This document shows positions 1 through 64,000 of a DNA stretch of 64,000 nt, piece after piece; position 1 is the stretch's first letter; each line of letters begins with the position of its first letter. This stretch comes from Eledone cirrhosa. Taxonomy: Eukaryota. The DNA lies in contig OZ024755.1 in the NCBI GenBank assembly GCA_964016885.1, forward strand, positions 35,402,001 through 35,466,000, read 5' to 3'. The notes below the pieces were generated by a model. The model saw nothing but the letters and a program-made list of their open reading frames with translations. It searched no databases and was not told the DNA's origin. The position numbers and the translations under genes are program-made.

Positions 1-41
1 AAATATATGAATGTTTATATAAGCGATGTAATAAGTGTTAT

Positions 42-215
42 AATTGTTTCTACTTTTGGCACAAAGCCAGCAATTATCCCAGTGTATTACTGGTACTTTA
101 TTTTATCGACCCCGTAAGGATGAAAGGCAAAGTTAACCTCGGCGGGATTTGAACTCAGATCATAAAAGGCCATAACTCTTTGCTGCAAAGCATGCCGTCA
201 GACCCTAAATTTACC
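42..215 (-). mobile_element. tRNA-derived SINE family A (representative copy; about 22 copies/fragments in window)
   Basis: Sense consensus GGCGGTGGATTGGCAGTATCGG (A box)...GAGTTCAAATCC (B box)...GCCTTTCATCCTTACGGGGTCGATAAAATAAAGTACCAGT...GTAGAAACAATT. Other copies near 2012-2228, 9465-9657, 17712-17890, 20521-20665, 23229-23319, 31596-31783, 32074-32260, 32274-32450, 33220-33311, 42726-42914, 46722-47137 (3), 51096-51203, 51718-51910, 52011-52128, 52368-52547, 56384-56508, 61923-62112, 62141-62308, 62979-63086. Confidence 0.85.
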
Positions 216-370
216 AAAATTGCCCCCCCCCCCAATTCAGAAATGTTTCCACCACTCCCTGAGCTACCCAGCTTGCCACTATAGTTGTAGTAGTAGCAGT
301 AATTCTGGTAAAGCACGAAGAGAACCATAATCGGTTTTATCTCTGTTAATCGCTGATGTTTTAATGGTTT

Positions 371-490
371 AGGCATGTGGCTGAGTGGTTAGAGAATTGG
401 ATTCGCAGTCGCAAGGTTGTGAGTTCGATTCCTGGACTGGGCGATGTGTTATGTCGTTGGGCAAGACACTTTATTTCTTGTTGCTCCTTC
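371..490 (+). mobile_element. tRNA-head SINE 5' fragment (family B/C head)
   Basis: TGGCTGAGTGGTTAG A box, GAGTTCGATTCC B box, then GCAAGACACTTTATTTC as in family B. Confidence 0.7.
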
Positions 491-774
491 TACCCGGAGT
501 TGTGACCGATAGATAGTATTAGCAATTGGAAAGATCAATGGAATCGGTCTGATTTGACGAAAGTCGATCGCTCCTTACTAAAAAGGGCCATGATCCTAAC
601 TTACCAATTTATAAACTTACCTGATTACCAATTTATGATAATAGTAATTACTGTATGTACTCGAATATAAGTTGATTCGAATATTTGAATATTTGTGTGG
701 AAATATATAAAGAATGGTGGTCAGAATTTTGTATAAAACTGGCTTTTGGGAGTGGTTGGTATGTATGTGTTTGT

Positions 775-962
775 GTATGTTTGTATGTATATGATTGTGT
801 GTATGTTTGTATGTATATGATTGTGTGTATGTTTCTATGTATATGATTGTGTGTATGTTTCTATGTATATGATTGTGTGTATGTTTCTATGTATATGATT
901 GTGTGTATGTTTCTATGTATATGATTGTGTGTATGTTTCTATGTATATGATTGTGTGTATGT
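775..962. repeat. 26-bp minisatellite, about 7 copies
   Basis: Unit GTATGTATATGATTGTGTGTATGTTT repeated. Confidence 0.85.
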
Positions 963-2416
963 GAGTGTGTTGCCGTTTTGAATACCTTTCTGCGATTGAA
1001 CTTAAATTGACGCCTGGCAATTAAAGGCCCAACCACACACACACACACACACACTTGTGTTAGGTTTTGTACCCATTTCAACTGCAGCCATACACCAGAT
1101 AATGTAGTAAGTCTTATATTTCAAAATTTAAATTTTGAATTTGTTTTAATTATAAAATTACACCTCAGCTAAAAACACTTTTTATGGCTTTGGAAAATTA
1201 AGACAATATTAAAATTGCTTTTACACTAATACCTAAGTGTCATCTTTCTATGTAAGATGATTTCAATATCTTATTTGAAATTTAAATTGACGGGGGGGGG
1301 GGGGGGGGGGACAAAAAGGTTTGCACCCAAAGGGGGCGCTGGCTTAAAAAAAAGGTTGGGAAACCCTGATTTTTGTTTCACAAATCCACTACATAATGAC
1401 TTTTTAGTCTAAAAGTGATATTTAACCATTATGGATATCATTAAGACCTGAAGAGGCAATAGTTGAAAGATGAACTAAGAGAACACTGTAGAGGGATTCA
1501 GAGTAGACGGGGGAGGAAGAGACGTGTGAGAGAGAGAGAGGAAAAGTAGAGAGGAGAGACAGTGATAAGAGAGAGCAAGAGTGAAAGGGGGAGGAAGGGG
1601 CATGTGAGAGAGAGAGAGAAGTAGAGAGGAGAGGCAGAGTGATAAAAAGAGAGAGCAAGAGTGAAAGGGGGAGGAAGGGGCATGAGAGAGAGAGAGAGAG
1701 GAGAAATAGAGAGGAGAGGTAGAGTGATAAAAAGAGAGAGCCAGGGTGAAAGGGGGAGGAAGAGTGAAATAAAACAACGCTGAAAGAAAATATAATTATT
1801 GTGTCGTCAAGTATGAAATTTGTAGAAATATGTAGAAAAAAAACAAATTTCTACAAATTTCATACTTGACCCAATAAGTCAGAGAACAAAACAATCGGTA
1901 CATGTGTGCATGTGTGCATGTGTGTATGTGTGCATGTGTGCATGTGTGCATGTGTGCACACGTGTGTGTATGAATGTGTATATGTGTAAGGGATATTAAA
2001 AAGTTCAAATATTGGTTTCTTATATAGGCACAAGGCCAGCAATTTTGGGGGAGGGGAAAGTCGATTAAATCAACCCCAGTGCGTGACTGGTACTTTATTT
2101 TATCGACCCCGTAAGGTTGAAAAGCAAAGGCAAAGTTAACCTCGGCAAGATTTGAACTCAGATCATAAAGGGCCGTAACTCTATGCTGCAAAGAATGGCG
2201 TCTCTACCGATACTGCCTATCCACCGCTAAAAAGTTCAATGTTCTCAATGGTAGGCTTGAATATAACACACAATGATATAGTAACTGTAGATAAACAGTT
2301 CCATTGTGAAATAATCACTCCTGATATTTTAGCACATTAATTACATAAAATTTGAAGTAGGTGAAGCTCATGTAATGTCTATCTTCTCTGCACTGGCAAG
2401 AGTTGGATATATTATG

Positions 2417-3846
2417 ATCATCATCATCATCATTTAACGTCCGCTTTTCCCCGCTTGCAAGGGTGGGACGGGTCCTATTCAGCACAGCATCTCTCCACTT
2501 GTCACGGTCCTTCGTCATCTCCACCGTGAGTTTCAGCGATCTGAGGTCAGCTCTCGCCACCTCCGCCCATGTTTTTCGTGGTCTTCCTCTACCAGGTCTT
2601 CCTTCTACTGGGATTTCTTGGCACTTCTTTACCCAGTGGTCATCCTCCATGTGCATCACATGTCCATACAACCTCAGTCTCCTCTCCCGTACACTACATT
2701 CTATCCCTCTCAGACACAGTTTCTCTCTCAACACATCACATGTCCATACCACCTCAGTCTCCTCTCCCGCACACTACATTATATCCCTCTCAGACACAGT
2801 TTCTCTCTCAACACATCACATGTCCATACAACCTCAGTCTCCTCTCCCGCACACTACATTATATCCCTCTCAGACACAGTTTCTCTCTCAACACATCACA
2901 TGTCCATACCACCTCAGTCTCCTCTCCCGCACACTACATTATATCCCTCTCAGACACAGTTTCTCTTTCAACACATCACATGTCCATACCACCTCAGTCT
3001 CCTCTCCCGCACACTACATTCTATCCCTCTCAGACACAGTTTCTCTCTCAACACATCACATGTCCATACCACCTCAGTCTCCTCTCCCGCACATCTACAT
3101 TCTATCCCTCTCAGACACAGTTTCTCTCTCAACACATCACATGTCCATACCACCTCAGTCTCCTCTCCCACACACTACATTCTATCCCTCTCAGACACAG
3201 TTTCTCTCTCAACATATCACATGTCCATACCACCTCAGTCTCCTCTCCCGTACACTACATTCTATCCCTCTCAGACACAGTTTCTCTCTCAACACATCAC
3301 ATATCCATACCACCTCAGTCTCCTCTCCCGCACACTACATTCTATCCCTCTCAGACACAGTTTCTCTCTCAACACATCACATGTCCATACCACCTCAGTC
3401 TCCTCTCCCGCACACTACATTCTATCCCTCTCAGACACAGTTTCTCCCTCAACACATCACATGTCCATACCACCTCAGTCTCCTCTCCCGCACATCTACA
3501 TTCTATCCCTCTCAGACACAGTTTCTCTCTCAACACATCACATATCCATACCACCTCAGTCTCCTCTCCCGCACACTACATTCTATCCCTCTCAGACACA
3601 GTTTCTCCCTCAACACATCACATGTCCATACCACCTCAGTCTCCTCTCCCGCACACTACATTCTATCCCTCTCAGACACAGTTTCTCTCTCAACACATCC
3701 ATGCTGGGTCGTTCACGCACATTGACATAGCACATCCAACGGAGCATACTTGCCTCATTTCTCTCCAGCCGTCGCATATCCTCTGCAGTTGCTGCCCAAG
3801 TCTCACTACCATGCAGCATCGCGCTCCTCACATAGGCATCATATAA
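2417..3846 (-). mobile_element. RTE LINE 3' fragment with internal 80-bp tandem amplification
   Basis: Translates to MLHGSETWA..RRLERNEASMLRW..RRLRWYGHVM..RPGRGRPRKTW; (GAT)n tail at 2417-2433. Confidence 0.9.
2661..3698. repeat. 80-bp tandem array (13 units) derived from RTE ORF
   Basis: Unit starts TGTCCATAC at 2661, 2741, 2821, 2901, 2981, 3061, 3142 ... 3623. Confidence 0.95.
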
Positions 3847-4064
3847 ACTATATAAACATAAATATATATAATATATGTATATATATTACATATACCTTTA
3901 TATTCACATGTACATGATACTCATATGTACATGCATCTATATATTTCTTTACACTATATATGGTGTGCAGGTTCAATCAGGAATAACCACAGTAAGTAAG
4001 GTTCTCAATACATAGCAGAGTATAAATATTTAATATAGAAATGGTTTCTACAAGAATAGAACTG

Positions 4065-4111
4065 TTTCCTGATGATTTCCTTCGAATGAAACAGTTCAAG
4101 TCCTGTAGAAG
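4065..4111 (+). ncRNA. Type I hammerhead ribozyme motif in short fold-back element (3969-4125)
   Basis: TTTC-CTGATGA-tTTCcttcGAAt-GAAA-CAG[ttcaagtc]CTG-TA-GAAG; same family at 21100-21210 and 27089-27214. Confidence 0.65.
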
Positions 4112-4370
4112 CCATTTTTATATGATATATATATATATATACACACACACACTCATACATATGTAGTTATACATGCATCCATATATATGCATATATATAT
4201 ATATATACACACACACATACATATGTAGTTATACATTCATCCATATATATGCATATATATATATATATACACACACACATACATATGTAGTTATACATGC
4301 ATCCATATATATGCATATATATATATATATACCCATGCAAGCGTGGAAGATGGACGTTAAACGATGATGA

Positions 4371-4414
<44 letters not shown>

Positions 4415-4436
4415 ATACATATGTCTTTATACATGC

Positions 4437-4476
<40 letters not shown>

Positions 4477-5014
4477 TCATGCAATGTATATATATATATA
4501 TATGTATGTGTATGTGTCTGTGTCTGTGTGTGTGAGTGTGTGTGTGTGTTGTAGTAACCTCGGATAGGAAAGAAGGGAGGAAAGAAGGAAAGAAAGCAGA
4601 GGAAATCCTTAAAAATGTTGAGGACCAAGACCAGATCTGTGACAAATTGACTTGGCCATGTACTTTAAAATAAGATACCATTAACATTGCTTTGTGAAGT
4701 AGAAAGAAGGTGGAGAATACACATGAATGAAATGCTGGACATGTCAGAGAAAATGAGGTGGGAATGGTGATTCTTCTCATGTTTCTAAGAGTTTGCTTGC
4801 TGAAGGACTGAATGATGAATGACAGATAAATTGCATGGCCTAAGTGTCAATGTACTATCTCTATTGTTGACATTATTATCTGTAACACATGCGTTGTATA
4901 ATATTCCTCAATGCATATGTATTTCCTCTTGTATGTGCATGTGTGGGTGTGTACATGTGTTTGTGTGCAAGTGGGTATATATACATATGGCAGTATATAA
5001 TTGTTTTTGTATGC

Positions 5015-5056
<42 letters not shown>

Positions 5057-5087
5057 GCCAGTATATAATTGTTTTTGTATGTATGTA

Positions 5088-5348
5088 GCAGACTGAGCTG
5101 GTATGGACATGTGATGCGCATGGAGGATGACCGATGGGTGAAGAAGTGCCAGGAAATGCCAGTTGAAGGAAGATGTGGTAGAGGTAGACCACGAAAAACA
5201 TGGGCGGAGGTGGTGAGAACAGACCTCAGATCATTGAAGCTCACGGTGGAGATGACGAAGGACCGTGACGAGTGGAGAGATGCTGTGCTGAATAAGACCC
5301 GTCCCACCCTTGCAAGCAGGGTAAAGCGGACGTAAAATGATGATGATG

Positions 5349-5353
<5 letters not shown>
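5088..5353 (+). mobile_element. RTE LINE 3' end fragment
   Basis: RLSWYGHVMRMEDDRWVKKC..GRGRPRKTW; ends GCGGACGTAAAA(TGA)n. Confidence 0.9.
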
Positions 5354-5402
<49 letters not shown>

Positions 5403-5440
5403 ATATTAATAAATGGAAACTATATTTATAAAACCATAAT

Positions 5441-5506
5441 TATTTTATTATATATATTTCAAGGGCAAGCAAGGCAAATTTTGGTGCGCTTTCATCAGAT
5501 AAAATA
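5441..5506 (-). ncRNA. Type I hammerhead ribozyme motif
   Basis: rc: TATTTTAT-CTGATGA-AAGCGCACC..TGCCCTT-GAAA-TATATA-TA-ATAAAATA; 8-bp stem I. Confidence 0.75.
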
Positions 5507-5572
5507 TATATATTTATATATATATATCAATATATCTTTATAAAACCATATTTATTTTATTATACATATAAC

Positions 5573-5607
<35 letters not shown>

Positions 5608-5735
5608 TTCACGGGACTAGCATGGGTATCACTGCTAGGACCAGTTGCATATCAGCGTACTCAATAAGTACTCCCAGAGTATACACATAGTCATTCGCTT
5701 TGATACAACACACGTAAATGGGTACCTTCAATTGT

Positions 5736-5848
5736 CCCCCAACTCGAGTTTCGGCCACACCTAGTGCAGCAGTAGAGTGCACAGCACACTGTGTCTGCAT
5801 ATATTATGCAACAATGCATAATCAGTGCATGTGGCTTCATCAGTGAGT
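5736..5848 (-). ncRNA. Hammerhead motif with long (about 84 nt) stem II insert, in element 5607-5980
   Basis: rc: CTGATGA-aGCCACAT...GTGTGGCc-GAAA-CTCGAG-TT; stem I weak. Confidence 0.55.
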
Positions 5849-5980
5849 TTCACCTAATCAATAACCAATCGATCGACAGAATTCAACTCCAGATCGTGCC
5901 GGCTATGACTATGTGACAGCCAACAGTAAAACGTTGGTGACTGGAATCTCTCCGTGTCACAATGTCGTCTCCGGATCTAT

Positions 5981-8775
5981 AGGGCATCCAGCTGTAGAAA
6001 GGGCATCCAGCTGTAGAAAGAGCATCCAGCTGTAGAAAGGGCATCCAGCTGTGGAAAGAGCATCCAGCCGTGGAAAGGGCATCCAGCCGTAGAAAGGGCA
6101 TCCAGCCGTAGAAAGGGCATCCAGCTGTGGAAAGGGCATCCAGCTGTGGAAAGGGCATCCAGCTGTGGAAAGGGCATCCAGCTGTGGAAAGGGCATCCAG
6201 CTGTGGAAAGGGCATCCAGCTGTGGAAAGGGCATCCAGCTGTGGAAAGGGCATCCAGCTGTGGAAAGGGCATCCAGCTGTGGAAAGGGCATCCAGCTGTG
6301 GAAAGGGCATCCAGCTGTGGAAAGGGCATCCAGCTGTGGAAAGGGCATCCAGCTGTGGAAAGGGCATCCAGCTGTGGAAAGGGCATCCAGCTGTGGAAAG
6401 GGCATCCAGCTGTAGAAAGGGCATCCAGCTGTAGAAAGGGCATCCAGCTGTAGAAAGGGCATCCAGCCGTAGAAAGGGCATCCAGCTGTGGAAAGGGCAT
6501 CCAGCTGTAGAAAGGGCATCCAGCTGTAGAAAGGGCATCCAGCCGTAGAAAGGGCATCCAGCTGTAGAAAGGGCATCCAGCCGTAGAAAGGGCATCCAGC
6601 TGTAGAAAGGGCATCCAGCTGTAGAAAGGGCATCCAACTGTAGAAAGGGCATCCAGCCGTAGAAAGGGCATCCAGCTGTAGAAAGGGCATCCAGCTGTAG
6701 AAAGGGCATCCAGCTGTAGAAAGGGCATCCAGCTGTAGAAAGGGCATCCAGCTGTGGAAAGGGCATCCAGCTGTGGAAAGGGCATCCAGCTGTAGAAAGG
6801 GCATCCAGCTGTAGAAAGGGCATCCAGCTGTAGAAAGGGCATCCAGCTGTAGAAAGGGCATCCAGCTGTAGAAAGGGCATCCAGCTGTAGAAAGGGCATC
6901 CAGCTGTAGAAAGGGCATCCAGCTGTAGAAAGGGCATCCAGCTGTAGAAAGGGCATCCAGCTGTAGAAAGGGCATCCAGCCGTAGAAAGGGCATCCAGCC
7001 GTAGAAAGGGCATCCAGCTGTAGAAAGGGCATCCAGCCGTAGAAAGGGCATCCAGCCGTAGAAAGGGCATCCAGCTGTAGAAAGGGCATCCAGCTGTAGA
7101 AAGGGCATCCAGCTGTAGAAAGGGCATCCAGCTGTAGAAAGGGCATCCAGCTGTAGAAAGGGCATCCAGCTGTAGAAAGGGCATCCAGCCGTAGAAAGGG
7201 CATCCAGCCGTAGAAAGGGCATCCAGCTGTAGAAAGGGCATCCAGCTGTAGAAAGGGCATCCAGCCGTAGAAAGGGCATCCAGCTGTAGAAAGGGCATCC
7301 AGCTGTAGAAAGGGCATCCAGCTGTAGAAAGGGCATCCAGCTGTAGAAAGGGCATCCAGCTGTAGAAAGGGCATCCAGCTGTAGAAAGGGCATCCAGCTG
7401 TAGAAAGGGCATCCAGCTGTAGAAAGGGCATCCAGCTGTAGAAAGGGCATCCAGCTGTAGAAAGGGCATCCAGCTGTAGAAAGGGCATCCAGCTGTAGAA
7501 AGGGCATCCAGCTGTAGAAAGGGCATCCAGCTGTGGAAAGGGCATCCAGCTGTAGAAAGGGCATCCAGCTGTAGAAAGGGCATCCAGCTGTGGAAAGGGC
7601 ATCCAGCTGTAGAAAGGGCATCCAGCTGTAGAAAGGGCATCCAGCTGTGGAAAGGGCATCCAGCTGTGGAAAGGGCATCCAGCTGTAGAAAGGGCATCCA
7701 GCTGTAGAAAGGGCATCCAGCTGTGGAAAGGGCATCCAGCTGTAGAAAGGGCATCCAGCTGTAGAAAGGGCATCCAGCTGTAGAAAGGGCATCCAACCGT
7801 AGAAAGGGCATCCAGCCGTAGAAAGGGCATCCAGCTGTAGAAAGGGCATCCAGCTGTAGAAAGGGCATCCAGCTGTAGAAAGGGCATCCAGCTGTGGAAA
7901 GGGCATCCAGCTGTAGAAAGGGCATCCAGCTGTAGAAAGGGCATCCAGCTGTAGAAAGGGCATCCAGCTGTAGAAAGGGCATCCAGCTGTAGAAAGGGCA
8001 TCCAGCTGTAGAAAGGGCATCCAGCTGTAGAAAGGGCATCCAGCTGTAGAAAGGGCATCCAGCTGTAGAAAGGGCATCCAGCTGTGGAAAGGGCATCCAG
8101 CTGTAGAAAGGGCATCCAGCTGTAGAAAGGGCATCCAGCTGTGGAAAGGGCATCCAGCTGTAGAAAGGGCATCCAGCTGTAGAAAGGGCATCCAGCTGTA
8201 GAAAGGGCATCCAGCTGTAGAAAGGGCATCCAGCTGTAGAAAGGGCATCCAGCCGTAGAAAGAGCATCCAGCTGTAGAAAGGGCATCCAGCTGTGGAAAG
8301 GGCATCCAGCTGTGGAAAGGGCATCCAGCCGTAGAAAGAGCATCCAGCTGTAGAAAGGGCATCCAGCTGTGGAAAGGGCATCCAGCTGTAGAAAGGGCAT
8401 CCAGCTGTAGAAAGGGCATCCAGCTGTAGAAAGGGCATCCAGCTGTAGAAAGGGCATCCAGCCGTAGAAAGAGCATCCAGCTGTAGAAAGGGCATCCAGC
8501 TGTGGAAAGGGCATCCAGCTGTAGAAAGGGCATCCAGCTGTAGAAAGGGCATCCAGCTGTAGAAAGGGCATCCAGCCGTAGAAAGAGCATCCAGCTGTAG
8601 AAAGGGCATCCAGCTGTGGAAAGGGCATCCAGCTGTAGAAAGGGCATCCAGCCGTAGAAAGAGCATCCAGCTGTAGAAAGGGCATCCAGCTGTGGAAAGG
8701 GCATCCAGCTGTGGAAAGGGCATCCAGCTGTGGAAAGGGCATCCAGCTGTGGAAAGGGCATCCAGCTGTGGAAAG
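5981..8775. repeat. 19-bp minisatellite, about 147 units
   Basis: Unit AGGGCATCCAGCTGTAGAA with variants GCTGTGG, GCCGTAG, AAGAGC; identical to a segment of the RTE 3'UTR/SINE B. Confidence 0.97.
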
Positions 8776-8924
8776 CATGCCAAGTAAAGTGTATCAGTGA
8801 AACACAGTCAACTGAACTGCCTGTCAAGCCAGATATATATGTATATATATTTACATACATATATATCTATGTATATATATTTATATATATTTATATACGT
8901 GTATATATATATTTAAAAAAAAGG

Positions 8925-9268
8925 GGGGTAAAGACCCCCTTCGGTCACGAATGACCTTGGGATTTGCACCTAGAAAGTTCCCCTCTGAGGCACAAGTCCA
9001 GGCAAGGTTTGTTTGTGGAAGACCAATAGTCACCCATGCATACCAGTCTCCCCTCTCCATGCCACCGATGAGGTCCAAGGGAAAGGCAATGGCCGATACA
9101 GCTTGGCACCTGTGACGTCGCATCTCATTTCTACAGCTGAGTAAACTGGAGCAACATGAAATAAAGTGTCTTGCTCAAGGACACAACGCATCATCCGATC
9201 CGAGAATCGAACTCATAACCTTCTGATTGCAAGTTCAATGCTCTAACCACTAAGCCATGCACCTTCAC
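8925..9268 (-). mobile_element. tRNA-derived SINE family C (same head as B, different body)
   Basis: Head GGCTTAGTGGTTAGAGC..GAGTTCGATTC; body GCCAAGCTGTATCGGCC..GGAGAGGGGAGACTGG; second copy 20240-20503 (+). Confidence 0.8.
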
Positions 9269-9656
9269 AATATATATTTATTTATTAAAATAACAGATTA
9301 AAGTTTAAGCAAAGAATCGCTGCTTTCACCCTTAACTTTAATCTGTTATTTTAATAAATATTTGCTCTACGGTTCTTATATATCTGATATATATTTATCC
9401 TTATCGAGCCCTCTTTGGATTTTAGTCTTCAAATTTATTATTATTACTATATATATATATATAATGGCGGTGAATTGGCAGTAACGGTAGAGGGTCGGAC
9501 GCCATGCTTTGACGCATAGAGTTACGGCCCTTGCCATTCTGAGGAGTTCAAATCCCGCCGAGGTTAACTTTGCCTTTCATCCTTACGGGGTCGATAAAAT
9601 AAAGTACCAGTAATACACTGGGAAATTGCTGGCCTTGTGCCAAAAGTAGAAACAAT

Positions 9657-9689
<33 letters not shown>

Positions 9690-9692
<3 letters not shown>

Positions 9693-9890
9693 AAGAACAA
9701 AGAAAGTGTGGTAAGGAACCAGATGGACCATAACGCACCAGAGTACTCAATATTTAGGGTAGTAGAGTGGGTAATAGCAAAAGAGTCAGGACACCGACGG
9801 CTGAGCTCCGACTCTTTTGACAGATCCGAACTAGTTCAGATCTAGCTGTGGAAACGGCTGAAGCTCAGCCGTTGGTGTCGCGACTCTTTT

Positions 9891-9892
<2 letters not shown>
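9690..9892 (-). mobile_element. Short fold-back element in (TA)n; family with copies at 18912-19095, 50498-50688, 54442-54654
   Basis: Shared tail CCCACTCTACTACCCTAAGTATTGAGTACTCTGGTGCGTTATGGTCC and inverted 5' arm; carries 3' half of a hammerhead. Confidence 0.7.
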
Positions 9893-9930
<38 letters not shown>

Positions 9931-10211
9931 CACACACATACATATATATCTTTATGTATATATGTATGTCTATATATATATATGTGTGTGTGTGTAAATA
10001 TTCATATGCATACATAGATTCATACACACACACATATATATATATATATATATGTATATATGCATACAGTCACACACACTGACATAAACATACAAACACA
10101 CACACTGGAACATAAATACTTTGCATAGACAGAGATAATTAATTTGTAGAGGAAGGGATGAAGCCTTGCAGTGTCTGGTGTCATCTCTACCTCAGTATGT
10201 TGTTGATGAGA

Positions 10212-10732
10212 TGGGTGAGGGGGGTGAGGGCGGTGAGGGGGGTAGAGGGGTGAGAGGGGGGGGAGAAGAGAGAGTGTAAAGGAGAGAGAGAGAGAGAAAG
10301 AGTGTAAAGGAGAGAGAGAGAGAGAGAGAGAAAGAGTGTAAAGGAGAAAGAGAAAGAGTGTAAAGGAGAGAAAGAGTGTAAAGGAGAGAAAGAGAGTAAA
10401 GAAGGGAGAGAAAGAGTTAGAAAGAGTGAAGGAGAGAGAAAGAGAGTGAGAAAGAGAGAAAGAGAGTAAAGAAGGGAGAGAGAAAGAGAGAAAGAGAGTA
10501 AAGAAGGGAGAGAGAAAGAGAGAAAGAGTAAAGAAGGGAGAGAGAAAGAGAAAGAGTAAAGAAGGGAGAGAGAAAGAGAGTAAAGAAGGGAGAGAAAGAG
10601 AGAAAGAGAGAAAGAGTGTAAAGACTGAAAGAGTGTAAAGAAGGGAGAGAGAAAGAGTGTAAATGAGAGTGAGAGGTAGAAAGAGTGAGGAAACAACCCA
10701 ACTAACTGAGAGAGAGAGAGAGAAAGAGAGAA

Positions 10733-10783
<51 letters not shown>

Positions 10784-10784
10784 A

Positions 10785-10830
<46 letters not shown>

Positions 10831-10895
10831 GGGAGGGGGGGGGAGAGAGAAAGAGAGGGGGGAGAGAGAGAGAGAAAGAGAGAGGGAGAGAGAGA
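10212..10895. repeat. (GA)-rich low-complexity/purine tract
   Basis: GAGAGAAAGAG-type repeats. Confidence 0.95.
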
Positions 10896-10925
10896 TTGAT
10901 GGCCAATCTATGTTGTTGATATCCA

Positions 10926-11003
10926 CTAAGTCATCACTTCACCAGAATGATGTTTTACATAATCTTCAAAGTAGGTTTTCTTCATCTTCCAATAAGGAAC
11001 CAT
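10926..11003 (-). CDS. Candidate terminal exon (phase 0)
   Basis: TCTTTCTAG acceptor, MVPYWKMKKTYFEDYVKHHSGEVMT*. Confidence 0.3.
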   Translation of the reverse strand: MVPYWKMKKTYFEDYVKHHSGEVMT

Positions 11004-11029
11004 CTAGAAAGACTTCCAATTTCACTACT

Positions 11030-11848
11030 ACACATATATATATATATATATATACTACATATATACATACACCCCATACATATACATATATGCATGTATA
11101 TACACATGCAAGCATACATATATACATACATACACCCCATACATATACATATATGCATGTATATACACATGCAAGCATACATATATACATACATACACCC
11201 CATACATATACATATATATATACACATGCAAGCATACATATATACATACATACACCCCATACATATACATATATGCATGTATATACACATGCAAGCATAC
11301 ATATATACATGCATTACATGGACATATATACATACACCCCACACATATACATATATGCATGTATATACACATGCAAGCATACATATATACATGCATTACA
11401 TGGACATATATATATATACACCCCATACATATACATAGACATATATATACATCATACACCCCATACATATACATATATGCATGTATATACATATACACAT
11501 ACAGGCATACATATATACATGCATACACATATGTATATACACCCATACATATACACGTATATACATTTACACATGCAAGCATACATATATACATGCATAC
11601 ACACCCCCAAACATATACATGTATATACATACACATATGCAAGCATACATATATACATGCATACACTTCATGTATATACACCCCCAAACATATACGTGTA
11701 TATACATACACATATGCAAGCATACATATATACATGCATACACATGTATATACACCCCCATACATATACATATACACATGCAAGCATACATATATATACA
11801 TACATACACATTCATCTATATACACCCCCATACATATACATATGCATG

Positions 11849-11905
<57 letters not shown>

Positions 11906-12600
11906 GATCGAGTATCGAAAAATCGGCGCACGAGTTCACGATAAACAAAATTCGAAATGAGCGGCAGAGGGCTCAATAATTCAGATGAATCAGAGCTATA
12001 TATATATATATATTTGCATATGTATATGCATGGGCTATGTATTTACATAAATATGTATATGTATGTATATATGTGTGTATATGTATGTATATATATGTAT
12101 GCCTGTATATCTATATGTGTATACACATGCAGGCATACATATACACATACATATACACATGCATGTACATATATACATACCCACTGTACATATGCAAATA
12201 TATACACACACACATGCAGACATATATATATATATATACACACTTATATACATACATACATACACACATATACACGCCCCATACATATACAAATATATAC
12301 ACACATACATATACACACATATACATACACATTTATATAAATACACCGCCCCCCCATACATATACATATGCAAATAAATACACACACGCACACCAGCAGA
12401 CATACGTATATATATACATACATATACACACTTATATACATACATATACAAATACATACACACACATGCAGACATGTATAAACACACGTATATACATACA
12501 TACACATATATAAATACATACCCCCCATCCATATACATATGAAAATATATAGACACACACATGCATACATACATATCCATACACTCATTTATACATACAT
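11030..12600. repeat. Complex (TA/CA) minisatellite-microsatellite block
   Basis: Recurrent CACCCCATACATATACATATATGCATGTATATACACATGCAAGC units plus (TA)n. Confidence 0.9.
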
Positions 12601-12601
12601 G

Positions 12602-13727
12602 ATGGCTGCCCTCTCGTTATCGAGTGTGGCCATTGCCCGATATACCATTATTAATAATTATTAATTAATTCTATCGTGCAATCCCTGTCTGTGGGCCCTT
12701 TCACTTCCAGGTGAAACTGGGGGGGGGGGGGGACCTTCACTTCCAGGTGAAACGAGGGGCCCTTCACTTCCAGGTGAAACTGGGGCCCTTCACTTCCAGG
12801 TGAAACTGGGGGCCTTCACTTCCAGGTGAAACTGGGGCCCTTCACTACCAGGTGAAACTGGGGGCCTTCACTTCCAGGTGAAACTGGGGGCCTTTCACTT
12901 CCAGGTGAAACTGGGGGCCTTTCACTTCCAGGTGAAACTGGGGGCCTTTCACTTCCAGGTGAAACTGGGGGCCTTTCACTTCCAGGTGAAACTGGGGGCC
13001 TTTCACTTCCAGGTGAAACTGGGGGCCTTTCACTTCCAGGTGAAACTGGGGGCCTTTCACTTCCAGGTGAAACTGGGGGCCTTTCACTTCCAGGTGAAAC
13101 TGGGGGCCTTTCACTTCCAGGTGAAACTGGGGGCCTTTCACTTCCAGATGAAACTGGAGCCCTTTCACTTCCAGGTGAAACTGGGGCCCTTTCACTTCCA
13201 GGTGAAAAAAAGTACTATTTGGATGGCCGTTGACTCTGCTGAGTTCCTTCACACTTCACCTGGTCACTCTCAAGTGCTACAGGTAACATGAAACCCAGTA
13301 CGACTTGTCTCATGGTCGGGTCGGCGGCGACTAAACTGGCAACCCCACCAAGCTTGGTATATGGTCACCCTGCGGGATGAAAGACAAGACATGCATACAT
13401 ACACAAAAACAGACATACACTCATACATATACACACACATACATACATATACACATACATACATACATGGTGGCTGCCCCCTTGTTATCGAGTATGGCCA
13501 TTCACGATATACCATTATTAATAATAATTAATTAATTCTATCGTGCAATGCCTGTGGGTGAAGATATTTCTTAAAGTGAGGAAAGACTGTGCACTGAGCC
13601 AATCCCACTCTCTGAGCGACAGTAGCTATAACCCGAAAAGAAGAAAAGATCAACATCATCGGTAACTACTGAGCTGCAGGTTTTATATCGGAGTTATCCC
13701 AGTTTCCTGAGTTGCCTTCCCCTAGAA
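12602..13727 (-). mobile_element. Composite non-autonomous RTE-related element (two units with (TGTA)n tails) containing a 24-bp array
   Basis: Reverse complement of about 35390-36315; includes RTE-5'UTR-like TCTAGG(A/G)GAAGG(C/A)AACTC; 3' end CTCGATAACGAG(A/G)GGGCAGCCATC + (TGTA)n. Confidence 0.6.
12697..13206. repeat. 24-bp tandem array (about 21 units)
   Basis: Unit TTTCACTTCCAGGTGAAACTGGGGGCC-like, with internal TTTCAC/GTGAAA palindrome. Confidence 0.9.
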
Positions 13728-13973
13728 CTATATACATATACAGGCATACATATACATACACACATGCAGGCATACATATACATACACACATGCATGTACA
13801 TATATACATACATAAACATATTTATATATATACACACCCCCATACATATACATATGCATGTATATACATATACGCATGCAGGCATACATATACACATACA
13901 TAAACATTTATATATATATATATACATATCCACTGTACATAGACATATGGAGAGATATAGATACACATTGTAT

Positions 13974-14311
13974 GGAGGCACATGGCTTAGTGGTTAGAGC
14001 ATTGGCCTTGCAATCGAAAGGTTGTGAGTTCAATTCTCAGACCGGGTGATGTGATGTCCTTGAGCAAGGCACTTTATTTCACATTGCTCCAGTTTACTCA
14101 GCTGTAGAAATGAGATGATAGGGACGGGGGTCCCTATCATTCCACTGCAAAGTGGTCGTGGAGGTGCCACGGCAAAAAAGCACCCAGCACTCACTGTAAA
14201 TGAGGTTGGTGTTAGGAAGGGCATCCAGCTGTAGAAATCAAGCCAGAATCAGTTCCCGTCCCACCCTTGCAAGCAGGGAAAAGTGGACGTAAAATGAAAT
14301 GAAATGATGAT
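13974..14311 (+). mobile_element. tRNA-derived SINE family B with RTE-derived 3' half (full length, about 340 bp)
   Basis: A/B boxes; ends CCCACCCTTGCAAGCAGGGAAAAG(T/C)GGACGTAAAATGA(TGA)n like the RTE at 31040-31104. Other copies 14591-14938(+), 22349-22683(-), 43251-43597(+), 45797-46130(-), 63579-63913(-). Confidence 0.9.
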
Positions 14312-14331
14312 GCATACATACATACTTATAT

Positions 14332-14381
<50 letters not shown>

Positions 14382-14430
14382 TATAAAATAACAGGAGGCT
14401 GGACTGGTGTAATTCCTTAAAAGGTTTATT

Positions 14431-14488
14431 ATACTATGATCATTTCAATGACCGGGCTCAGTATGAATCCGGTGACATCATCAGGTAT
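14431..14488 (-). ncRNA. Type I hammerhead ribozyme motif
   Basis: rc: ATAC-CTGATGA-tgtcACCGGattcatactgagcCCGGTcatt-GAAA-TGATCA-TA-GTAT. Confidence 0.75.
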
Positions 14489-15700
14489 TCGAAATATAAC
14501 AACGGAATATAATAGACAAAATCCATGGGGCTGAAAATCAGAGACATGAGGGTGACCGAACATTTAGCAGCTTCTACCCCATATATATATGGAGGCACTT
14601 GGATTAGTGGTTAGAGCATTGGGCTTGCAATCAAAAGGTTGTGAGTTCAATTCTCAGACCGGGTGATGTGTTGTTTCCTTGAGGAAGACACTTTATTTCA
14701 CATTGCTCCAGTTTACTCAGCTGTAGAAATGAGATGATAGCGACTGGGGTCCATATCATTCCACTGCAAAGTGGTCGTGGAGGTGCCACGGAAAAAAAGC
14801 ACCCAGCACTCACTGTAAATGAGGTTGGTGTTAGGAAGGGCATCCAGCTGTAGAAATCAAGCCAGAATCAGTTCTCGTCCCACCCTTGCAAGCAGGGAAA
14901 AGCGGACATAAAATGATGATGATGATGATGATGATGATATGTACATATATATAATGTGTCTTTCTTGCCTGTCACTTTTTCTTTTCCCCACTCTTCCATT
15001 TTTTTGTGTATCTTGATGCTTCTCCGTTTTTCTCACACCATTTTATCTCCGCCTATCCCCCTTTCACCTGTGTAGGTGTCTTTTCTCATACCTTATTTTC
15101 CTGTTGAGTACTTTATTAATTATCATTAATTTTCCTAATTAATAATTACATTTTCTAGAGGTCAGAACCACAACCATCTCGTGCAATTCTTGTTATAATT
15201 TATGAATACAATTTAATTTTTCTTTAGTTTGATGTACAATAAATTATATCAATATAAAATATTAATAAACCTTCCATAATAAATTATAGCTTCTTTTATG
15301 TTATAAACAATTTAATTACTGTTAAAATATTTGCATGTTGCTTTCTGTACTCTTACAATAGGCCTGTCCTATACTGGTTATTTATTAAATATTATGCACA
15401 CCATAAAATTTTATCAACTTTAATGGCCCAAGACTTCTTTAGTTGGGTCACTCAGTAATTAGTTGTTGCTAATTGTCACTTTGTAATTATGTAAATGACC
15501 AGATGCTATTATGATAAACTTGTGTTGACTATGATAAATTCAGGGTGGTGTGTTACAGGACGAGAACGGGGAGGGACAAAGAAAATGGAGTGGAGAATGG
15601 TGAGAGGAGGGGGAAAGAAGAGGTAGAGGAGAATGAGTATACACACATATATATATATATATAATATAAGATCAAAAGATGGTTAAAAGAGTTCCATGTA

Positions 15701-15767
15701 TTTTATTATGCGCATTTCAAAAACAAATATCAGCATGGGATGATACTTGTGCTCTCATCAGATAAAA
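15701..15767 (-). ncRNA. Type I hammerhead ribozyme motif
   Basis: rc: TTTTAT-CTGATGA-..ACAAGTATCA..TGATATTTGT..-GAAA-TGCGCA-TA-ATAAAA. Confidence 0.8.
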
Positions 15768-15902
15768 TAGGAAGACATGATATGAAGCTTAAAAAACACT
15801 TGCGAGCAGTGAAGTGTTAAATCTACATATAAATCTACAATATGTAGATTTAACACTTCACTGCTCGCAAGTGTTTTTTAAGCTTCATATCATGTCTCCC
15901 TA

Positions 15903-15970
15903 TTTTATCTGATGAGAATGCAAATATCATCCCATATATGATATTTGTTTTTGAAATGCACATAATAAAA
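15903..15970 (+). ncRNA. Type I hammerhead ribozyme motif (inverted-arm copy)
   Basis: TTTTAT-CTGATGA-..CAAATATCAT..ATGATATTTG..-GAAA-TGCACA-TA-ATAAAA. Confidence 0.75.
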
Positions 15971-16095
15971 TACATGGAACTCTTTTAACCATCTTTTGAT
16001 CTTATATTATTTATACTCCAGTCCTACAAACTGTTGAGTGCTACTTATCCGATATCTGCATTGCTTTATTGTGCTACAATAAAACTCACCTCCTA

Positions 16096-16300
16096 CAGAG
16101 CTATTTAATTAGAAAGTAAACAACACAATATATAACTACTCCATTACCAAAGGTTTCAGGACCCTAGACAATATTAACATATGTCTAGTTCACTCAGATT
16201 TATTTCATCTGAGGCTCCTGAAACCTTTAGTAATGAAGTAGTTACATTGTGTTAACTTTCTAATTAAATAGCTCTGTTTTATACATAGAGCACTCTTTTT
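16096..16300 (+). mobile_element. Short fold-back element, 5'-truncated, adjacent to previous one
   Basis: Arms about 16096-16160 / 16216-16276; GAAA-CCTTT(A/G)G-TA half-motif; tail GCTCT..AGAGC hairpin. Confidence 0.5.
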
Positions 16301-16319
16301 TCCTTTGCTTTTTCTTTGG

Positions 16320-16365
<46 letters not shown>

Positions 16366-16594
16366 ATGAGGGAAGGGGGGGTGATGAAGAGGAGATCGGG
16401 GGGGAGTGAATAGAAGGGGGGAAGAGGAGTATGAAGGAGACAAGAGAGAGGAGTATGGAGGAGAGGAAGAGAGGAAGAGGAGGGGGAGAGGAAGAGGAGG
16501 GGGAGAGGAAGAGGAGGGGGAGAGGGGGGGAGGATGAGGGGGCGGGGGGGGGGGGGGGAGAAGAGTATGTTACAATAAGTTCTATCACCATTGT

Positions 16595-16794
16595 TTAACC
16601 CTTTAGCATTTAAACCAGCCATATCTGGCCACAATATTCTCACCTCTTTCTGTTCAAACCAGCTGCTCATATTGATGTTAAGGTATTGTTCTCAGAATAA
16701 CTAACATCAAAAGCTCATCTGATTCGATATTATGTGAGACGAACCCTTTTACACCAATTTCCTTAGTAAATATAGAGTAATGTAAATGGTTAAG
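16595..16794 (+). mobile_element. piggyBac-like MITE (degenerate 3' end)
   Basis: TTAA-CCCTTTAGCATTTA start; homologous to 23691-23905. Confidence 0.65.
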
Positions 16795-17175
16795 ATGGAA
16801 CTGATTGGTTTGTAAAGTTTAGAGGTAAAACTTAGTAGATTCGAGAACTGAATTAGAAGATATTCCATGCTAGCATGGAAAATGGACGTTAAATGATGGT
16901 GATGATGATGATCATTATCATCATCATCATGACGATGAAAGAAACTGGTTAGTGTGAGGAATAAAGCAATCAAAGGCTTGAAACAAGAAACTGGTTAGTG
17001 TGAGGAATAAAGCAGTCAAATGCTTGAAACAAGGTTCTGAAACTAAAACCCTATTCTTGGGAATCTTAACCTTCTTAAAGAATTTTTTCAAGAATTTTAT
17101 ATGCTTCTTTTATAAAATAATTTGTAAAACTCTAAATATAATAGATATGATAATCTGCTACTCATATATCCTCAC

Positions 17176-17233
17176 ATGCAGGAAAGATAATGTTTTTAGT
17201 TTATCACCAATCTGTGTTATCTTTTTGTTATCG
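17176..17233 (-). CDS. Candidate host-gene exon (58 bp, phase 2-0)
   Basis: TTTTACTGCCTTGACAG acceptor, GTGAGG donor, DNKKITQIGDKLKTLSFLH. Confidence 0.3.
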
Positions 17234-17439
17234 CTGTCAAGGCAGTAAAATGTCAACTGGTAGTAGGAACTCTCAATGATGACAAGTTGAGTTGTTTTTA
17301 ATCAGGGGAGGTATGTATTGGCTGTCCTATATCGTTGGTTGGTGGAATGAAAGAATTCAGATGCTTAAGGCCTGCTTTCACCAGATCTCCATGTGGTTAG
17401 GAACTGGGATTTTGCCATAAGCAAGGTGCTCAGCATCAC

Positions 17440-17616
17440 CAGTGCCAGATTTACCATTGTACTTAGGTATGCTTAAGCACAGGGCCCCCATTGGCCAAGA
17501 TGGAGGGGGGGGGGGCATCTTCCTGCCAAAAAAATATTTTGCCTCCTTCAGGGCCCAAGTAAGGGGCCTCATAACTTAACTAGCACAGGGCCTCATTTGT
17601 CCTAAATCCACCACTG
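17440..17616. mobile_element. hAT-type MITE
   Basis: 8-bp TSD AGCATCAC at 17432-17439 and 17617-17624; imperfect TIR CAGTG..GATTTA / TAAATC..CACTG. Confidence 0.8.
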
Positions 17617-18877
17617 AGCATCACCCAAATAATGGCTAAATTCATTGAATTACAACAGTAACCCTTCCCTCGCCATTATGTTGCTGTAGACTATTACATT
17701 ATTATTGGAATGGGAGTATCGGGAGAGAGTCGGACGCCATGCTTTGTAGCATAGAGTTATGGCCCTTTATGATATGAGTTCAAATCCTGTCAAGGTTAAC
17801 TTTGCTTTTCATCCTTATGGGGTCGATAAAATAAAGTACCAGTAATATACTGGAGTAATTTCTGGCCTTGTGCCAATAGTAGAAACAATTATTATAGACA
17901 CCATTACAATACTACCAACTCAATATTTTTAATGGCTAGTTTAAAAAATGGCTTAGAGAGAGGATGAAGGGCAACACCCATAACGCTTTTCATTTGTTTT
18001 AAGGTGGTGGAAGACTTGACCTGAATGTTTCAACAGAGTGAACACTATAGAAGACACCCAAGGGCCAAGTGGTAGAATTAAATCGGATGGAAGATTAAGT
18101 CTTCCATCCAAGATCACTACAACCACACCACCTTAACTAACAGTAACATATTGAATTCAATTAACTTACAACATACTTACACTCACACATACACATGTAT
18201 ACACACATATATGCATACATGCACATCTACAAATACACACATGCATACACACTGACACATACATACATATACACAGAGAAAATAATGTTGGCCTTGTGCC
18301 TTCTCACAAGAAAACCAATATATCAGCAGTTTATTCTGTGTGTGGCTTACTGCCAAATTGATAAAATCTTGATAATTTTACACTGGTTTAGCACAGAGGG
18401 ACCTTTGTTGACTTATTTCTGTGTGTGTCCATAATATTAGGTTTTTATTTCCCACCAATTTCTCATGTATTTCCTGCCATATTTTCAATAATTCTATCTG
18501 CGGTCTTTATGTCCTCTACCATTACAGAATCCGACCTATTTATTTACCCTCTCATCCACCTTCATTATAACAGTAAAACCGATTTTAGAAGTTCACAGCA
18601 GCATGTTAATTTTATTCCTTACTTTTTTCTTCTCTCTTTGTTTTATTTTTTTATCAAGGTCCTTCATATTTGGTTCATATTGTTTTCTGATTCATTGCTT
18701 TTGTTTTTCTTTGTTTCATAGTTTTCTTGACTGTAATTCAATTGCTTTCTAGAATATGTCATGACATCTGTGAAATCTCACAATTTCTCTTTCTGTCTAA
18801 ATATTTCAATTTATCAACCTTTTGCTTATCTCCCTTAATCTCTTCCTCACTCCCCCTGTATTCTCTCTCACTCTCAC

Positions 18878-18914
<37 letters not shown>

Positions 18915-19103
18915 AAAAGAGTCAGGACCCCGACAGCTGAGCTCCAGCTGTTTCGACATTCAGATCTCGCTGTCAAAACGGCCAGAGCTCAGCCTTGGGA
19001 GTCCTGACTCTTTTGCTATTACCCACTCTACTACCCTAAGTATCGAGTACTCTGGTGTGTTATGGTCCACCTGCTTCCTTACCACACTTTCTTTGTATGC
19101 ATG

Positions 19104-19157
<54 letters not shown>

Positions 19158-19160
<3 letters not shown>

Positions 19161-20075
19161 AAAGTTCTATTTAAATTGTTGGGATACAACAAGTAAATAT
19201 TTTTATAACTGATATAAAGCACTCAACAAGTATTTGGAGTAGATATACGATATTAACAAATGGAAACTATATTTATAAAACCATATTTATTTCATTATTA
19301 TGGTATGCCTTCATCAGACAAAATACAATATATACCAGCTTTATAAATAAACATTGACGTACCCTTTCAAAATGCGACCGTTACTTTTGGAAGACATCAG
19401 GATAGTGGTTTGTTTATATTAGTAAATCGTAGTGTTAAGGATAAGTTATGTATCTTTGCCTATATGTACGTGCTATACGATAGGTAATTTCTCTAGCAAT
19501 ATATAGATTTTGTGATGTTTAAATTCCAATTTTTAATATATTAATCTCAATTTTTAAACTAAATATCTAATCATAATTAAACAATGATTAATTTCTCATA
19601 TTATATATGTATATTCCATTCATGAATATTAATATTTCTAATTTTATTTATTCATTTCATCTCAATTGTTAACTCAACTTAATATGACATGACTTAAGGT
19701 TTTCGTTCTCTCCCCCTCTCTCTATCTCTATATTTCTCTCTCTTGAGTTTTTTCTCTCTGTTTGGTGGTTTGATATCTCTGTTGTTTTCCTCTTTTTCTT
19801 TATTTATCTCTCCCTTTCTTTTCTCCACGTTTCTCTCTCTCCGTCTTTTTACTTATCCTTAACACTACGATTTACTAATATAAACAAACCACTATCCTGA
19901 TGTCTTCCAAAAGTAACGGTCGCATTTTGAAAGGGTACGTCAATGTCTATTTATAAAACTGGTATATATTGTATTTTGTCTGATGAAGGCATACCATAAT
20001 TTAACTTGGTATCCTTGAAATATGTATAATGAAATAAATATGGTTTTATAAATATAGTTTCCATTTGTTAATATC

Positions 20076-20078
<3 letters not shown>
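19158..20078 (-). mobile_element. Fold-back element with about 400-bp spacer, flanked by (TA)n on both sides
   Basis: Arms about 19245-19446 / 19851-20078; same family as 53976-54425. Confidence 0.75.
19972..20036 (+). ncRNA. Type I hammerhead ribozyme motif
   Basis: TATTTTGT-CTGATGA-AGGcATACCA..TGGTATCCTT-GAAA-TATGTA-TA-ATGAAATA; the left-arm copy has lost GAAA by deletion. Confidence 0.75.
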
Positions 20079-20109
<31 letters not shown>

Positions 20110-20840
20110 TATCATCATCATCATTTAACGTCCATCTTCCACACTTGCATGGGTTTGGACGGGAGTTTTCCCACTTGAGGCAAGAGTGTTTGTCTTGCTC
20201 GCAGTATATATATATATATCTACAAAGAAAGTGTACATATGGGCTTGCAATTGAGAGGTTGTGAGTTCAATACTCGGACTGGGTGATGCGTTGTTTCCTT
20301 GAGCAAGACACTTTATTTCCCATAGCTCCAGTTCTCTCAGCTGTAGAGTTGCGACATCACTAGTGCCAAGCTGTATTGGCTATAGCCCTTCCCTTGGGCG
20401 ATAACAGTGGTGTGGAGAGGGGAGACTGGTATGCATGGGTGACTGCTGGTCTTCCACAAAACAAACTTTGCCTAGGCTTATGCCTCGGAGGGAAACTATG
20501 GTCATATATATATATATATATGGCGGCGAATTGGCAGAGTCATTAGAATGCTTTATGGTATTAGTTCCAACTCACTGCTCTCTGAGTTCAAATCCCACCG
20601 AGGTCAACTTTGCCTTTCATCCTTTAGAGTTTAATAAAAAAAAAGTACCAGTTTAGTACTGGGGTTGATTCTTCCTCTATATCTCTTTCTCATTTCCTCT
20701 CTCTCTCTCACTTTCTATCTTTCTCTGGAAGAAATTTGCTGTACTCAGGTCTGGAGAGGGATGGGCTCCACCAGGGTTAAAATGGCCAAAGTAATGCTGT
20801 ATGTCAATGCAGTACCCCTATGACTATCAGGAGTTACAGG

Positions 20841-20881
<41 letters not shown>

Positions 20882-21024
20882 TCATCATCATCATCATCAT
20901 CAGGTTTAGCGTCCGTGTTCCACGCTTGCATGGGTTTGGACGGGGGTTTTCCCACTTGAGGCAAGAGTGGTTGTCTTGCTCGCATAGGACTGTCTGGCGG
21001 GTTTTCTACAGTTGGATGCCCTTC

Positions 21025-21083
<59 letters not shown>

Positions 21084-21209
21084 TATACATGTGTATTCTC
21101 CCGAATGAAACAGTTCTAGTCCTGTAGAAGCCATTTCTATATTAAATATTTATACTCTGCTATATATTGAGTACTTGACTTACTGGGGTCATTGAACCCG
21201 GGATAAACG

Positions 21210-21252
<43 letters not shown>

Positions 21253-21354
21253 GGAAAAAATGAAACAAAATTTCATTTCCCACTCTTAGTACGGCTGTTA
21301 CTTAAATATAAGTATGTACACGTACATACATATATGTATACAGACGTACAGTAG

Positions 21355-21391
<37 letters not shown>

Positions 21392-21884
21392 GCACACACA
21401 TATATATGTACGTATGGATTCACCGAACATTTATTATAATTCTCGGTGTATATATATGTATATATATATATATATATATTAGAAAGTGAGGTTTTTTTTA
21501 CAAAATGAAAAATAACCGGTGTCCTACAGGAGTGAAAGTATAAAGAAAAAAAGATGAAATTGAAAATGCAACTGGAGTCTTATTTTTTTTTTAAATATAT
21601 ATATTTTATATATACATTTATTATATTTTATATATACATTTTAACAGAGTATAAATTGTATGTTATAAACAAAAGGGTGACAAAGATTTTAGAGTCATGT
21701 TGTGGCCTCTTCAGAACTGTCTGAAGAGACAACACCAAAACTACAAATTACTGCCATATTTATCTTCAAAAATATATTTCATGCACACACAAACATGCAT
21801 GAATGGACACACATATTATTATATATATATATATATATATACCAAAATAAAGATCCGAAGGCATGGTATAAATTTCCAATCATT

Positions 21885-21966
21885 TTAATCATGACACATG
21901 TTTCAATAAGAGATAGATCGATCATGTAGTCATGATCGATTATTACTGATCTCATCAGGTGAATAA
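21885..21966 (-). ncRNA. Type I hammerhead ribozyme motif
   Basis: rc: TTATTCAC-CTGATGA-..ATCGATC..GATCGAT..-GAAA-CATGTG-TC-ATGATTAA. Confidence 0.65.
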
Positions 21967-22098
21967 TGAAATGTCTTCAAATCTTTGATATGAGGGAGGA
22001 AAAACTAATGATGTTCACTCACTAGAGTTTTGTTCCCCTCTAGTGAGTGAGCATCATTAGTTTTTCCTCCCTCATATCAAAGATTTGAAGACATTTCA

Positions 22099-22180
22099 TT
22101 ATTCACCTGATGAGATCAGTGATAATCGATCATGACTACACGATCGATCTATCTCTTATTGAAACACATGTCATGATTAA
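22099..22180 (+). ncRNA. Type I hammerhead ribozyme motif
   Basis: TTATTCAC-CTGATGA-..GATAATCGATC..GATCGATCTATC..-GAAA-CACATG-TC-ATGATTAA. Confidence 0.65.
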
Positions 22181-23002
22181 AATGATTGGAAATTTATACC
22201 ATGCCTTCAGATCTTTATTTTGATACAAATACTCCGTTTTACATCATCTACCTGTTCCCATAAATGGAATTGGAGATATACAAAAGCATGGAGAACTTAA
22301 TATTGCTAACAAAAGTTTATTGACACAACCAATAATACACCTTACTATTCATTCATTTCATTTTACGTCCGCTTTTCCCTGCTTGCAAGGGTGGGACGGG
22401 AACTGATTCTGGCTTGATTTCTACAGCTGGATGCCCTTCCTAACACCAACCTCATTTACAGTGAGTGCTGGGTGCTTTTTTTCCGGGGCACCTCCACGAC
22501 CACTTTGCAGTGGAATGATATGGACCCCAGTCCCTATCATCTCATTTCTACAGCTGAGTAAACTGGAGCAATGTGAAATAAAGTGTCTTGCTCAAGAAAA
22601 CAACACATCACCTGGTCTGAGAATTGAACTCACAACCTTTCGATTGCAAGGCCAATGCTTTAACCACTAAGCCATGTGCCTCCATCTATATAACAACTAT
22701 ATATATATATATATATATTGCAAGGAATATATATATATATTCAAGGTTCTTGTTAATTTTTAATATGTTGCCTCCGTAACTATGTGTGTTTACACTCTTT
22801 ACAAATTATCCCCTGTAATTGTTTGATGCGTTTATTTGATATATATATATATATGTCATTCAACTATTAATTTAATATAAATGCTTGGATTTACTACTTG
22901 GAATCTTTGAGCTTATTCCACAGGTGGTTTGGCGCATGTTTCTGATATTCTCAGACATGGCATCTAATATAATTTTGGTAGTATATATATATACACACAC
23001 AC

Positions 23003-23055
<53 letters not shown>

Positions 23056-23690
23056 TACACACCACAAACATATATATGTGTGTGTGTGTGTGTGTATGTA
23101 TGTGTTTCTGTATGTTGTGCAAGTGTGTTCGTTTATATGTGTTTGTGCATGCATTTCTGTGTGTATTTGTGTGAGAGTATGTATGTGCATGTGTGTGTTT
23201 GTGTGAGTGTATGTATAATAATTTTTTTTTTTCTACTTTTGGCACAAGGCCAGCAATTATCCCAGTGCATTACTGGTACTTTATTTTATCTACCCCGTAA
23301 GGATGAAAGGCAAAGTTAATGTATAATAATATAATATAACTAGGTGGCCCGTCCGGCTGGCGCCCGCCTAGGTATACCGGCATTTTATCTTTTCAGGATT
23401 GTCTGAGCATTCCACGCAGTTCTCAGGGAGATTCAGTGTGACAAAGTGTGACAAGGCTGGCCCCTTGAATTAGCGGTACACCACAATTTTACCATCTGAG
23501 TGGATCTGAGCAACATGAAATAAAGCATCTTGCTTAAGGACGCAATATCCCACACAGTTCAGGAATCAAAAATCATGACCTTATGATCATCAGTTGAACC
23601 CCATAACTAAGCTGTATGTGTGTGTGTGTGTGTTTGCGTACATGTGCAGAGAGATATGTGTATGTGTAAGTATATATATTTTATATATAT

Positions 23691-24171
23691 TTAACCCTTT
23701 AGCATTTAAACCATATCTAGCCAGAATTCTCTCACCTCTTTCTGTTCAAACCAGCCACTCATACTGATATTGAAGTATTGTTCTCAAAGTAAATAATATC
23801 AAAATCTCATAGATTCGATATTATGCGAGATAATTATGTGAGGTAAAGCCGTTACCATGAAAATATAATAGTAAATATAGAGTAATGTAAATGCTAAAGG
23901 GTTAAACCAGCTGTATTTGACTAGAATTCTCCCACCTCTTTCTGTTCAAACCAGCCGTAACTGGCCGCTCATACTAATATTGAGGTATTGTTCTCAAATA
24001 AATATCAAAATCTCATAGATTCAATATTATGTGAGGTAAAGCCTTTACCATGAAAATATAATAATACATATAGAGTAATGTAAATGTTATGTGAGATAAT
24101 TATGTGAGGTAAACCCTTTTCTGTGAAAATGCAATAGTATAAATAGAGTAATGTAAATGCTAAGGGGTTAA
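23691..24171 (+). mobile_element. piggyBac-like MITE (23695-23901) plus an abutting second copy
   Basis: TTAA TSD at 23691 and 23902; 14-bp TIR CCCTTTAGCATTTA/TAAATGCTAAAGGG; second copy ends GGGG-TTAA at 24171. Confidence 0.85.
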
Positions 24172-24844
24172 TACAAAAACATATTATATCCATCACCATC
24201 ATAATCATCATCATCCTTTGAAGTCATCATCATCCTTTGAACACATCATAATCATCATCATCCTTTGAACAGATCCTAATCATCATCATCCTTTGAACAG
24301 ATCCTAATAACCTTTATAACCTATACTAGCATAAATTAAGGCTGTTGTTTATGTTTGCTTCAAGCCAAAGATTTTTTTAATCGTCCAGTTTGTTGGATTT
24401 CAATTAAAGAAGAGCGGAGTATTCTGAAAGTAGTACTTGATGTTGCAGAAGAAAATCTTAGCTCACTTCAGAGACAGCATGTTAATTGATTCAATGAAAA
24501 TGATCACACAATGAAAGCTTTAATTGCAGAAAAGTGAAAAGCTATATTTGACAAAGAAAAGAATTCAAATTATAAAGTCACAGACAAAATTTATTGTGAA
24601 AACAAGCCAGAAGCATATTGAAGACTTAGAAATGTGGAGAATCAATGGTAGAATGACAAAGCCAAAGAAATACTTGACTATGCAAATACAAACAGGAATC
24701 AATCAAGAAACTTTAGTCTTTAGGCCTTCACAGATGGGGAGGCCCCAATTAAATCAGGGGATGAAAGTCTCCCTCCGATTAGAAAAAATACTACACTAGA
24801 GAAATGGCAAGAATATTTTGGAAATTTACTTAATTATCCATTGA

Positions 24845-25145
24845 ATATACATGCGACACGTTCTCCACCCCCAACTTAGTTGCTTCAACCACAAACCCCC
24901 GGTAGGGTGGCCTGCAGAGGAAAGGAAGACAAACAAATACCATGGATTGTTTGGCCGCTTCTTCGTCGAACCGGTTGTCATCAAGACCTCAGGCTTAATT
25001 GAACCCCCATAATTACCGAGCTCCTCCACGAGATTGGAACATCAGCAGCTCATCTGAGAAAGGAGCCCCACGTGGTGGGGTGGCTGTTGCAGCAGGTGTC
25101 ACTGGCCATTGTCCACAGAAATGCTTTTGCAGTCCTGTCCATGGG
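24845..25145 (+). mobile_element. CRE-like RLE non-LTR retrotransposon 3' remnant
   Basis: Decayed ..GRFFVEPVVIKTSG..WLLQQVSLAIVHRNAFAVLS; homologous to 55800-56200. Confidence 0.65.
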
Positions 25146-25768
25146 TACTCCCCCTTCATTGCCATGCCCTAGGCCTAGAGCCCATCGCCCTCCCCTTCTC
25201 CTCCCATTCTTCTGTGACGCTAGAGTCTTTCCTTTCCTTTTCCATTTTTAATTATTGATAAATATCACATATACCGATTGAATTACTGTCTTGGCAAATT
25301 ATTTCTATATACCTAGGTCTTTCACTCTCATTAGAATAACTTAAATGGCAAAAGAACAAAAATCTTCAGGACTAATTCAAATTCCAGCTGAATTAAACAA
25401 ATTCTTCTCACTATATTCTTCACCTTTTCCTTTGGAACTGGGAACAAAGTGAAAAAAAATCATTCATTGCATACCATAAATACTTATCCAGCACATCTCC
25501 CTTTCTATCCTCCCGGGGTAAAGGCTTCTCCATTCTATCTGGCGGGGCTGGGGAGTGGCCAGCACGTGGGACCCCATTTGCTCATAATACAGAGAGATGG
25601 GGAGGGCGAGAGAGATGGAAGTGATGGAAAATGGATGTAAAATGTCAATGATGATGATGACATAGATATAGATATTTATGTGTAAGTGAAGTCTATAAAT
25701 ATGCCTGATCTTCACTAGCTGGTAACAAGATTTCAATTCTGAGCTAAGCACCTATTTTTCTTACTTAA

Positions 25769-26335
25769 ATCATCATTATCATCATTTTACGTCCACTTCT
25801 CCCTGCTTGCAAGGGTGAGATGGATCCTCTTCAGCATCTCTCCATTCGTCACGGTCCTTCATCATCTCCTTCATGACCTTCAGCAATCTGAGGTCAGCTC
25901 CCACCACCTCCGCCCATGTTTTTCATGGTCTACCTCTACTGCGTCTTCCTTCTACTGGGATTTCTTGGCACTTCTTTACCCAGCGGTCATCCTCCATACC
26001 ATCACATGTCCATACCATTGCAGTCTTCTCTCCCGCACACTACAACTTATCCTTCTTATACACAGTTTCTCTCTCAACTCATCTATGCTTGGTCGTTCAC
26101 GCACATTCACATTGCACATCCAACAGAGCATGCTTGCTTCATTTCTCTCCAGCCATCGCACATCCTCTGCAGTTGCTGCCCATGTTTTACTACCATGCAG
26201 CATCGCGCATCTCACACAGGCATCATATAACTGGCCTTTCGTTCATAGGGAGAAACCCTTCTTTGTCAACAGAGGAAGCAGCTCCCTAAACTTCTTCCAA
26301 CCCGTCCTTATTGTTTCATCCCCAATAGAAATCCT
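25769..26335 (-). mobile_element. RTE LINE 3' fragment
   Basis: MLHGSKTWA..LERNEASML..RRLQWYGHVM; (GAT)n-like tail. Confidence 0.85.
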
Positions 26336-26420
26336 CTCATTAAAATTATAAAAGCACCTCAAGTATAGGAACTGATTTGTCTCCCTTTATTGATATAATC
26401 AAATTATTGTCTTTACTCAC

Positions 26421-26473
26421 TTGACCATAAATCTTTCAAGTTTTTCTGGCCACAGCTGTGAAGCTGCTTTTAG
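26421..26473 (-). CDS. Candidate host-gene exon (53 bp, phase 0-2)
   Basis: TTCTATTCAAAG acceptor, GTGAGT donor, LKAASQLWPEKLERFMV. Confidence 0.3.
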
Positions 26474-26499
26474 CTTTGAATAGAATGGATCATCCACAT

Positions 26500-26917
26500 A
26501 CCACCACCATCACCACTACTTCCACCATCACCACTACTTCCACCATCACCACCACCATTAGCTCCATTTCCACCATCATCATCACCACTATCTCCACTTC
26601 CACCATCATCATCACCACCACTATCACCACTATCTCCACCACCACTATCACCATTAGCTCCATTTCCACCATCATCATCACTACAATCTCCACTTCCACC
26701 AGCACCACCATCATCATCATCATCACCATCACCACCATCCCATCACCACTGTCTCCACTTCCACTCCATACCATCAACCACTACCAACATCACCACCATC
26801 ACCACCACCACTACTATCACCACCACCAACATCACCACCACTATCACCACCACCACCATCACCACCACCACCAACACTACTATCTCCACCACCATCTCCA
26901 ACACTATCTCCACCTCC
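26500..26917. repeat. (CAC/CAT)n imperfect trinucleotide tract
   Basis: Visible in sequence. Confidence 0.9.
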
Positions 26918-27167
26918 ATGTGTCTTTAATTTTAATTAATTAAATCTTCAAAATAATTTTGGTTTCGTTTAACTCGTTAACTTTGGAATTTTCATTAAAT
27001 CTGAAATATGTGTATTTGTCACACATGCATAGACAAACGCTGTGTGCGTGTGTGTGTGCGCGTGCGCGTGTGCGTGTGTGTGTGTCACAGGTTCAATCGC
27101 AGGTAACCACAGTAAGTAAGGTACTCATTACAGCGTAGAGTATATACAATATTTGATATAGAAATGG

Positions 27168-27214
27168 CTTCTACAGGACTAGAACTGTTTCATTTGAAGG
27201 AAATCATCAGGAAA
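27168..27214 (-). ncRNA. Type I hammerhead ribozyme motif
   Basis: rc: TTTC-CTGATGA-tTTCcttcAAAt-GAAA-CAG[ttctagtc]CTG-TA-GAAG. Confidence 0.6.
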
Positions 27215-27403
27215 GTCAACTGGCATGGTGGTATGGTGGTATTTATACGTTTTCTGGTGGTAGGGGGGGGGATGATTGGGTTAGGTGGAGGTCATTGGCC
27301 AAGGGATTTCAAGAACTGGGATTCTTTAAGAAAAGAAAATATATATATGTATATCTATTCAATGATATTAAATAAATGGAAACTATATTTATAAAACCAT
27401 ATT

Positions 27404-27464
27404 TATTCTATTATATATATTTCAAGGGTACCAAAGCTTTGGTACGCTTTCATCAGATAAAATA
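27404..27464 (-). ncRNA. Type I hammerhead ribozyme motif
   Basis: rc: TATTTTAT-CTGATGA-AAGcGTACCAAAgcTTTGGTACcCTT-GAAA-TATATA-TA-ATAGAATA. Confidence 0.8.
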
Positions 27465-27573
27465 CAAAGTTTGTTTTATAAATTTTGACATAACCAAGAA
27501 AAATACCTTAACGGTTTTCCTTGGATATATGTGTATATATGTATATATGTATGCGTATATATATATGTATGTG

Positions 27574-27606
<33 letters not shown>

Positions 27607-28034
27607 GGAATGTAGAAAAGTGACACACAAGTTGATATATATAGAAACAAATAATAAAAAGGAAAAAAATACAGTAGTAAATGCTGGAGAGATTTTTTCA
27701 GTATAATATCAAAACATTTATTTATAAAGTGGGGATTTCCGTATTTAATCGTGGTACCGGTTTCAGCATTATATGCTTTTTTCAACTGCGGAAGGGCAAA
27801 GTGCAGTTAAATTGCATACTTATATGAATAATAATAAAATGGAGAAGAAAAATTATAATAATAATACTATTTATAGTTATGTATATAGTATAAACAACTA
27901 TAAACAGGAAGGTCAGTAATTTCTTATTACCTTATTACCAGTAAGAGAAATAGCTCAATGTAAGAACATCAGTTGTTTTACAGAGCAGGAAAATAAATAA
28001 ATTATACAATTATCAAAGTTGTGTTCAAATCATT

Positions 28035-28088
28035 TAATAGCTGACAATCGTTTCTTCCAAACTCTCGTTTGGAGTCATCGGAGCATTA
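28035..28088 (-). ncRNA. Decayed hammerhead motif (U4C)
   Basis: rc: TAATGCT-CCGATGA-cTCCAAACgagaGTTTGGAa-GAAA-CGATTG-TC-AGCTATTA. Confidence 0.6.
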
Positions 28089-28233
28089 TCAATGTTTGTA
28101 CATATAATTAACCTCCTATTCAACTGAGCAATGATATAGATAAATATAAATTGATGTTGTTAGGAAAGGCATCCAACCAGTGTATCAATGCCAAAACGCT
28201 TATCAGCACAGCAACAAATAGGAACAACAAAAT

Positions 28234-31104
28234 ATGAAGACGTCGCATCTCAGAGTTGCAACACTTAATGTTGGCACTCTCAGGGGTAGATCTGCTGAAA
28301 TAGCGGAGATGTTGGAGAGAAGGCATGTGGATGTGTGCTGCGAGCAAGAGGTGAGATGGAGAGGTGCCTCTGCGAGACTAGTCGTAGGCAAACATCTTAT
28401 CTATAAGCTTTTCTGGGTAAGTAAGGATGATAGGTTAGGGGGAGTAGGCATTTTCCTGTGTGAAAGATGGATCAATAAGACAATAGAGGTAGTTCGAGTT
28501 AGTAATCGAATAATTAAGCTTAGATTAGATGTAGGCAGGAGGCTACTGACAATCATCTCTGCCTATGCTCCCCAAACAGGCCTAGGCAAAGATGAGAAAG
28601 ACTGCTTTTACGAGCAACTTTTACAAACAACCGCAATGACAGAGGACGGAGACATTGTTATGCTAGCAAGGGACTTCAATGGTCATGTTGGACAGCTCCA
28701 GCATGATTACACTGGGGTACATGGTGGGCACGGTTATGGCTCAAGAAATGAAGGAGTGAGACTTCTTGAATTTTGTGATGCAACACAAACTTCCAGAAAC
28801 CTGCCAATCACCTAATAACCTACAAATCTGGCGAGCACATAAGCCAGATTGACTTCTTACTAGTTAGGCAGCGGGACAGGCAGATAGTGTCTAATACCAA
28901 GGCATACCCTGGGGAAGAATGTACCCCACAGCATAGGTTAGTCGTTAGTGATATCTCAGTAAGCAAGAGATGGAATGAGACATACAGGAAGGTGTGGAGA
29001 AGAAAGGTCTGGAAGCTAAAAGACCTTTCACTAAAATACAAATTTAGGAAAGCCCTTCAAGATGTATATGACGAAAAAGAAGAGGATTTAGAGACGTATG
29101 ACATAGATAATAACTGGAATTTCTTACGTGACAACTTGCTGCAGGTTACTGATGAAACTTGTGGCTGGAGTAGAGCTCCAACCAGACAGAGAGTGACCTG
29201 GTGGTGGAACAGCACAGTAGATAAGGCCATTAGAGACAAAAGACTAGCATGGAAGGCTTGGAAAAAGGGTGGGAGTAGGGAAGAATATACAGCCGCTAAG
29301 AGAGAAGCTAGACGTCAGGTGTACTTAGCACGCAGGGAGGTTGAGAGTAGGAGGTTTGCAAATGTTCTGCGACAGGAAGATCAGAGGCGTGCGGTGTTCC
29401 ACATTGCAAGGCAGTGTGTCAATGCAAATCAGGATGTTGTTGGAGATAAATGTGTCCGGGATGATGCTGGTGTACTTAGTGTCATGAATGATCAGAAAAA
29501 GGAGGCCTGGAAATGTCATTATGAGAGACTGATGAATGTGGAGAACGAATGGGAGAGAGAGAGAAATTACCCTTAGTAGATTCGACAGAGGGACCAGCTA
29601 TTGAGATTGACGAATATAGGGTCCAAGAGGCGATTAAAAAAATGAAAAATGGTAAGGCTGCTGGACCATTGGGAATAGTTGCTGAGATGCTGAAGGCATC
29701 AGGGGACATAGGCACTAAACTGGTTGCACGCATCATCAATCAGGCTATATATGGTGGTGTCATACCCAAAGACTGGTACAGCAGTATTCTCATAAATTTC
29801 TACAAAGGGAAAGGGGATGCTCTGGAGAGGAGCAATTATAGGGGTATAAAACTGATGGATCAGGTTATGAAAGTGGCAAAAAGGATATTAGCACAACTAA
29901 TTAGAGAAAGGGTCAAACTAGATGAGATGCAGTTTGGTTTTGTGCCTGGGAAGAGTACAACAGATGCCCTCTTCTTGGTGAGACAATTTCAAGAGAGGTT
30001 CTTAGAGAAAAATAAGCCAATATACTTAGCCTTTGTTGACCTAGAGAAGGCCTTTGATAGGGTACCCCGATCTGTCATCTGGTGGTCCCTAAGGAAACTA
30101 GGTGTTGAGGAATGGCTTGTGAGCACAGTGCAAACTTTGTACAGAGGTACTCTCAGTAAAGTCAGGGTAGGAATGGAGTTTAGTGAGGAATTCCAGATAC
30201 AAGTAGGAGTACATCAAGGTTCGGTCCTCAGCCCGCTCTTGTTCATTATAGTCCTCCAAGCCATATCAGAGGAGTTTAAGACTGGCTGTCCATGGGAACT
30301 TCTCTATGCTGACAATCTGGTTCTTATAGCAGAATCAGTAGAGGAGCTAGAGAATAAGTTCTGGCTATGGAAACAGCAGTTGGAAGCAAGAGGACAGAGT
30401 GAACCTAGCTAAGACAAAAGTGTTGATGAGTAGAAAAGAGGACAAAACTCTGATTCCGTCAGGGAAATGGCCATGTTCGATATGCAGAAAAGGAACTGGC
30501 ATAAATTCTATAAAATGCACACAATACAGATCCTGGGTACACAAGAGATGTAGTGGGATAGCAGGCAAACTAACAGGTAGGGAGAAATATGTATGCAGTA
30601 GATGTACAGGGAAATTAGACAGTAGAAGTCGCATTGATAGACACATTTTTCAAATGCAGGAGGGTGCTATAGAAGTGGTGGATAGCTTCCGGTACCTAGG
30701 AGATCAGATTAGCATGGGAGGAGGGTGTCATGCTCCGTTGGATGTGCAGTGTAAATGTGCGTGAACGACTCAGCATGAATGTGTTGAGACAGAAACTGTG
30801 TCTGAGAGGGATAGAATGTAGTGTACGGAAGAGGAGACTGAGGTGGTATGGACATGTGATGCGCATGGCGGATGACCGATGGGTGAAGAAGTGCTAGGAA
30901 ATGCCAGTTGAAAGAAGACGTGGTAGAGGTAGACCACGAAAAACATGGGCGGAGGTGGTGAGAACAGACTTCAGATCATTGAAGCTCACGGCGGAGATGA
31001 CGAGGGACCGTGACGAGTGGAGAGATGCTGTGCTGAATAAGACCCGTCCCACCCTTGCGTGCAGGGAAGAGCGGACGTAAAATGATGATGATGATGATGA
31101 TGAT
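28234..31104 (+). mobile_element. RTE-clade LINE, near full length, frameshifted (APE endonuclease + RT + PHD finger)
   Basis: APE motifs ATLNVGTL, QEVRWRG, SAYAPQ, DFNGHVG; RT motifs QFGFVPGKSTTDA, FVDLEKAFDRVPR, GVHQGSVLSPLLF, YADN; frameshifts near 28800, 29560, 30395; internal deletion near 30729; (GAT)n tail. Confidence 0.95.
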
Positions 31105-31374
31105 GTGAGCAACAGTTTCGTATTTACAGGGTGTGACATATATTTTACGAGAATTGTACAATAATTGTACAAACATTCAAGTTCAAAGAAAAATTATTAG
31201 TTTTTACATAGATATTTAGAGAGGAAAGTTGATGTTTCTGTCCAAGGCTATCCTTTGTTTTCTGCTTTTTACTATTTGTTTACATATTTATAGTTAATTA
31301 ATGAAGCAAACAAAAGAGAGGAGGCAATTTTTACACACTTATATTTGGTTAACAATTAGAGGAAGTCGAAGAGG

Positions 31375-31410
31375 TTCCAACATTTCGGACAGAAGTCCTT
31401 CTTCAGGAAA
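31375..31410 (-). ncRNA. Minimal hammerhead motif (Penelope-type)
   Basis: rc: TTTC-CTGAAGA-aGGACttctGTCC-GAAA-TG-TT-GGAA (GAAACGTT with CpG decay). Confidence 0.6.
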
Positions 31411-32479
31411 GTTTGATAAAGGACAGAACAGATAGAAGTATGAGTAGTGTGAGAAGGTTAGGGAAGGAAGTGAAAAGAAAAAAAGTGGTGATGGAGGAGG
31501 TGGGTGAAAGGTCCAGCCTGAGGTGTCAGGGTGGAGGGTGTGGGAGCATGGGTGTGGATCGAAGGGAAGAAATATGTATACACACACACATATATAATTG
31601 TTTCTACTTTTTGCACAAGGCCAGCAATGACCCAGGACATTACTGGTACTTTATTTTATCGACCCCGTAAGGCCAAAAGACAAAGTTAACCTCGGTAGGA
31701 TTTGAACTCAGAAAGTAAAGGGCCAAAACACTATGCTGCAAAGCATTACGTCCGATGTTCTACCAATAATGCTAATCCACCACCCAATAATAAAAATGAT
31801 TTCTTTATTAACCACAAAGGGTTTACAAAAACTACACTAAGGACAGCACAGGGTGGTACATACAAAATGGTACAGAATGAGACAGGGTGATACAGAGGGA
31901 TACAGGACGGTACAGGGTGGTACAGGGTGGTACAAATATGGGTTTGTGTGTGTAAAAAAAAAAGAAAACAAAAAATGTAACAAAAAATGGAAACAAAGGA
32001 AAAATGCCCAGTAGGGAGCGGGGGGAGACCACCGAGGGTTATTCCACCTCCAATCTGGGAGAGGATAATAATAATGTTTCTACTTTTGGCACAAGGCCAG
32101 CAATTACCCCAGTGTATTACTGGTGCTTTATTTTATCAACCCCGTAAGGATGAAAGGCAAAGTTAACTCCAGCAGGATTTGAACTCAGACCGTAAAGGGC
32201 CATAACTCTATGCTGCAAAGTATAGTGTCCAACTCTCTACCGATACTGCCAATCCACTGCCCTAGATAGAATAATGTTTCTACGTTTGGCACAAGGCCAG
32301 CAATTATCCTAGTGTATTACTGGTACTTTATTTTATCGGTCCTGTAAGGATGAAAGGCAAAGTTAACCAGGCGGGATTTGAACTCAGAACGCAAAGGGTC
32401 ATAACTCCTATGCTGCAAAGCATGGTGTCAGACGCTCTACTGATACTGCCGCAAGACCCAAGGATCACTTGCAAATTGA

Positions 32480-33606
32480 ATAAACCTCAGCAAATAACTG
32501 GAATTTATTATATTATGTCTAACAGTAGAAAAGGTAAAATGTATCCCAGCAGAACTGAACAGGGCAGTTAGCCAACAGAAACATCAATATCACCAGGCTA
32601 AATAAAATATACATATACTACTGTAGTTATAAAGGAAAGTGGCTATTCCCTCAGATCTACTCAAATAGAAATATCAAAACACCAGTAAACATGGAAAATA
32701 AAATATAGAGAAAAACATAGACAATAAGAAAACACTTCTCTCCATAAACAAAATCAATAACAAAAGAATAGAATTGAGAAAAAGAAAAAAAAGACAAATA
32801 CTACAGAAATATAACATCAAAAAAATGTATCGAAAATAAAAGCATGCCTGAAACAAGAGATCCTCAGTAAATTGCAAAGAATCTGTCGATATGAAATGCG
32901 ACAATGATTCTTTGAATGAAACAAACAGTTCAACTGTAAACCAAAACGATTTTATCAAGAACTTGTTTAAAAATATAACCAAAATCAATGCGGTGCCAAC
33001 AGCAAGAAAAGTAGAACAATTTTGTTGAGGAGTATTGCAGAGCAAAGGAATCCCTATGGACAAGATTTGTTCAAAACAACAAATAACATCTGACCAATCT
33101 AAAGAGGTGATGAAAAGAATACAAGAATTATCACAGATTCCATAAGAAAAGAAAATAACTGGAAGGCATGAGAATATGAAACTAAATTTGTGGTTGTTTG
33201 ATGTGTTTGTAAGATGCTAGCAGCAATTACCCCAGTGCATTACTGGTACTTTATTTTATCGACCCCGTAAGGAAGAAAGGCAAAGTTAACCTCAGCGAGA
33301 TTTGAACTCAGTAAAGATCAATTGCATGTAGAGAACTACCACAAACACTATCCCTGTGGTAATAGGAGCATTAGGATTAAAACCAAAATCATCACCTGCA
33401 CCTTAGCGTCCTTCCCTGCAAGATCAGCAAATATGAGCTACAGAAGAGCAGGCTACTAGGAACAGCAGACATTCTCAGACGAGTTCTCTCTCTACAATGA
33501 AAACCGCTATTGCCAGGTTCAAGTTCTGAACCCAGCAATAGAGAAACAGAACTGAGCTACACAGAATAACAACAACAACAACAATAATAATAATAAATAA
33601 ATAAAA
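32480..33606 (+). mobile_element. R4/Dong-like RLE non-LTR retrotransposon remnant
   Basis: C-terminal TIPVVIGALG (33347) and LQKSRLLGTADILRRVLS* (33438-33500), then (AAC)n(AAT)n tail; upstream part heavily decayed and interrupted by a SINE. Confidence 0.7.
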
Positions 33607-33747
33607 TTATGGTAATGCAAATTTCATTGTTAAACAATTTGTTTTATCAAAGAAAGTTTGCTGTCATAAAATGGGTGTTGATGGATCAACAAAAGCTAAT
33701 TCTTTACAGTCTCTCTGGTATAATTACTCTAGATAAAATAAACTCAC

Positions 33748-33837
33748 CAGATTTTGTTAGCATGCAATTTGATGTCATCTTCCTTCCATTAAGATCTTTA
33801 TCAACAATTTGCTTTATCAGATTTTTCAGGAAGATAG
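33748..33837 (-). CDS. Candidate host-gene exon (90 bp, phase 1-1)
   Basis: TTTACAG acceptor, GTGAGT donor, open frame IFLKNLIKQIVDKDLNGRKMTSNCMLTKS; no homology recognised. Confidence 0.35.
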
Positions 33838-34564
33838 CTGTAAATCTTGTAGTTAACAATGTTGGTGGTGGTGGTGGTAGTGGTAGTGGTAGTGGTGGTA
33901 GTATTTGTCATCATTGTGACAGTGGTGATTGTGGCTGTTGTTTTTGATGTTAAGCTAGAGGTGGTGGGTGTTGCTTTTTTATGTTAAGCTGATATGTGTT
34001 ACACTGATGGTAATTAATGTATAGTTAGGGGGTATCAACTAAGGTAAGGATGAGATATAATATGTTATGTAGTGTGACGGTAGTGGAGACATCGACTCTC
34101 TTAATGTATGTGTGTATATATGCATGGGCATGTGTTTGTGTGTGTGTTTATATGCATGCATGGGCATGTGTGTGTTTATATGTACAAAGAAAAAATTCAA
34201 GAGAAAACAAAGAGATAGAGATAGTGGAGGATAGAGAAAAGCAGTTAATGGTAAAAATAACCAATTATTCAGACACTTAAGTTAGAGAAATGCAAACGTT
34301 ATAAAGTAAATATCTCTCCATCAATATTTTAATCTAAGTAGAGTAATGGTTTGAGTTTTGTGTTTGATGTCTCACCTTTTTGAAATCATCTTTTATTGGA
34401 GCTGATTTTGTATTTCATACTTCTAGCCTCTTTTTAATAACAATCTATAATCTACTGAGGTTTACTAACTAAATAAACTCCTGCCCAACTCTGCTACGAA
34501 TAATGTTGAACCTGCCAATTCTTATACAAGTTTATAATTATATTATATTTTTTATGAAACAAAC

Positions 34565-34855
34565 CACATTGTAAAGTGGTTATGTAGGTGTCACAGCAAA
34601 AAGCACTCAGCCCACACTGTAAACTGGTTATGTAGGTGTCATGACAAAAAGTACCCAGTCCACACTGTAAACTGGTTATGTAGGTGTCACAACAAAAAGC
34701 ACCCAGTCCACACTGTAAAGGGGTCATGTAGTTGTCATGACAAAAAGCACCTAGTCCACACTGTAAAGTGGTCATGTAGGTGTCACCACAAAAAGCACTC
34801 AGCATACACTGAAAATGTGGTTGGCATTAGGATGGGCATCCAGTCGTAGAAACTT
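34565..34855 (+). repeat. 48-bp tandem (5 units) from RTE 3'UTR
   Basis: CACACTGTAAA..ATGTAGGTGTCAC..AAAAAGCACCCAGTC at 34565, 34613, 34661, 34709, 34757, followed by the GGGCATCCAG motif. Confidence 0.8.
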
Positions 34856-35184
34856 AGTCAGAAACAGCACCTCTGTACATAGCTTGCAGTCCTCACAAGC
34901 CATTCCTGTACACCTAGTTTCCTTAGAGACCACCAGATGACAGATTAGGGTACTCTATCAAAGGCCTTGTTTCCTATGACTATGACACAAACATAAAACA
35001 AGTATATACATATTTAAGTGTGTGTGTATGTGTATATCTTTAGTGTAATGTGTTGTTCTCTCTTAGTGAATTTTTTGTGTTCTTTTTACATGTAGTATGT
35101 ATGTATCTATGTGTATATATGAGTGTGTGTATGTATGTGTGTATGTATGTCTATGTGTGTATATATGTAAGTATGTGTGTATGT

Positions 35185-36578
35185 TTGTCGCATGGTCGAC
35201 CCCATCAAGTTTACTTGGTGAGGAGGGTGATTTTGGACACCCTGCAGGACAAAAAACAAAACCTGACAAAAGGCGGAAGAACTTATAAGAGTCAACTGCC
35301 ATCCAAAAGTGTGTAAATATGTATATACACATGTACCGCGTGGTTAAACCACTGGGAGTGAAGGACCCCTAGCCTTTGTCAGGGCATTCTTCTAGGAGAA
35401 GGCAACTCAGGAAACTGGGATAACTCTGATATAAAACCTGCAGCTCAGTAGTTACCGATGATGTTGATCTTTTCTTCTTTTCGGGTTATAGCTACTGTCT
35501 CTCAGAGAGTGGGATTGGCTCAGTGCACAGTCTTTCCTCACTTTAAAAAATATCTTCACACACGATAGAATTAATTAATAATTATTAATAATGGTATATC
35601 GTGAATGGCCAAACTCGATAACGAGGGGGCAGCCATCATCATCATCATGTGTATATGTATGTATGTATGTATGTGTGAGTGTATTTATGAGTATGTATGT
35701 GTGTTTTTGTGTATGCATGCATGTACGCCTTGTATTTCATCCCGCAGGGTCTCCATATACCAAGCTTGGTGGGGTTGCTAGTTTAGTCGCCGCCGACCCG
35801 ACCATGAGACAAGTCGTACTGGGTTTCATGTTACCTGTAGCACTTGAGAGTGACCAGGTGAAGTGTGAAGGAACTCAGCAGAGTCAACGGCCATCCAAAT
35901 AGTACTTTTTTTCACCTGGAAGTGAAAGGGCCCCAGTTTCACCTGGAAGTGAAAGGGCCCCAGTTTCACCTGGAAGTGAAAGGGCCCCAGTTTCACCTGG
36001 AAGTGAAAGGGCCCCAGTTTCACTTGGAAGTGAAAGGCCCCCAGTTTCACCTGGAAGTGAAAGGCCCCCAGTTTCACCTGGAAGTGAAAGGCTCCCAGTT
36101 TCACCTGGAAGTGAAAGGCTCCCAGTTTCACCTGGAAGTGAAAGGCTCCCAGTTTCACCTGGAAGTGAAAGGGCCCCAGTTTCACCTGGAAGTGAAAGGG
36201 CCCCAGTTTCACCTGGAAGTGAAAGGGCCCCAGTTTCACTTGGAAGTGAAAGGCCCCCAGTTTCACCTGGAAGTGAAAGGCCCCCAGTTTCACCTGGAAG
36301 TGAAAGGCCCCCAGCTGTTGTCACAACACCTTTCTAGAAGAGGGAAACTCTGAAAAAAACCTGCAGCTTCGGAACCATCGAATGAAGTTGACCAGTTCTG
36401 CTTTTTGGGTAATTTTTTGATGCTCAGAGAGTGGGATTGGTTGAGTGCAAGGCCTTTCCCCACTTAAAAGACTTTCAAAGTACAGGCATTGCTTGTTCAG
36501 GATCTGTTATAGGTTCATAGCCTAAAAGTGCATCATTTTCTATAATACTGACCATCAGTATGTATGTATAAATGTATG

Positions 36579-36585
<7 letters not shown>
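35185..36585 (+). mobile_element. Composite non-autonomous RTE-related element with 24-bp array (35910-36314, about 17 units)
   Basis: Inverted homologue of 12602-13727; (TGTA)n tails near 35650 and 36560. Confidence 0.6.
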
Positions 36586-36619
<34 letters not shown>

Positions 36620-37322
36620 GTTATAAGGTTTGTGATTTAAAACTCTAATCCAGAGATTTGATTCTGAATTAGTTTTTTTCTATTTAATTACTAAACCTGT
36701 AGATATTGTTCTCTATACAGTAACGGTAAAATCACTTGTAATAATTCTTTACACACATCTCACTGTGTAACACACTTCTCTTTGTGTAATATATACTTGC
36801 ATTTGAGCTCAGAAGGAAATTCTCTATTCTTCTTTGAGCTAATACTATTATTATTATTACAGTGAACTGCTGAATACTCTTAATTCCGATCTTTGTATAT
36901 ATATATATATATGTATGTGTGCATGTATGTATGTATTTATCTATATATATATGTGTGTGTATGTATACATTTTAGATCATTGACTGGGCTAAAAAGTCAC
37001 ATTCGATTGCAAAACTGTTAATTGTTAATATATGTGTGTGTGTGTGTATGTGTGTGTATGTATACATGTATATATGTGTGTGTATGTGTGTTTCTTTTTC
37101 CGTGCAACAGCCATACTCGATAATGAGGGGGCAGCCATTATACTGCAATACTTATCACCGACAAGAATAATAAGAGAGGTTAATACATTACAATCAATGT
37201 CAAATTAATGCTACTTCAGATTTCACTGCGTGAGTTGAGCGGCCACAGTCAAACTTGAAGTAACATTAATTTACATCTATTGTACTAATATATATTTATA
37301 TATTGAACCTTATATTTATATA

Positions 37323-37355
37323 CTAGCAGAAGTACCCGGCGTTGCTCGGGTATTA
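37323..37355 (-). mobile_element. Helitron 3' end fragment
   Basis: rc CCCGAGCAACGCCGGG hairpin + TTCTGCTAG|T; same as 56730. Confidence 0.55.
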
Positions 37356-37365
37356 AATAGCAGTT

Positions 37366-38067
37366 ATGTAAAGGCTTTACCTCACATATCTCACATAACA
37401 TTTACATTACTCTATATATACTATTGTATGTTCATGGTAAAGGCTTTACCTCACATAATATCTCACATAACATTTACATTACTCTATATATACTATTGTA
37501 TTTTCACAGTAAAGGCTTTTACCTCACATAATATCTCACATAACATTTACATTACTCTATATATACTATTGTATTTTCACAGTAAAGGCTTTACCTCACA
37601 TAATATCTCATAACATTTACATTACTCTATATATACTATTGTATTTTCACAGTAAAGGCTTTACCTCACATAATATCTCACATAACATTTACATTACTCT
37701 ATATATACTATTGTATTTTCACAGTAAAGGCTTTTACCTCACATAATATCTCACATAACATTTACATTACTCTATATATACTATTGTATTTTCACAGTAA
37801 AGGCTTTACCTCACATAATATCTCATAACATTTACATTACTCTATATATACTATTGTATTTTCACAGTAAAGGCTTTACCTCACATAATATCTCACATAA
37901 CATTTACATTACTCTATATATACTATTGTATTTTCACAGTAAAGGCTTTTACCTCACATAATATCTCACATAACATTTACATTACTCTATATATACTATT
38001 GTATTTTCACAGTAAAGGCTTTACCTCACATAATATCTCACATAACATTTACATTACTCTATATATA
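37366..38067. repeat. About 72-bp tandem array (about 10 units) inside a minus-strand piggyBac-like MITE that resumes at 40084-40264
   Basis: Unit AAGGCTTTACCTCACATAATATCTCACATAACATTTACATTACTCTATATATACTATTGTATTTTCACAGTA; MITE end TGCTAAAGGG-TTAA at 40251-40264. Confidence 0.9.
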
Positions 38068-40083
38068 GGATATGAAGACGGGTAAGGCGGCTGGGCCTTC
38101 GGAAATAGTTGCTGAGATGCTGAAGGCATCTGGCACGGTGGGACACACCATGGTCACCCGCATAGTTAACCAAGTCGTACAGAATGGGGTTGTTCCGAAG
38201 GACTGGCATAGCAGCATCATCGTTAACTGTTATAAGGATAAAGGGGACGCTCTAGATAGGAGTAACTATAGAGGCATTAAATTAATCGACCAGGTCATGA
38301 AGGTCACGGAAAAAGTAATAGCACAACTAATCAGAGAGAGAATTGACCTAGATGAAATGCAGTTCGGGTTTGTGTCAGGCAAAAGTACCACAGACGCTCT
38401 TTTCATTGTACGACAACTACAGGAGAAGTACCTAGCTAAAGGTAAACCCCTCTACTTAGCTTTTGTCGACTTGGAGAAAGCCTTCGACAGAGTCCCCCGC
38501 TCCATTATCTGGTGGGCTCTTAGAAAACTAGGCGTTGACGAATGGCTTGTGAGAGCTATACAAGCCATGTATAAAGAAACAGTCAGCAAGGTTAGAATTA
38601 ACAACGAATATAGTGAAGAGTTTAGCGTAAAAGTTGGCATCCATCAGGGCTCTGTTCTCAGCTCCCTACTATTTATTATTGCCCTTCAGGCTATAACAGA
38701 GGAGTTCAAGACCGGCTGCCCATGGGAACTCCTATACGCAGACAACCTGACACTCATAGCGGAATCAATGGCCGAGCTAGAGAAGAAATTCCAAACATGG
38801 AAGCACGGCCTAGAATCAAAAGGACTTAAAATTAACCTGGCTAAGACTAAAGTTCTAGTTTGTAGGAAAGAAAATAAGGCGGCGGTCCCTTCTGGGAAAT
38901 GGTCGTGCTCGGTGTGTAGGAAAGGCGTAGGTAGAAACTCCATTTTATGTCCTAAATGCAAAGTATGGGTGCATAAAAGATGTAGTGGGATCACAGGTAA
39001 GCTAACTAAGAACATAGATTTTACATGTGGCCGGTGCTCTGGTCCAATAAGTAGCAGCAAGTGCCCACAAAATACTAGCTCTTTCAATTGCGCAGAGGGT
39101 TCTATAGAAATAGTGGACAGCTTCCGTTACCTGGGTGATAAAATCAGCAGTGGGGGAGGGTGCTCTGAAAGTACAGTAGCTAGAGTCAGAACTGGTTGGA
39201 AAAAGTTCAGAGTGCTTATACCACTATTAGCTGCTAAAGGGTTCTCCCTAAAAATGAAAGGCAGGTTGTACGATGCCTGCATACGAACAGCAATGTTGCA
39301 TGGCAGTGAGACCTGGGCATTGTCTGCAGAGGATATACGCAGACTAGAGAGGAACGAAGCTTGCATGCTCCGCTGGATGTGTAACAGTAATATACGTGAA
39401 CGGCAAAGCATAAACGAACTAAGGAAAAAATTAGAAATAAGAGGGATCAGATGTTTACTCGAGAGAAGGCTACGTTGGTATGGACACGTGATGCGCATGA
39501 AAGTCGATAGCTGTATAACAAAGTGCAGGGCAATAAAGATAGACGGTAGCCACGGAATAGGCAGACCTAGAAAAACCTGGGACGAGCTGATAAACTCCGA
39601 CCTCACACACTTACAACTCTCCAAGACAATGTCACTGGACCGAGACCTTTGGCGGTACTCAGTAACAGAGAAGACCCGCCTTACCTAAATACATAGTAAA
39701 ACCTACTACAGCCAGGAGGCATCTCTAACAAAATACACCCCCCCCCCGTCCCAAGACCACCATCCCCACCCCATCCACACCACCCCGTTCTATGTAAAGT
39801 TATGTTGGTGCCACACCATCCAGGCCGAAACAAATGAGATCGTGTAGGTGTCACGACAAAAAAACACACAGTCCACGCTGTAATGTGGCCGTGTAGGCAA
39901 CACGGTAAAAACCTCCCAGACCCACACTGTAAATGTGGTTGGTGTTAGGAAGGGCATCCAACTGTAGAAAACCTGCCAGACAGTCCTATGCGAGCAAGAC
40001 AATCACTCTTGCCTCAAGTGGGACTACCCCCGTCCAAACCCATGCAAGCGTGGAACACGGACGTTAAACGTTGATGATGATGA
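38068..40083 (+). mobile_element. 5'-truncated RTE LINE with long 3'UTR
   Basis: Uninterrupted RT ORF followed by a 3'UTR ending CCCATGCAAGCGTGGAACACGGACGTTAAACG(TGA)n; splits a 72-bp unit. Confidence 0.95.
38072..39688 (+). CDS. RTE reverse transcriptase (N-truncated, 538 aa) with inserted C4HC3 PHD finger; probably inactive (YADN)
   Basis: KAAGP, NYRGIKL, QFGF, FVDLEKAFD, QGSVLS, YADN, FRYLG, RLRWYGHVMR, GRPRKTW. Confidence 0.85.
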   Translation: MKTGKAAGPSEIVAEMLKASGTVGHTMVTRIVNQVVQNGVVPKDWHSSIIVNCYKDKGDALDRSNYRGIKLIDQVMKVTEKVIAQLIRERIDLDEMQFGFVSGKSTTDALFIVRQLQEKYLAKGKPLYLAFVDLEKAFDRVPRSIIWWALRKLGVDEWLVRAIQAMYKETVSKVRINNEYSEEFSVKVGIHQGSVLSSLLFIIALQAITEEFKTGCPWELLYADNLTLIAESMAELEKKFQTWKHGLESKGLKINLAKTKVLVCRKENKAAVPSGKWSCSVCRKGVGRNSILCPKCKVWVHKRCSGITGKLTKNIDFTCGRCSGPISSSKCPQNTSSFNCAEGSIEIVDSFRYLGDKISSGGGCSESTVARVRTGWKKFRVLIPLLAAKGFSLKMKGRLYDACIRTAMLHGSETWALSAEDIRRLERNEACMLRWMCNSNIRERQSINELRKKLEIRGIRCLLERRLRWYGHVMRMKVDSCITKCRAIKIDGSHGIGRPRKTWDELINSDLTHLQLSKTMSLDRDLWRYSVTEKTRLT

Positions 40084-41657
40084 TACTATTGTATTTTCCT
40101 GGTAAAGGCTTTACCTCACATAATATCAAATCTATGAGATTTTGATATTTATATTGAGAATAATACCTTAACATAGGTGAAAGGAGGCAGTTAGAGCTAG
40201 TTTGAACAGAAAGAGGTGAGAGAATCCTGGCTGGATACAGCTGGTTTATATGCTAAAGGGTTAAATTGTACAACCTGTGCCAACAAATGGGTTCTTTAAA
40301 GACATAAAACCATCATTACTGTTCAGATTATGTACCACAAGATTCAATCTGGTTGATATATCTGACAACCCATTGAAAAATATTTTGTTTTTTATAGTAA
40401 AATATGTGTAGAATTTCACATATCTTGAGTTCAAAACCTTTTCTGGTACCCCACTGTGCATAGTTTGGACAAAGCACACAATTCTACTACAACAGTTCAG
40501 TTAGCTGCCAATCTACAAGCGATAGTATTCGTATCCAAGAGAAGATTTATTTCTCCTTTTCTTAACACTATTGACTCTTAACAGAATTGACTCTTAAAAG
40601 ATCCTTGTAAGATATTGTTATGATTTGTTTTTCTTGTACATTTTTTTCTCTTCTTAGTTTAATCTTGTCTTCAAATTCAGACTATTTCCTTCTAAACAGA
40701 CTTGGATAATTGTTGCTTTATATTCCCACTTCTACGCAGCTAATTGCTACATGATAAATAACCTGCAGAAAATTGAAGAATTCTCAACAGGAAATTATAG
40801 GTAAATAAAAGGCAACAAAATGAAAATCGAGACAGTGTCAGCATACAACAAATTTCTGTTTTTAACACTTCAGTATATTTTGCATAAATCTTGTAGAATT
40901 CCTATGTATTCTAGCCAAACCAGTTGTTTCTCAAATGGAATCTTTCTTTATAGCAAAAGATTTCTGTTACTGTTGGCAAAAAGTATTTAGATTCTTGTTT
41001 TTTGGGGTTTTTTTCTATTTAAACCATAAACCACAAACAATTTCCTTATTTTTTACATATGAAAAGAAATATTTTTCAGATGTTCATTAATACTTTTCCG
41101 ATATTTCATTAATATATAAATATATATGTTGGGGTTTTTTTGGCGGGGAGGGTTTCAATATTTAGAAAAAAAATGTATTGCTTCTTATTCTTTATTTTAA
41201 TTTTCTTTTTAGACAATGTCATTGATATTCTAACATTATTATTAACATTATTATCATCTATATTATTTGTATTATTATTATTATCGAGAATGTGTTTCAA
41301 CAAGCAGTCTTTTGTGTAGAGGGTTAAAAGGAAGTTAAGCAAAAATTGGAAAATATATAAGAAAACAAAAAATGAATTCGGTGGTATAAGCAAAGAATTT
41401 TAGCTTTCAGACATGGCATGATTTTAATAAAGGTTATTGAATATAAGCTCTCCATGTTTTCCAATATTTTCATAATCAAAGCTCTTTTGTGAAAGAACAT
41501 GAAATCTTGAGGAAGAGATTTTAGAGTTGATGTTAGCAGTATATTTTCTCTGTAGGTACCCTAGAAAAAGTTTACATCATTAATGTGTAATGATACACAG
41601 ATACATCTGATAATCTACCAATAAACATTTATAAACTTAACTTGCATTTATACTGAA

Positions 41658-42560
41658 ATATACACACATATATACGTACATATACATACACACATATGCA
41701 TATACACTCATATATATATATACATACACACACACATGCATATACACACATATACGTACATATACATACACACACACATGCATATACACTCATATGCATA
41801 TACTCATATATATATACATATACATACACACACATGCATATACACTCATATATATATACATATACATACACACACACATATGCATATACACTCATATATA
41901 CATATACATACACACACATATGCATATACACTCATATATATATATATACATATACACACACATGCATATACACTCATATATATATATATACATACACATG
42001 CATATACACTCATATATACATATACATACACACACACATATGCATATACACACATATATACGTACATATACATACACACACATATGCATATACACTCATA
42101 TATACATCTACATACACACACACATATGCATATACACTCATATATACATATACACATATCCATATACACTCATATATACATATACACATATCCATATACA
42201 CTCATATATACATATACATACACACACATATGCATATACACTCATATATATATATACATACACACACACATATGCATATACACTCATATATACATACATA
42301 TACATACACACATGCATATACACTCATATATATATACATATACATACACACACATGCATATACACTCATATATATATACATATACATACACACACATGCA
42401 TATACACTCATATATATATATACATACACACACATATGCATATACACTCATATATATATATATACATACACACACACATATATGCATATACACTCATATA
42501 TACATATACACACACATATGCATATACACTCATATATATATATACATACACACACATATG
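41658..42560. repeat. (TA/CA) minisatellite with recurring ATGCATATACACTCATATATA unit
   Basis: Visible in sequence. Confidence 0.9.
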
Positions 42561-43177
42561 TTAAAATACACTCGGTAGAGTATAAGACCATATATAAGCA
42601 AAATGCAAACCCTCAGCTTGTCTGGAAGGTCAGAAGCCCCATATAAGTAATGACACATATCTGAAGATCCATCCAACCCTTGCTTTTGGGGTCAATAGAC
42701 GTTAAATGGTGAAGATGAGGATAATAATTGTTTCTACTTTAGGCACAAGGCCAGCAATTATCCCAGTACATTACTGGTACTTTATTTTATCGACCCCGTA
42801 AGGATGAAAGGCAAAGTCAACCTCGGCGGGATTTGAACTCAGATCGTAAAGGGACATAACTATGCTGGAAAGCATGGCGTACGACCCTCTACCGATACTG
42901 CCAATCCACCGCCATTGATGAGGATAATAATACTATGTTATATATATATATGTGTGTGTGTATATGGTATATTAAAATATGACTGTTTAAGTTTTATCTA
43001 TTTTAATTAGAATGTTTCATATTCAAAGTCAAGCAGTTTTTTCTGTGACTTACAATTTCTTCATGTTTTGCTGTTGAATTTTTGAAAAGTTAACACTTCA
43101 CATCTGTAGTCTTACACTAACACCATTATTTTCACTGATTCACTCACATACTTCATTATATTTCTCTCTCTCTCTCT

Positions 43178-43253
<76 letters not shown>

Positions 43254-44130
43254 GTCCATAGCTTAGTGGTTAGAGCATTGGCCTTGCAATCGAAAGGTTG
43301 TGAGTTCTCAGACCGGGTGATATGTTGTCTCCTTGAGCAAGACACTTTATTTCACATTGCTCCAGTTTACTCAGCTGTAGAAATGAGATGATAGGGACTG
43401 GGGTCCCTATCATTCCTCTGCAAAGTGGTCGTGGAGGTGCCACGGCAAAAAAGCACCCAGCACTCACTGTAAATGAGGTTGGTGTTAGGAAGGGCATCCA
43501 GCTGTAGAATTCAAGCCAGAATCAGTTCCCGTCCCACCCTTGCAAGCAGGGAAAATCGGACGTAAAATGAAATGATGATGATGATGATGAATGATGATAT
43601 ATATCGGTTTGTGTAAAGGAATTTTATTCCTTTGTTCCAAATTTGAATTGACCGCCAAAACTGGGGATTACCTCCCTTCGGGAAAACCATGTGTCTTCTG
43701 ACAGTGCTTACTGCTAGCATTCACACCCAGGCGGACAAGAACGAAAAACTTGTTGACGAAGTAAATTCCTTGTTCTATCTTCCAAAAACCATTAATGTGC
43801 AGACCCCTGCAAGCGGATGTTGTCGATTTCAGATTTACAGAAACCTAGCGGAGATATATATTATATGTGATGTATATTATATGGTATATATCATGTGTTG
43901 TGTATGATGTTGACGCGATGGTCCAGGTTAGTCAAACATTTTATCCTGAGTTCAGTTTTTTTCGTCGCTATGGTCACTGCAGCCCGTTTATCGGTCGCTG
44001 TCTTCAATTTGCAAAGCTGTCTAAACGTAATGTTATAACTCTATAACCCTATTGAGTGCTTAGCTGCACACCGAGATTGCATTCGTTAGCTTGGCTGCAA
44101 CCAGAGCTTCGATGATGCTGTACTAAATTT

Positions 44131-44163
<33 letters not shown>

Positions 44164-44172
<9 letters not shown>

Positions 44173-44599
44173 GTGTGTGGTGTGTGGTGTGTGGTGTGTG
44201 GTGTGTGGTGTGTGGTGTGGTGTGTGGTGTGTTGTGTGGTGTGTGGTGTGTTGTGTGGTGTGTGGTGTGTGGTGTGTTGTGTGGTGTGTGGTGTGTTGTG
44301 TGGTGTGTGGTGTGTTGTGTGGTGTGTGGTGTGGTGTGTGGTGTGTGGTGTGTGGTGTGGTGTGTGGTGTGTGGTGTGTGGTGTGTGGTGTGTGGTGTGT
44401 GGTGTGGTGTGTGGTGTGTTGTGTGTGGTGTGTTGTGTGGTGTGTGGTGTGGTGTGTGGTGTGTGGTGTGGTGTGTGGTGTGTGGTGTGTGTGTGTGTGT
44501 TGTGTGGTGTGTGGTGTGGTGTGTGGTGTGTGGTGTGTGGTGTGTGTGTGTGGTGTGTGGTGTGGTGTGTGGTGTGTGGTGTGTGGTGTGTGTGTGTGT
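44164..44599. repeat. (GTGTGGT/GTGTG)n simple repeat
   Basis: Visible in sequence. Confidence 0.95.
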
Positions 44600-45132
44600 C
44601 TAGGGAGTGTAATGCGGAGTTACCATAGGTTCTTCCAGGTGAGCACTCGTTTAGGTTCACTTCTGTATCAAGGTGTAGAGCTAAACAGAGCGTATTATAA
44701 TAAAATAAAACAAGGACGAGTGGTTACTCCTTCATTACGTTTATTGGTTGGTGATGCAAGGTTTGATCTGTATCGATGTAGCCCAACTCTGTAATCAATG
44801 GCTCATCGGTCCTCTGTGGTAGTAATGGGTTATAGTTTATTTTATTATTATATATATATATATATATATAAGAGGAGATATTTATCATAAGAAAGGAGGA
44901 AAGAGAGAAAGAAAGTGTGATACAGTAAATTAAACACCAATAGCTGAAGCGAGGTGTGCTCAATGCTTAGGGTTGCAGTGTTAAATATTGAAGAAGTGTT
45001 AACAAAGTATATACATTGCATACACACACAAAAAAATATGTATGAAATGTTATTCGCTGTTGTATAGATTCATATATATATATAAATAAATATATAAAAA
45101 AGAAAAATTTCGCTCTACATGGCTGAATACAA

Positions 45133-45775
45133 TGAATGTAATCTGAGTTTTTTGAATATTAATATTAACATTTGATTTGTTTGCAATTACGCAAACAAGC
45201 CTCAATTTTATAGCCATGTCAGTAAAATGAACCCTTCATTCTTGCTCTTGCGTTGGCATGTGAACAGAACTGCAGACACTCATGTTTCTAGGTATCACCC
45301 TTCATCACTACAGCTCCCTGTTCACCTGCCAAACTGTCAGAGCTAGTGAAAATATATGCTATTTTCAAAAATACACAGTTACTGATCGGCCTGATTTGCA
45401 TATTAGCAGACTGGCTGATCAGTTAGATCTGCATATTAGCAGACTGGCCAGTCAGTTTCCTGTATACGAGCGATATGCAGATCTGACTGATCAGCCAGTC
45501 TGCTAATATGCAAATCAGGCCGATCAGTCACTGTGTATTTTTGAAAATAGCATATATTTTCACTAGCTCTGACAGTTTGGCAGGTGAACAGGGAGCTGTA
45601 CTGATGAAGGGTAATACCCAGAAACATTAGTGTCTGCAGTTCTGTTCACATGCCAACACAAGAGTAAGAATGAAGGGTTCGTTCTACTTACATGGCTATA
45701 AAATTGAGGCTTGTTTGCGTAATTGCAAACAAATCAAATGTTGTTAATATTCGAAAAACTCAGATTACATTTATT
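45133..45775. mobile_element. Long fold-back element (arms about 45133-45435 / 45472-45775)
   Basis: About 300-bp inverted arms, each containing a hammerhead motif. Confidence 0.85.
45579..45654 (+). ncRNA. Type I hammerhead ribozyme with extended stem I
   Basis: GGCAgGTGAACAGggagCTGTA-CTGATGA-aGGGTaatACCCa-GAAA-CATTAGTG-TC-TGCAGttCTGTTCACaTGCC; minus-arm copy (45255-45330) has GTGATGA (C3G). Confidence 0.85.
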
Positions 45776-46307
45776 TATTTATTTATATATATATATCATC
45801 ATCATTTCATTTTATGTCTGCTTTTCCCTGCTTGCAAGGGTGGGACGGGAACTGATTCTGGCTTGATTTCTACGGCTGGATGCCCTTCCTAACACCAACC
45901 TCATTTACAGTGAGTGCTGGGTGCTTTTTTTTTTTTGCCGTGGCACCTCCACGACCACTTGACAGTGGAATGATAGGGACCCCAGTCCCTATCATCTCAT
46001 TTCTACAGCTGAGTAAACTGGAGCAATGTGAAATAAAGTGTCTTGCTCAAGGAAACAACACATCACCCGGTCTGAGAATTGAACTCACAACCTTTCAATT
46101 GCAAGGCAAATGCTCTAACCACTAAGCCATATATATATATAAATAAAAAAAACAAGGACGAATGGTTACTCCATTACGTTGGAGACGAGCATTTCACTAC
46201 TGATCAGCTCTGGAATCAAAAGCTTGTTGGACCTCTGTGGTAGTAATGACAGATTCATTTTGTCCACATACCTTCAGAGGTAATTAAGGAGTAACCATTC
46301 GTCCTTG

Positions 46308-46341
<34 letters not shown>

Positions 46342-46386
46342 GTGACGAAGCATAAGTCACATGCATTAACTCATAATCCTTTATTT

Positions 46387-46442
46387 ACTGCTATATATAT
46401 TTCGATGATAGCCATTGAATGGCTATGACCTCATCAGGCAGT
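46387..46442 (-). ncRNA. Type I hammerhead ribozyme motif
   Basis: rc: ACTGC-CTGATGA-GGTcATAGCCAttcaaTGGCTATcATC-GAAA-TATATA-TA-GCAGT. Confidence 0.85.
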
Positions 46443-47617
46443 TAGTTCTTAGATATGCCAGCTCTGTGTTTATAGTGTTGATGGTATCAGAGCCTTGTTT
46501 CCTTGAACTATATATATATATATATATATATATAGTTGCTCAATATATATATAGTTCAAGGAAACAACAAACAGAGGTACAAAATGTCTTAGTTTCATGC
46601 TTCATATGGAAAAGAGGAAAGAAAGTTTGACGTGTTGGACTTTAGCCCTTCTTCAGGGGTACAAAAATATTGACAGGATCACAGAAAATAAAAAGTAAAA
46701 AAAGTAAAAAAACAATGAAAATAATTGTTTCTACTTTTGGCACAAGGCCAGCAGTTATCCCAGTGCATTACTGGTACTTTATTTTATCGACCTCGAAAGG
46801 ATGAAAGGCAAAGTTGACCTCGGCGGGATTTGAACTCAGACCATAAAGGGCCGTAACTCTGTGCTGCAAAGCATGGCGTCCGACCCTCTACCGATACTGC
46901 CAATCCACCATTCAAAAACAATGAAAATAATTGTTTCCACTTTTGGCACAAGGCCAGCAATTACCCAGTGTATTACTGGTACTTTATTTTATCGACCCCG
47001 TAAGGATGAAAGGCAAAGTTAACCTCGGCGCGATTTGAACTCAGAATGGAATCCAATCCACCATTAAAAACAATGAAAATAATTGTTTCTACTTTAGGCA
47101 CAAGGCCAGCAAATACCCAGTGCATTACTGGTACTTTAAAAACAATGAAAATAATGAGAGTAAACAAGACAGATAGGTAGTCTTGGTAACAATTTAGGAA
47201 CGCAAAGCTGTGTGTGTGTGTATTAGTGTCAATATCATATGTATGTGTATGTTTAAATGTGTTTTTTTAAAGGTTTATTGTGTAAAATATCAAAGTTTGT
47301 GTGTGTTACGCGTATATCTGTGGTAGTAGACTTGTATGTGTGAGTGAATGTAAATTGAATGTGTGTGTGTGTGGTATGTGGTAGTAGACTTGTATGTGTG
47401 AGTGAATGTAAGTTGAATGTGTGTGTGTGTGGTATGTGGTAGTGGACTTGTATGTGTGAGTGAATGTAAGTTGAATGTGTGTACTGTATATGTGCTTTGA
47501 AGTTATTTTGTGTGTGGAAAGTAACTGGCTGTGTGTGTGAGTGTGTGTTCTGATTCTTGCTGGTAGTAGCACTTTGATAAATTCCCTAATGCTGAGTCAA
47601 ACGTAGATCAAGATATA

Positions 47618-47783
47618 CCGTATTCTCCGGCGCTGAAGATGCTTCGTCCTCGACGATACACCAATTTTGACAAACAAAAATTTGAAAAAAAATAATAAAC
47701 AACCTTCGGTCTCCAGGACGCATGGTAGATTTTTTATACTTATTTCAGGGGAAAAGTAGTGTCTTCGACACAGGGAAATATGG
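47618..47783. mobile_element. Tc1/pogo-type MITE
   Basis: TA-CCGTATTCTCC ... GGAAATATGG-TA imperfect TIR with TA TSD. Confidence 0.55.
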
Positions 47784-47809
47784 TAATATCTATTCTAGAA
47801 AGGTCAGAA

Positions 47810-48860
47810 GGACCCAAATTAGTATTCAACCCAAGTTTGATTGAAGTACCAGCAACTATCAAGCAACTGTCATACAATAAATCTGGTAAAGCTGGCACCC
47901 ACCTCAAATTTTCAAATATCATGGTAAAAAAAGTGGTTCATAAGCTTCTTTGGCTTTTTCTGGAAATCTGGAAGGACGAACATGTCCTTTGAGATATCAG
48001 AGATGCATTTATAATCAATCTGTTCATGAACAAAAATTTTTTTTAAAAATCTATCTGTGACTTATGGCCTCTCCCTTATCTCTAGCTAACCATGACAACC
48101 ACATCAAACAAAGGTAATAAAAATAACAATGATAGAAAGAATGGTAACAAGAATGACAATGGCAAAAATAAATTTAAAAAACGAACAGAAATTTACTTCT
48201 TTGAGTGATAATGAGTGAAACAGAAAAACTAAACTGTTGTTCTCAACAGAATTACATCTAGACTTGGTGATATCTACCCTGAAAATCAATATGATTTCTG
48301 CACTGGTCAGGGTGTAATTGCCAGATTTCAGAGAAGGTTCATGAAAAGAACCAGCAGCTGTTTATAGATTTTGTCAACCTGACCAAAGTTCACAGAAAAA
48401 TCTTCAAAAGTTAGTCATACCTGAAAATAAGCTAAATGTCATGTCTACTGATAAGGTCATGAAAACATCAATTATGTCAAATAGTGAATGATCTGAACCC
48501 TTAGGAGCTATGAACAATATGCCACAGGGTTGTGTCATGGCTTCTGTTCTCTTTGAATCTCCTTGTTCCCACCACTGTTGATGGCAAGGATCTGAAGTAT
48601 GTAAATTTCTTCACCTACCTTGAGCAGATAGTTCAACCACTCTGAGGCTCTGGATGATGAAATTATCAATTACATCTCCAAAGCGACTGAGGCTTTTGGT
48701 AAACTATATCATCGTCTATTGAGTGCCAGAGTTGTAATCCTGAAAACAAAAGTATTGACAACACTCTTATACAGCTCATAGTCATGGACATTTTACTACA
48801 CCCTCATTCATAAGCTTAATGTATTTCACAAACACTGTCTTCGTTCTAGCTGTGGTTATG
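47810..48860 (+). mobile_element. Old, heavily decayed RTE/BovB-like RT remnant
   Basis: Residual motifs PENQYDF, DFVNLTK, QGCVMASVLF, FTYL, LDDEI..SKA..AFGKL, TLLY. Confidence 0.6.
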
Positions 48861-48957
48861 ACAGCAAAGTTATTGGTGGCTAACCTTACAGAGGTGTCAG
48901 GTGATTCCCATGAGGGTGCCTGGTTATTTCAGCACCTTAGCCTCACCTTACAGAGGA

Positions 48958-49408
48958 AACCGCGGAGTGGGGAGACCCAAGATGACCTGGGATGAGGTGA
49001 TAAAAGCCGACCTTACCCAATTACACCTCTCAAAGGCGATGACACATGATCGTGACCTCTGGCGTCACGCAGTAATACAGAGTACCCGACCTCCCATGGG
49101 TACAAGCTGAAGCATATAGACAATATGCCTCCACACCCTCCCACTGCAAGGTGGTCGTAGAGGTGCCACGGCAAAAAAGCACCCAGCCCACACTATAAAG
49201 TGGACGTGTAGGCGCCACGGAAAAGCACCCAGCACTCACTGTAAATGAGGTTGGTGTCAGGAAGGGCATCCAGCTGTAGAAATCAAGCCAAATCAGTTCC
49301 TGTATGAGCAAGGCATGGTCAGCCGACCAGACATTGCCCACAACAGGACAACCCGTCTAACCCATGCTAGCGTGGAAGAACGGACGTAAAACGGTGATGA
49401 TGATGATG
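48958..49408 (+). mobile_element. RTE LINE 3' end with 3'UTR (third subfamily)
   Basis: GRPKMTWDEVIKADL..DRDLWR; the UTR matches the SINE B body; (GAT)n tail. Confidence 0.85.
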
Positions 49409-50866
49409 AATACGGTAATATACAAACTTACTCAAAAGTATATCAACATCATCCGGGGGCCGCAGCCGAAATCGACTCAACAATTGGGTCTGTTGTCCAT
49501 TGCCAGAATCTCTGGAGATGACATCGGGATAGGAGAGCTTGCGCCCCCTGTTATTAGTGGCTGCTTGTGATTCCAAAACACTAAAAGGGACACAGCCTCG
49601 TAGGTGGCACGGTGGCCAGCAAATCTTACTCTCCTTTTACGTACAATCAGCAGTAAATAGCTCCTCTTTAACAGGTGTTAGTGTAGCGAAAGCGACATAA
49701 ATAGCCTGCCTTAGACCAGCGCAGGCAGGAGTTTGGAGCGGTTCTTGATAGAGTAAACATGTGAACTATTGCTTCCTACAGAACTGTTGGGGTCTTACAG
49801 ACTCTTACTATCTCTTACTCGCTCTCTTTCACTCAATCTCTCTCTTAACCAAGACAGTGAAGTTCATGATGTTTTCTTGGTAAAAGTAGAGTTAAAGTCA
49901 TATTTACCAACAAACAAATAATGTACATAATTCCTGTGTATTTTTCATATAGCTCCAGCGTAAGCTATTTTCAATAAATTAATAATATAGCGGTTTGGTG
50001 CCATCGTGGTTCATTTATATGTATTTATTTTCTGCGTGATCAAGGAACTATCATATCATCATCTTATTGAACACTTACTTACTTACCTGCACACATGCAA
50101 CCTCTGGTCACACTGTATCACACCAGAGTGACCACACACACAACAAATGAATCAACACCACAACACAATCAACGTCCAACTCGAGCCATCATATCATCGC
50201 TATATTAGAAACTCGAAGGTGCGATTACGTCATCGCAAGAAGCCAAGTCTAATAGTAAGCAATCAGTTTTACAACGTCTGTCGTATAAATACTAAATATG
50301 GATTCTGATTACCATTAAACAAATGTTTGTTGACTTCGAAGGAATGAAAGTCTGTCATGAATACAACAAAATATTCTGACTGAGGTTCATACGACTCTAG
50401 ACTCTACCAATTCTACGACTACAAGAATATTAAACTTTAACTCCAATGTTTTAAATATTTAAATATATATATATATATTATATATATATATATATAGCAA
50501 AAAGTATGACCCCGACGGGAGAGCTCAAGCCGTTTCGACGGCTATTTCAGTCCTGAAATAGCCGTCCAAACGGCTTGAGCTCTGCCGTCGGTGTCATACT
50601 TTTTCCTATTACCCACTCTACTACCCTAAGTATTGAGTACTCTGGTGCGTTATGGTCCATCTGGTTCCTTACCACAATTCCTTCGTTATATATATATATA
50701 TATATATATAGTAATAATAAATGTGAAGACTAAAATCGGATGAGGGCTCGATAAGGATTATATATATATAAACCCGTAGAGCAAATATTTATTATAACAA
50801 CAGATTAAAGTTTAAGCAAAAATCGCTGCTTTCACCCTTGAAGGGTGTTCTTATAATAAATAAATA

Positions 50867-50897
<31 letters not shown>

Positions 50898-52574
50898 CAT
50901 ACATACAGGGCCGGTGCCAGACTATCTGGTACCCTAGGCAAGGTTAGATTCTGAAAGCATAAAATGGTCGAAAGCATGAATGTCCATGAATACCAAAAAC
51001 ATTCTGACAGACCTTAAAATATTTTTTCTTCCCTTTTTTGTTTTTTTTGTCTCTCTCTTATGCGTTTATAGATGTTTATCAAACACATTATATTTAATCC
51101 TGCCGAGGTTAACTTTACCTTTCATCCTTATGGGATCGATAAAATAAGTACCAGTAATACACTTGAATAATTGCTAGCCTTGTGCCAAAAGTAGAAACAA
51201 TTATATTTGTAATGTTCTTCTGAACGAGTTGCGAGCAATTTAAAATGTTATTTATAATAGACTTGCCAAACTCTAAAAGCCTAAACGGGGAGTACTATGA
51301 AAAAAAGTGCCCCAAAATAGGGAGAAATTATGCTAAATGGGGAGATTTTATATAACAAAAGGTATACCCATTTTCACAAGAGAAGACATCTCCCACACAC
51401 TTTGGTGTGTGGGAGATCTCCCCATCGGACGGGGGAGAGGTGACAAGTCTGTATTTACGTATTTGTAATGTTATTTATGGATATATTTAAAACATGTTTG
51501 TAATGTTCGTTAAACATCTTTTGCTATTTTAGCGAATGTTCTGTTCTATTTTCATAGTAGAAATAAAATGTCTAGTACATAACATGAAAAAGAGTACTCA
51601 GTCACTGCTACTCCAAAGATACGAGCTAGGGCTGTGTGAGAATGTCGTGCAGAATTCCAGGTACAACATGGCTTTGTGGTCCCAGAGGACGGAATGAAAA
51701 AAGCACAACCACAGATAATGTTTCTTATATAGGCACAATTTTGGGGAAGGGGAAAATCGATTAAATTGGACCCAGTGCGTGACTGGTACTTTATTTTATC
51801 GATCCCGTAAGTTAACCTCGGCGGGATTTAAACTCAGATCATAAAAGGCCGTAACTCTATGCTGCAAAGCATAGCGTCCGACCCTCTACTGATACTGCCA
51901 ATCCACCGCCTTTGTCTTCACAGATAATAGCAGGGGAGACACTGAAATAGCCATTCCAACTGGTGAGGCTTACTCCTATAGATGGCCAATTCCACCACAA
52001 TAGCAGCAAATAATTGTTTCTACTTTTGGCACAAGGCCAGCAAATACCCAGAGCATGACTGGTACTTTATTTTATCGATCCCGTAAGGATGAAAGGCAAA
52101 GTTAACCTCGGCGGAATTTGAACTCAGAATAACAGCAAATAATGAGGACCAGGAACAGTGGAAGTCTCCACTGCTACTGGTTTAATGACAAACCTACCAG
52201 AAGTAGCCAATAGTTTAACAATATGTGATCTTCAAGTTGTCAGGCATCAAAGCCTGTTGTGTGTCTCACCAAACACACTAAGCTGATGCTGAAGAAAATG
52301 TACAGTTTGGTCCGAAGTCTTGTCACCCCTTGTCACATTGTTTTAACTTTCGTTATTTTTTGTTTTAATTGGCAGTATCGGTAGAGAGTCGGATACCTTG
52401 CTTTGAAGCATAGTTACGTCCCTTTATGATCTGAGTTCAAATCCCGCCGAGGTTAACTTCGCCTTTCATCCTTACGGGGGTCGATAAAATAAAGTACCAG
52501 TAATGTACTGGTTAATTGCTAGCTTTGTGCCAAAAGTAGAAACAATTAATTATAATATAATTTTCTATTTCAGA

Positions 52575-52779
52575 GCTCCTACAGTTTGGAAGAGAGGCTG
52601 CTTGCAAGTGTATTTACACATGATCGTGTGCATTCTGGCAAGAGCATGGAGAATGTGTGACTTCACTGCAAGATTCGGCAAACCAGCTCCTCCGAAGAGG
52701 ACGATACTGCGATGGGAACATAAACTGTTTCTCATTACTTTTTGGTAGAGGGTGACGAGACTTTCGGATCACCCTGTAC
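52575..52779 (+). mobile_element. Mariner-like internally deleted fragment
   Basis: FTARFGKPAPPKRTILRWEHKLF resembles a mariner N-terminal HTH; end CACCCTG-TA. Confidence 0.5.
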
Positions 52780-53944
52780 ATTGAATAATTTGTAAAAGAG
52801 TGGGGGGGAAATGAAGGAAATAGATGTTGCAATAAAATAATTTGGTGAGGCTAAAGAATGAGTTTGGGAAGACGCTCAAAAGTTAAATAAGTTGTGAAAT
52901 TAGATATGGCTAAGAGATGGAGGCGGTGACAGTGGGGGTTCGGCTCTTCTGTGTACGACCCTTGTGTGCAGCTTCAGTTGTGAGTGAAGTGTAATTTCCC
53001 GATCGACTGTTGCTTACTCTCTCTGAATTTGGACAATTTAGTTGTAACCAAGGGCCTTGTTTGAGGGAGGTAACAGGGGACAAGCCCACCCACTTTTTCA
53101 AACGTCTGTTTTATTTTTTGTTTATTTGATATAATAAATTCTTTTTAAGCTTATTTTTTTTTATATCTGAACTTCATTTGAATAAATAAAATTTAATTAG
53201 CGTAAGGTTTTACTTATGTAGTAAGGTCCGGGAAAGCGACCATTAGCAATAGTTACATGCTCCTTTGAGAATCAACAAATGTTGGTTTGTCCCCCTCATA
53301 TTTTTAAGGCTTACGAGGCCCCTGGTTGTAATCATTAGTTTAGTTCTTTGCACTCTAAAATGGTCAGGAAATATCATAGTGTTTGTGTTAAGGGACAGCT
53401 TGTTAATAGATGTGGGAACTATGCGTAAAAGAAGATTTATAACATTTGATTTGCGGTGATATGAATAAGATACAAAAGAAATAATAAAAAAAAATTAGAA
53501 TTACCGTATAGTTTAGGATAAAGAAAATGGCCTCACAAGGAAAAAATAAAAGACGTGAGTTTTAATAATTGTTTCTCCTTTTGGCACAAGGCCAATAAAC
53601 AATAATAAACAAATTTATACCTTAGTAAAATTAGTTCGAGCTAAAAATCCGTTATCCAAAATTTCCAGAACCTGAAAACATCAAAAATCTGACATTTCTT
53701 CCGTCTACGTTGTTAGGTAATTTCCTCTTCGTTCAAGCAGTGGTTTGTTTGTCCACCCCTTTCTCTTGACTCTTTTATAGTCATGTGGTCCAAGGTGTAT
53801 TTCCTGTTAGTGGGTGGGTGTGTGGGTGTGTTTTTGTTGTTGTTTTTTTTTGTTTTTTTGGGGTTCTTTTTTGGTTTTTTGTACTATTATTTAGACAATT
53901 GTGAATAAACTATACTTTATGTAATTAAAAAAAATATATATATA

Positions 53945-53975
<31 letters not shown>

Positions 53976-54106
53976 GCAAAAGTTCTATTTAACATTGTTG
54001 GGATACAACAAGTAAATATTTTTATAACTAATATAAAGCACTCGACAAGTAATTGGAGTAGATATACGATATTAATAAATGGAAACTATATTTATAAAAC
54101 CATATT

Positions 54107-54171
54107 TATTTCATTATACATATTTCAGGGATACCAAATTAAATTATGGTATGCCTTCATCAGACAAAATA
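54107..54171 (-). ncRNA. Type I hammerhead ribozyme motif
   Basis: rc: TATTTTGT-CTGATGA-AGGcATACCA..TGGTATCCCT-GAAA-TATGTA-TA-ATGAAATA. Confidence 0.75.
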
Positions 54172-54317
54172 CAATATATAACAGTTTTACAAATAAGCTT
54201 TGACGTACCCTATTAAAATGCAACCATTATTTTTGGAAGCCATCCGGATGGCTTCCAAAAATAATGGTTGCAAATAATGGTTGCGTCAAAGCTTATTTGT
54301 AAAACTGTTATATATTG

Positions 54318-54382
54318 TATTTTGTCTGATGAAGGCATACCATAATTTAATTTGGTATCCCTGAAATATGTATAATGAAATA
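54318..54382 (+). ncRNA. Type I hammerhead ribozyme motif (opposite-polarity copy)
   Basis: Same motif on the + strand. Confidence 0.75.
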
Positions 54383-54652
54383 AATATGGTTTTATAAATA
54401 TAGTTTCCATTTATTAATATCGTATATATATATATATATATAGGAACAAGTAAGACCCCGACGGCTGAGCTCAAGCCGTTTCGACGGCTAATTCTGTACT
54501 GAATGGAAACTATTCAGTACAGAATTAGCCGTCGAAACGGCTTGAGCTCAGCCGTCGGGGTCTTACTTGTTCCTATTTCCCACTCTACTACCCTAAGTAT
54601 TGAGTACTTTGGTGCGTTATGGTCCACCTGGTTCCTTACCACATTTCCTTCG

Positions 54653-54696
<44 letters not shown>

Positions 54697-54700
<4 letters not shown>

Positions 54701-55050
54701 AAGTTAAATAAAAGTCAAATGATTAAAATTTAGCTTCGTTTATTACTGCTATATATATTTCAGTGACAGCCATCTTTGGCTGTGACCTCTTCAGGCAGTT
54801 TGAATTAGTATGGTGTAGACAAGAACATATGTTGTTTAGGTGTATAATATTGTCAATACTCAATATTCATAGTGCCTGAAGAGGTCACAGCCAAAGATGG
54901 CTGTCACTGAAATATATACAGCAGTAATAAACGAAGCTAAATTTTAATCATTTGACTTTTATTTAACTTTACTTTACACTACTCCGGAGTAACCAAACCA
55001 ACCTGCGCACTTCGTTGAGTGCTCCAGCCTGCATACTCAGGTGTTGGTAT
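54697..55050 (+). mobile_element. Fold-back element in (TA)n with hammerheads at 54745-54799(-) and 54873-54925(+)
   Basis: Minus: ACTGC-CTGAAGA-GGTcACAGCCAaagaTGGCTGTcACT-GAAA-TATATA-TA-GCAGT; plus copy has CA instead of TA at the cleavage site; tail TACTCC..GTTGAGTGCT. Confidence 0.85.
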
Positions 55051-55066
55051 ACAACCAACGTAAACT

Positions 55067-55131
<65 letters not shown>

Positions 55132-55537
55132 CATACGTCAAGGCGGGCGGTCTCAAAAGTGAAACTAATTTTTGACAGGTGTGGGTGTGTATATGTGTGT
55201 ATATATATGTGTGTGTGTATGTATATATATATATATGTGTGTGTTTGTGTCATCATCATCGTTTAACGTCTATCTTCCACGCAAGCATGGGTTTAGACGT
55301 ATATATATGTTTGTGTGTATATATGTGTTTGTGTGTATATATATGTGTGTTTTTGTATATATATGTGGCTACATACACACATATATATATATACAGATAC
55401 ATATATATACACGCAAACACACATATATATACACGCAAACACATATATACACACAAACATATATATACGTCTAAACCCATGCTTGCGTGGAAGATAGACG
55501 TTAAAGGATGATGACACAAACACATATATATATACAA

Positions 55538-55586
<49 letters not shown>

Positions 55587-55799
55587 CATACACACACACA
55601 TATACACACCCACACATATATATATATATTAAGAAATCCATACAATTGCGTGTGTCTGCATTATACTTTCACTATTGAGACCTGTTGTAAAAAAAACAAA
55701 CAAATTCACAATCGTAAAATTAGTTTCACTTTTGAGACCGCCCGTCTTGACGTATGCCATATATATATATATTACCTCCACCAATACTACTACTACTAC

Positions 55800-56200
55800 T
55801 ACCATTTATGCCATTTTCACCGTTCACCAAATCACCCTCTTCCCTTTCGAAGGAGTTAGATCCTTCATCTGGGACGCCACCTGCTGCGACACGTTCTCCG
55901 CTTCCAGCTTAGTCTCTTCGGCCACAAATCCCGGCATCGCGGTCGGCCTCGCAGAAGAACTTAAAATAAACAAACACCGGGATTTGTTCGGCCGCTTCCT
56001 CTTCGCCATGGTTGCCGTCGAGACCTCAGGCGTACTTGGACCCCCCCTCCGTACTACCAAGCTCCTCTGCAAGATCGGAGCATCGGTGGCCTACCTGAGG
56101 AGGTAGCCCCGCGAGGTTTGGTGGCCTTTGCAGCAGGTGTCGTTGGCCATCGTCCGTGAGAATACTTCTGCGGTCTTGTCAGCGGGGCGAAGCACTTCTG
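55800..56200 (+). mobile_element. CRE-like RLE non-LTR retrotransposon 3' remnant
   Basis: ITLFPF..IWDATCCDTFSAS..AEELKINKH..VAVETSGVLG..LQQVSLAIVRENTSAVL matches the restriction-like endonuclease C-terminus. Confidence 0.75.
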
Positions 56201-56779
56201 CCATCTTGCCCAATCACCCTCCCCTTCACCCCCTCTCTTCTGCGACACCAGACTCTTGCCACCTCTTCCCGTTGTTGTTTTTTTCTTTTGTGTCTTTTTT
56301 CCTCTGTATTTCCCTATTCTTTCTTTCCTTTTGTTTCCTTTTTTTTATTATTATTGCCGTCATTATAGTTGTCATTCTATTATGTCCCTTTACGGTCTGA
56401 GTTCAAATCCCGCCGAGGTTAACTTTGCCTTTCATCCTTACGGGGTCGATAAAATAAAGTATCAGTCACGTACTGGGGGTCGATTTAAACGACTTTTCCC
56501 TCTCCCCTCAAGTTACTTGCCTTATTTAAGCGACCGCTAACCGGAAGTGTTGACATTTGAACATTTTAAAGAAGTGAATCTTTAAATAAGTAATAAAATA
56601 TATTTAATGAACGAAATTGAGTAGATAAATTATGTAATATTCATTCAATCCAACTTATTTTACTAATGGGATAAAAAAAAGTAATAAACCGTACGCAGTA
56701 CCGCGCTCCTTACTTTATTATAGTTTAGACTAGCAGAATGACCCGGCGTTGCTCAGGATTCTAAACATAGATTGGAATG

Positions 56780-57436
56780 AATGTATATATAGTGTATTTT
56801 GCAATACACTGTATGCTTAATTAAAAGCATTTCAAAGACCTTATGCTATTATTTTAGAGTAGTGACAGACTCACTTACTTTAATTTCAGCAAACAGGGAG
56901 AGATAAAGCTGACAAGGCCTTGTTTCTGCATTTATTGATGCTTATCAAAGCCAACTACCCCCCCTGCCTGTTGAAATCATGGATGTTTGGTTCTTATAGA
57001 ATTCTAGTAAATAAACAGGAACTGATTATACAGAGCGGTTGCTGGTCAAGCTGAAATTAAAAATTAGAATTGGTGCTCTGAAATAGCTATATATATATGA
57101 ATGTATATATAGTGTATTTTGCAATACACTGTATGCTTAATTAAAAGCATTTCGAAGACCTTATGCTATTGTTAGAATTCTATAAGAACCAAACATCCAT
57201 GATTTCAGCAGGCAGGGGGAGTAGTTGGCTTTGATAAGCATCAATAAATGCAGAAACAAGGCCTTGTCAGCTTTATCTCCCCCTGTTTGCTGAAATTAAA
57301 GTAAGTGAGTGTGTCACTACTCTAAAACAATAGCATAAGGTCTTCGAAATGCTTTTAATTAAGCATACAGTGTATTGCAAAATACACTATATATACATTC
57401 ATATATATATATACCTATTTCAGAGCACCAATTCTA
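56780..57436. mobile_element. Retrozyme-like insertion: 1.2 tandem units of a 320-nt monomer (-) joined to an inverted partial copy (+); 13-bp TSD
   Basis: TSD ATAGATTGGAATG at 56767-56779 and 57437-57449; direct repeat at 56777 and 57097; inverted copy 57173-57436. Confidence 0.75.
57203..57296 (+). ncRNA. Type I hammerhead with U3-A8 core variant and long stem I (minus copy 56884-56976)
   Basis: TTTCAGCAGGCAGGGGGAGtagttGGCT-TTGATAA-GCATcaataaATGCa-GAAA-CAAGGCCTTG-TC-AGCTttatCTCCCCCTGTTTGCTGAAA. Confidence 0.75.
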
Positions 57437-58236
57437 ATAGATTGGAATGTTTACCCCTCCTTTCTGAAACAGTACAGAGGAGTACGGAATACCTCGGCCT
57501 GGGGATGGTGTCTACATTTTGTGCTTATAAAAAAAATTCGTCGTAGATTACCAGGGGTTTAACTTAATTGGGGGCCTGAGAGTAACATATTCAACCCACG
57601 AAAGCCAAGACGATAGGGTTAAGTAAAAGGGCATTCGACAAACCGAACATGTATTTTTTGTGCTATAGTACAATGAAAGCAATAGTTACAGAGCAGTAAG
57701 CATGTGGGACTGCAGTGGTGGAGAGCATGAAGGAATTTAGTTGGATACTTTTAAGGTTACAGGCCCTAACGCAACCAAAATGCTAAACAATGCGGTCCCC
57801 GGGCAAAAATTTCAAATCTTTTTCAGTCAAGAAAATTTATGAAACATAAGTAATGCATATGCAAAGTTTAAAAATAATCGGTTGGGTACTTCTCAAGTTA
57901 CAGGCCCTAACGCAACCAAAATGCTTTTTAAAATCGGTTTTTCGCCTAATGTGGTCCCTGGGGCAAAAAATACTTTAAACGACATAAGTAATGCAAATTA
58001 TGAAGAAATCGGCTGGATTATTGTTCCGTTATGCTACAAAAAACATTTAAAGCCTAAAATATGCGGTTTTTCGCCTAATGCGGTCCCTAGAGCATTGAAA
58101 ATTTGAAATATTTTTTGCTCAAAACACTCACACAACTATAAGTATTACATGTGTAAAGTTTGAAAAATATCGGTTGGGTGGTTCTCTAGTTTTAGGGAGT
58201 CAGACAGACAGACATTCTCTGTTTTAGATATGTAGA

Positions 58237-61019
58237 CTAGCAGAAAACCACCCGGTGGACGGTTTTCTGCTAGCAAATCTAGTGTATATACTGATATTGT
58301 TGAGATTTGGATGAGAAATGTTTTCGGCACCACATGTTCACCGCCTCTCGGTGTGTCTTTTATGCATGTATAAATATATATGTTATCTATACGGTGAAAT
58401 CTTTGAAATAAATATATGTTAAAACGAAAAAGGAGAAAATAAATAACTGGCGGTTAGAAAAAAATATTCCTATGAAATTTTAATCATACCATTAGATGTG
58501 AATAAGGAAATATTTTTTTATTGTCAAAACAAATGTTCAAAAGTTAAACTTCAATTTTTTTAATTATTTCCAATTTTTTCATGAAATTGAACACTGGACA
58601 TTGGCTGCTGGAAATGGAAATTAAATCGTATTTAATTGTATTTAAATTTCTAACCTTATTTTATTATTTATAGTTTTTCAATAAGAAATAAAAAAAAAAA
58701 AATAAAATAATAATTGAAGAAAAAAATTGAACAAATCAAACGTAGGTTATGCAACTGCGCAATCTGATTAATAAATTACCTCATCAGCAGCAACCTTCAT
58801 CAAATGGTCCTTATTATCAGCAGCAACAACCACAAATTCAATGGCAACCTTCTTCAAACCACAAATTCAATGGCAACCGTCTTCGCATGGTGTCAAGTCA
58901 GAACCGCCTCGAACTGGTTACTTCTGGCTTGTGCAAGGTGTCTCTATAGCAACCAGCGATTCCCTCGGCCTCAGTGACCAAAGTCAGTGGAGGGGGGAAG
59001 GTAATGTTTCTATAGCACGTGTTTTAGCGTCTATTCACTCTCTCTCTCTCCCTCCCTCTCTCCCTCCCGCTATCCCCCTCTCGTAGTCTGTCTCTTTCTT
59101 TCACTCTCTCTCTACGCACGTGTTTCCACTGTCGGACAGACAAACAGAGAAATTGCTGGTTATATATATAAGTAGACTAGCAGAAAACCACCCGGTGGCC
59201 GGTTTTCTGCTAGCAAATCTAGTGTATATACTGATATTGTTGAGATTTGGATGAGAAATGTTTTCGGCACCACATGTTCACCGTCTATCGGTGTGTCTTT
59301 TATGCATGTATAAATATATATGTTATCTATACGGTGAAATCTTTGAAATAAATATATGTTAAAACGAAAAAGGAGAAAATAAATAACTGGCGGTAAGAAA
59401 AAAATATTCCTATGAAATTTTAATCATACCATTAGGTGTGAATAAAAAAATATTTTTTTATTGTCAAAACAAATGTTCAAAAGTTAAACTTCAATTTTTT
59501 GAATTATTCCCAATTTTTTCATGAAATTGGACACTGGACATTGGCTGCTGGAAATGGAAATTAAATCGTATTTAATTGTATTTAAATTTCTAACCTTATT
59601 TTATTATGTATATTTTTTCAATAAGAAATTTAAAAAAAACAACAAAAATTGAAGAAAAAAATTGAACAAATCAAACGTAGGTTATGGAACTGCGCAATCT
59701 GATTAATAAATTATCTCATCAGCAGCAGCCTTCTTCAAATGGTCCTTATTATCAGCAGCAACAACCACAAATTCAATGGCAACCTTCTTCAAACCACAAA
59801 TTCAATGGTAACCTTCTTCGCATGGTGTCAAGTCAGAACCGCCTCGAACTGGTTACTTCTAGCTTGTGCAAGGTGTCTCTATAGCAACCAGCGATTCCCT
59901 CGGCCTCGGTGACCAAAGTCAGTGGAGAAGAGAAGGTAATGTTTCTGTAGCACGTGTTTTAGCGTCTATTCACTCTCTCTCTCCCTCCCGCTATCCCCCT
60001 CTCGTAGTCTGTCTCTTTCTTTCACTCTCACTCTCTCTCTACGCACGTGTTTCCACTGTCGGACAGACAGACAGAGAAATTGCTGGTTATATATATAAGT
60101 AGACTAGCAGAAAACCAGCCGGTGGCCGGTTTTCTGCTAGCAAATCTAGTGTATATACTGATATTGTTGAGATTTGGATGAGAAATGTTTTCGGCACCAC
60201 ATGTTCACGGTCTCTCGGTGTGTCTTTTATGCATGTATAAATATATATGTTATCTATACGGTGAAATCTTTGAAATAAATATATGTTAAAACGAAAAAGG
60301 AGAAAATAAATAACTGGCGGCTAGAAAAAAAATATTCCTATGAAATGTTAATCATACCATTAGATGTGAATAAGGAAATATTTTTTTATTGTCAAAACAA
60401 ATGTTGAAAAGTTAAACTTCAATTTTTTGAATTATTTCCAATTTTTTCATGAAATTGAACACTGGACATTGGCTGCTGGAAATGGAAATTAAATCGTATT
60501 TAATTGTATTTAAATTTCTAACCTTATTTTATTATTTATAGTTTTTCAATAAGAAATAAAAAACAACAACAACAAAAATTGAAGAAAAAAATTGAACAAA
60601 TCAAACGTAGGTTATGCAACTGCGCAATCTGATTAATAAATTACCTCATCAGCAGCAACCTTCTTCAAATGGTCCTTATTATCAGCAGCAACAACCACAA
60701 ATTCAATGGCAACCTTCTTCAAACCACAAATTCAATGGCAACCTTCTTCGCATGGTGTCAAGTCAGAACCGCCTCGAGCTGGTTACTTCTGGCTTGTGCA
60801 AGGTGTCTCTATAGCAACCAGCGATTGCCTCGGCCTCAGTGACCAAAGTCAGTGGAGAGGGGAACGTAATGTTTCTATAGCACGTGTTTTAGCGTCTATT
60901 CACTCTCTCTCTCCCTCTCGTAGTCTGTCTCTTTCTTTCACTCTCACTCTCTCTCTACGCACGTGTTTCCACTGTCGGACAGACAGACAGAGAAATTGCT
61001 GGTTATATATATAAGTAGA
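58237..61019 (-). mobile_element. Three head-to-tail non-autonomous Helitrons (family 2): 58237-59176, 59177-60103, 60104-61019
   Basis: Each rc starts TCTACTTATATATATAACC and ends in a hairpin + CTAG; junctions are CTAG|TC; outer flank A|TC. Confidence 0.85.
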
Positions 61020-61112
61020 TAATGCGATGTTTGCGTTACAAATAAGATGCTAACTTTTCTAGTTTTCTGGTAATCAGAATCCATGTTTTGTTTTTATACA
61101 GATACTTGTATA

Positions 61113-61280
61113 TACTGGTAAAATTCCGTTATAACGAATTTTTCAGTATAAGGAATTTCTGGGGATCCCTGGGGTAATAAACAAACGCTGGATTTATTTC
61201 AGTCAATCTTATTATAAAGAATTTTTCGTTAGAACGAATTTTTTGTTATACCCTGTGAATTTCGTTATAACCACATTGTA
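61113..61280. mobile_element. Tigger/pogo-like MITE (decayed)
   Basis: CCGTTATAACGAA ... TTCGTTATAACC inverted subterminal motifs, TA ends. Confidence 0.5.
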
Positions 61281-62399
61281 AGATTGACTGCTTACTATTA
61301 GACTTGCCTTCTTACAATGATGTAATCACACCTTCAAGTTTCTAACACCTGTTAAAGAGGAGCTATTTACACCTGTTAAAGAGGAGCTATTTACTGCTGA
61401 GTGTATATACTTTCGAGTAAGTTTCTATGTTACCGTATTAGATATTTTATTTACAATTGTATACATTTACAGTTGGATAAATATGTTTTAAATATATATA
61501 TATAAATAACATTACAAATGAGTAATGGAATGGCTCTTCCGGAGCATCTCCATTACCATCATCCAGGGAAACACCTTCTCCATTCTGTCCGCCGGGGCTG
61601 TGGGGCAGCCAGCATGTGGGACCCCATTTGCTCACTACACAGAGAGATGGGGAAGGCGAGAGAGATGGAGGCGATGACGGTGGGAGTTCAGTTCTTCCGT
61701 GTTCGGACACATTGCACCTGTCAAGAGTGTATTTTCATATTTGTGACTACGGATACTGTATGTAAAGCATTGCTGTGCGTTTTTCTCTTTGCTGTCATCC
61801 CATTCTTATCGTTAGTTTGACTGTTCTGTTATGGTGAAAACTGAGTCACTACTATTCAAATTGCTTGTGATTCGGTCAGAAGAACATTGAAAATATAATG
61901 TCGAAACCGTGTATAAAAATCTAATTGTTTCTACTTTTGGCACAAGGCCAGCAATTACCCAGTACATTACTGGTACTTTATTTTATCGACCCCGTAAAAA
62001 TAAAAAGCAAAGTTAACCACGGCGGGATTTGAACTCAGAATGGAAAGGGCCACAACTCTATGCGTCAAAGCATGGCGTCCGACCCTCTACCAATGCTGCC
62101 AATCCACCGCCCTGGGTTGTATAAAAATATAATAATATCATTGTTTCTACTTTAGGCACAAGGCCAGCAATTACCCAGTGCATTACTGGTACTTTATTTT
62201 ATCGACCCCGTAAGGATGAAAAGCAAAGTCAACCTCGGCGGGATTTGAACTCAGATCGTAAAGGGACATAACTATGCTGGAAAGCATGGCGTCCGACCCT
62301 CTACCAATCATTGAACAGTAATGGTAAAGGAAAGAAAAAAGAGGCGGTGGGGCAATTCACCACCAAGTGCGAAAATCAGCCGCACCTCAGACCTTAGGG

Positions 62400-62510
62400 G
62401 TTTACTACAAACTTTGAGGCAAGCCAACATGCTTGCAGCATTACCACAAGTGATGGCAAGACTAAGGTACTGAAATAACCAGGCAGCCTCACGGGCATCA
62501 CCTACATATA
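62400..62510 (-). mobile_element. CRE-like RLE retrotransposon 3' remnant
   Basis: GDAREAAWLFQYLSLAITCGNAASML. Confidence 0.65.
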
Positions 62511-63086
62511 CCATTTTTGTTGTGTGTGATGCACATTTTACAAGAGTAGATGAATAGGAGGTTGAGGTGAGATAAACAGTGGACGCAGCGGGGTAGCTGG
62601 CAGAGTGAGGGAGAGTAAAAGTGAGAGGGAGAAAGGGGAAGAGTTAACAGCAACAAAGTAGCTTGGGAGAAAGAGAGAATAGGTCACAGCAAAAACTTAA
62701 TAAACATTTTGTGAAGAAACAGGGGCTGCGTGGTTGCTGGATAAGGTGGATTTATAAATAAGAGGAAAGCACGAATGGGGGATAATTTCCCTTCATCAGT
62801 TGTTTGCTGGAGATCACGGACATTTCTATGCATTAAAGACAATATGTCTAGTTCCAGCGCATCAATAACTAAAGGAAGTTATAGGGCGAAAAATGAGAGA
62901 GAAAAAATATAACAGAAGGGAAAAAAGAAAGAAAAATGGGCGCTAAATGATGATAATAACAAATATATATATATATATAATTGTTTCTACGTTAGGCACA
63001 AAGCCAGCAATACCCAGTGCATTACTGGTACTTTATTTTATCGACCCCGTAAGGATGAAAGGCAAAGTTAACCTTGGCGGGATTTG

Positions 63087-63282
63087 CACAGCATCTCTCC
63101 ATTTGTCACGGTCCTTCATCATCTCCTCCGTGAGCTTCAACGATCTGAGGTCAGCTCTCACCAACTTCACTCATGTTTTTTGTGGTCTTCCTCTACTGTG
63201 TCTTCCTTCTACTGGGATTTCTTGGCACTTCTTTACCCAGCGGTCATCCTCCATGACCATCACATGTCCATACTATCTCAGT
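63087..63282 (-). mobile_element. RTE LINE 3' fragment
   Basis: Homologous to 2483-2680. Confidence 0.8.
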
Positions 63283-63520
63283 ATCATTACAATATATATA
63301 TATATATATATATATATTGTAATGATACAAATCACAAAGTAATATTTTATATCGTTTATATATATATTTTATTTTCCTCTGCCCTTTTTTCAGTTTTCAT
63401 TATACATTATACATATATATATACACAAATACATAAGTATTTATGTATGCATATCTATGAATACATATGTATGTATATTATATATATGTGTATGCATGTC
63501 TATGTATGCATATGTATGTA

Positions 63521-63561
<41 letters not shown>

Positions 63562-63918
63562 ATGTACATGTATATATATCATCATTTCATTTTACGTCCG
63601 CTTTTTCCCTGCTTGCAAGGGTGGGACGGGAACTGATTCTGGCTTGATTTCTACAGCTGGATGCCCTTCCTAACACCAACCTCATTTACAGTGAGGGCTG
63701 GGTGCTTTTTTGCCGTGGCACCTCCACGACCACTTTACAGTGGAATGATAGGGACCCCAGTCCCTATCATCTCATTTCTACAGCTGAGTAAACTGGAGCA
63801 ATGTGAAATAAAGTGTCTTGCTCAAGGAAACAACACATTACCCGGTCTGAGAATTGAACTCACAATCTTTCGATTGCAAGGCCAATGCTCTAACCACTAA
63901 GCCATATGCCTCCATATG

Positions 63919-63971
<53 letters not shown>

Positions 63972-64000
63972 CACACACACACATGCACACACACAGGGGA

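Follow-up and report, generated by a model that had tools for sequence, protein, structure and literature searches.

The stretch from 56767 to 57449 of the window (the whole 64-kb piece of Eledone cirrhosa DNA that was analysed, to which all positions refer) is very probably one insertion of a putatively non-coding, 320-nt hammerhead ribozyme family, consisting of two outward-pointing arms and placed in a Helitron by the enzymes (endonuclease and reverse transcriptase, RT) of a Penelope-like element (PLE). The observations behind this reading are a target-site duplication (TSD), the two-arm layout, fixed ends with one site per end, a bias towards (TA)n targets, covariation in the hammerhead, and PLEs of the same layout in the same genome. 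The ribozyme would cut itself, its RNA may be circular, and the partner enzyme would be a PLE protein.

The 13-mer ATAGATTGGAATG is found at 56767, at 57437 and nowhere else in the window, giving a left (56767..56779, plus strand) and a right (57437..57449, plus strand) duplicate. The last 3 nt (ATG) of the left copy are also part of the element's 3' end, and the first 2 nt (AT) of the right copy also belong to the element; because of these shared nucleotides at the junctions, the TSD measures 8-13 bp. The left arm (56777..57173, 397 nt, sense on the minus strand) is 5'-truncated at 57173, passes once through the predicted ribozyme cut site and has its 3' end at 56777, which is fixed site 1, the motif CATTCAT located 134 nt past the predicted cut. 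The right arm (57173..57438, 266 nt, sense on the plus strand) is likewise 5'-truncated at 57173, where the arms overlap by 1 nt, and ends at 57438, which is fixed site 2, 168 nt past the predicted cut. When the sense strand is numbered from the predicted cut site, the left arm runs from 58 to 134 after one full turn and the right arm from 225 to 168. The insert is thus composed of two 5'-truncated arms with their 3' ends outward, at two fixed sites 34 nt apart; this copy lies outside a microsatellite, and both sites are base-precise in it, at +134 (56777) and +168 (57438). The stretch between the two sites forms a PLE-type tail of 36 nt (57403..57438, plus strand), which is found on the right end only, and an internal copy of it lies at 57063-57096 (34 nt). 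The initial annotation had recognized a 320-nt recurrence and an inverted copy, and both are borne out: 56777-56853 recurs at 57097-57173 with 97% identity, 57173-57402 is the reverse complement of 56777-57006 at 97%, and 57326-57438 is the reverse complement of 57063-57173.

The host is a non-autonomous Helitron-like repeat (56730..58236, minus strand) of ~0.84 kb without the insert. It has a TC at its 5' end (58236) and a GC-rich hairpin plus CTAG at its 3' end (56730), where it adjoins the next Helitron-like end. A search of the 3.0-Gb genome with the right flank of the insert gave 14 other host copies, which are all empty. The duplicated site is single in 14/14 of them, and the 13-bp duplication proposed earlier is a genuine TSD. 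In 13 of the 14 empty copies there is a C where both TSD copies of the window have an A, and the A variant is therefore older than the insertion, which then duplicated it. The base after the host's 3' end is T in all 13 empty copies with that end located. The 5' end was located in nine of the 14, and its TC is preceded by A in six, by another Helitron end in two and by something else in one. The host accordingly has the 5' TC, the 3' hairpin with CTAG, the insertion between A and T and the lack of a TSD that are known from Helitrons. Together, the empty copies and the Helitron ends uphold the proposal of a target-primed insertion with TSD into a Helitron host. Helitron-like elements form a head-to-tail chain at 56730 and 58237, and a direct repeat of 935-940 nt follows at 58225-59931.

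The unit of the family has 320 nt, a GC content of 0.34 and putatively no coding capacity. A genome search with it yielded 1797 candidates, and the 40 that were scored showed 94-96% identity. A 27-mer common to two subfamilies has 3244 exact matches in the genome and its reversed control has 0. Searches with two sister subfamilies (identity about 85% and 71-79%) yielded 3085 and 2690 candidates, counts that overlap and are not copy numbers. The family comprises thousands of dispersed copies plus some tandem arrays. One array, on contig C14, has about 28 units. Distances between its units are lowest at lags 6 and 12, a higher-order periodicity that points to amplification at the DNA level once the insertion was in place. 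Two further arrays (L216 and L233) continue past their extracted regions. Of the genome-wide arrays with variable start points expected in the initial annotation, the arrays exist, but the ends are fixed in nearly all arms of the sample described below. The C14 array (L046/L047, 23.499-23.508 Mb) carries a short inverted arm at one end and a tail end at the other. At another locus (L199:707-1310), a 168-nt deletion derivative (sense 53-220) without the ribozyme core is arranged in tandem and still ends at site 2.

The ends were mapped on the first 100 listed matches of the 27-mer, which are consecutive along chromosome 1 (C1); all but 3 were extracted, these 3 being within loci that were already included. 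With a duplicated locus, a tandem variant of 168 nt and two long arrays excluded, 109 arms were left; the segment starts at position 3 seen for L216 and L233 are artefactual, as these arrays exceed the reference in length. Site 1 was taken as sense 130-148, since it is blurred by TA of the target, and site 2 as sense 165-178. The arms end at site 1 in 55 cases, at site 2 in 47 and elsewhere in seven, so that 102/109 end at the fixed sites. Among 68 insertion groups, 38 are inverted pairs with their 3' ends outward. These comprise 32 with one of each site, two with site 1 twice, none with site 2 twice and four with one other end, which makes 32 of the 34 classified pairs one of each (binomial p 2.9e-8). 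A (TA)n tract follows directly after 42 of the 47 site-2 ends. TSD length is 8-13 bp at the window locus and is mostly masked by (TA)n at other loci. Site 1 is not merely a place of TA annealing, since CATTCA is also the end in a sister family that has no internal TA tract. The 5' truncation points cluster at sense 50-59 (10/126 segments), where the left arm of the window also stops (58), and this cluster is possibly an RT pause site.

Two fixed 3' ends with a tail on one end constitute the tail signature of PLEs. According to 10.1101/2021.04.23.441226, PLE insertions show an inverted 5'-truncated copy, a 30-40 bp tail on one end and a TA bias; according to PMC11167929, the tail is as long as the spacing of the two internal sites at which the RT starts, and ribozyme cleavage is dispensable in vitro. 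Inverted 5'-truncated copies and partial tandems are present here as in non-autonomous PLEs. As the fixed two-site ends resemble those of PLEs, the insertion was likely made by a PLE enzyme. The end map also speaks against the earlier description of the insert as a circularly permuted monomer: both window ends coincide with the fixed sites, and 56777 is therefore the 3' end of an outward arm rather than a random entry into a circle. Fixed ends in other copies are also the outcome that the initial annotation had itself named as refuting it.

Each unit bears one type I hammerhead with a long stem I, the core box TTGATAA, stem II GCAT/ATGC, the box GAAAC, a 5-bp stem III and GUC. In the window, nucleotide 17 is at 56911 on the minus strand and at 57268 on the plus strand. 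The left-arm hammerhead occupies 56884..56976 (minus strand), with the predicted cut between 56911 and 56910, and the right-arm hammerhead 57203..57295 (plus strand), with the predicted cut at 57268|57269. In the latter, the plus strand carries TTGATAA (U3-A8) at 57231-57237, stem II at 57238-57251, an extra A at 57252, GAAAC at 57253-57257, stem III at 57256-57267 and C17 at 57268. The window core is TTGATAA instead of CTGATGA, and the extra A precedes GAAAC (before G12). A descriptor that permits U3-A8 and one extra base, written after the motif had been spotted by eye, matched the sense strand in 34/40 units (the extra base being absent in 25 and present in 9), the antisense strand in 0/40 and 0/2000 shuffled sequences. 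The assignment to the retrozyme class with one hammerhead per 320-nt unit is in agreement with these matches. On the other hand, the ribozyme on both strands that had been noted before is accounted for by the inverted arm only; the ribozyme is on the minus strand of the unit, and both window hammerheads have equal polarity relative to the element.

Rfam at gathering scores gave a single match in the whole window, a tRNA, and no hammerhead; at E up to 10, the insert gave chance hairpin matches and no hammerhead. A copy without the extra A matches the Rfam model HH9 at E 0.0094, with 20.5 bits against a gathering score of 52 bits. In an alignment of 16 sequences from three subfamilies, pairing holds in 95.7% of the cells, and both bases are exchanged in 14 of 33 pairs, a number matched by 3/500 shuffles and compared with 0-4 in slid controls; since there are three lineages only, the changes represent few independent events. 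At the 3-8 core pair, 10 of the 16 sequences have U-A and 6 have C-G, C3-G8 being the form of a sister family and U3-A8 that of the window's family. The active hammerhead fold differs from the predicted ground state, which in linear and circular folds has stem II and distal stem I paired and stem III and proximal stem I mispaired. The lineage with the extra A has 185 exact matches as compared to 224 for the canonical core. Taken together, the unit appears to have a conserved type I hammerhead fold and is predicted to cut itself. Hammerheads with U3-A8 are natural variants reported as active in vitro (PMC3088659, PMC4209133).

Two other candidates failed the descriptor. In the one on the plus strand, CTGATTA...GAAATAGCTATA, CTGATTAT belongs to a local hairpin; the one on the minus strand, GAAATGC...GCATA, is without the first core box. 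Ten more type I descriptor matches, with CTGA(T/A)GA cores and in several other repeat families, occur in the window at 4107, 5449, 15707/15964, 20028, 27172, 27412, 46392, 54115/54374 and 54750, and the genome appears very rich in hammerhead elements. The regions 15656-16015 and 54059-54430 are inverted pairs resembling the insert. Right after a hammerhead pair and beside a TA tract, 54440-54576 holds a perfect 65-nt inverted repeat with a 7-nt spacer. A weak tRNA-like Rfam match at 22617-22674 (29.3 bits) is probably a SINE head.

A GIY-YIG search of the genome gave 10,596 candidates, 150 of which were scored, and 50 PLE-bearing loci were examined. One locus (L108) has a 938-aa frame with RVT_1 (28 bits, just below the cut-off), GIY-YIG (above the cut-off) and a Cx4CxxC linker of the Neptune/Nematis kind, with direct repeats on both sides. 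This copy (L108:3273-9312, C1:145.87 Mb) and those at L109 and L110 have long open RT frames of 938, 844 and 1096 aa, respectively, and the terminal repeats of L108 are about 98% identical; these copies have possibly been active recently. Two PLE families, A and B, have two end sites into (TA)n and U3-A8 hammerhead motifs, and in family B the TTGATAA core and the GCAT/ATGC stem II are those of the unit. Autonomous PLEs with RT and GIY-YIG in this genome resemble the unit in their end layout, in targeting (TA)n and in having the U3-A8 core. Local alignment of the unit to the terminal repeats of family B (13 loci) scored at or below shuffles, and the unit's tail has no significant similarity to family A or family B. 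In the 50 PLE-bearing loci (from 10,596 candidates), the hammerhead core and stem II are the only homology to a PLE terminal repeat that was found.

The proposed insertion would begin with sense-strand transcription of a source copy or array. A PLE protein with RT and GIY-YIG domains would then nick both target strands, 8-13 bp apart. Synthesis of cDNA would be primed at site 1 by one nicked strand and at site 2 by its counterpart, so that only one end receives the tail; this step is drawn solely from the genomic counts, because the anole PLE shows no strand preference between its two start sites in vitro (PMC11167929). Both cDNAs would end early and be joined by microhomology, giving the inverted pair. 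Two cDNAs, one per target strand and joined in mid-insert, fit better than the single cDNA with a strand inversion that was suggested at the outset.

In the count before exclusions, 90 of 126 segments pass through the cut site one or more times with a constant period of 320 nt, and most of the templates of these cDNAs were therefore continuous there, being either uncut multimers or circles closed by ligation. A few arms do end at the cut site, namely those of L226 and L003 and the two arms each of L164 and L197. Exact symmetric joins at the cut site number five genome-wide (one being L164 and one on a small contig), against one at an adjacent 8-nt palindrome and two at another 8-nt palindrome common to more copies. 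These stops and joins, small as the counts are, weakly support real cleavage, and linear, cleaved RNAs likely made up a minority of the templates. L203 only seems to stop at the cut, because its alignment changes subfamily at that point. The tandem parts within an arm diverge as much (272/4987 sites, 5.5%) as separate arms do (349/6738, 5.2%), which does not discriminate circle from multimer. The partner arm is the nearest relative in 4/36 pairs only. Rare variants are shared by repeated parts of one insertion in 21/147 and 58/214 cases, as compared to 303/10,596 for random pairs. By analogy with studied retrozymes, the odds that the usual template would be a ligated 320-nt circle and not an uncut multimer are about even, and from the sequence the fixed priming sites seem compatible with a circular template. 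In its most specific form, the proposal is that a Penelope RT dimer primes the ribozyme-made 320-nt circle at two fixed sites, strictly one per target strand, and rolls through the ligated cut site; this is put forward tentatively, as a possibility short of an even chance.

The strongest alternative keeps the same PLE machinery but dispenses with the circle: uncut multimeric transcripts of tandem arrays would be copied, and the ribozyme would be dispensable for movement. Such arrays exist on C14 and at L216 and L233, the extra-A variant is nearly as widespread as the canonical core, and ribozyme mutants of the anole PLE are reported to insert normally, with unprocessed RNA as the main substrate (PMC11167929). 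On the contrary, compensations in stems and core have been preserved in three subfamilies, arms end at the cut site, where symmetric joins exceed those at the longer palindromes (again small counts), and the animal retrozymes studied in PMC7229834 accumulate as circles. This alternative is judged a serious contender, slightly less than an even prospect.

Movement of a SINE-like element by a LINE, with the inversion produced by L1-type twin priming, is improbable. LINE-driven insertions can also show a TSD of 8-13 bp, 5' truncation and inversion, and these features of the insert are compatible with that origin. However, twin priming would leave a variable internal outer end, which here is fixed and paired with the tail end in 32/38 pairs, and there is no poly(A) end. 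Less probable still is the account of the initial annotation, in which one cDNA started at an arbitrary point on a 320-nt circle, made 1.2 turns, switched strands and was integrated. The passage of most segments through the cut site, the constant period and the rare variants shared within insertions agree with it, but the end map contradicts it, as the ends are fixed, both outer ends are 3' ends and 56777 is site 1. A DNA-level repeat (satellite, MITE or Helitron-captured fragment) with an incidental hammerhead-like motif, to which the higher-order periodicity of arrays, the palindromic overall shape and the location inside a Helitron would be suited, is the least credible reading, given that the insert is absent from all 14 empty Helitron copies, that arm lengths and centre vary and the ends differ by the tail, unlike terminal inverted repeats, and that the RNA structure covaries on one strand only.

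The proposed two-arm insertion by PLE enzymes bears on which enzyme moves animal retrozymes and whether the circle is copied, questions so far argued from co-occurrence and terminal-repeat homology. A preprint (10.64898/2026.07.22.740005) derives retrozymes from PLEs on these two grounds, mostly in vertebrates. Insertion anatomy is a different kind of evidence, in which the two-start-site signature of PLEs ties retrozyme mobility to PLE priming, and the near-strict one-of-each rule is not seen in the in vitro PLE work. If the specific circle model holds, thousands of copies would form a genomic record of retrozyme circles as direct templates of PLE enzymes, the PLE tail would mark first- versus second-strand priming, and recognition would depend on RNA structure and not on homology to the partner. 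With a 320-nt substrate, base-precise predicted start sites, the variants C3-G8, U3-A8 and extra A, and candidate PLE proteins, the questions of mover and circle become directly testable.

Among published systems, PLE tails on retrozyme insertions were not found described in the literature searched; the supplementary lists of PMC7229834, PMC4209133 and 10.64898/2026.07.22.740005, which lie outside that search, may include the family. The main text of the Octopus repeat annotation (PMC13282606) leaves ribozymes unmentioned. The U3-A8 variants of Perreault et al. 2011 (PMC3088659) and of the Schistosoma Cercyon PLEs (PMC4209133) have the same compensatory 3-8 core pair; here, by comparison, a single element has both the U-A and the C-G form, in subfamilies that are homologous, and the insertion between 11.1 and G12 was not found among the variants described in those two papers.

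The element, with its short low-GC unit, one hammerhead per unit, tandem and dispersed copies and TSD of more than 4 bp, is best classified, by its sequence features, as a probable new member of the animal non-LTR retrozymes, a class that is itself already known. As described by Cervera and de la Pena 2020 (PMC7229834) and Li et al. 2026 (10.64898/2026.07.22.740005), these likewise have a non-coding (putatively so here), low-GC (34% here) unit of ~300 nt, a single type I hammerhead of canonical size in each unit, copies both dispersed and in tandem arrays, a TSD of >4 bp and co-occurrence with PLEs. In contrast to those descriptions, the present family has a U3-A8 core, a long stem III and, in about half of the subfamily, the extra A before G12, and most of its copies are inverted and two-armed, with fixed ends and a tail. 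Homology to PLE terminal repeats is reported for 21/57 Xenopus retrozyme families as against none found in the 50 loci here, and the studied retrozymes are circular RNAs, whereas this family is known from genome sequence alone. The EN+ PLEs (Neptune/Nematis-type for the linker, Poseidon PAc for the mechanism; Craig et al. 2021, Frangieh et al. 2024) differ from the unit in that the latter is putatively without an ORF, has a canonical-sized instead of a minimal hammerhead and is without homology to the PLE families examined. As reported there, EN+ PLEs have in common with it the partial tandems, the inverted 5'-truncated copy, the one-ended tail of 30-40 nt, two internal start sites for the RT, insertion into (TA)n and a hammerhead placed upstream of the ends.
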